Below, piece by piece: positions 1 through 28,179 of a stretch of 28,179 bases of DNA (positions are counted from its first letter, which is position 1; each line of letters begins with the position of its first letter). Where the stretch lies: positions 1 through 28,179 of the forward strand of contig JBDREN010000041.1 of NCBI GenBank assembly GCA_043819795.1, read 5' to 3'. Source of the stretch: Elusimicrobiota bacterium (lineage in GTDB: Bacteria > Elusimicrobiota > Elusimicrobia > UBA1565). Position numbers and translations under genes: made by a program. The notes under the pieces were generated by a model. The model made no database searches. It was not told the origin of the DNA and saw only the letters and a program-made list of their open reading frames with translations.

Positions 1-1
1 C

Positions 2-67
2 GAAGTGCTTTGGCGCGGCATGGCGCGTTTGGCTGATATCGATATGGCTTACAACCTTTACCACTGA
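2..67 (+). CDS. C-terminal fragment of an IS4-family transposase (partial)
   Basis: Frame reads EVLWRGMARLADIDMAYNLYH-stop. 'LWRG..RL.DI' resembles the C-terminal dimerisation region of Tn5/IS50-like transposases. Confidence 0.7.
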   Translation, partial: EVLWRGMARLADIDMAYNLYH

Positions 68-120
68 CGCCTCCATCATGAATCTTCTCAAAAATCCCCA
101 TCTCCCCTTGTGCTCAAAAT

Positions 121-139
121 AGTTGTGGGTAAAGATTAG
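121..139. repeat. Putative right terminal inverted repeat of the IS
   Basis: AGTTGTGGGTAAAGATTAG matches 12/19 positions of the IS50 outside end (ACTTGTGTATAAGAGTCAG, recalled from memory). GC content rises immediately after it. Confidence 0.6.
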
Positions 140-259
140 CCTTCGGGGGAGAGGGGAATCCGTCCCTCAGGCCGCGTACGAACCGCGCTGACGCGACTCT
201 CCTACGACACGACGCCGCAACGGCAGAGCCTCAGAGAGTCAACCGACGGAAACGGTGGC

Positions 260-460
260 TTACCATACGGCTTTGTCTGGGTGTCCCATTGAGGAAGTCA
301 GGTCGTGCGAGTAGGTCCGCTCGAACCCTACGATATTCTCCCGGCCGGACACGGCCTTGTCCAGGAATTCGCCGGTGCGGGTATACGCGAAATAGGCCCC
401 CGCCAGCAGGCCCAGTCCCACCAGGCCGAAAACGGGGAAGATGCTCTTCATAGCTCTCAT
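260..460 (-). pseudogene. Short membrane-protein ORF, probably a truncated DUF3592-like protein (66 aa)
   Basis: Good SD (GGAGG) and a sigma70 promoter. N-terminal TM helix IFPVFGLVGLGLLAGAYFAY followed by 'T.EFLDKA', then an early stop in compositionally different sequence. Confidence 0.4.
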
Positions 461-491
461 GACGGCGCCTCCGCGGCGCGAGTCTCAGCAA

Positions 492-520
492 AGCATAGAA
501 GGACTCCGGGGGCGCGTCAA
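492..520 (-). promoter_or_regulatory. Sigma70-type promoter for the 260-460 ORF
   Basis: TTGACG-17 nt-TATGCT on the minus strand. Confidence 0.6.
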
Positions 521-701
521 GGTCCTCAGCGCCGGTCGCGCGGAGCGCCGACCGGTCGCTTACACCGCCAGGTTATCAGGAATGGGTCGCCCGCCAAAGG
601 CGGGCGGAGATTCTCGATAGCGCGGAGGTCTAAGCGCCTCAAGCGCGAGACGTTTGAGGCGCTTGATCGGGAGGTCCACCTATGGCTGGGCGGCCGGGAT
701 T
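521..701 (+). ncRNA. Candidate structured RNA or palindromic element of unknown family
   Basis: Nested helices in one register (557-562/631-636, 564-566/627-629, 572-577/616-621, 579-583/610-614), an apical helix offset by one base (588-595/599-606), a second hairpin (632-645/651-664), and outer G.U-rich pairing. Confidence 0.35.
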
Positions 702-723
702 CGGCTAAGATATCGCTGAAGTC

Positions 724-3700
724 ATGAACCGGGCGCGGCTGCTGCTCACCTTCTTTCTCGCCGGCGGGTTCTCCCAGGTCGTGCAGGCCCTCATGGGCCG
801 GGAGATGCTCGTCGTCTTCTACGGCAACGAGATAAGCCTCGGTCTCTTCTACGGCTTCTGGCTGCTCTGGATCGCGGTCGGCAGCTGGGCAGCCGGGAGG
901 CTCGCCGCCGGGCTCCGGCGTCCGCTGACCGCCTTCTCGCTGCTCATGGCGCTCTTGCCCGCGGCTTCGGCCGGCGCCATCCTGCTCCTGCGCGTCTGCC
1001 GCCGCTTCATCGACGTCTCGCCGACGCAGTTCGTCCCGCTCGACCAGCTCGCGTTGTGGAGCCTCGCGGTGACGTTCCCGGTGGGGGTCCTGGTCGGCGC
1101 GGCTTTCCCTCTGGCGTGCCGCGCGCTGAATAAAGAGGAGGATATACCCAGCGTCTACATCTTCGACGCGCTGGGCGGGCTGGCCGGCGGGGCGCTATTC
1201 ACGTTCTTCCTGGTGGACCGGATCTCGGCCTGGCAGACGCTCGGCGCGCTGAGCGCGGCGCTGGGCCTGGCGCTCCTCGCGCTCCCCCGAGGAGAGGGCA
1301 AGGCCGGGCTCTGGATCGGGCGGGCGTTGGGCGCGGCCTGGGCCGTCTGCGGGTTGGCGGTCCTGCTGACGCCGGCGGGCGACCGCCTCACCGCGCGGGC
1401 CGACGCGCTCCGTTGGGGTTCGATCCTGCCGAAGCTCGAGCTCGTCGAGACCTTCGACACGCCGTACCAGAACCTCGCCATCGCCCGGCTCGGTGATCAG
1501 ACCATCGTGGTGGCCGACGGCAAGGTGACGGCCAGCTTTTCTGAGCGGATCGTGCCCGCGGTCCAGGCGTCGCTCCTCTTCGGCCAGCACCCCAAGGCCA
1601 AGCGCGTCCTTCTCGTCGAAGGGGCGGCGGGCGGGCTGATACCCGAGCTGCTCAAGTACCCGGTCGAGAGGATCGACTGCGTCGAGCCGGACGAGCGGGC
1701 TTTCGAGCGGATCCGGGAGCACGTGCCGGCGGACTGGAAGAAGGCGTTCGCCGACAAGCGGGTGCGCTTCCACTTCGCGGACCCGCGGCTGTTCTTCAAT
1801 CGGCTGGCCGACGACGAGGGATACGACCTCATCGTCGTTTTGGTGCCGGATCCGGCCACCGCGAGTCTGAACCGCTTCTTCACCAAGGAGTTCTACGAGG
1901 CCGCGGGCCGGGCGCTCGCGGGCGGCGGGGTATTCATGACGGAGGTGACCTCCGCGTCCAACTACCTGGGGCGCGAGGTGAAGAGCTACAACGCATCGGT
2001 CTACCGGACCCTGCGCGAGGTCTTCGAGGACGTCCGGGTCACGCCGGGGGACTCCAACTATTTCTTCGCCTCGGACAAGAAGGGAAAGCTCACTCTCGAC
2101 CCGGCGGCGCTGGCGCTCCGCTACATGAGCGTCCGGGTCCGCGAGCGCGCCATCCCCCGGGAGGCGTTCTTCTCCATCCTGCCCAAGGACCGCGTGGCCT
2201 TCGTGGAGGGCAGCCTCAAGGAGCAGGGCGGGGAGCTCAATACGGACCTCAGACCGGTCACCTACTACCTGAACATGCTGCTGTGGGGGCGGTTCTCGGG
2301 CTCGGAGTGGGTCGGCGCTCTGGAGACGATCCGGCGCGTCGGCGGACGGTTTTTCCTGCTGCCCCTCGTCATCTTCATCCTTTTTCGGCTGGGCTACGGG
2401 CTCACGGAGGAGGACCGGTCCCGGGAGCGGCGCTTCTCGGCCGGGACCGCGATCGTGGCGCTGGGCTTCACGGCCATGGCGCTGGAGCTCGTGCTGCTGT
2501 TCACGTTCCAGAGCTTCTTCGGCCATATCTACAAGAAGGTGGGGCTGCTCAACGGCTTGTTCATGGCCGGCTTGGCTTCGGGCGCCTTCGCCGCCGTGCG
2601 GGCCGGGGCGGGGCGTTCGGCCGTCCCGGGCCGCTGGCTTTTGGCGGCGGCGGCCGCCGCCGCGGGTTACGCATGGATGCTGCCGCGCCTTCTGGAGCTT
2701 GTCCGGCCGTTGGGCGCGGACGCGGCGGAAGCGGCCTACTGGGGACTGGTGTTCGCGTCGGGGGCGTTCACCGGCGCGGGCTTTCCGCCCGCCGTCCGGC
2801 TCCACCACCGGGGGGCCGGCGACGTGGGGCGGACGTCGGGGGCGATCGACGCGGCGGACCACATGGGCGGCATGCTCGGCGGGCTCGTGACCGGCACCTG
2901 CCTGGTGCCGCTTCTGGGAGTGGAGAGTTCCTGCCGGCTGGCCGCGACCGGGCTCGCCTTGAGCTGCCTGCCTCTGATCCTGCTCGAGCTCAAGGGGGTG
3001 GGCGCGGTCCGCAGCCTGGGAGAGCGGCTTTCCGGACTTCCCGTGCTCCGTTTCCGGGAGCGCGCCTTTGTCTCCTTTCCTCCCCGGCGGACGAGCTGGG
3101 TCCTGGCTGGGCTCGCCGTCACGGTCTGGGCCATGAGCGCCGCGGTCAAGCAGGGGGGGAGGCCCGCTTTGGTGGAGTTCTCCGATGCGGAGCTCACGGG
3201 CGTCACGAGACTGCGGCGCTTCGAGCGCCACGAGGAGCCGTTTCCGTATTACCGCGGCGTGAGCGAGCGGGGGGGCGAGTCGGGGGCCGCGTTCAGCACC
3301 TTCCCGCACTCCTCGGAGGTCAAGGGCTACTCGGGCCCGATCAACCTGCTGCTGGGACTTTCCGGGAAGGGGGAGGTCCTGGGGCTCAAGCTGGTGGAAA
3401 GCCGCGAGACGCCCTCCTACATAGAGGGCATCGACGCCTGGCTCTCGTCCTTCAAGGGACTGGACACCACGGGAACGCTCCGCCTGGGCCGGGAGATCGA
3501 CGCGTTGTCCGGCGCCACGGTGACCTCCCGCGCGGTGGTCGAGATCGTCAACCGCTCCTCCGAGGCGGTGGGCGAGCGCGTCCTGGGGCTGACGGTGCGG
3601 CGCGACCGGGTCCGGCGGCCCTGGACCGAGCCGCTGAAGACGCTCAAGTTCTGGGTCATCGCCGGGTTCCTGGCGCTGTTCTTCCCCGTGTACCTGAAGG

Positions 3701-4383
3701 GCGGCGAGCGGGCGCGCTTCGCCTATCTCGCGGGCGCGGTGTGCGTGATGGGCATCGCGTACAACACGCTCTTCTCGCTGGTGGACATCGCCAACGTCTC
3801 GGAAGGGCGCCTGCCCGGCCCGGACAACGCCGTCTGGTTCGTCCTGGCCGGCTTCATCCTGATCACCTCGCTTCTATGGGGACAGGCGTACTGCGGGTTC
3901 GTATGCCCGTTCGGCGCGCTCCAGGAGCTCCTGTGGAGCCTGGGGCAGCGCGCCGGGCTCAAGTCCTGCGCGATGCGCTGGCTGGACCAGGGCGCGCGCT
4001 ACGTCAAGTTCCTTCTGCTGACGGCGGCCTTATGCCTGTTCTGGATCACGGCCGAGACCGCTTGGATCACCTTCAGCCCGCTGCAGCATTTTTTCGCGTT
4101 GAAATTTTCCAAGGTCATGGCTATCCTAGTGGGGGTGGCGCTGTCCGCGTCGGTGCTGTATTTCCGTTTCTGGTGCCGCTACTTCTGCCCCGCCGGCGCG
4201 TTCCTGGCGCTGTCCAACAAGCTGGCGCTGGCGCGGCGCTGGGCCCCGAAGCGGGAGTTCAGCCTCTGCGATCAGGGCGTGCACGCCGAGTACGACGTGG
4301 ACTGCCTCCAGTGCCAGCGCTGCGTGCATCATCCGGCTTATGCGAGCAAGAACGCCGAGAGTCCTGAGAAAAAGGGATCTTAA
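724..4383 (+). CDS. Multi-pass membrane fusion: spermidine-synthase-like (fused MFS/SpeE-type) region + FMN-binding flavinylation domain + NosR/NapH-like 4Fe-4S membrane domain
   Basis: Many TM helices. SpeE-like motifs (TPYQNL, P..KRVLLVEGAAGG, IDCVEPD, YDLIVVLVPDP, NTDLRP); FMN_bind motifs (GYSGPI, RETPSY, IDALSGATVTS); Cys motifs CGFVCPFG, CRYFCPAG, CLQCQRC. Confidence 0.85.
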   Translation: MNRARLLLTFFLAGGFSQVVQALMGREMLVVFYGNEISLGLFYGFWLLWIAVGSWAAGRLAAGLRRPLTAFSLLMALLPAASAGAILLLRVCRRFIDVSPTQFVPLDQLALWSLAVTFPVGVLVGAAFPLACRALNKEEDIPSVYIFDALGGLAGGALFTFFLVDRISAWQTLGALSAALGLALLALPRGEGKAGLWIGRALGAAWAVCGLAVLLTPAGDRLTARADALRWGSILPKLELVETFDTPYQNLAIARLGDQTIVVADGKVTASFSERIVPAVQASLLFGQHPKAKRVLLVEGAAGGLIPELLKYPVERIDCVEPDERAFERIREHVPADWKKAFADKRVRFHFADPRLFFNRLADDEGYDLIVVLVPDPATASLNRFFTKEFYEAAGRALAGGGVFMTEVTSASNYLGREVKSYNASVYRTLREVFEDVRVTPGDSNYFFASDKKGKLTLDPAALALRYMSVRVRERAIPREAFFSILPKDRVAFVEGSLKEQGGELNTDLRPVTYYLNMLLWGRFSGSEWVGALETIRRVGGRFFLLPLVIFILFRLGYGLTEEDRSRERRFSAGTAIVALGFTAMALELVLLFTFQSFFGHIYKKVGLLNGLFMAGLASGAFAAVRAGAGRSAVPGRWLLAAAAAAAGYAWMLPRLLELVRPLGADAAEAAYWGLVFASGAFTGAGFPPAVRLHHRGAGDVGRTSGAIDAADHMGGMLGGLVTGTCLVPLLGVESSCRLAATGLALSCLPLILLELKGVGAVRSLGERLSGLPVLRFRERAFVSFPPRRTSWVLAGLAVTVWAMSAAVKQGGRPALVEFSDAELTGVTRLRRFERHEEPFPYYRGVSERGGESGAAFSTFPHSSEVKGYSGPINLLLGLSGKGEVLGLKLVESRETPSYIEGIDAWLSSFKGLDTTGTLRLGREIDALSGATVTSRAVVEIVNRSSEAVGERVLGLTVRRDRVRRPWTEPLKTLKFWVIAGFLALFFPVYLKGGERARFAYLAGAVCVMGIAYNTLFSLVDIANVSEGRLPGPDNAVWFVLAGFILITSLLWGQAYCGFVCPFGALQELLWSLGQRAGLKSCAMRWLDQGARYVKFLLLTAALCLFWITAETAWITFSPLQHFFALKFSKVMAILVGVALSASVLYFRFWCRYFCPAGAFLALSNKLALARRWAPKREFSLCDQGVHAEYDVDCLQCQRCVHHPAYASKNAESPEKKGS

Positions 4384-4648
4384 GTTCGTCGCGCTGTGCG
4401 CGGCCACGCTGGCCCTGGTGGGGGTCTACGTCCGGGACTCCCTTCTGGTCAGCGAGACGGCTCAGAGCGGATTCCGCAAGATCGACTTTCCCGCCGTGCG
4501 GCGCATGATCCGCAAGGGGGAGCTCGTGGACCGCGAGGCCATGTACTACCGGGCCGCGGAGGCGCGGCCGGACGAGGCCTTCGGCGGGACGGAAGCCTTC
4601 AACGCCCAGGCCTCGCGGGCAGGTGCCGGCGCGGAGGCGGCGCCGTGA
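4340..4648 (+). CDS. Small single-TM protein with a GELVDREAMYY motif (exact start uncertain)
   Basis: Overlaps the upstream stop. Its TGA overlaps the GTG start of the radical SAM gene (GTGA at 4645-4648). Basic N-terminus followed by a hydrophobic helix; normal codon usage. Confidence 0.7.
   Translation: MRARTPRVLRKRDLKFVALCAATLALVGVYVRDSLLVSETAQSGFRKIDFPAVRRMIRKGELVDREAMYYRAAEARPDEAFGGTEAFNAQASRAGAGAEAAP
4555..4639 (+). repeat. Dispersed repeat copy 1 (core 4584-4620), flanked by a 10-bp direct repeat
   Basis: 4584-4620 matches 13277-13313 at 33/37 nt, the first 23 identical. CGCGGAGGCG occurs at 4555-4564 and 4630-4639, 75 nt apart. Confidence 0.7.
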
Positions 4649-5628
4649 AAAGGGACGTGGTATGCGAGCTCTGCCCCAAGGAGTGCCGGATCCCGGAGGG
4701 CGCGGCCGGCGATTGCCGGGTGCGCGTCAACATGGGCGGCAAGCTCAGGGCGACGACTTACGCGCGGCCGAGCTCCGTCCACATCGACCCCATCGAGAAG
4801 AAGCCTCTTAACCACTTTCTGCCCGCTTCGCGCATATTCTCGATCGCCACGGCGGGCTGCAACCTGCACTGCCGGAACTGCCAGAACTGGCAGCTCTCCC
4901 AGCGCGACGGCGCGCAGATGGAGATGCGCTACCGGGCGGACCCCAAGGACGTGGTGGACGCGGCGATCCGGACCAAGTGCCCATCGATCGCCTACACGTA
5001 CTCGGATCCGGTCGTCTATTACGAGTACGCCTACGACGCGTCCCGGCTCGCCCGGGAGAAAGGCCTGAAGAACGTGCTCGTGACCGCGGGCTATATCAAC
5101 CGGAAGCCGCTCAAGAGGCTGCTGCGGTACATCGACGCGACCAATACGGACCTGAAGTACTTCGAGGACGCCCCTTACCGGAAGTACAGCGATGGGAGCC
5201 TCCAGCCCGTCCTCGATTGCCTGGTCACGCAGAAGGAGATGGGCGTGTGGCTCGAGGTCACGAACCTCGTCATCCCGACCCTGAACGACGATATGGCCAT
5301 GATCCGGCGCATGGCCAAGTGGATGGTCTCGAACCTGGACGAGGACACCCCTCTTCACTTCAGCCGGTTCTTCCCCCAGTACCAGATGCGGAACCTGCCC
5401 TCCACGCCGGTGGCGACCCTGCTTCGGGCGCGCAGCGAGGCGCTCGACGCGGGGCTCAAGTACGTGTACATCGGCAATATGCACGGCCACCCGGCGGAGT
5501 CGACGATCTGCCCCACCGACGGCAAGGTCGTCGTGCGGCGCATCGGCTATCATGTGCCGGAGATCCACATCAAGGACGGCAGGTGCGAATACTGCAAGAC
5601 GCCCATCGCAGGGAGGTGGAGCTTATGA
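4645..5628 (+). CDS. amrS: AmmeMemoRadiSam system radical SAM enzyme (327 aa)
   Basis: GTG start with SD GGAGG at 4633-4637. Motifs CELCPKEC, IDPIEKKPL.HF, GCNLHCRNCQNW (CxxxCxxC), HFSRFFP.Y, YVYIGN, C-terminal Cys pairs. Confidence 0.92.
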   Translation: MKRDVVCELCPKECRIPEGAAGDCRVRVNMGGKLRATTYARPSSVHIDPIEKKPLNHFLPASRIFSIATAGCNLHCRNCQNWQLSQRDGAQMEMRYRADPKDVVDAAIRTKCPSIAYTYSDPVVYYEYAYDASRLAREKGLKNVLVTAGYINRKPLKRLLRYIDATNTDLKYFEDAPYRKYSDGSLQPVLDCLVTQKEMGVWLEVTNLVIPTLNDDMAMIRRMAKWMVSNLDEDTPLHFSRFFPQYQMRNLPSTPVATLLRARSEALDAGLKYVYIGNMHGHPAESTICPTDGKVVVRRIGYHVPEIHIKDGRCEYCKTPIAGRWSL

Positions 5629-5792
5629 CGACGGAAGGAGGAGGGCGTGTGTCGCGCAAGGGCTTCCTCGCGCGGCTCGCCGCGGGGGCGGCGGCCCTGC
5701 TGGGCGGCGTTCATTTCGGGCGAGCGGGACGGGAACACGATAGGGACCTGCGCGAGGCCGACTTCTACTCCCCGCACGACCTGGCGGGCTGA
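5625..5792 (+). CDS. 55-aa peptide with a twin-arginine-like N-terminus (SRKGFL) and C-terminal LREADFYSPHDLAG
   Basis: SD GGAGGTG, ATGA overlap with the amrS stop, and TGATG overlap with the next gene. It fills the gap between the two genes exactly. Confidence 0.75.
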   Translation: MTTEGGGRVSRKGFLARLAAGAAALLGGVHFGRAGREHDRDLREADFYSPHDLAG

Positions 5793-7396
5793 TGGCGGCC
5801 AAGCGCGCTCCCAAGGCGTCCGCCGCTCCGGCGCTTTTGCCTGTCGCCGTCCTGTTGTTGATCCCGCTCCTCGTCCATTGCGAGCGGGACAAGCGGCCCG
5901 CCGCGGGCTCGTCCGGCGAGACGTCTCCGGCCGCGTCCGCCCGCGTGCGGCGCAGCCCCTTGGCCGGATCCTGGTACCTCGGCGACGCGGGCAAGCTGCG
6001 CGCCCGTCTCGGCCTCTATCTCGAGCGGGCCGGGAAACCGCGGCTCAAGGGAAGGCCCCTCGCTCTGGTGTCTCCCCACGCGGGCTTCCGGTACTCGGGA
6101 CAGGCCGCGGCCTACGGATTCAAGGCGCTCGAGGGCCGGGACATCCGCCGGGTGGTCGTCTTGGGAGTGAGCCACCGATACCCCTTCCCGGGAGCCTCCG
6201 TCCCCGCCTTCGACCACTACGAGACGCCGCTCGGCCGCGTGCCGGTGGATCGGGAAGCCGCGGACCGGCTGCTCAAGCATCGGCTCTTCGCCTCGCGGTC
6301 CAAGGTCCATGAGGAGGAGCACTCCATCGAGATTCAGCTACCCTTCCTCCAAGTCGTGCTCCCCGAAGGCTTCTCGATCGTGCCGGTGGTCTTCAGCTCG
6401 CTCGATCGCGCCGATTACGCCCCCGCGGCCCGCGAGATACGCAGGTTCGTGGACGACCGGACGGTCGTGGTGGCGAGCTCGGACTTCGTTCATTACGGGA
6501 AACGGTTCGGGTACGCCCCCTTCGAGCGCGAGATACCCCGGAATATCGAGGCTCTGGACCGGGAGGCCATCCAAGCCATCGTGAAAAAGGATTTCGCCGC
6601 CTTCTACGAGCACCACGAACGCACCGGCGCCACGATCTGCGGCCGCGTTCCCATCGGCGTGCTCTTGAACCTTCTTCCGGAGGGTTCGCGGGGCACGCTC
6701 CTGCGCTACTACCGCTCGGGCGAGCTGACCGGGGAGTGGGACGGTTCGGTGAGCTACGCTTCCATCCTGTTCACGGACGGGGCGGGGACGGGCGGGGAGC
6801 CGGACGTCTCGTTCGCGGGCGCCGAGCGCGAGAGCCGCCTGGCGGCGATGCTCAAGCCCGATGAGCAGGGTGAGATCCTGGCGCTGGCGCGCGCCACCGT
6901 GGAGGCGTACGTACGCGAGAAGAAGGCCCCGTCCACCGAGGCCCTGATGGAGAGGGTGAAGGCGGGCCTCAAGAAGGTCATGGGAGTGTTCGTGACCCTG
7001 CGCAAGCACGGCCGTCTGAGGGGCTGCATCGGCAGCATCGTGGGGGTCGAGCCGCTCTACGAGGGAGTGGTCCGCAACGCGGTCAACGCCTGCGCGTTCG
7101 ATCGCCGCTTCAAGCCCGTGACGGCCGATGAGCTGGGCGACATCGAGGTCGAGGTGTCCGTGCTGAGCCCGCTGCGGCGCGTGGAGGGCTATCATAGGAT
7201 CCTGCCCGGCTGGCACGGCGTCGTGCTCAGGAAGGGGGGCAGGTCGGCGGTCTTCCTGCCCCAGGTCGCCATGGAGAACCATTGGGACGTCGAGGAGACC
7301 CTGACGCATCTGGCGCGCAAGGCGGGTCTGGCGGCCGATGCCTGGAAGTCGGAAGCCGAGTTCCACGTGTTCGAGGCGCAGATCATCCCCGAGTAA
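5792..7396 (+). CDS. amrB: Fused AmmeMemoRadiSam protein B (MEMO1-like) and protein A (AMMECR1) with an N-terminal signal or lipoprotein-like leader
   Basis: MEMO motifs AGSWY, PHAG..YSG, GVSH, EHSIEIQLPFL, SSDFVHYG, TICG, VSYAS. AMMECR1 motifs GVFVTL, LRGCIG, D.RF, EVSVLS, FLPQVA. Leader VAVLLLIPLLVHC. Confidence 0.92.
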   Translation: MAAKRAPKASAAPALLPVAVLLLIPLLVHCERDKRPAAGSSGETSPAASARVRRSPLAGSWYLGDAGKLRARLGLYLERAGKPRLKGRPLALVSPHAGFRYSGQAAAYGFKALEGRDIRRVVVLGVSHRYPFPGASVPAFDHYETPLGRVPVDREAADRLLKHRLFASRSKVHEEEHSIEIQLPFLQVVLPEGFSIVPVVFSSLDRADYAPAAREIRRFVDDRTVVVASSDFVHYGKRFGYAPFEREIPRNIEALDREAIQAIVKKDFAAFYEHHERTGATICGRVPIGVLLNLLPEGSRGTLLRYYRSGELTGEWDGSVSYASILFTDGAGTGGEPDVSFAGAERESRLAAMLKPDEQGEILALARATVEAYVREKKAPSTEALMERVKAGLKKVMGVFVTLRKHGRLRGCIGSIVGVEPLYEGVVRNAVNACAFDRRFKPVTADELGDIEVEVSVLSPLRRVEGYHRILPGWHGVVLRKGGRSAVFLPQVAMENHWDVEETLTHLARKAGLAADAWKSEAEFHVFEAQIIPE

Positions 7397-7414
7397 CGTC
7401 CGGGGAAAAAGGGA

Positions 7415-7430
7415 TATACTTACTTCGGAG
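7415..7430 (+). promoter_or_regulatory. -10 box and SD for addB
   Basis: TATACT at 7415-7420, GGAG at 7427-7430, ATG at 7434. Confidence 0.5.
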
Positions 7431-7433
7431 CCT

Positions 7434-10400
7434 ATGCTTACCGTCCAGTACGGTCCGTTCCAGCCGGCCCTGGAGCGTGCCTTCCTCGCCGAGCTTGACG
7501 CGGTCAAGAAGGCCGACCCGTTGGCGCCCGCGGCGGTCGTGGCTCCCTCGCGCCGGATGGCGGACCGCCTGCAGCGCCTGGTCGCCTGCGAGGCGGGGCG
7601 AGCCTGCCTTCAGGTCGAGTTCCATACCTTCTACAGCCTGGCTCTCGAGATCGTGCGGGAGAGCGGGACGCTGGACCGGAGCGTGGTGGGCGACCCCATG
7701 TTCTTCGACAGGCTTCTCGACGACCTGCTCGCGTCCCATGCCGAAGGAGCGCAATCCCGTCCCCGCGGCCTGTCGGCATCCTACCGGTCCAGCCTCAAGG
7801 ACCTCATCGACGCCGGGGTGGAGCCACGGGCCGCGGACCTGCTCGATGAGGGGCTTCTCGACGACGCGTACGAGGCGGAGCGTTTCAGGCGGCTGCTGGC
7901 GGTCCTGCGGCGCTACGAGGAGCGCATGGACGAGCTGCGGGTGACGCCGGTCTCGGGGCTCACGCGGCGGGCGACCGAGGCGGCCTCCGCGTCTCCGGTG
8001 CTCCGGCGCTACCGAGCGATCCTCTACTACGGGTTCTACGATCTCACGGGACTTCAGGCCGATTTCTTCGAGGCGGTCGCGAAGGACTATCCCGTCACGC
8101 TCTTCTATCCCTACCGGAAGGGGCATCCGGGCTATTCCTTCTGTGACCGGTTCTTCGAGACCAAGCTCCATCTTGGCGGCCGCACGCCGCGGGCCCTCGA
8201 CGGCGGGGGCGAGGGCCGCGCGTTGGGCAAGGCCCTGGACGCGCTCTTCGTCCCGGGCGCGGAGGGGAGCGTCGCGGACGGAGCGCTCCGGTTCTTCACG
8301 GCCTCGGGAGCCCGCGACGAATCTTGGCGCGTGGCCAAGGAGGTGCTCCGGCTCGTCGAGGAGGAAGGCTACGCCCACGGCGAGATAGGCGTCGTGGCCC
8401 GCGCCCTCGATCCGTACCGGACGGCCGTCACCGAGGCGTTCGAGGAGTCCTGCATCCCGTTCCATATGAGCGCCGAGGAGCCGCTCCTGCGGCGGCCCGC
8501 GGCCCGGATGTGCCTGAAGCTGCTTACTCTGGCTCGGCGCGATTTCCCCGCGCTGGCCGTCCTGGACCTGACCGAATCGCCGTTCTTCAAGGGCCGGCGG
8601 GGCAGGTTTTGGAGGACGCTGGTGCGCCGGCTCCGCGTCCATCGCGGTTGGATGCAGTGGGAAGGCAAGCTCCTTCCCGCGACCCGTGCGGACTTCGAGC
8701 TCTATCCCCAGCTCGCGGCCGAGGGACGGCGGGGGACCGTGGTCCCTCAAGAGCAGTCTCGGGCGCTCTGGGACCTGCTCTGCGAGTGGCGCCGGCGCCT
8801 GACGCCCCCGGAGCGCCGGCGATGGTCCGAATGGGCGGATTACGCGTGCGATTTCCTTCGCGAGCACCTAGACGGGAAAGGGGATCCCGGTTTCGAGGAG
8901 GCCCTCGGCGGCCTCGACGGCCTGCGGGTATTCGACCTCCTGGGCGAGCCGGCGACGTTCGACGAGTTCCTCGACGCGGCAGAGGATCGCCTGACCCGGG
9001 CCGGCCGTCCGGTCGGGGGGGCGGAGGGGAGCGGGGTGCGCGTCCTCGACGCGATGGAGGCCCGCGGGGAATCGTTCCGCGCGCTCTTCCTGGTCGGCAT
9101 GCGGGAGGGCCTCTTCCCTAGGACGATACGGGAGGACCCGCTGCTGCGCGACTCGGCGCGCGCCGCCCTGCGCGAGACCGGCGGCTACTGGATCGCGGCG
9201 AAGCAGGCCGCCTACGACGAGGAGAAGCTGCTCTTCACTCTGCTGGCGGGGTCCGTCTCCGAGCGCCTCTACTGCTCCCACCCGCGCTCGGACGAGGAGG
9301 GGCGGGCGCAGATCCCCTCGATCTATCTCCTGGACCTCTGCCGGGCGGCGGGAGTCCGTCTCTCGCAGGCCGAGCTCAGCGAGCGCGTCCCGCGTCAGCC
9401 GGAGCGCAAGCTGACCCTCCCTCATCTGGCCCCCTACCTGACGCCGAAGGAGGCCTCGGTGGCGGCCGCTTTGACGCGGACCGGATCCCGCGCCCTTTAC
9501 CGGGCCCTCGGCTGGGACGCGGACGGCTACGAGGCTCTGGCGCGGCGCGTGGCCGACATGAACCGCCGCGGCGGACCGGGTCCCTACGACGGGTTAGTGG
9601 GTCCTCCGGCGGAATACCTGGGCGAGCTGCGCCGGCGGGGCCTGTCTCCCTCCGCGCTGGCGATCCTCGCGCGCTGTCCGTTCCAGTTCTACTCCTCGCG
9701 CGTGCTCGGGCTGGAAGAGCCCGAGGAGCCTTGCCCCAGCGGCGAGGTATCCCCCGCCGTGAAGGGGGACATCTATCACGGCGTGCTGTCCCGCTTCTAC
9801 AGGCGCTTGCGGCGGGAGGGCTTCTGGCGGCGCGAGCGGGCGGCGTTCCCGGAGCCGGCGCTGCGGGCCGCGGAGGACGAGGTCTTCGCCGCCTACGGGT
9901 GGCGGGAGCTCGGGGTCTACCCCCTGCTGTGGGACATCACGCGGGAGGGGATGCGCGGCCACCTGCGCGTCTTCCTTCAGCGGGACCTCCGGGAGCTCGG
10001 CGAGTCGGGGATGCGGCCGGAGCTGTTCGAGGAACCCATGGAGTCGCCCCTCGCCGTAGGGCTGCCCGAGGCTCTTAGGGGGATGCCCTTCCAGGGCCGG
10101 GCCGACCGGGTGGATGTCGGCGGCGGCTCGTTTCGCGTCGTGGACTACAAGTCCCGCTGGAGGAGACACGAGAAACTCGAGGCCCTGGTCCGCAAGGGCG
10201 AGACCTTCCAGCCGCCGGTGTACCTGGAGCTCGCCGCGCGGCATCCGCGGCTGAAGGAGGATGAGCCCGGCGGCGTCCGCTTCTGCGCTATCGAGGATGG
10301 GCCCGAGACCAACGGGCGCCCATGGGTCCACGAATACGGAGCCGACGCCCACCGTCGGAGCCGGGAAGCCCTGTTCGAGGAGCTTTCCCGCCTCGCGGGG

Positions 10401-10532
10401 ACGGTGAGCCTCGGGAAGTTCCTCATCCGTCCGGACGAGGGGGCCCACGGCCATTGCCGCTGGTGTCCGTTCGGCGCCCTCTGCCGCAAGAGCCATCCCA
10501 TGACGCTGATACGCAGCGCGGAGGCCCGATGA
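7434..10532 (+). CDS. addB: AddB/RexB-like helicase-nuclease subunit with a C-terminal PD-(D/E)XK domain (1032 aa)
   Basis: Degenerate helicase scaffold (GFYDLT.LQ, GMREG.FP), LSPS...CPFQF, GRADRVD...VVDYKS, and C-terminal CRWCPFGALC, giving a four-Cys Fe-S arrangement. Coupled to the addA-like gene. Confidence 0.85.
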   Translation: MLTVQYGPFQPALERAFLAELDAVKKADPLAPAAVVAPSRRMADRLQRLVACEAGRACLQVEFHTFYSLALEIVRESGTLDRSVVGDPMFFDRLLDDLLASHAEGAQSRPRGLSASYRSSLKDLIDAGVEPRAADLLDEGLLDDAYEAERFRRLLAVLRRYEERMDELRVTPVSGLTRRATEAASASPVLRRYRAILYYGFYDLTGLQADFFEAVAKDYPVTLFYPYRKGHPGYSFCDRFFETKLHLGGRTPRALDGGGEGRALGKALDALFVPGAEGSVADGALRFFTASGARDESWRVAKEVLRLVEEEGYAHGEIGVVARALDPYRTAVTEAFEESCIPFHMSAEEPLLRRPAARMCLKLLTLARRDFPALAVLDLTESPFFKGRRGRFWRTLVRRLRVHRGWMQWEGKLLPATRADFELYPQLAAEGRRGTVVPQEQSRALWDLLCEWRRRLTPPERRRWSEWADYACDFLREHLDGKGDPGFEEALGGLDGLRVFDLLGEPATFDEFLDAAEDRLTRAGRPVGGAEGSGVRVLDAMEARGESFRALFLVGMREGLFPRTIREDPLLRDSARAALRETGGYWIAAKQAAYDEEKLLFTLLAGSVSERLYCSHPRSDEEGRAQIPSIYLLDLCRAAGVRLSQAELSERVPRQPERKLTLPHLAPYLTPKEASVAAALTRTGSRALYRALGWDADGYEALARRVADMNRRGGPGPYDGLVGPPAEYLGELRRRGLSPSALAILARCPFQFYSSRVLGLEEPEEPCPSGEVSPAVKGDIYHGVLSRFYRRLRREGFWRRERAAFPEPALRAAEDEVFAAYGWRELGVYPLLWDITREGMRGHLRVFLQRDLRELGESGMRPELFEEPMESPLAVGLPEALRGMPFQGRADRVDVGGGSFRVVDYKSRWRRHEKLEALVRKGETFQPPVYLELAARHPRLKEDEPGGVRFCAIEDGPETNGRPWVHEYGADAHRRSREALFEELSRLAGTVSLGKFLIRPDEGAHGHCRWCPFGALCRKSHPMTLIRSAEAR

Positions 10533-13500
10533 GCGTCGCCCTCCCCGACGCCCGGGACCGCGACCTCGCTCGGCTGGACGTCACGCGCAGCGTGATCGTC
10601 GAGGCCGGGGCCGGGACCGGAAAGACGACGCTTCTCATCGACCGCATCGTGTTCCTCCTGCTCGGGAGGCGCGGCAAGGAGGGGGGCCTCGACGTGGCGC
10701 GGCTGGTCGCGCTCACGTTCACGGAGAAGGCCGCCTCGGAGATCAAGTTCCGCCTGGCCGAGCGCCTCAACCAGCTCGCCTCGCTCGTCGAGGGCCGTTC
10801 GCTGGACGGGGCCGAGGGCCCCGCCGCCGAGCGCTGCCTGCACGACCTGCGGACCCGCTTCCGCCGCGAGCCGAAGGATATCCGGGAGCTGGCGCAGCGG
10901 GCCCTGCGCGACCTGGAGCGCGCCCAGATCGGAACCATCCATTCCTTTTGCTCGCATCTTCTGCGCCTGTATCCTCTCGAGGCGGGAGTCGACCCCGAGT
11001 TCCGCGTCGACGCCGGAGAGGAGGCGCTCGACGACCTGTTCGAGAGCGAGTGGGCGCAATGGCTCGACCGGGAGCTCGGACAGGACCCGCCCCGCCCCGG
11101 GCTCTGGCGCCGCGTCCTCGGCTCCGCGGCCGGGGGAGGCGGCGTCTCTCTTGAGGACGTGCGGGACCTGGCGCGGGGACTCATCGGCCCGCGGGTGGAT
11201 ATGCAGGACGTTTCCTTGGGCGGACGGCGGGTGGCCGGGCGCCTGCGCGCCTTGGGGGAGCGGGCGGCCCGGCTCGGCGAGGGGCGGGAGAAGCCTCGGG
11301 GGCGCGTCCTGGAGCACCTCGCGTGGATGAGCTCCCGGTTCTCGGCCGCGGCCGACGCGGTCGAGGGGAAGGCGGCGGTCGCCGACACGCCGCCGTGCGC
11401 GAAGGCGCCCAAGTGGCCCGCCAACTGGGACGCCGACGGCGAGCCGCAGTACGAGAGTCTCTCGCGGATCGTCCGGCGCGTCGAGCCGCGCCACGAGGCG
11501 ATGTTCCGCGACGCGTTCGAGCTTCTGGCCCCGTTCGTGGCCGGGTTCCGGGCCGCCTACCGCCGCCGCGGCTGGATCACGTTCGACGGCCTGCTTACGT
11601 CCGCGCGGGACCTCGTCCGCGACCATCCCCGCGTCCGGTCCGAGCTCAAGCGCCGCCTGGGGGCAATCCTCATCGACGAGTTCCAGGACACCGACCCGCT
11701 GCAGGGCGAGCTTCTCATGTTCCTAGGCGAGTCCCGGGCTGGCGCGGCCAAGAGCTGGCGGGACATACGCCTCGAACCCGGGAAGCTGTTCATCGTCGGC
11801 GACCCGAAGCAGTCCATCTACCGATTCCGCGGCGCCGACATCGCGGCAGCGGAGTCCTTCACGGCCCATCTTGAAGGGCAGGGCGCGCTGCGCTGCGCGC
11901 TGCAGACGAACTTCCGGAGCCAGGCCGGCCTAGTGAACGCGATCAACCGCGTGTTCGACGCCGTGATGCGTCCGGCGGCCGGCCTTCAGCCCGCGTACCT
12001 GCCGATCAGCCCGGCGCCGGACCGGCCGGCGCGCGGCGGACCGGAGTGGATCCAAGTCGTCGCGCCCTCCGCCGAGCCGGACCGGAAGGTCTCGGCCGAC
12101 GAGAGCCGCCGCGCGGAGGCGGGCTGGATCGCCCGCTGGATCCGCGAGGATCGCGGCGGATACGAGTACCGTGAGGTCGCGGTGGTGCTGCGCAGCACCT
12201 CGGCCTTATCGGTCTATCTGGAGGCCCTCAAGCGCGCCGACATCCCCTACGTCGTGGAGGGGGAGAAGTACTTCTACGGGACGCAGGAGGTCGTGGACTT
12301 CCTCAACCTTCTGCGCGCGATCGACGACCCCTCCGACCGCATCGCGCTCGCGGGGCTCCTGCGTTCGCCGCTCGTCGCGCTCGAGGACCGGGAGATCTAC
12401 CGCCTGTGTCGAGGCGGAGGGCTCGACTACCGCAAGCGGGCGCCCGGGAGGAAGGTCGCGGCCGCTCTTGAGCCCTTCTTCGGGATGCTGCGCCGCTTCC
12501 ATGAGCGCGCGGGCCGCGAGCCGCTCGGCGACCTGATGCGCGCGGTCCTGCGCGACACCTTCCTAGTGGAGCTCTGCGCCCAGGCGTACCATCACCAGCA
12601 GACGGCCTCGAACCTGCTCAAGTTCGGCCGCTTGGCGGCCGAGTCCTGTGACCGGGGGGCGACGCTCAAGGAGTTCATTGAGACGGTCTCACTCTCGATG
12701 AAGGACTTCCGGGAGGAGGGGGAAAGCCCTCTGGCCGACGAAGATTTCGACGCCGTCCGCGTGCTCACGATCCATAAGGCCAAGGGGCTGGAGTATCCCG
12801 TAGTCATCCTGCCGAACCTCTCGGGGGGGACGCAGGGCGGCCCGTCGGAGGACGCCGCGCGCGTGGGGTGGTCGGACGGCATAGTGGGGCTGCGCATGGG
12901 CGGCGCCGGCGCCGCCAACGCCGCGATGGCTCTGCTCGATGAGGAGGAGCTGCGTCGCCAGCGGGAGGAGGAGGTCCGCGTCCTCTACGTCGCCATGACG
13001 CGTTCGAAAGAACGGCTGATGCTTCTCGGGAGCACCACTCGTCGCGGCGCGTCGTTCGCCTCCCTGCTCGACGCGGCCGGGTGCCTGGCCAGCCGGGAGC
13101 TGCCCCTCGATAGCGTGGAGGCGGGAGGCGGGGGCGGCCGGCGGAGGCCGGCCACCGGGTGGAAGGCTCCTGATCCGGCGAGGCTGGCCGCCGACTGGAA
13201 GAGGCGCCGGGAACGCTGCGCCGCGGTCCAGGAGAAGGCCCTATTCACCCATCCTACCGAGCGGCGGGACGGGGACGCGGGACGGAAGCCTTCAACGCCT
13301 GGGCCCCGCGAGCGTGGGCGCGGGGGAGACCGGCCGGCCGGGCCCGATGGGCCGCCTCGAAGCTCCGCGCCGCGCGCCGCTCTGCTCGGAAGGCTGTGCC
13401 ACGAGGCGCTCGAGCGCTGGGATTTCCGGACCGGCCGGCCGGTGCCGGCGGGCGGGGACGCTGGGCGGGATCCTTCCCCAGCCGGGTCCCGCGAGCATGG

Positions 13501-13906
13501 GCTCGCGGGGCTGCGGCGCCTGATCGCGCGCCGAGCGGAGCTTCTGAGCCGCGAGGAGCCGCAGGCCGACCGCGCGGGCCTTGAGGAGGAATGCGAGCGG
13601 ATCGTGGGCGGGTTTCTCCGCTCGAGCGCGGCCCGGGAGCTGGCCGCCTGCGAGATACTCGGCCGGGAGATCCCGTTCCTGTACGCGGAGGACGGGCAGG
13701 TGGTCCGCGGCAAGATCGACGTGCTGTACAGGAAGGGGAAGGGTCTGATCGTCGCCGACTACAAGACCGATCGGGTGCGCGGCAAGGAGAGGGCGAAGCT
13801 CGCGGCGAAATACGCGCGGCAGGGCCGCTTCTACGTCCGGGCCGTCGAGCGCGCTATGGGCCTGAAAGGGATCAAGTTCAAGGCCGTATTCCTGAGGAGC
13901 GCATGA
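10529..13906 (+). CDS. addA: AddA/UvrD-family ATP-dependent helicase-nuclease (1125 aa)
   Basis: ATGA overlap with SD GGAGG. Motifs AGAGTGKT, LTFTEKAA.E, TIHSF, IDEFQDT, VGDPKQSIYRFRGAD, TIHKAKGLE, LYVAMTR; nuclease G.ID...DYKT. Confidence 0.9.
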   Translation: MSVALPDARDRDLARLDVTRSVIVEAGAGTGKTTLLIDRIVFLLLGRRGKEGGLDVARLVALTFTEKAASEIKFRLAERLNQLASLVEGRSLDGAEGPAAERCLHDLRTRFRREPKDIRELAQRALRDLERAQIGTIHSFCSHLLRLYPLEAGVDPEFRVDAGEEALDDLFESEWAQWLDRELGQDPPRPGLWRRVLGSAAGGGGVSLEDVRDLARGLIGPRVDMQDVSLGGRRVAGRLRALGERAARLGEGREKPRGRVLEHLAWMSSRFSAAADAVEGKAAVADTPPCAKAPKWPANWDADGEPQYESLSRIVRRVEPRHEAMFRDAFELLAPFVAGFRAAYRRRGWITFDGLLTSARDLVRDHPRVRSELKRRLGAILIDEFQDTDPLQGELLMFLGESRAGAAKSWRDIRLEPGKLFIVGDPKQSIYRFRGADIAAAESFTAHLEGQGALRCALQTNFRSQAGLVNAINRVFDAVMRPAAGLQPAYLPISPAPDRPARGGPEWIQVVAPSAEPDRKVSADESRRAEAGWIARWIREDRGGYEYREVAVVLRSTSALSVYLEALKRADIPYVVEGEKYFYGTQEVVDFLNLLRAIDDPSDRIALAGLLRSPLVALEDREIYRLCRGGGLDYRKRAPGRKVAAALEPFFGMLRRFHERAGREPLGDLMRAVLRDTFLVELCAQAYHHQQTASNLLKFGRLAAESCDRGATLKEFIETVSLSMKDFREEGESPLADEDFDAVRVLTIHKAKGLEYPVVILPNLSGGTQGGPSEDAARVGWSDGIVGLRMGGAGAANAAMALLDEEELRRQREEEVRVLYVAMTRSKERLMLLGSTTRRGASFASLLDAAGCLASRELPLDSVEAGGGGGRRRPATGWKAPDPARLAADWKRRRERCAAVQEKALFTHPTERRDGDAGRKPSTPGPRERGRGGDRPAGPDGPPRSSAPRAALLGRLCHEALERWDFRTGRPVPAGGDAGRDPSPAGSREHGLAGLRRLIARRAELLSREEPQADRAGLEEECERIVGGFLRSSAARELAACEILGREIPFLYAEDGQVVRGKIDVLYRKGKGLIVADYKTDRVRGKERAKLAAKYARQGRFYVRAVERAMGLKGIKFKAVFLRSA
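13270..13319 (+). repeat. Dispersed repeat copy 2, in frame inside addA
   Basis: 33/37 nt match to 4584-4620 and 39/50 nt match to 13453-13502. Confidence 0.7.
13453..13510 (+). repeat. Dispersed repeat copy 3 (diverged), in frame inside addA
   Basis: 39/50 nt ungapped match to copy 2. Ends in a perfect hairpin, CCCGCGAGC-ATGG-GCTCGCGGG (13488-13509). Confidence 0.6.
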
Positions 13907-14658
13907 CCGAGGAACGCACGATCGAGGAGAGTATGACCGCGAGAACTTTCGGGCTGGTCGGGCTCTGCCTGCTGCTCGCGGCGGCGTTGGTCCTGGGCTA
14001 CGTGGCGTGGCTGCCGGATGTCTCGGACCTCGAGTCCAAAAATCCGATGACCACGCAGTACGTGCGGATCTACGTCCGCCGCATGCTCCGCAAGGGAGAA
14101 CGTCCCGTCACGGCGATGCGCTGGGTGCGGCTCGAGGAGATATCGCCGTATCTGCGCCGCGGCGTCCTGATCGCGGAGGACGACCGCTTCTACCAGCACC
14201 ACGGGGTGGACTGGGTCGCGTTCAAGGAGGCGGTCCGCTACAACCTCAGCAAGCGGCAGCTCGCTCGCGGGGCCAGCACGATCACCCAGCAGGTGGCGAG
14301 AAACCTGTTCCTGTCGCCCGAACGGAGCCCGGTCCGGAAGCTCAAGGAGCTCCTGATCGCGCGTCACCTCGAGCGCTCGCTCGGCAAGGAGCGCATCCTC
14401 GAGATCTACCTCAACATCGTGGAGTGGGGAGAGGGCGTCTTCGGCGCCGAGGCGGCGAGCCTCGTCTATTTCGGCAAGCACGCCTCCGAGCTCACGCCGG
14501 AAGAGGCCGTCGCGCTGGCGGCCGCCCTGCCGAGCCCGTACGAGCGGCATCCCGGCGTGCCACCGGACGAGCGCATGCGGAAGCTCCGGGACCTCTATCT
14601 GGAGCGCATGCGCGCGGCGGGCTATGTCCCGGAGAGGACGGCGGCCGACCGGCCTTGA
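13903..14658 (+). CDS. mtgA: Monofunctional peptidoglycan transglycosylase (GT51)
   Basis: ATGA overlap with addA (alternative start at 13933). N-terminal TM; motifs EDDRFYQHHGVD, GASTITQQVARNL, RKLKE, KERILEIYLN; no transpeptidase domain. Confidence 0.92.
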   Translation: MTEERTIEESMTARTFGLVGLCLLLAAALVLGYVAWLPDVSDLESKNPMTTQYVRIYVRRMLRKGERPVTAMRWVRLEEISPYLRRGVLIAEDDRFYQHHGVDWVAFKEAVRYNLSKRQLARGASTITQQVARNLFLSPERSPVRKLKELLIARHLERSLGKERILEIYLNIVEWGEGVFGAEAASLVYFGKHASELTPEEAVALAAALPSPYERHPGVPPDERMRKLRDLYLERMRAAGYVPERTAADRP

Positions 14659-14720
14659 GCGCCCCGCCGATAAAGGGGATGGACCTCTCCCGGCAATATT
14701 GAGCATAATATCCGTCAGCC

Positions 14721-15779
14721 ATGCTTGATTTCTTATTCGGGCTCTTCTCCAACGACATGGGCGTCGATCTGGGCACGGCCAATACGCTGGTCTGCGTCAG
14801 GGAGAAGGGCATCGTGCTGCGCGAACCTTCCGTGGTCGCCCTCGATAGGGAGACCCGGCAGGTGCTGGCCGTGGGCACCGAGGCCAAGAGGATGCTCGGC
14901 CGCACCCCGGACTCGATCGTCACGGTGCGGCCTCTCAAAAACGGCGTCATCGCGGACTTCGAGGTGACGCAGCAGATGATCAAGTATTTCATCCGCAAGG
15001 TGCACAACCGCAGCAGCCTGCTCCACCCGCGGATCGTCGTCAGCGTCCCCTCCGGGATCACGGAAGTGGAGCGGCGCGCGGTGCAGGAGTCGGCGGAGCA
15101 GGCCGGGGCCCGCGAGGTGTTCATCATCGACGAGGCGATGGCCTCGGCCATCGGGGCCGACCTGCCGGTTTCGGAGCCGCACGCGAGCATGATCCTCGAC
15201 ATCGGGGGCGGAGCGGCCGAGGCGGCCGTCATCTCGCTGGGCGGCATGGTCGTCTCGAAGTGCATCGGGATCGCCGGAGACGAGTTCGACGAGGCGATCC
15301 AGCAGTACCTCCGGCGCAAGCACAACCTCATCATCGGGGAGACGACCGCCGAGAACATCAAGATCCGCATCGGCTCGGTATTCCCCCTGAAGGAGGAGAT
15401 GACGCTCGAGGTCAAGGGGCGCGATCAGGCCGGCGGGCTGCCCAAGACCGTCATCATCAGCTCCGAGGAGGTCCGGCAGGCGTTCAAGGAGCCGATCACG
15501 ATCATCCTCGACATGGTCAAGGACGCGCTGGAAGAGACCCCGGCCGAGCTTTCGGCGGACCTCGTGGACCGCGGCATCGTTCTCGCCGGCGGGGGGGCCC
15601 TGATCCGGGGCCTGCCCGAGCTCATCCGCCAGGAGACCGAGCTGCCGGTGCAGCGCGCGGAGGACCCGCTGACCACCGTGGCCATCGGCACGGGGCGCTA
15701 CCTCGAGATCCTCGACGAGCTGGATCACAGCAAGAGGATCAGCCTCTCCCGGGCGCGGGGCTCGCTCAACCGCCAGTGA
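14721..15779 (+). CDS. mreB: Rod shape-determining protein MreB (variant phosphate-2 loop)
   Basis: Motifs [62 protein letters not shown]. Confidence 0.95.
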
Positions 15780-15824
15780 GGTGATCCGGGCCTTAGAAGG
15801 ATCCGTGCCGCGCGCGTCCGCCGG

Positions 15825-17510
15825 CTATTTGATCCCCGCGCACGCCTCGACCACGTTGAAAGCGTGGTCGCCCATCTTCTCGAAGCTGGTCAGCATGTCC
15901 GTGAAAAGCACCCCCGCCAAGGCGCTGCATTTTCCCGCCAAGAGGCGGGCCAGGTTGGCTTTCCTGAAGCGGTCGCGGAGCGCGTTGAGCTCGTCCTCGC
16001 GCTTCTGCGCCCCGGGGATGGGATCCTCCTCCCGGTCGAGGATCATCGCTCGCATCGCCGCGAGGACCTCCTCGGCCTTGTCGGCCATGGCTCGGATCTC
16101 CCGGACCGCCTCGTCGCTGAACCGGTAGTCCTTCTCGGTCTGGCGCTCGAGCAGTATCGCCATCTTCTCGCCGTGGTCCCCGATGCGCTCCAGGTCGTTG
16201 ATCATGCTCAGGAGCGAGAGCGTCTCCTTGCTCGCGGGCGTCGAGAGATGGCCGTGCACGAGCGAAGCGAGGTACTCGTTGATCTTCTGCTCCAGGACGT
16301 CGGTCGTCCGCTCGTCTTTGCGGAGGCGCTCGAGGAGCCTCCGGCGCTCGCGCTTCTCCGCCGTGAGGGCCCTCTTGATGTCGGCGATCATTCGCAGCGT
16401 GATCCCCGCCATCCGGTCCACTTCCTTCTGAGCGGCCGCGATGGCGAGCTCCGGCGTGGCCGCCAGCGGCGTCGAGATGTAGACCAGCCCGCGCTCCTCC
16501 CGCTCCTCCTCGGACTCCGGCAGGATCCAGACGATGAGCCGCTCAAGGCGGTGGATCAGCGGCAGCATCACCGCGGTGTTGGCGACGTTGAACGCCGTGT
16601 GGAACGCGGCGATGTGCGTCGGGACGGCCACGAGCAGGGCGTTCTCGCCCGTGCCGTAGGGGTCCCCGGGCAGGATGAGATCGACCATTGAGAGGAAAGG
16701 TCTAAAGAGGACGACCACGCCCGCCACTCCGATCATGTTGAACAGGAAGTGCCCGAGGGCCGCGCGCCGCGCGACCAGCGGCGCGCCGATCGAGGCCAGG
16801 ATCGCCGTGGCCGTCGTGCCGACGTTCTGGCCCACGACCATGGCCACGGCGGTCGGGTAGTCGATGATGCCCTGGGCCGCGGCCGTGAGCGTGACGGCCA
16901 TCATGGCGCTGGAGGATTGAAAGATCGTCGTCAGGACGGCGCCGACCAGGACGGCCAGCACCAGCCCCGAGAGCGTCTCGGGGCTGAAGCGCGTGATCCA
17001 GGCCATGACCTCGGGCACCTCGCGCACGCCCGGGATCGCCTGGTTGAGCAAAGACAGGCCCAGGAAGAGCAGCCCGAAACCCACGAGGACCTCCCCCACA
17101 CGGTGGGGGGTGCGCCAGCGCCGGATGAACTGCGAGAAGAACCCGATCCCGATGAGCGGCACGGCGAACCTGGAGATCTTCACCTTGAAGCCCAGAAGGC
17201 TTACGAGCCAGCCGGTAGTCGTCGTGCCGATGTTGGCCCCGAAGATTATGCCGAGGCTCTCGCTGAGCGTGAGGAGCCCCGCGCTGCAGAAGCCGACCAC
17301 CATCACGGTCGTCGCGCTCGAGGACTGCACCGCGCAGGTGACGAGGAAGCCGGAAAGCGTTGCGCTGAAGCGGTTGGCGGTGGCTTTGGCGAGGATCTGG
17401 CGCAGGCGGGTGCCGGCCGCTTTCTGAAGGCCCTCGCTCATGACCTTCAGTCCGTAAAGGAACACTCCCAGGGCGCCGAGGAGGTTTAGGGCAAGGAGCA
17501 GATGGCTCAC
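15825..17510 (-). CDS. Na+/Pi cotransporter family protein with C-terminal PhoU-like domains
   Basis: Repeated motifs VQSSSATT..GANIGTT and FQSSSA..GQNVGTT; PhoU-like DLERIGDH and FEKMGDH. GTG at 17510 chosen because the longer TTG start lies within the -10 element. Confidence 0.92.
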   Translation of the reverse strand: MSHLLLALNLLGALGVFLYGLKVMSEGLQKAAGTRLRQILAKATANRFSATLSGFLVTCAVQSSSATTVMVVGFCSAGLLTLSESLGIIFGANIGTTTTGWLVSLLGFKVKISRFAVPLIGIGFFSQFIRRWRTPHRVGEVLVGFGLLFLGLSLLNQAIPGVREVPEVMAWITRFSPETLSGLVLAVLVGAVLTTIFQSSSAMMAVTLTAAAQGIIDYPTAVAMVVGQNVGTTATAILASIGAPLVARRAALGHFLFNMIGVAGVVVLFRPFLSMVDLILPGDPYGTGENALLVAVPTHIAAFHTAFNVANTAVMLPLIHRLERLIVWILPESEEEREERGLVYISTPLAATPELAIAAAQKEVDRMAGITLRMIADIKRALTAEKRERRRLLERLRKDERTTDVLEQKINEYLASLVHGHLSTPASKETLSLLSMINDLERIGDHGEKMAILLERQTEKDYRFSDEAVREIRAMADKAEEVLAAMRAMILDREEDPIPGAQKREDELNALRDRFRKANLARLLAGKCSALAGVLFTDMLTSFEKMGDHAFNVVEACAGIK

Positions 17511-17521
17511 GGGTGGGGCCC

Positions 17522-17530
17522 ATGATACCA
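17522..17530 (-). promoter_or_regulatory. Extended -10 promoter for the Na/Pi cotransporter
   Basis: TGGTATCAT (TGn-TATCAT) 11 nt upstream of the GTG; no SD. Confidence 0.5.
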
Positions 17531-17547
17531 AAATGCCCGCGGCGCTG

Positions 17548-18444
17548 TTACCAGGCGCGAAGAGTCCGGCGCAGGGCCTCGACCAGAAGCGCCATGCGCG
17601 GGTAATCGAGGGTTTCGGGGGTGTCGGTCGGCATGTGGTAGTGGGGGTTGCGGTACATGGCGGTGTCGGTCAGCATCGCGGCCGGGTAGCTTTCCTTCCA
17701 GAACGACAGGTGGTCGGAGAGGCTCACGCCCGGCACCCAGCGCGGCAGAGCCGCCGTTTCGATCCGGACCCCCTCCCGCCGCAGGCCTTCGGCCATGCGC
17801 TTGATGAGGTCCCGGGAGCCGAAGTCCGAGACCAGCGCCAGGAAGTCGGCGGACTCGGGATAGAAGCGCGCGAGGAAGGGGGGATACGCCTGCGACCCGG
17901 GCCGGGAGTCGTAGTAGCCGAGCATCTCGAGGCTCAGCATCCCGGCGACCGCCGTCCCGTCGGCGCGGAGCCGCTTGGCGTGGAAGGCGGAGCCCATCTC
18001 GCCGGTGGCGAAGTGCGGGGGCTCCTCGCTCGCGAAGGAGACGAAGCGGGCGGGCATCGGCAGCCGGGAGCGCCTCACGGCCGCGGCCAGCTCGAGCAGC
18101 ACCGCCACGCCGCTCGCGTTGTCGTCGGCTCCCGGAGTGCCGGGAGCGCTGTCGTAGTGGGCGCCGATGATCAGGAGCGGGCGGCGCGTGCCGGCGGGCT
18201 CGGTTTCGACGAAGAGGTTCCTGCATGTCCCGTCTCCGACGGGGTACTCCTCGCGGCGGACCCGGTAGCCGGCTCCGGTCCAAGTCTGCTCGATGTAGAG
18301 GGCGGCCCGCGCGAGCGCTTCGGGCCGGAGGATGTTGCGCTCCCCGATGTAGCCGGCTAGGCGGCGGACGTGAAGCTCGAGCCGTTCGGAAAGAGCCGGC
18401 CCCGCGCCGCCGAAGGCGGCGCGGGGCCTCTCGGCGGGTTCCAC
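17548..18444 (-). CDS. M28-family metallopeptidase
   Basis: Motifs IGAHYDS, PGADDNASG, FASEEPP, SLEMLG, SDH.SFW, RNPHYH..TDT; no signal peptide. Confidence 0.9.
   Translation of the reverse strand: MEPAERPRAAFGGAGPALSERLELHVRRLAGYIGERNILRPEALARAALYIEQTWTGAGYRVRREEYPVGDGTCRNLFVETEPAGTRRPLLIIGAHYDSAPGTPGADDNASGVAVLLELAAAVRRSRLPMPARFVSFASEEPPHFATGEMGSAFHAKRLRADGTAVAGMLSLEMLGYYDSRPGSQAYPPFLARFYPESADFLALVSDFGSRDLIKRMAEGLRREGVRIETAALPRWVPGVSLSDHLSFWKESYPAAMLTDTAMYRNPHYHMPTDTPETLDYPRMALLVEALRRTLRAW
18398..18428. terminator. Perfect 14-bp GC hairpin 20 nt after the stop of the large metallopeptidase gene
   Basis: GGCCCCGCGCCGCC-GAA-GGCGGCGCGGGGCC. Only a weak U-tract on the minus strand, and it lies inside the 5' end of the M28 ORF. 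Confidence 0.45.
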
Positions 18445-18448
18445 CGCC

Positions 18449-20821
18449 CTATCCGCGGAGGGTGCGGACGAAGCCGGTCACGGCGCCCGCCAGGCGCGCG
18501 GTGAAGCCCGTCCGGACGACGCCGGCTGCGACCTCGCCGGGCCTGGGCTCCTTGACCGAGATGTCGTGGGCTTGGGCCGCGGCCTGGATCTCCTTGAAGT
18601 GGGGAGCGTGGCCGCTTTCATCGAGGTCGCGCAGAAGGACCGCTTCGATCGCGGCCGGGATCGAGCGGACGTTGGCGTACAAGACGGGCAGGACCAGGTT
18701 CTCGGCCACCGCCGAGGCCTTATCGGCCGCCTGGCCGGAGGTCAGGCCCGCGGCCTCGAACGACGCGATGAGGGCCTTGCGCAGCTTCCAGGCGAAGCCC
18801 ATGAAGGCCTGCCCCTGCTCGTGGGCCTCGTCCCGGGACCGGTACTGGTAGTCGTTCTCGCCGTTCCGGATGTACTCCCGGCTTCCGCTGTTGAAGAAGC
18901 CCCGGCCGATGATGGGCTGGGCGGTCATGTACATCGCGATGATGTCGCCCCAGCCCTCGCTCAGCGCGGAGTGGACGATGCCGCCGATCGCGTCGTCATA
19001 GGCGTGGCCGTCTTCGTGGATGATGACGTCGCTGTAGCCCGTGTTGACGCACCGGCTGCTCGCCTTGAAGAAGTTGATGCTCGGGTTCCACGGGGTGTAG
19101 TACGCGTTGCAGTCTTGGTCGATGTTGACCTTGGCTCGGATCGGCTGGTTCATGTCCTCGGCCTCGACGCCGCGCGCCGCGAGCCAGTCGTGCACGTGGG
19201 TCGTATGGTAGTAGGCGTTGACCTGGGCGACGGCGTTTTCGTCGGCGCCCTGGGGATTGAAGATCGCCTGAAGGGTCTCGCCGGGCTTGGCGGTCACTTT
19301 CAGCACGAGGTCTTTCCCCTCCTGGTCCTGCACGGTGACGTACCGGCCCGTCAAGCGCACCGTCAGCTCGATAGGCTGGTCGCCCTTCCCTTCCACGACG
19401 AACTTGCCCTGGGCGTCCGCGTAGTACTTCTTGCCCTGCGAGGTCTGGATCTGGATGTGGCCCAGCGGCAGCGTCGTGATCGGGGTGTCCGCTTTCTGGG
19501 GCCCGTCCGCCACGCCGCGGCCCGCCACGCCGTCGGGAGCGGGCTCGGTCTCGAGGGCCCGCTCCGCGGCCCGGTCCTCCCGGTTCCCAAGGAGCGTCAT
19601 CCGGGCGTCCCAGGCGAAGGACTCGCCCGTGTTGATGTCGACGGCGGCGATCAGGGTCTTGCTTTCGGAGAATACCAGATGCACCGCGCGCCAGCGGCCG
19701 CCCAGGTGCATGATCTTCTTGCCGACGCGGCGGAGGTCGCTTCGGGAGTCGGCGGGCCGTCCGAGCCGATCGAACGCCTTTTGGAGGACCTGGCCGTCCG
19801 AGAGGCGGCCCATCGTGTGGACCGAGATGCGCGGGTAGAGCTGCGCGCTCGACGAGACGAGGACGGCCTTGCCGCCGATGAGCTTTACGGTGAAGCTCAG
19901 GTACGTCCCTTCGACCGGAAGCGACCGGATGTGCTGGCGGAAGCTCACGTAGACCGTGTCGGCGAGGCCCTCCCTGCCGGCGACCTTGCGGGACACGACC
20001 GTCTGGAGGGAGTCGGGAGAGAGCCCTCCGAAGCGCCGGGGGTCGCTGGCCACGAGATCTCGCAGCGCCGCCTCGACGCCGCGGGCGTCATTGGGGTCGC
20101 CCGGAAGAGTGACCGGCTGGACGGAGGACCGGCGGAAGATGCGGCCCAGCAGCGTCGGCTGATCCGCGGCGCCCGGGATGTGGAGCCGGTTCCACGTCAC
20201 GCGCTGGGTCTCGGTCTCGCCCGGCTGCTGCGGTCGCGGTCCGAGTTCCACGCCCGGCGCGCGCGCGCCTTCCTCGGGAAGGATGCCGAGGCCGCGCGTG
20301 GAGCCGCCGGTCCCGTCGAAGATATCCTGGGTCCTGCCGCGGCGTACCGTCTGGTTGAGGGCTGAAAGCATGCGGCGCAGCGGGCTGGTCTTAGGCGCCG
20401 CCTTCCGGACGGGACGCGCCTCCGCGTTCTCGGCGCGGGTGACGGCCGGCTCGGCGTTGTCCGTTCGGTCGGCCGCGGGAACGAGCTGGAGCCCCGGAGC
20501 GGCGGCCTGCGCCGCGGCGGCGGCCGCAACGGCCGCGAGGGGCCTGACTTCTAAGCCATGCTGCAGCGTCGGCTGCGGAGCGGCGGATGGCGGGAGCCCC
20601 GAGCGAAGGGAGGGACCGGCTATCGCCGAGCCGCCAAGCCGGGGCGTGACCGAGATCTGACGGATCGCGGCGCCGGCCGCCCCGGACGCGACCGGAGCGG
20701 CGCCCGGGTTCGCGACGGCGGTGACTTGCGCCCAGCTCATGGCCGCGGGATCGGCGAACAGCAAAGCCGCGGCGAGCGTCGCGGCCGAAGATTTCTTAAG
20801 ACAGCGGATCATCGAGTTCAT
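18449..20821 (-). CDS. Secreted thermolysin/fungalysin-like (M4/M36) zinc metallopeptidase with a long propeptide (790 aa)
   Basis: SD GGAGG and -10 TAGTAT support ATG 20821. Signal peptide, Ala/Pro-rich leader, FTP-like 'VSFRQ...LPVEG', CNAYY, HEDGH (HExxH), and LSEGWGD (third zinc ligand). Confidence 0.85.
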   Translation of the reverse strand: MNSMIRCLKKSSAATLAAALLFADPAAMSWAQVTAVANPGAAPVASGAAGAAIRQISVTPRLGGSAIAGPSLRSGLPPSAAPQPTLQHGLEVRPLAAVAAAAAAQAAAPGLQLVPAADRTDNAEPAVTRAENAEARPVRKAAPKTSPLRRMLSALNQTVRRGRTQDIFDGTGGSTRGLGILPEEGARAPGVELGPRPQQPGETETQRVTWNRLHIPGAADQPTLLGRIFRRSSVQPVTLPGDPNDARGVEAALRDLVASDPRRFGGLSPDSLQTVVSRKVAGREGLADTVYVSFRQHIRSLPVEGTYLSFTVKLIGGKAVLVSSSAQLYPRISVHTMGRLSDGQVLQKAFDRLGRPADSRSDLRRVGKKIMHLGGRWRAVHLVFSESKTLIAAVDINTGESFAWDARMTLLGNREDRAAERALETEPAPDGVAGRGVADGPQKADTPITTLPLGHIQIQTSQGKKYYADAQGKFVVEGKGDQPIELTVRLTGRYVTVQDQEGKDLVLKVTAKPGETLQAIFNPQGADENAVAQVNAYYHTTHVHDWLAARGVEAEDMNQPIRAKVNIDQDCNAYYTPWNPSINFFKASSRCVNTGYSDVIIHEDGHAYDDAIGGIVHSALSEGWGDIIAMYMTAQPIIGRGFFNSGSREYIRNGENDYQYRSRDEAHEQGQAFMGFAWKLRKALIASFEAAGLTSGQAADKASAVAENLVLPVLYANVRSIPAAIEAVLLRDLDESGHAPHFKEIQAAAQAHDISVKEPRPGEVAAGVVRTGFTARLAGAVTGFVRTLRG

Positions 20822-20840
20822 GGCGTATCCCTCCACAACC

Positions 20841-20987
20841 ATACTACCTCAATCGCGCCGGATTTCCTTGAGTCCTCCGGCCCTTTTTTCGCCGGAAATG
20901 GGCCTAAACCTTTGTGGGACCATCGGGCGGAGGGTTTTCAGGTCGGTGGGCGGCGCTGATTTTTCAACGTCCTATTTAAGGTAGAAT
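20841..20987. promoter_or_regulatory. Divergent promoter region with three periodic 13-bp motifs
   Basis: -10 TAGTAT (minus, 20841-20846) and TAGAAT (plus, 20982-20987). Motifs at 20871, 20893 and 20917. Confidence 0.45.
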
Positions 20988-21037
20988 GGGGCGAAGCCGC
21001 CCGCGGGCACGCCGCGGGCGCGTTTGCTGGAAGGAGC

Positions 21038-22043
21038 ATGCGGATGCCGCCATCGTCTCGGAGGGGTTTCCTGAAGCGCTCGGCTCGTCGGCGACGGGAT
21101 TGCGCCGCCGCGGTCCTTCTGCTGCTGGCGTCGGGCGGGACGGCGTCGGCCGGCGTCCCCTTCCGCAGGGCGCTCGGGCAGGCGCCCATCCCCACAGGGG
21201 ACGACCTCGACCGGTTCCAGACCGGCAGCGTGCGCGTCGGGCATTTCTTCCCGGGACGCGACGGCGCCGCCGCTGCCCGGCCGGACGCCAGCGGAACGGC
21301 CTGCAACCTCTACCAGCTGACCCTCCTCGACGCGTTTCGCGGGAGCCGGCTCGGATTTTTGGCCGACCTGCTGGCCATTACGGACCGGGACCGGGGCAAC
21401 TCCGCCCTTCCCACACAGTTCGGCTACCTGTTGGGGATCGGCACCCGCAAAGGCCCCTGGCGCATCCAGTTCGACCGCGAGGAGATCCTTCCGCTCGACC
21501 GGAAAGGCCTCAGCTACCGGTATTGGGACGCGCGCGTCGGGGCGATCTTCGAGACCGGCCTCCTGCGGCCGAAGATGACGGGGCCCAGGTACAGGCAGCC
21601 GCGGGCCCGGGACGACCGCCGCGGCCGCCTGCGCGGCGAGCTGGCCGTGGGGTACTTCCTGCACAACAACAGCTTCCCGGCTCGTTCGGATCTGACCGGG
21701 ATCGCCCTCCTTCGCTACAACGCGCGCGCGGTCCTCAGCAGCGAGGGCGGGACCCCTGCGGCTGATGGCCGAGGCCGACTTCCTGACCGACGAGCACAAG
21801 CGGCGCTACGCGCCGGCGAACCTGGACTTGTCCGTGGGCGTCGGCCTGAACCTAGGAGCCTACGACGTGGCCTTCACGCGCGAGAGCAGCGATATCCTCG
21901 ACCGTCCGGGATACGACGCCTACTACCTGCTTACCTTAGCCATCCCCTTCGATCTTCGCGAGAAGGACCGCAAGCCTAACAATATGGGCCGTCGGGCCCA
22001 AAAAATATACGGGCATTCGGCCCAACCGCGGCTTGGGTCTTAA
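21038..22043 (+). pseudogene. Exported, beta-strand-rich (outer-membrane-like) protein with a two-fold internal repeat, split by a +1 frameshift near 21749-21756
   Basis: SD AAGGAG and a signal-like N-terminus. The second repeat starts in the 21038 frame and continues in the 21765 frame (LRLMAEADFLTD..LDRPG matches LGFLADLLAITD..LDRKG). Confidence 0.7.
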
Positions 22044-22062
22044 GGGCAAAATGTGGTAGACT
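21965..22062 (+). promoter_or_regulatory. Subtilase promoter: periodic 13-bp motifs plus an extended -10
   Basis: Motifs at 21965, 21987, 22011 and 22035; TGGTAGACT at 22054-22062; SD AGGAGG before ATG 22109. Confidence 0.5.
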
Positions 22063-22108
22063 TACTTACCCTCCGCAGTGAGGGTGACACCGACGAACAG
22101 GAGGCGCA

Positions 22109-23296
22109 ATGCGGTCACTGCTGATCTTGGTCTTCTCTCTGGCGGCTGTCGGGCAAGCCTGGGCGGGCGGCTCCCGCCTGATCGTAGGGTTCCACAAGCA
22201 CGCGAGCGCGGAGCAGCGCGACGCGGTCCTCGATAAGTTCGGGATGAAGGCGATCGAGGAGCTTGACATCCTCAACGCCAAAGTCGTCGAGGCTCCGGGC
22301 GGCGAGTTCCGGCCGGCCGCGGTGCAGTTGATGGCGGAGCCCAGCGTCTTCTACGTCGAAGAGGATTTTCACACCAACTGGTTGGTCGGCGCCGGGGCGT
22401 CGTTCCAGCAGATGCCTCTGCCCAGTCTCGGCGCGATCATGCGGCAGCTTCCCGAGTTCGAGAAGAAGGACGCGACCGAGGGTGAGATGCCTTGGGGCAT
22501 CACCCGCGTGAACGCCGAGGCGGCGTGGCCCCATACCCAGGGGGAGAACGTCCGGGTCGCCGTCATCGACACCGGGATCGATTACAACCATCCCGACCTC
22601 GCCGCGAACTACGCCGGCGGCCACAACGCGATCGACTCCTCGAAGGAGCCGTTCGACGACCACAGCCACGGGACGCACGTGGCCGGGACGATCGGCGCGG
22701 TGGCGGACGGGAAGGGCGTCGTCGGTGTCGCGCCGAAGGCGAAGCTCTACGCCGTCAAGGTGCTCGACAAGAACGGCAGCGGTTTCCTGACGAGCATCAT
22801 CAAGGGCATCGTCTGGTGCGGACGCAACGAGATGCAGATCGCGAACATGTCCCTCGGGTCCCCGATGGGGAGCATCTTCATGCGCATGGCGGTGATGTAC
22901 TCGAAGTCCAAGGGCGTCGTCATGGTGGCGGCGGCGGGCAACTCGGGCGGCCGGGTCAGCTATCCGGGCGGCTACTCCGAGACGATCGCGGTCTCCGCGA
23001 GCGACGCGAACGACCGGATCGCCGAGTTCTCGAGCCGCGGCGAACAGGTGGACTTCATCGCCCCCGGAGTGGACGTGAAATCGACGTTGCCGGGCGGCGG
23101 GTACGGCCGCTACTCGGGGACCTCGATGGCCTCGCCGCACGTCGCGGGACTGGCGGCTCTGGCCGTCACGCAGGGGGCCGTGGGTTTTGACGCGGTCAAG
23201 GCCGCTTTGAAGAGCGCGGCCCAGCCGCTCGACGAGCTGAAGCCCACCGAGCAGGGACAGGGCCTGATCAACGCCGGGCTGCTGATCCGGAATTAG
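22109..23296 (+). CDS. Secreted subtilisin-like serine peptidase (S8A) with propeptide
   Basis: Signal peptide ending in AWA; catalytic triad motifs VAVIDTGID, HGTHVAG, GTSMASPHVAG; oxyanion motif AAAGN. Confidence 0.95.
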   Translation: MRSLLILVFSLAAVGQAWAGGSRLIVGFHKHASAEQRDAVLDKFGMKAIEELDILNAKVVEAPGGEFRPAAVQLMAEPSVFYVEEDFHTNWLVGAGASFQQMPLPSLGAIMRQLPEFEKKDATEGEMPWGITRVNAEAAWPHTQGENVRVAVIDTGIDYNHPDLAANYAGGHNAIDSSKEPFDDHSHGTHVAGTIGAVADGKGVVGVAPKAKLYAVKVLDKNGSGFLTSIIKGIVWCGRNEMQIANMSLGSPMGSIFMRMAVMYSKSKGVVMVAAAGNSGGRVSYPGGYSETIAVSASDANDRIAEFSSRGEQVDFIAPGVDVKSTLPGGGYGRYSGTSMASPHVAGLAALAVTQGAVGFDAVKAALKSAAQPLDELKPTEQGQGLINAGLLIRN

Positions 23297-23316
23297 CCTC
23301 GGGATCGGTGAAGAGA

Positions 23317-23355
23317 CCGGGCCGCGCCGGGCACGCAGGTGCCGGCGCGGCCCGG
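23317..23355. terminator. GC-rich hairpin between convergent genes (putative bidirectional terminator)
   Basis: 17-bp stem with one bulged G (CCGGGCCGCGCCGG-G-CAC / GTGCCGGCGCGGCCCGG); weak U-tracts. Confidence 0.6.
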
Positions 23356-23387
23356 CCCGTTTCAGCCGGAATATCCGGGATGGACTC

Positions 23388-23861
23388 TTAGCGGGAGCCG
23401 GTGTACTTCAGGCTGTAGGGAGCGTTCGTCGTGGCCAGGAAGCTCGTCTTGCCCCACCGGGTCTTGGCCTTGAGCTCATGCGGGACGCCGGCGGGCAGGA
23501 CGGCGTAGCCGCCGGGACCCAACACTTCCTCGAGCTCGCCCGCCTTCACCCACAGCTTCCCTTTCAGGACGACGAACGTCTCGTCGCAGGCGTGGGTGTG
23601 CTCGGGCACCGCGTAGCCGGCCGGGAACCGGACGATGGCCTGGATGCCTTGGGTGTCGGGGTCCTCGCGCAACAGGTGGTACTCCGATCCGGGGGGCAGG
23701 TTCGTGGAGGGTTTCCACTCCGAATCCTTGACCGTGCCGATGAAGAGCCCGTGCCCGAGCGGGGCGGGGTCCGCGGCGGTGCGGGCCCAGACTGCCCCCA
23801 GCGCGGCCAGGCCCGCGCCGAGGAGGAGTATCCGGAGGCGGAGGTCTTTGCGCGCGGGCAC
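23388..23861 (-). CDS. Exported cupin-domain protein (ChrR/DUF4437-like)
   Basis: Signal-like N-terminus; cupin motifs PEHTH..DE..VVLKG and PAGVPH. Confidence 0.8.
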   Translation of the reverse strand: MPARKDLRLRILLLGAGLAALGAVWARTAADPAPLGHGLFIGTVKDSEWKPSTNLPPGSEYHLLREDPDTQGIQAIVRFPAGYAVPEHTHACDETFVVLKGKLWVKAGELEEVLGPGGYAVLPAGVPHELKAKTRWGKTSFLATTNAPYSLKYTGSR

Positions 23862-23868
23862 GGCGGCT

Positions 23869-23899
23869 ATTGTACATGAAAGGTTCTTTCGGATACAAT
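23869..23899. promoter_or_regulatory. Back-to-back -10 boxes driving leaderless divergent transcripts
   Basis: TACAAT on minus (23869-23874) 7 nt before GTG 23861, and TACAAT on plus (23894-23899) 7 nt before ATG 23907. Confidence 0.6.
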
Positions 23900-23906
23900 C
23901 CGGACC

Positions 23907-23948
23907 ATGAGCGGGCGAGCGGACCGCGCTCCCGGAGAGCGCTCGTGA
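23907..23948 (+). CDS. Putative 13-aa leaderless uORF (MSGRADRAPGERS)
   Basis: ATG at the predicted +1; its TGA overlaps the GTG of the thioredoxin-like gene. Confidence 0.35.
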   Translation: MSGRADRAPGERS

Positions 23949-24409
23949 GGGCGCTTCTCCTTGCGCTGGTGGTCGCGGGTATCGGAGCGGCCGCCGCGTT
24001 CCCGGCGGCGTCGCAGGACCGGCGCGCGGTGGGCTACCTCGCGATGTACAAGCCGGGCCGGTTCCGGCAACTGCAGCGGCAGGGGCGCATGGTCGTCCTC
24101 CAGTTCCATTCCGACAGCTGTGAGCTCTGCGTCCGGCAGGAGGAGTCCTTGGAGCGCCTGGCCCGGGAGACGGGCGGGATCAAGGCGGTCTTCCTGCAGG
24201 TGGATTTCGACGCAGAGGGGGACCTGCGCGAGCGCTATCGGGTGAGCGCGCCCATGACGCTGCTCTTGTTCCGGGGCGAGAGCCTGCTGGCCCGCGAGAC
24301 GGGGCTTTCCACCGAGGACGAGATCCGGACGTTCGTGCGCGAGGAGGTCCAGCGCTCGCGAGGCAGGCCCAAGCCCCGGCCCAAGAGGCTCTTCCTCCCG
24401 AAGCGCTGA
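23945..24409 (+). CDS. Exported thioredoxin-family protein (CELC active site)
   Basis: GTG start with GGAGAG upstream and a signal peptide. Motifs VVLQFHSDSCELC, VDFD, cis-Pro-type APMTLLLFRG; basic C-terminal tail. Confidence 0.8.
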   Translation: MRALLLALVVAGIGAAAAFPAASQDRRAVGYLAMYKPGRFRQLQRQGRMVVLQFHSDSCELCVRQEESLERLARETGGIKAVFLQVDFDAEGDLRERYRVSAPMTLLLFRGESLLARETGLSTEDEIRTFVREEVQRSRGRPKPRPKRLFLPKR

Positions 24410-24427
24410 GCCGGGCTCATACTACAC

Positions 24428-24994
24428 CTAGCGGAAGGCGATCGACTGGACGAAGGCCTCGAGCGCTCCCCTGTCCTTGGCGGCCCGCAGCAGTGGAGCG
24501 GCGTGCTCGATGAGGAACGCGTTGCCGTCGTGCTCGAAGGCGAAGACCCGCTGGGCGTACTCCCCCGTCGCGTAGGCGCGCAGCAGGCTCACCTCGAAAC
24601 CGCGGCGCGCGCCGATCGCCGCCTCCTCCATCCTGAGGTCCTGGACGCCGGAGCTGCGCCGCAACGGACCGTAGACCCGCTTCTCTATGAGCCGCTTGAG
24701 CCGGTCTTGCCGGAGCGGATAGACGCGCACCGAGAGGTTGGCCTCCTCGGCGCTCGTGCGGGAGCGGCGTACGAGCGTCATGATCTTGCCGGGTCCGGGA
24801 CCCTCCTCGGTGATCAAGAACCCGCGCGGCAGCACGCAGGTGAAGCGGTAGAGCGTGTTGTAGCAGGGGCTCGGCGCCCTGCGGACCGACGGCGGCGCGA
24901 CGGATCCCGGTCGCGGCCGGACGAGCTCGGGGACCCGCGGGGCGCACGCGGCGAGCAGGACCGCGGCCGCGCCCAGAGCGTGGGAGGCCCGCAT
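24428..24994 (-). CDS. Hypothetical lipoprotein (possibly PsbP-like fold)
   Basis: TGATG overlap with the OmpA-domain gene stop; lipobox LLAAC. Confidence 0.75.
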   Translation of the reverse strand: MRASHALGAAAVLLAACAPRVPELVRPRPGSVAPPSVRRAPSPCYNTLYRFTCVLPRGFLITEEGPGPGKIMTLVRRSRTSAEEANLSVRVYPLRQDRLKRLIEKRVYGPLRRSSGVQDLRMEEAAIGARRGFEVSLLRAYATGEYAQRVFAFEHDGNAFLIEHAAPLLRAAKDRGALEAFVQSIAFR

Positions 24995-25509
24995 CAGAAG
25001 ACGGTCCCCCACTTGCGGTTGATGAGCCGGAACTCGACGCGACGGTTCTTCTCTCGGTTCTCCGCCGAATCATTGGGGACCAGCGGCCTCGATTCGCCGA
25101 ACCCCTTGGCGCGGACGGCCTCGCCCATGACTCCCATCTCGACGAGGTAGTCCTTGACCGCCTCGGCCCGCTTCTGCGAGAGCCAGCGGTTGTAGCGTTC
25201 GTCGCCGAGGTCGCAGGTGTGGCCGAGCACCCACAGCTTGAGCCTGGGGTGCCGGAACATGAGGTCGGCCACCATCTCGAGCGTGCGCTTCGACTGGCGG
25301 CGCAGGACCGCCTTGCCGAGTTCGAACTCGATGGGGGGGATCTCCCTGCGCCGTATCCTGCTCTCGAGCTCCTCGAGCTCCCGCTGCGCCTGGGTCAGCT
25401 CGTCCTCCGCGTCGTCGAACCTGACGAGCGGCCGTCCCCGCGCCGAGCATACCGCAGCCGCCGCGGCGAGCAGGACCGATACGATCAGGATGACGCCGAA
25501 AGTCCGCAC
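24994..25509 (-). CDS. OmpA/MotB-like peptidoglycan-binding domain protein
   Basis: Signal peptide; motifs IEFELGKA.L, GHTCDLG...YN..LSQKRAEAV, GFGESRP, NRRVEF. Confidence 0.9.
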   Translation of the reverse strand: MRTFGVILIVSVLLAAAAAVCSARGRPLVRFDDAEDELTQAQRELEELESRIRRREIPPIEFELGKAVLRRQSKRTLEMVADLMFRHPRLKLWVLGHTCDLGDERYNRWLSQKRAEAVKDYLVEMGVMGEAVRAKGFGESRPLVPNDSAENREKNRRVEFRLINRKWGTVF

Positions 25510-25779
25510 CGGATGAGTTCCTTACCATATTGAGAGTAACACCCCCGCCGCCCGCGCGCAAGGGGTTTAGGACTCAATTCTTCCAGTAAACGTTTGAAGG
25601 AAAGCGCCGGGGACTGAGCCAGGCCCCGGCCGGCGGGGACGCGGTCGCGCTATAGGCGCGCCGCTCTGGCCTCGGCCTCCTGAAAGCGTAAGTCGGCCTC
25701 CGGCAAGCCCCGCCAGCCGGACCTGGCCCACCCGGCGCCCCGTTCTTCATCTTCCGGGCCCGGGTATAGGGCGCACCCC

Positions 25780-25807
25780 TTGACCGCTGCTGTTTGCGGC
25801 ATATACT
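25780..25807 (+). promoter_or_regulatory. Sigma70-type promoter
   Basis: TTGACC-16 nt-TATACT upstream of the 25897 gene. Confidence 0.6.
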
Positions 25808-25896
25808 AAGTAATGGCGGCCTTGAGTGCTTGACCCGGATCAGGGAAGCGGGACTCCGGGCAGTCCTCGCTGACGGCGCGTGTGGGAGGAGATCCG

Positions 25897-26871
25897 ATGA
25901 ATAGATTTTGCGTCGCCACGGTGGTGATGACGTTGACCCTCGCTGTCGCGAGCGGCGTTCACGCCAAGCCATCCAAGCCCGCCAAGGGAAAGGCCGCGGT
26001 CAAGATGAAGATCCTCAGCTTCACCGGCAAGCTCGGGTTCATGCTGCCGGACGGCAAGGTCGTCAGCGTGGACGCCGGCGCGCCGATCCCCGAGATCCCT
26101 GAGGGCGCCGAGATCGTGGTATTGTCGGGCGAGGCCCTGTTCGAGGCCGGGGGCGTCATCGTCCGGGCCGACGAAGGCGACAGCTTCACTTTCGATGCCT
26201 CGGCCGGCGCGGTCCAGATCGCGGCGACCGGGAAGAACACCTCCCTCCGGGTGACGGCCGGCGGGACAGAGGCCATAGTCGGGAGCGGCGATGCCATCTC
26301 CGTTACGAGCGTGGCCTCGGGCAGGGTCCAGCTCACGGTCGTGTCAGGGGACGTCACTCTGGTTCAAGACGGCGGGACGCGGACGCTCACTGCCGGAGAC
26401 ACCGCCGACGTCGAATTGCCGGTCCCCGAGGCCCTTGGGCCGCCCCCGGCCGTGGAGCCCGGAGTCAGCCCCCAGCCGGTCAGAGCCGAGGATGAGGACC
26501 CCGCGCCCGCGAAGCTTCCGGACGAGGAAGAGGAGGAAGAGGAGCCCCAGACCGAGGAGCTCTCGGAAGAGGAAGAGAAGGCCGCCGCCGAGGAAGAGGC
26601 CAAGCAAGAGGCGGAAGTGGAGGCGAGTCCAGTGGCGGACGAGGAGGCGAAGGAGGGGGATTCTATCCCCGAAGAGGACTGGGTTGAGGGTCCCGAAGCG
26701 GGGCCTACGCCTCCGACCGAAGAGGCCAAGGAAGAGACCGGCGCTGAGCCGGAGCCCACCTGGGAGGAGCCCGCGTGGGAGGACCCGGTCTCCGAGCCCG
26801 AGGCCCCGACAAATCCCTCGCAGGATATCGAAGTCACCGAGGAAGAGGTCTCTCCCTCGAGTCCGCAATAG
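25897..26871 (+). CDS. Secreted protein with a FecR-like beta-rich domain and a long Glu/Pro-rich tail
   Basis: SD GGAGGAG; signal peptide ending in VHA; repeated V..G.V/A beta motifs (VVLSGEA, VVSGDV); acidic tail ending VSPSSPQ. Confidence 0.75.
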   Translation: MNRFCVATVVMTLTLAVASGVHAKPSKPAKGKAAVKMKILSFTGKLGFMLPDGKVVSVDAGAPIPEIPEGAEIVVLSGEALFEAGGVIVRADEGDSFTFDASAGAVQIAATGKNTSLRVTAGGTEAIVGSGDAISVTSVASGRVQLTVVSGDVTLVQDGGTRTLTAGDTADVELPVPEALGPPPAVEPGVSPQPVRAEDEDPAPAKLPDEEEEEEEPQTEELSEEEEKAAAEEEAKQEAEVEASPVADEEAKEGDSIPEEDWVEGPEAGPTPPTEEAKEETGAEPEPTWEEPAWEDPVSEPEAPTNPSQDIEVTEEEVSPSSPQ

Positions 26872-26883
26872 CCCAGGAACGTC

Positions 26884-27003
26884 CTACTGCTTGTTGTCCG
26901 TCCCGCCTTTCTGGATCGCGTTGAGGATGTCGCCCAGCAGGGCGATCATCTGATCCGTCTTGTGGTTCAGCTTCTTCAGTTCGTGGATGATCTCTTCGTC
27001 CAT
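26884..27003 (-). CDS. 39-aa helical small protein (MDEEIIHELKKLNHKTDQMIALLGDILNAIQKGGTDNKQ), leaderless
   Basis: Not in the ORF track. Strong GC3 codon bias, amphipathic pattern, and TAGAAT -10 (27010-27015) 6 nt before the ATG. Confidence 0.65.
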   Translation of the reverse strand: MDEEIIHELKKLNHKTDQMIALLGDILNAIQKGGTDNKQ

Positions 27004-27087
27004 GCCCATATTCTACAAAAGGAGAGCGGCCCGGACGCCGGTCGAAATGCTGAGCGATAGGGGCGTCAGGGCCCGGCGGTCGTCGCC

Positions 27088-27291
27088 TTATTGGGAGAAC
27101 AGGTCGAAGATGTTCCCCAGCATGCTGCTGTCCGCCTTGTAGAACTCGGTGTACTTGCACTTGCGGCAGGTCACCGCCGTATAGCGCTGGCCCTGCACGT
27201 CGAAGATCTTGCTCCAGAACCCTCCCGCCGCGCGGATCTCGCCGGTGTCATACTCGGACGACGAGCATTTTGGACAGTGGAATTGGCCCAT
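27088..27291 (-). CDS. Small zinc-ribbon protein (DUF2082-like)
   Basis: SD GGAGG; motifs CPKC, GGFWSKIFDVQ, CRKCKYTEFY. Confidence 0.85.
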   Translation of the reverse strand: MGQFHCPKCSSSEYDTGEIRAAGGFWSKIFDVQGQRYTAVTCRKCKYTEFYKADSSMLGNIFDLFSQ

Positions 27292-27303
27292 GGGTCGCCT
27301 CCT

Positions 27304-27789
27304 CTATTCCAGCTTGTGGATCGATATCTTGATGGAGATGCGGGTGTCCGGCGCTTCGAGTACGACCGCTTCCTTGCCGTCCCGCAGGTAGACCTCGGTC
27401 TGGAACTGGAGAGTGTCGTGCTTCTTGGCCCTAGGCGGCTCGGACACTTCCACCTGAAACTGTAGGTCGATCACGTCGGAATCCTCAACGATCACCGGGA
27501 GGATGTTGAAGATCAGCGCGATCCCCTGGTCCTTGCGCTGCATGACGTAATTGCTTTGGGTCGCGTCGACCGCGTCCCACTTGGCGGAAGTCTCGAGTTC
27601 GCCGAACCGAAAGCGGGCTTCCACCTTGAGCAGCAGGGTCTCGGTGTCCGGCTTGCGCGGAGGGCGCTTCTTGATGGGCTTGAAGGTCTGCTTTGTCGAC
27701 GTGTCCGCCTGCTTCTTAGCGGCGGCCGGCGCGGGCCAGGATAGAATCATCCCGGCGATCAGAGTCGCGGCGATGGCGTATCTGGACAT
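27304..27789 (-). CDS. Secreted hypothetical protein
   Basis: Signal peptide, Lys-rich N-region, beta-strand-like body, typical codon usage. Confidence 0.7.
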   Translation of the reverse strand: MSRYAIAATLIAGMILSWPAPAAAKKQADTSTKQTFKPIKKRPPRKPDTETLLLKVEARFRFGELETSAKWDAVDATQSNYVMQRKDQGIALIFNILPVIVEDSDVIDLQFQVEVSEPPRAKKHDTLQFQTEVYLRDGKEAVVLEAPDTRISIKISIHKLE

Positions 27790-27878
27790 GCTGGGCCTCG
27801 GTGGCGCTCACTCTCCCGAAGGATCCCGCGCCAGAGCCCGGAACAAAAATCCCGCGGGGATAGTCAGAGCGCGTCCTC

Positions 27879-27906
27879 AGTATAGCGGACAGGGCGCGAA
27901 TTTCAA
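27879..27906 (-). promoter_or_regulatory. Sigma70-type promoter for the 27789 and 27291 genes
   Basis: TTGAAA-16 nt-TATACT on the minus strand. Confidence 0.6.
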
Positions 27907-28179
27907 GAGCACTGATCACATCTGTGCGCGCGGGCGGGTGGGCTAGTTTTTTCTTTCCTGGAGCGTTACCCCGCGGCTCCGGAGGGATTCCGCCATGCTC
28001 CGGAGGCGTCCCAAGCCTTGACCGCTAATAAAAAAAAGCCACAGCGTCAAAAGTCGGTTGGATAACAAAAAATCTTTGATTTAGCATAGGAAATTCTTCG
28101 CCCACCAGTCGTAATCGTTCCGCTTTCAGCCTTCCTTCGCGACACCCGCACTTGCATCCTCCGTCGAGAACCTACTTTT

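Follow-up and report, generated by a model that had tools for sequence, protein, structure and literature searches.

A five-gene operon from an Elusimicrobiota bacterium suggests a periplasm-facing AmmeMemoRadiSam-type machine

The AmmeMemoRadiSam system (TIGR04337, TIGR04336, TIGR04335) joins the radical SAM enzyme AmrS to the Memo protein AmrB and the AMMECR1 protein AmrA. In the consulted sections of PMC2034487, the gene association and a Memo-AMMECR1 fusion are described, and RNA base modification is proposed. NosR and PceC/RdhC combine transmembrane (TM) helices, an FMN-binding domain, a membrane module with two CxxxCP motifs and an ApbE motif (excerpts of PMC8238504, PMC5928378 and PMC12052999), the motif being defined as D-x-x-[S/T]-G-A-[S/T] (PMC12052999, in part). 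Among Tat hitchhikers such as hydrogenase and formate dehydrogenase, a signal-less Fe-S protein is encoded beside a twin-arginine-bearing partner (PMC10924467, in part). The spermidine synthase SpeE and membrane-bound 'fused MFS/spermidine synthase' proteins (PRK03612, NF037959) were also compared. The comparison literature comprised parts of PMC2034487, PMC8238504, PMC10924467, PMC12052999, PMC7159879 and PMC5928378.

The window analysed here is a 28,179-nt stretch of DNA from an Elusimicrobiota bacterium (GCA_043819795.1, contig JBDREN010000041.1, positions 1-28,179, forward strand). Five open reading frames on the same strand, g1, g2, amrS, g4 and amrB-amrA, span 724-7396 (+). Their features are as follows.

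724..4383, + strand: g1, a 1219-aa membrane fusion with Pfam matches PF01564, PF04205 and PF12801 and a predicted topology
724..2994, + strand: MFS fold (residues 1-757 of g1), built of two halves of six helices each and two additional helices that flank an insert
1378..2346, + strand: spermidine-synthase-like domain of SAM-binding fold, inserted in the MFS fold and predicted on the outer face
3325..3555, + strand: FMN-binding domain with the ApbE motif DALSGAT at 3499-3519, predicted outside
3643..4323, + strand: NapH/NosR-like membrane module containing CxxxCP twice and CxxCxxC once, predicted cytoplasmic
4340..4648, + strand: g2, 102 aa, a single TM helix, with homologues at the same position
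4645..5628, + strand: amrS, 327 aa, GTG start, radical SAM enzyme (TIGR04337)
5625..5792, + strand: g4, 55 aa, Tat-like signal and READFY strand
5792..7396, + strand: amrB-amrA fusion, 534 aa, Memo and AMMECR1 with NCBIfam and Pfam matches

A preliminary description of this DNA had claimed five genes joined by overlaps, and we find the junctions GTGA (g2/amrS, 4645-4648), ATGA (amrS/g4, 5625-5628) and TGATG (g4/amrB-amrA, 5790-5794), plus a 44-nt overlap of g1 and g2. The five-gene operon is confirmed, and all its genes are real. Both small frames are protein-coding: HMM searches detect homologues at the same positions in 71/80 loci for g2 and 51/80 for g4, own locus counted, and substitutions concentrate at third codon positions (171 versus 83/64 in g2; 73 versus 28/35 in g4). 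Positional homologues and third-position bias rule out chance reading frames; the pattern occurs in 48/60 cases against 32/1580 random control positions. A frameshift joining g2 to amrS was also rejected: different phyla show the same split, with spacers that vary; the best 120 AmrS homologues all stay within 330 aa; and g2 keeps with g1 where amrS is divergent. A protein atlas assigns neither g2 nor g4 to a named family, Rfam gave 0 matches, a promoter/terminator scan gave nothing informative, and the listed sequencing runs included none of RNA.

The likeness to AmmeMemoRadiSam lies in three components above their cut-offs with motifs intact. AmrS passes TIGR04337 (378.9 versus 220 bits) and carries CxxxCxxC at 4858-4881. 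The linked AmrB (220.8 versus 26 bits) and AmrA (163.8 versus 99 bits) pass their NCBIfam cut-offs, with Memo at residues 53-327 and AMMECR1 at 362-531; the AMMECR1 motifs RGCxG and DxRF are each kept in 55/56 and the Memo motifs in 56-59 of 60. The locus departs from the canonical system, which has no leaders and whose AmrS has its own EAxxY-type strand. The AmrB-AmrA fusion has a hydrophobic export leader, present in 56/60 loci, which predicts an extracytoplasmic protein; no such leader is seen on the AmrB encoded next to canonical amrS (L112-114, L243, L246). The MEMO1-AMMECR1 fusion with a signal/lipobox-like leader, as earlier described, stands as a fusion with a hydrophobic leader, but its Cys30 (5870) lies in LVHC, an atypical rather than canonical lipobox. 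Most relatives have AxA-type leaders, and a few have a Cys after the h-region. AmrS, on the other hand, has neither export signal nor leader and lacks profile positions 1-10, so that the TIGR04337 match begins at position 11. The missing piece is the family's first strand (EAxxY), here split onto two small membrane-targeted proteins, and a dedicated MFS-SpdS-FMN-NapH partner is a further difference.

This partner, g1, has about 20 predicted TM helices, with boundaries assigned by eye, and 308 homologues among 8000 candidates scored. In residues 1-760, a spermidine-synthase-like domain interrupts an MFS fold, an arrangement that the preliminary description did not mention. The AlphaFold model of the MFS region (pLDDT 93.5) has the 12-helix two-domain fold of the major facilitator superfamily, and residues 1-760 match VMAT2 (VIA-align Z 28.4, rmsd 3.9, 350 aligned), with SotB (Z 27.1) and NorA (Z 25.9) as other structural matches. 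The inserted domain resembles 1uir (Z 27.4, rmsd 2.9, 278 aligned). It shares this fold and acidic nucleoside-binding residues (D353 in 44/44, E321 in 27/44) with SpeE, PRK03612 and NF037959, but it scores below all cut-offs (TIGR00417, 65.9 versus 249.55 bits), is predicted outside the membrane and does not keep the GGGDG Asp or the catalytic Asp. We take the key residues of spermidine synthases to be the Asp in GGGDG and the catalytic Asp before DP; position 302 is Ala in 34/44 and Asp in 1/44, and position 374 is Asp in 6/44. By its residues, the domain appears catalytically degenerate as an aminopropyltransferase and falls outside that family. The earlier suggestion that the fusion perhaps handles SAM or its by-products now has structural grounds in this predicted MFS fold with an outward SAM-binding-type domain; transport itself would be our reading of the fold.

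The flavin and Fe-S motifs of the electron path proposed earlier were located in g1 as described. The SGAT flavinylation motif lies at 3508-3519 within DALSGAT, Thr932 is the predicted FMN site, and a canonical ApbE motif is present in 139/150 long g1-family members. The NosR/NapH-type Cys motifs fall at 3892-3909 and 4174-4191 (CxxxCP) and at 4303-4323 (CxxCxxC), and the Cys residues are invariant in 44/44 sequences. With a PF12801 module, an FMN-binding domain and an ApbE motif, g1 has the make-up of NapH-like flavinylated systems. More K+R residues lie inside than outside in 44/44 sequences, which places both soluble domains outside by prediction; the FMN domain thus predicts as extracytoplasmic, not cytoplasmic. 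The TM, FMN-binding, two-CxxxCP and ApbE elements are shared with NosR and PceC/RdhC, as far as the consulted sections describe them. In contrast to those proteins, the g1 module sits behind a 14-helix MFS-SpdS unit, has one CxxCxxC instead of two, and is partnered by a radical SAM enzyme instead of a respiratory reductase. NosR itself is a poor match (NF046105, 75.1 versus 1000 bits), and there are no nos genes among the conserved neighbours of the operon.

The two small targeting-type proteins noted earlier both carry the AmrS strand, g4 behind a twin-arginine-type signal and g2 behind a membrane anchor. In g4, the signal SRKGFL lies at 5652-5669 and the READFY strand at 5751-5768. This g4 reads RK, 34/36 aligned homologues read RR, and that of L208 reads RSR. 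Among seven g4 sequences searched with TIGR01409, one passes, three are near the cut-off and three, including this one, have no match. In g2, the REAMYY strand (4532-4549) is predicted to face outward. Profile matches to the AmrS N-terminus are weak for both (E 0.0067 for g4, 0.027 for g2). We found 513 representatives of g2, and 11/201 family proteins have it fused to g1. In P0241 and P0048, the g2 motif directly follows the FMN domain with no TM between, and these two proteins have lost the NapH part; in the remaining 9, an extra TM lies between the cytoplasmic ferredoxin motif and the g2 motif. These fusions place the g2 strand outside. Among the best 150 of 513 g2 matches, 13/14 long ones are g1-type, and no direct g2-AmrS or g1-AmrS fusion was found.

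Modelling of the complex, proposed earlier as a check, predicts that AmrS and g4 bind: the ipSAE is 0.87 against 0.00 for the best control, on a scale whose mark is reached by 116/157 solved and 2/215 mismatched pairs, although this value may derive from what intact AmrS sequences taught the model. Runs agree on at least 94% of contacts, with partner pLDDT of at least 72, and residues 43-48 of g4 pack on AmrS 5-9 and 33-36. In the model of a natural Tat-AmrS, the EAxFY strand is predicted to form part of the fold. We infer that g4 may be an export escort completing the N-terminal sheet of AmrS, and that g2 would be its membrane dock. Like the hydrogenase and formate dehydrogenase hitchhikers, AmrS is an Fe-S protein that lacks a signal of its own; its gene lies next to that of a partner with a Tat-like signal (RK in this g4), which it is predicted to bind. 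Here, however, the putative escort is a 55-aa piece detached from the N-terminus of the passenger itself, and another copy of the strand sits on a membrane anchor.

The arrangement is conserved beyond this genome. A g1-type fusion gene lies within 10 kb of amrS in 64/79 related genome loci from several phyla, which is the conservation that the preliminary description had asked for, and amrB and amrA are linked in 60/79 and 56/79. Where g1 is unlinked, split-type amrS was found elsewhere in 8/8 genomes tested. A neighbouring apbE, also looked for, is lacking: the gene is present but unlinked in the own genome and in 4/5 and 5/5 other genomes of two sets. The own genome has tatC, and TatC was found in 9/9 genomes having a Tat leader or g4. 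There was no TatC match in 18/24 genomes with Sec-type AmrS leaders; these leaders may be anchors, since it is difficult to see how Sec would export an Fe-S enzyme. In a quick, midpoint-rooted tree (L084 being a frameshifted long branch and L083 wrongly labelled 'split'), split AmrS forms one branch (SH-aLRT 96) within a 100-supported group with leader-bearing AmrS. Sister AmrS enzymes carry an RRxF signal and an EAxFY strand in cis in 35/35, and L122 and L124, signal-less with the strand in cis, are placed within the same 'exported' group. The FMN module is not universal in the wider system. Sister-clade loci gave no match to it in 80/80, and in 11/80 a NapH/NapG-like polyferredoxin takes its place upstream of amrS.

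We propose, at a probability of about two in three, that the operon specifies a radical-SAM machine located at the periplasmic side of the cytoplasmic membrane, with AmrS exported together with g4 via Tat. This probability applies in outline to the steps set out below, the choice of substrate excepted. The periplasm-facing version of the system advanced earlier is supported by the conserved fusion gene and by the predicted outer position of the FMN domain and AmrB-AmrA; the FMN domain of PceC, shown outside in the consulted part of PMC5928378, counts in the same direction. How the signal-less AmrS leaves had been left open; the two small proteins are the route that the evidence suggests. AmrB-AmrA, judging by its leader sequence, would leave via Sec. 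AmrS would load its Fe-S cluster in the cytoplasm, bind the EADFY strand of g4 as predicted and hitchhike out by Tat. Outside, the REAxWY strand of g2 would replace g4 in the same groove, and g2, as a subunit of the g1 complex, would hold AmrS beside the FMN domain. By likeness to NosR/PceC, the NapH-like module may move electrons from the inside to the ApbE-attached FMN and on to the AmrS cluster. The MFS part would supply SAM and return by-products, and the outer SAM-binding domain may hold SAM or perform a follow-up group transfer. As a guess that is less likely than not to hold, AmrS and AmrB/AmrA would modify an envelope-bound substrate, for which a lipid of the membrane or a molecule anchored in it would be the best candidate. 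A self-contained periplasmic factory, with SAM exporter, flavin/Fe-S wire, Memo-AMMECR1 outside and the first strand split into an interchangeable Tat escort and membrane dock, is tentative and falls a little short of an even bet.

Several observations count against export: the RK of the own g4, the RSR of L208, the absence of g4 after split amrS in L234 (amrB directly next), L237 and L006, the signal-less L122/L124, and the 18/24 Sec-leader genomes without a TatC match. The FMN module missing from 80/80 sister loci and the NapH part lost in P0241 and P0048 count against the FMN link. AmrS might stay cytoplasmic, tethered by g2/g4 to the inner face, with only AmrB-AmrA and the FMN domain outside and the MFS part moving an intermediate across. 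Its lack of a signal, the RK reading and the split loci without g4 fit this picture, and the radical SAM enzymes that we know of all work in the cytoplasm, the site of SAM and of Fe-S assembly. We nevertheless hold it unlikely, as the g2 motif joined to the FMN domain in two proteins and following an extra TM in nine puts the strand outside, and as sister AmrS enzymes carry Tat signals in cis in 35/35.

We give very little credence to g4 and/or g2 being peptide substrates of AmrS, with an exported modified peptide as the product. Contact is predicted at the N-terminal sheet (AmrS 5-9 and 33-36) and not at the SAM barrel, and in relatives this motif makes up the first strand of the enzyme itself. 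Such a role is favoured by ExxxY, which resembles the PqqA core, and by the nearest solved folds, PFL activating enzymes, one with a bound peptide (the PDB holds no AmrS structure). The C-terminal end of g4 is a conserved HDLAG in many loci, which would also suit a substrate, but it is absent from tubeworm-symbiont and Desulfobacterota g4s. An exported system could instead have as its main chemistry a group transfer for which the SpdS-like domain uses SAM, or the salvage of extracellular nucleosides, with FMN/NapH serving another periplasmic acceptor and only fused to the transporter. MFS-SpdS is indeed the more constant partner, the FMN module being clade-specific, and NapH-like modules are described as modular in the consulted part of PMC8238504. 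However, g2 physically connects the AmrS strand to the FMN/NapH module, a different NapH-like protein stands upstream of amrS in 11/80 sister loci, and the aminopropyltransferase Asp residues are not conserved, which makes this reading improbable.

The operon appears to encode all three needs of an extracytoplasmic radical SAM enzyme: export route, SAM supply and electrons. To our knowledge, no radical SAM enzyme has been demonstrated to act beyond the cytoplasm; a literature phrase search on such enzymes found nothing. The self-contained factory, if real, would bring radical-SAM catalysis to the periplasm and would mean that proteins can be exported and docked by strand exchange. The escort with the detached strand would represent Tat hitchhiking in its most reduced form. 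In titles and opening lines of abstracts from the literature searches, no description of this operon was found; the main comparative work on Memo-AMMECR1 systems, Burroughs et al. 2019 (JBC 294:10211), may already mention exported forms, and the cluster table of PMC8238504 may list such loci. For this branch, the predicted position outside speaks against RNA as the substrate and in favour of envelope substrates, which would narrow the long-open function of the Memo/AMMECR1/radical-SAM trio. Two of the trio have human relatives; human MEMO1 is matched at E 1e-40, and AmrB-type matches are in the 34-37% range.

The five reading frames, three short overlaps and motifs of the preliminary description were all found again on re-reading the sequence, and the junction between g1, the 1219-residue membrane fusion, and g2 is a 44-nt overlap. 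Gene 3 encodes the radical SAM enzyme AmrS and gene 5 an AmrB-AmrA (Memo-AMMECR1) fusion, AmrBA, all above the NCBIfam cut-off; the closest named relatives are from Elusimicrobiota. Among 8000 candidates scored, 308 were g1 homologues. A genome scan for g1 confirmed 217 stretches, and 79 loci were kept, from Elusimicrobiota, many Gammaproteobacteria, Magnetococcales, Desulfobacterota, Verrucomicrobiota, Planctomycetota and Myxococcota. The proposed adjacency of the fusion gene and amrS is conserved in other genomes (64/79 loci), with amrB at 60/79 and amrA at 56/79, counts that are not independent because many loci belong to related Gammaproteobacteria. Seven of the 15 loci lacking amrS have less than 2.5 kb downstream, and a split-type amrS, without its own leader and first strand, occurs elsewhere in the genome for locus L022 and in 8/8 further genomes tested. 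Neighbour clustering around the g1 loci revealed no further gene common beyond close kin. We conclude that the operon is real and conserved. The genes that come next are unremarkable, and their presence is not conserved together with the operon:

Window 7434-15779: addB/addA-type helicase-nuclease pair, monofunctional transglycosylase and mreB

At L022 and L119 (genome G153), the operon is in two pieces, g1 and amrBA lying apart from g2-amrS-g4, which is ~11 kb from tatC. At ten Desulfobacterota loci (L036, L037, L051, L053, L054, L056, L059, L065, L076, L079), amrS-g4-amrBA is mostly divergent from g1-g2, and common downstream genes, by eye, include a rhodanese-like protein with CxxCH and an SPFH-type protein. 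An in-frame deletion joins amrS to g4 at L061:1198-2217, and amrS is frameshifted at L018:13998-14976; both may be assembly errors.

The conserved motifs of AmrB-AmrA are intact. Ahead of the Memo domain, 56/60 loci have a hydrophobic leader by threshold, two of the misses being borderline, and the MEMO-AMMECR1 part is accordingly predicted to be extracytoplasmic, as proposed. Of the signal/lipobox-like leader described earlier, the hydrophobic part holds, but the LVHC of the window is an atypical lipobox. In these genomes, AmrB encoded next to a canonical amrS has no leader.

Pfam assigns the following domains to g1:

Residues 288-408: spermidine-synthase domain
Residues 868-944: FMN-binding domain
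PF12801

Hydropathy of 44 homologues gives 20 helices, with boundaries placed by eye. With the N-terminus set inside, the short inner loops carry more K+R than the outer ones in 44/44 sequences; therefore, the spermidine-synthase-like and FMN domains are predicted outside, as the preliminary description had it for the latter, and the Cys motifs inside. The homologous PceC domain has been shown to face outward (PMC5928378). The ApbE flavinylation motif, as defined in PMC12052999, is canonical in 139/150 long g1-family members, and apbE is present in the genome, unlinked to the operon. The model of g1 residues 1-770 (pLDDT 93.5) aligns with complete MFS transporters at Z 28.4 (350 residues over 1-760). 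It also resembles spermidine synthases (Z 27.4), in an alignment that starts at about residue 99, in the helix 3-4 loop, which is outside in the same topology. Aminopropyl transfer is defined by particular Asp residues. Since the 44-sequence alignment keeps D353 (44/44) and E321 (27/44) and not these Asp residues, the domain is better read from its sequence as a SAM-binding or other-transferase domain. In one g1 variant (L229:3416-6622 in G166, P0241, P0048), the NapH module has been lost and the protein closes with the g2 motif straight after the FMN domain.

In the window, AmrS begins a few residues ahead of its first Cys, profile positions 1-10 are missing, and its best 120 homologues are all 330 aa or shorter. 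Related AmrS enzymes carry an N-terminal leader followed by an EAxxY/W strand. In the sister clade, reached via a stand-alone MFS-spermidine-synthase protein (best 80 of 586 confirmed), RRxF and EAxFY occur in 35/35 visible AmrS N-termini, and in a model of one such AmrS the EAxFY strand is predicted to belong to the fold; no AmrS structure has been solved. When 125 AmrS are placed in a tree, the split forms share a single branch (support 96), nested in a group with support 100 that also holds Tat-leader, Sec-leader and two signal-less forms; canonical AmrS falls outside that group. At 30 loci of the same phylum, the leaders are mostly Sec-type and two are Tat-type; many Elusimicrobiota AmrS (L085, L097, L103, L106, and others including G135, G091, G073, G067) have a Sec-type leader with no twin arginines. 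TatC was found in 9/9 genomes that carry g4 or a Tat leader, and 18/24 genomes with a Sec-type AmrS leader gave no TatC match. The enzymes with Sec-type leaders are Fe-S radical SAM proteins apparently routed via Sec or membrane-anchored. The genome of the window also encodes a second AmrS, this one with a Tat signal of its own and an insert containing CxxCH (G000:C200:2-1252, L230), together with a frameshifted canonical amrS followed by short repeats and another radical SAM gene (G000:C71:47344-49687).

The missing N-terminus has counterparts in the small genes. g4 encodes an AmrS-type leader and strand on their own, in a gene 3' of amrS, and was detected by pattern at 48/60 loci (control 32/1580); in Desulfobacterota, a divergent g4 with RRxF and an AMF strand is visible by eye at 8/9 loci shown, and the ninth has the RR part only. 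g2 joins the same strand to a membrane anchor (71/80 loci). Profile comparisons fall on the strand but are weak (E 0.0067 for g4 and 0.027 for g2 against AmrS, 1e-4 for g2 against g4). For AmrS with g4, the score of the predicted complex is 0.87, compared with 0.00 for the best control, a mark reached by 116/157 solved and 2/215 mismatched pairs. Contact agreement is at least 94% across runs and partner pLDDT at least 72, with g4 43-48 lying on AmrS 5-9 and 33-36. Because halves of split genes tend to pass, this score speaks for complementary strands rather than for export. Fusions of g2 to g1 occur in 11/201 family proteins, nine behind an extra helix and two straight behind the FMN domain without one, which therefore places the g2 strand on the FMN side.

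The genes, linkage, motifs and leaders are observed directly; upon the predicted folds, topology and AmrS-g4 binding we propose the following mechanism. AmrBA would be exported via Sec, and AmrS would hitchhike through Tat on g4, in the sense defined in PMC10924467. AmrS may then dock on g2 beside FMN, with electrons passing through the NapH-like module and SAM supplied by the MFS part. The substrate, at a guess, lies in the envelope and is most likely a lipid. The operon belongs to the AmmeMemoRadiSam family and would work like a NapH-like flavinylated conduit, with AmrS and g4 acting like a Tat hitchhiker pair; g1 is neither NosR nor a spermidine synthase. The operon is thus a variant of a known family with a surprising, testable implication. 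No description of it was found in the literature searched.

Several observations count against this proposal. The g4 of the window reads RK where a Tat signal would have RR; the group read as exported includes AmrS that has the strand in cis but no signal; and the scheme does not account for Sec-type leaders on an Fe-S enzyme in genomes without a TatC match. Two g1 variants lack the NapH part. No direct g2-AmrS fusion occurs in the best 150 hits. No g4 was seen at the split loci L006, L234 and L237.

In the sister clade, the FMN domain is found at 0/80 loci, a Tat-DUF362 at 29/80 and a NapH/NapG-like polyferredoxin at 11/80, many contigs being too short to show either. These counts suggest that electron supply is needed yet interchangeable. 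At L185:12757-16006 and 28 other sister loci, a Tat-signal DUF362 and a NapH/NapG-like polyferredoxin lie upstream of Tat-AmrS, and DUF362 may serve instead as the electron carrier in the periplasm.

Follow-up and report, generated by a model that had tools for sequence, protein, structure and literature searches.

The AmmeMemoRadiSam neighbourhood, in which a radical SAM gene is accompanied by AMMECR1 and a dioxygenase-like gene, was described together with a proposed role in RNA modification (PMC2034487, in the parts considered here). Cofactor-loaded subunits without a signal of their own can cross the membrane as Tat hitchhikers, i.e. together with a twin-arginine partner, as outlined for NiFe hydrogenase and formate dehydrogenase heterodimers and for PaoABC (excerpts of PMC10924467; see also PMC4273604). 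Furthermore, electron transfer to extracytosolic enzymes was proposed for NapH-like flavinylation systems of the NosR and PceC type, FMN-binding domains of such type being extracytosolic (excerpts of PMC8238504).

In the window, i.e. the whole stretch of 28,179 nucleotides that was analysed, the AmrS, AmrA and AmrB families were all found above cut-off within one operon, in which amrS is flanked by two small genes. We propose, with a probability of roughly 0.6, that the downstream peptide serves AmrS as a pilot through Tat, and that AmrS is then kept near a flavin electron-transfer module by the upstream anchor.

A shortened AmrS between two small genes

The features of the locus are as follows:

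724..4383, + strand: membrane protein of 1219 aa with a transmembrane region and spermidine-synthase-like, FMN-binding and NapH-like 4Fe-4S parts (PF01564, PF04205 and PF12801 above cut-off)
4340..4648, + strand: upstream membrane protein of 102 aa, single-pass, with a conserved mini-domain of ~28 residues; predicted N-in, C-out tether
4532..4549, + strand: REAMYY, copy of the AmrS N-terminal strand in the upstream protein (20.2 bits, 0/3000 shuffles)
4633..4637, + strand: GGAGG, Shine-Dalgarno sequence of amrS, 7 nt 5' of the GTG (read from the sequence)
4645..5628, + strand: amrS, AmmeMemoRadiSam radical SAM enzyme of 327 aa (TIGR04337, 378.9 bits), without signal peptide and first strand
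5612..5616, + strand: GGAGG of the downstream 55-aa ORF (read from the sequence)
5625..5792, + strand: downstream peptide of 55 aa, likely Tat pilot, with Tat-like SRKGFL, hydrophobic stretch and C-terminal LREADFYSPHDLAG
5751..5768, + strand: READFY, second copy of the strand motif, in the downstream peptide (12.4 bits, 2/3000 shuffles)
5792..7396, + strand: amrB-amrA fusion (Memo + AMMECR1; the scores for TIGR04336 and TIGR04335 both exceed the cut-off); the sequence shows a hydrophobic leader at the N-terminus

Neither small protein belongs to a family in Pfam or NCBIfam. The GC3 values of the two small ORFs (0.84 and 0.80) compare with 0.89–0.91 in the large genes. In the ESM Atlas the 55-aa peptide matches unnamed clusters (0.95), and nothing above 0.77 was found for the upstream protein.

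As stated in the initial annotation, AmrS starts abruptly behind its own Shine-Dalgarno sequence and has no signal peptide. The N-terminus reads (M)KRDVVCELCP with the first cysteine six residues after the start, and the TIGR04337 match (cut-off 220 bits) covers profile positions 11–333, positions 1–10 being absent. The radical SAM motif CxxxCxxC (C72/C76/C79; PF04055 match) and an N-terminal cluster (C7/C10/C14/C24) are invariant in 102 sequences. As a putative Tat cargo AmrS carries no signal of its own, and its Fe-S cofactor is predicted from the motif. A solved AmrS structure was not found by sequence, the sole match being PDB 3cb8 (E 0.0064), which is also the closest solved fold of the radical SAM core (Foldseek E 9.4e-15, TM 0.81 over target). 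The pLDDT values of the AlphaFold2 models of the short AmrS (97.0) and a full-length AmrS, L073 (97.2), are uninformative in comparison, since pLDDT is no measure of stability. The plasmid collection contains only distant AmrS (7 records, <60% identity).

The start codon of amrS (GTG 4645) overlaps the stop of the upstream ORF (GTGA), an arrangement which would fit a single gene broken by the assembly or by a programmed frameshift. We assign practically no probability to this explanation. A public contig (X2 record 9; runs X1–X3 were used solely for this junction) spans positions 4614–4770 without difference or gap, at a depth of 2.9 and with 31 letters on the short side, and an assembly error was thereby refuted. 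In addition, amrS has its own Shine-Dalgarno sequence, the genes are separate in the orthologues of two phyla as well, where the distance between motif and Cys ranges from 47 to 139 nt, and in 14 of 46 short forms a stop codon lies in frame no more than 16 codons away from the first Cys. Hence amrS and the upstream ORF do not represent one frameshifted gene, in line with the initial reading.

The N-terminal strand and its copies

For comparison, 98 full-length AmrS served as controls, one of which (L150, unpublished genome G101) has no claim depending on it. In 80 of them an aromatic pair precedes the first Cys by ~10–11 residues (consensus [KR]EAx[FY][YW]), while the remaining 18 mostly show variants, e.g. 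ESPY or AMFQ. A Tat-like motif according to a strict pattern occurs in 23 of 70 non-gammaproteobacterial full-length AmrS, five of these being RK variants like that of the window's peptide. In the initial annotation, the family was likewise described as typically beginning with (K/R)EA.(F/Y)Y, sometimes behind a Tat signal. In the AlphaFold2 model of L073 the motif segment corresponds to strand elements 6–7 and 11–13, beside the V-Q-C strand 19–21, and for full-length AmrS the motif is predicted to adopt an ordered strand structure within the N-terminal domain.

A strand profile of seven columns was built from 52 full-length AmrS strands and significance was determined by 3000 shuffles. The two motifs pointed out initially, LVDREAMYY upstream and DLREADFY downstream, were both recovered: REAMYY scores 20.2 bits and READFY 12.4 bits, compared to a median of 15.2 for the full-length strands themselves (leave-one-out), and the best segment of the window's own AmrS reaches 3.7. 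The upstream copy was expected to resemble the strand more closely throughout, which was not borne out, as it scores higher in 14 of 31 loci (three downstream picks were in the wrong frame). Furthermore, a profile built only from the peptides matches the whole N-terminus of the full-length AmrS L054 (model positions 9–53, E 0.014, 18,391 ORF segments).

In the upstream protein a hydrophobic stretch (F16–V31) is followed by the motif, which belongs to a mini-domain with the consensus [WY]RxIDxxAxxxxIxxGxLxx[HR]EAx[WY][YF]. At most loci the part before the helix carries a net positive charge (in the window, +6), and the motif is therefore predicted outside. In G008 the upstream motif forms the C-terminus of an FMN-binding protein with no transmembrane segment between.

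The Tat consensus motif is S/T-R-R-x-F-L. The window's peptide, for which no Pfam match was obtained, reads S-R-K-G-F-L, i.e. R-K instead of the canonical R-R, and the hydrophobic region behind it passes the hydropathy filters. Among the homologues RR is present in 92 of 109, and in Pfam the nearest hints point to Tat signals (PF10399 in 5/98, PF10518 in 4/98). The initial designation as a Tat-type carrier is consistent with the hydrophobic stretch and with the RR of most homologues, and is weakened by the RK of the window's own copy.

Radical SAM chemistry requires SAM and a reductant, which are usually cytoplasmic. The peptides might tether AmrS without exporting it, so that it acts at the cytoplasmic face of the membrane, RR or RK being only positive-inside topology signals or relics. 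The RK of the window, the RSRFL of the L008 peptide and the lack of an evident signal-peptidase site (judged by eye) are consistent with such tethering, and a phrase search found no radical SAM enzyme working outside the cytoplasm in print. However, the retention of RR in most homologues, the charge distribution of the upstream protein, the continuity of the G008 motif with an extracytosolic FMN-binding domain and the leader of AmrB/A argue against it, which makes tethering without export quite unlikely.

Distribution of the small genes

The upstream gene, amrS and the downstream gene are separate and conserved in Elusimicrobiota and Gammaproteobacteria. Among 125 amrS loci, a Tat-like ORF lies directly 3' of 23 of the 24 short amrS with downstream DNA (21 by script, L008 and L048 by eye), and a strand-motif ORF was found 3' of 13/24 short versus 0/87 full-length amrS. 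An automatic short/long rule applied to 149 loci gave a downstream peptide ORF in 40/42 versus 4/89 cases, all four of the latter being short by eye. In the opposite direction, the 22 best new matches of the peptide were examined, and 20 of them are situated directly behind a short amrS; these 22 come from 60 loci, of which 4 were already known and 34 weaker ones (E ~6e-6 or worse) were left out, among them L213 (genome G852), which later proved to be a true peptide. A profile search of genome contigs with the peptide alignment confirmed 3 of 221 candidates. For the upstream domain, 24 strong matches were obtained in 201 genomes; 23 of them are followed by a short amrS, and the remaining one is situated at the end of a contig.

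No stand-alone gene of either family was found beside the 98 full-length AmrS, which links the two copies to the N-terminal part that was lost. Conservation of the motif in orthologous small ORFs, on which the initial annotation had staked its proposal beforehand, and the association of the small genes with N-truncated AmrS only were both observed. This restriction speaks for supply in trans rather than for a substrate used across the family.

As the annotation's own alternative, the shared motif had been regarded as a recognition sequence in peptide substrates, with AmrS recognising EAxxY and modifying the conserved tail in a RiPP-like manner or, glycyl-radical-like, at the C-terminal Gly. 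The tail is indeed near-invariant and ends in G in 106 of 109 homologues, and the enzyme with the nearest solved fold (3cb8), pyruvate formate-lyase activating enzyme, has a peptide Gly as its target. On the other hand, such peptides are missing near full-length AmrS, the motif equals the strand lost by AmrS itself, and no SPASM or RRE family matches AmrS in Pfam at E ≤ 0.1. Moreover, the HxLAG/LAG end is missing in many context-verified peptides (L125, L191, L195, L197–L200, L202, L203, L205, L239, L241, L242 and clade B). The clade B peptides end in a near-copy of the strand instead, KEAMFW[RK] (15.7–20.9 bits in 5/5). A substrate role is consequently very unlikely.

Exceptions that speak against strand supply in trans were also observed. 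In the clade-A peptides L048, L221, L046, L194 and L201 the aromatic pair is gone and HxLAG is kept; in other peptides EAxxY is kept and HxLAG gone. The upstream motif gene is absent from L048 and the downstream peptide from L062, and in clade C (seven short AmrS, sister to the window's clade) the strand motif was found on neither flank (0/7). The downstream Tat-like peptide of clade C is present with a different tail, which indicates that the detached Tat-like leader, not the EAxxY strand, is common to all short forms. The initial proposal that the N-terminal strand was split off and is supplied by two partners is thus supported in part, by the truncation, the separate genes and the co-occurrence, and does not extend to clade C.

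The retention of the Tat-like peptide without the motif in clade C would also fit a division of labour without hand-over, in which the AmrS sheet is completed by just one of the peptides. Its counterpart would dock elsewhere, be it on a second site, on a further AmrS subunit or on a different component of the Amr system (AmrB/A or the spermidine-synthase-like domain), so that the motif would serve as a general docking strand. Distinct conserved surroundings of the two copies (an RxID...GxL mini-domain upstream, DFYxPHDLAG downstream) and the finding that neither is consistently the better mimic point in the same direction. Nevertheless, both families are missing as stand-alone genes beside full-length AmrS, even though many of these operons contain AmrB/A and a spermidine-synthase-like gene, and we consider such a division unlikely.

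In a quick tree (104 of 125 rows kept) the short forms appear in three places. A single-origin topology of all truncations was not rejected (p-AU 0.39; 66 rows, with L003, L012, L020 and L105 left out and the full-length rows thinned), so that the co-occurrence of small genes and short AmrS may be one evolutionary event. Independent origins or convergent truncation are therefore not claimed.

Proposed mechanism and comparison with known systems

In the 1219-aa protein the FMN-binding domain and PF12801 are both above cut-off, and DALSGAT at residue 926 is presumably the FMN-binding motif; the protein is likely an electron-delivery module. Among loci with examined neighbourhoods, FMN_bind/Fer4 genes on the amrS strand occur only beside short AmrS. 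The genome of the window encodes TatC (over cut-off, contig C235) and one apbE, located on a contig other than that of the amrS cluster. At L053, a short amrS is immediately preceded by what we take, by eye and from their motifs, to be tatA- and tatC-like genes.

Returning to Tat piloting and anchoring, the amrS gene has lost its front end, i.e. export signal and first strand, and the two flanking mini-genes encode copies of the lost strand, both products likely binding AmrS in trans by strand insertion. As a pilot, the 55-aa peptide would take the folded Fe-S enzyme across the membrane through Tat, and the 102-aa protein, with a C-out topology, would hold AmrS on the outer face beside the flavin electron donor, where the FMN-binding/NapH-like module may supply electrons. 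Such an enzyme would require SAM outside the cytoplasm, which speaks against the model. The least supported step is the hand-over of the initial annotation, i.e. that the two strand copies use one AmrS groove in sequence, which we regard as rather doubtful, neither copy being consistently the better mimic. Doubtful as a whole is the complete picture of an extracytoplasmic radical SAM enzyme whose gene front was cut and re-encoded on each side, and for which a stand-alone Tat pilot completes the beta-sheet before strand exchange to a tethered copy docking on the flavinylated donor.

If true, at least this branch of the Amr system works outside the cytoplasm, which speaks against RNA modification, the role proposed, in that branch, and correctly placed AmrS needs co-expression with two unannotated mini-genes. 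The peptide would represent a minimal natural Tat carrier (~50 aa) by which a folded Fe-S enzyme is exported in trans, and would be of value for studies of the Tat mechanism and for protein-export engineering. MEMO1 and AMMECR1 are human counterparts of the Memo/AMMECR1/radical SAM system. Memo-AMMECR1 systems were reportedly described by Burroughs et al. 2019 (PMC6664185), who could mention exported forms; in the literature searched, which does not include that work, no description of the mini-genes was found.

In analogy to the AmmeMemoRadiSam systems (TIGR04337/TIGR04335/TIGR04336), AmrS, AmrA/AMMECR1 and AmrB/Memo are all present in the window's operon. In contrast to them, its AmrS has neither profile positions 1–10 nor a leader, and the operon contains two unannotated strand mini-genes and an FMN-binding/NapH-like module. 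The parts of PMC2034487 considered mention neither export nor such a split. The likeness to pyruvate formate-lyase activating enzyme (3cb8) concerns the radical SAM core and covers only ~257 columns.

Like the cargo of Tat hitchhikers, AmrS may be regarded as a signal-less cofactor protein with a partner that carries a twin-arginine-like signal, the Streptomyces tyrosinase caddie MelC1 being a further analogue. Unlike in those systems, the partner here is little more than the signal plus ~14 residues copying the strand lost by the cargo, and co-export would be presumed. With the NosR/PceC type the locus shares an FMN-binding domain and PF12801 in one membrane protein, whereas the window's module is fused behind a spermidine-synthase-like membrane protein, apbE lies on another contig, and the likely acceptor is a radical SAM enzyme instead of a respiratory reductase.

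Gene run of the window and the N-terminal strand of AmrS

Five tightly coupled genes form one run in the window sequence, as listed below.

Genes of the amr run
724-4383, 1219-aa membrane protein
4340-4648, 102-aa upstream protein, contains REAMYY
4645-5628 (+), amrS, TIGR04337
5625-5792, 55-aa downstream peptide, contains READFY
5792-7396, amrB-amrA fusion

The window's AmrS is a TIGR04337 member (378.9 bits, matching from profile position 11 onward), whose first cysteine lies only six residues after the protein start and whose gene is preceded by a GGAGG of its own. The observation of the initial annotation, that the small proteins on both flanks carry the strand motif missing from this enzyme, is real.

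Directly 3' of the operon lies an addB- and addA-like helicase-nuclease pair (7338-13906; Pfam PDDEXK_1 and UvrD matches, below NCBIfam cut-offs), and 5' of it a 140-aa ORF (305-727) with no match in Pfam or NCBIfam, which may be no gene. The own genome (241 contigs, 90% complete) holds a second amrS (G000:C71:48505-49552; L001, L004), which breaks into two frames around profile position 105 and has short GC-rich repeats after it, and a third (C200) that bears a Tat signal itself and has an insertion 5' of the first Cys.

For comparison, 125 amrS loci were pooled (relatives, 80 metagenome loci, Gammaproteobacteria, two peptide-found loci and the own genome) and sorted by eye into 98 full-length and 27 short forms, the latter without export signal and first N-terminal strand. 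An aromatic pair stands ~10-11 residues ahead of the first Cys in 80/98 full-length proteins, and the 52 non-gammaproteobacterial ones with this pair gave the consensus [KR]-E-A-x-[FY]-[YW]. With a strict pattern, a Tat-like motif was found in 23 of 70 non-gammaproteobacterial and 0 of 28 gammaproteobacterial full-length AmrS. The AlphaFold2 model of full-length L073 (83 sequences, pLDDT 97.2) places strand elements on REALFYQK (6-7, 11-13) and on the adjoining V-Q-C (19-21); the two probably pair. A profile built from the 52 strands scored 20.2 bits on the window's upstream motif (0/3000 shuffles) and 12.4 bits on the downstream one (2/3000), while the window's short AmrS reached 3.7 at best. 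Apparent fusions were also seen, single open frames matching AmrB and AmrS (L050:4002-5966) or AmrS, AmrB and AmrA (L123:4857-7361).

A single gene, broken by a frameshift between the upstream ORF and amrS, was ruled out and is considered practically impossible: a public contig spans 4614-4770 with neither gap nor difference (at low depth), the motif-to-Cys distance varies from 47 to 139 nt among orthologues of clade A, the window's own clade of short AmrS, and in 14/46 short forms an in-frame stop lies no more than 16 codons from the first Cys.

Small-gene families and their co-occurrence with short AmrS

Both small genes represent real families. Among 109 representatives of the downstream peptide (E <= 0.001), 92 have an RR motif and 106 a C-terminal Gly; at fixed positions of LxEADFYxPHDLAG, the latter show L in 101, E in 101, A in 104, D in 99 and H in 99. 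The upstream protein combines a transmembrane helix with a conserved mini-domain closing in [HR]EAx[WY][YF]. It is present in 29/32 clade-A loci; two of the other three have it farther away or across a contig break, and it is absent from L048. All five genes stand in this order in G003, G005 and two Gammaproteobacteria MAGs as well. In two related genomes (L190, L192) the upstream mini-gene and amrS are set apart by a tandem repeat of hexanucleotide units, and the downstream peptides carry long N-terminal extensions.

A Tat-like ORF follows 23 of the 24 short forms with downstream DNA (21 scripted, two by eye); the script also marked full-length L070 and L129, whose downstream ORFs are unrelated. 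Strand-motif ORFs occur 3' of amrS in 13/24 short versus 0/87 full-length loci and 5' in 11/21 versus 4/96, those four being unlike the upstream family. An automatic rule gave 40/42 short against 4/89 others, the four exceptions being wrongly filed short forms, in a set of 149 loci that is biased because 24 of them had been located by way of the small genes. Conversely, when 401 and 201 genomes were searched with the peptide profile, 20 of the 22 best new matches proved to sit right behind a short amrS and the other two to be false. The upstream profile matched in 4/401 and 26/201 genomes; 23 of the 24 strong matches in the latter set lie ahead of a short amrS and one at a contig end. Among 18,391 ORF segments, both families gave stand-alone matches at short loci only, so that the suspected co-occurrence with N-terminally truncated AmrS only was borne out; in these segments the peptide profile also picked up the N-terminus of full-length L054 over its entire stretch from the Tat motif to EAMFY (E 0.014). 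Related loci are not independent in these counts; the short forms fall in three places of a quick tree, and a single origin was not rejected (p-AU 0.39).

Variation among clades

In clade B, 43-51-aa peptides 3' of amrS (L051, L057, L058, L074, L084) join a Tat-like signal to KEAMFW[RK]. They are the best strand mimics (5/5 at 15.7-20.9 bits) and amount to the front end of AmrS, encoded 3' of its gene. Clade C, sister of the window's clade (SH-aLRT 92), has a second Tat-like mini-protein family just 3' of amrS (L053, L055, L060, L067, L068, L091 and the divergent L104), with the tail [YF]PG...L...WxG and no EAxxY; the strand motif was found on neither flank of amrS (0/7). Some clade-A peptides have lost the aromatic pair, as in L048:3315-3620 and L221, which keep RRPHxLAG, and others HxLAG. 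Of the two copies, the upstream one has the higher score in just 14/31 loci. Because of these differences, the constant feature of short AmrS is the detached Tat-like leader. The putative strand supply in trans, as initially proposed, is common but not universal.

Candidate mechanism and known systems

Fe-S proteins are exported by Tat after folding in the cytoplasm, at times as signal-less hitchhikers (PMC10924467). TatC and ApbE are encoded in the own genome, AmrB/A carries a leader, and at L053:2105-3135 genes judged by eye to be tatA- and tatC-like adjoin and overlap the 5' side of a short amrS. The 1219-aa membrane protein contains an FMN-binding and NapH-like module. Modules of this type have been proposed to supply electrons to extracytosolic enzymes (PMC8238504); among the loci surveyed for neighbour genes, this module occurs on the amrS strand beside short AmrS only. 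The positive N-terminus of the upstream protein predicts its strand motif outside the membrane. In G008 (L037:4418-7621) the motif mini-domain ends a large membrane protein without the Fer4_5 part, right behind its FMN-binding domain, which puts the motif on the FMN side.

Based on these points we infer, with a probability of about 0.6, that the downstream peptide would provide the strand that AmrS has lost, bind the enzyme in this way and pilot it through Tat, and that the upstream anchor would keep AmrS by its electron donor. Given this, hand-over within one groove, as initially proposed, is doubtful. Two peptides using separate sites or partners appear improbable, and membrane tethering without export somewhat more so. 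That the peptides are AmrS substrates is less probable still; of the marks of a RiPP precursor and maturase, the pair shows neither a SPASM/RRE domain in Pfam at E <= 0.1 nor a precursor accompanying the enzyme family.

The amr gene neighbourhood has been described and RNA modification proposed (PMC2034487). In the literature searched the mini-genes are undescribed and no exported radical SAM enzyme appears; Burroughs et al. 2019, outside this search and referred to in PMC7159879, may bear on novelty. In the system outlined in PMC13128918, radical SAM enzymes mature a periplasmic effector and stay cytoplasmic themselves, an arrangement different from that proposed for AmrS. In its presumed working, AmrS with its peptide resembles a Tat hitchhiker pair.
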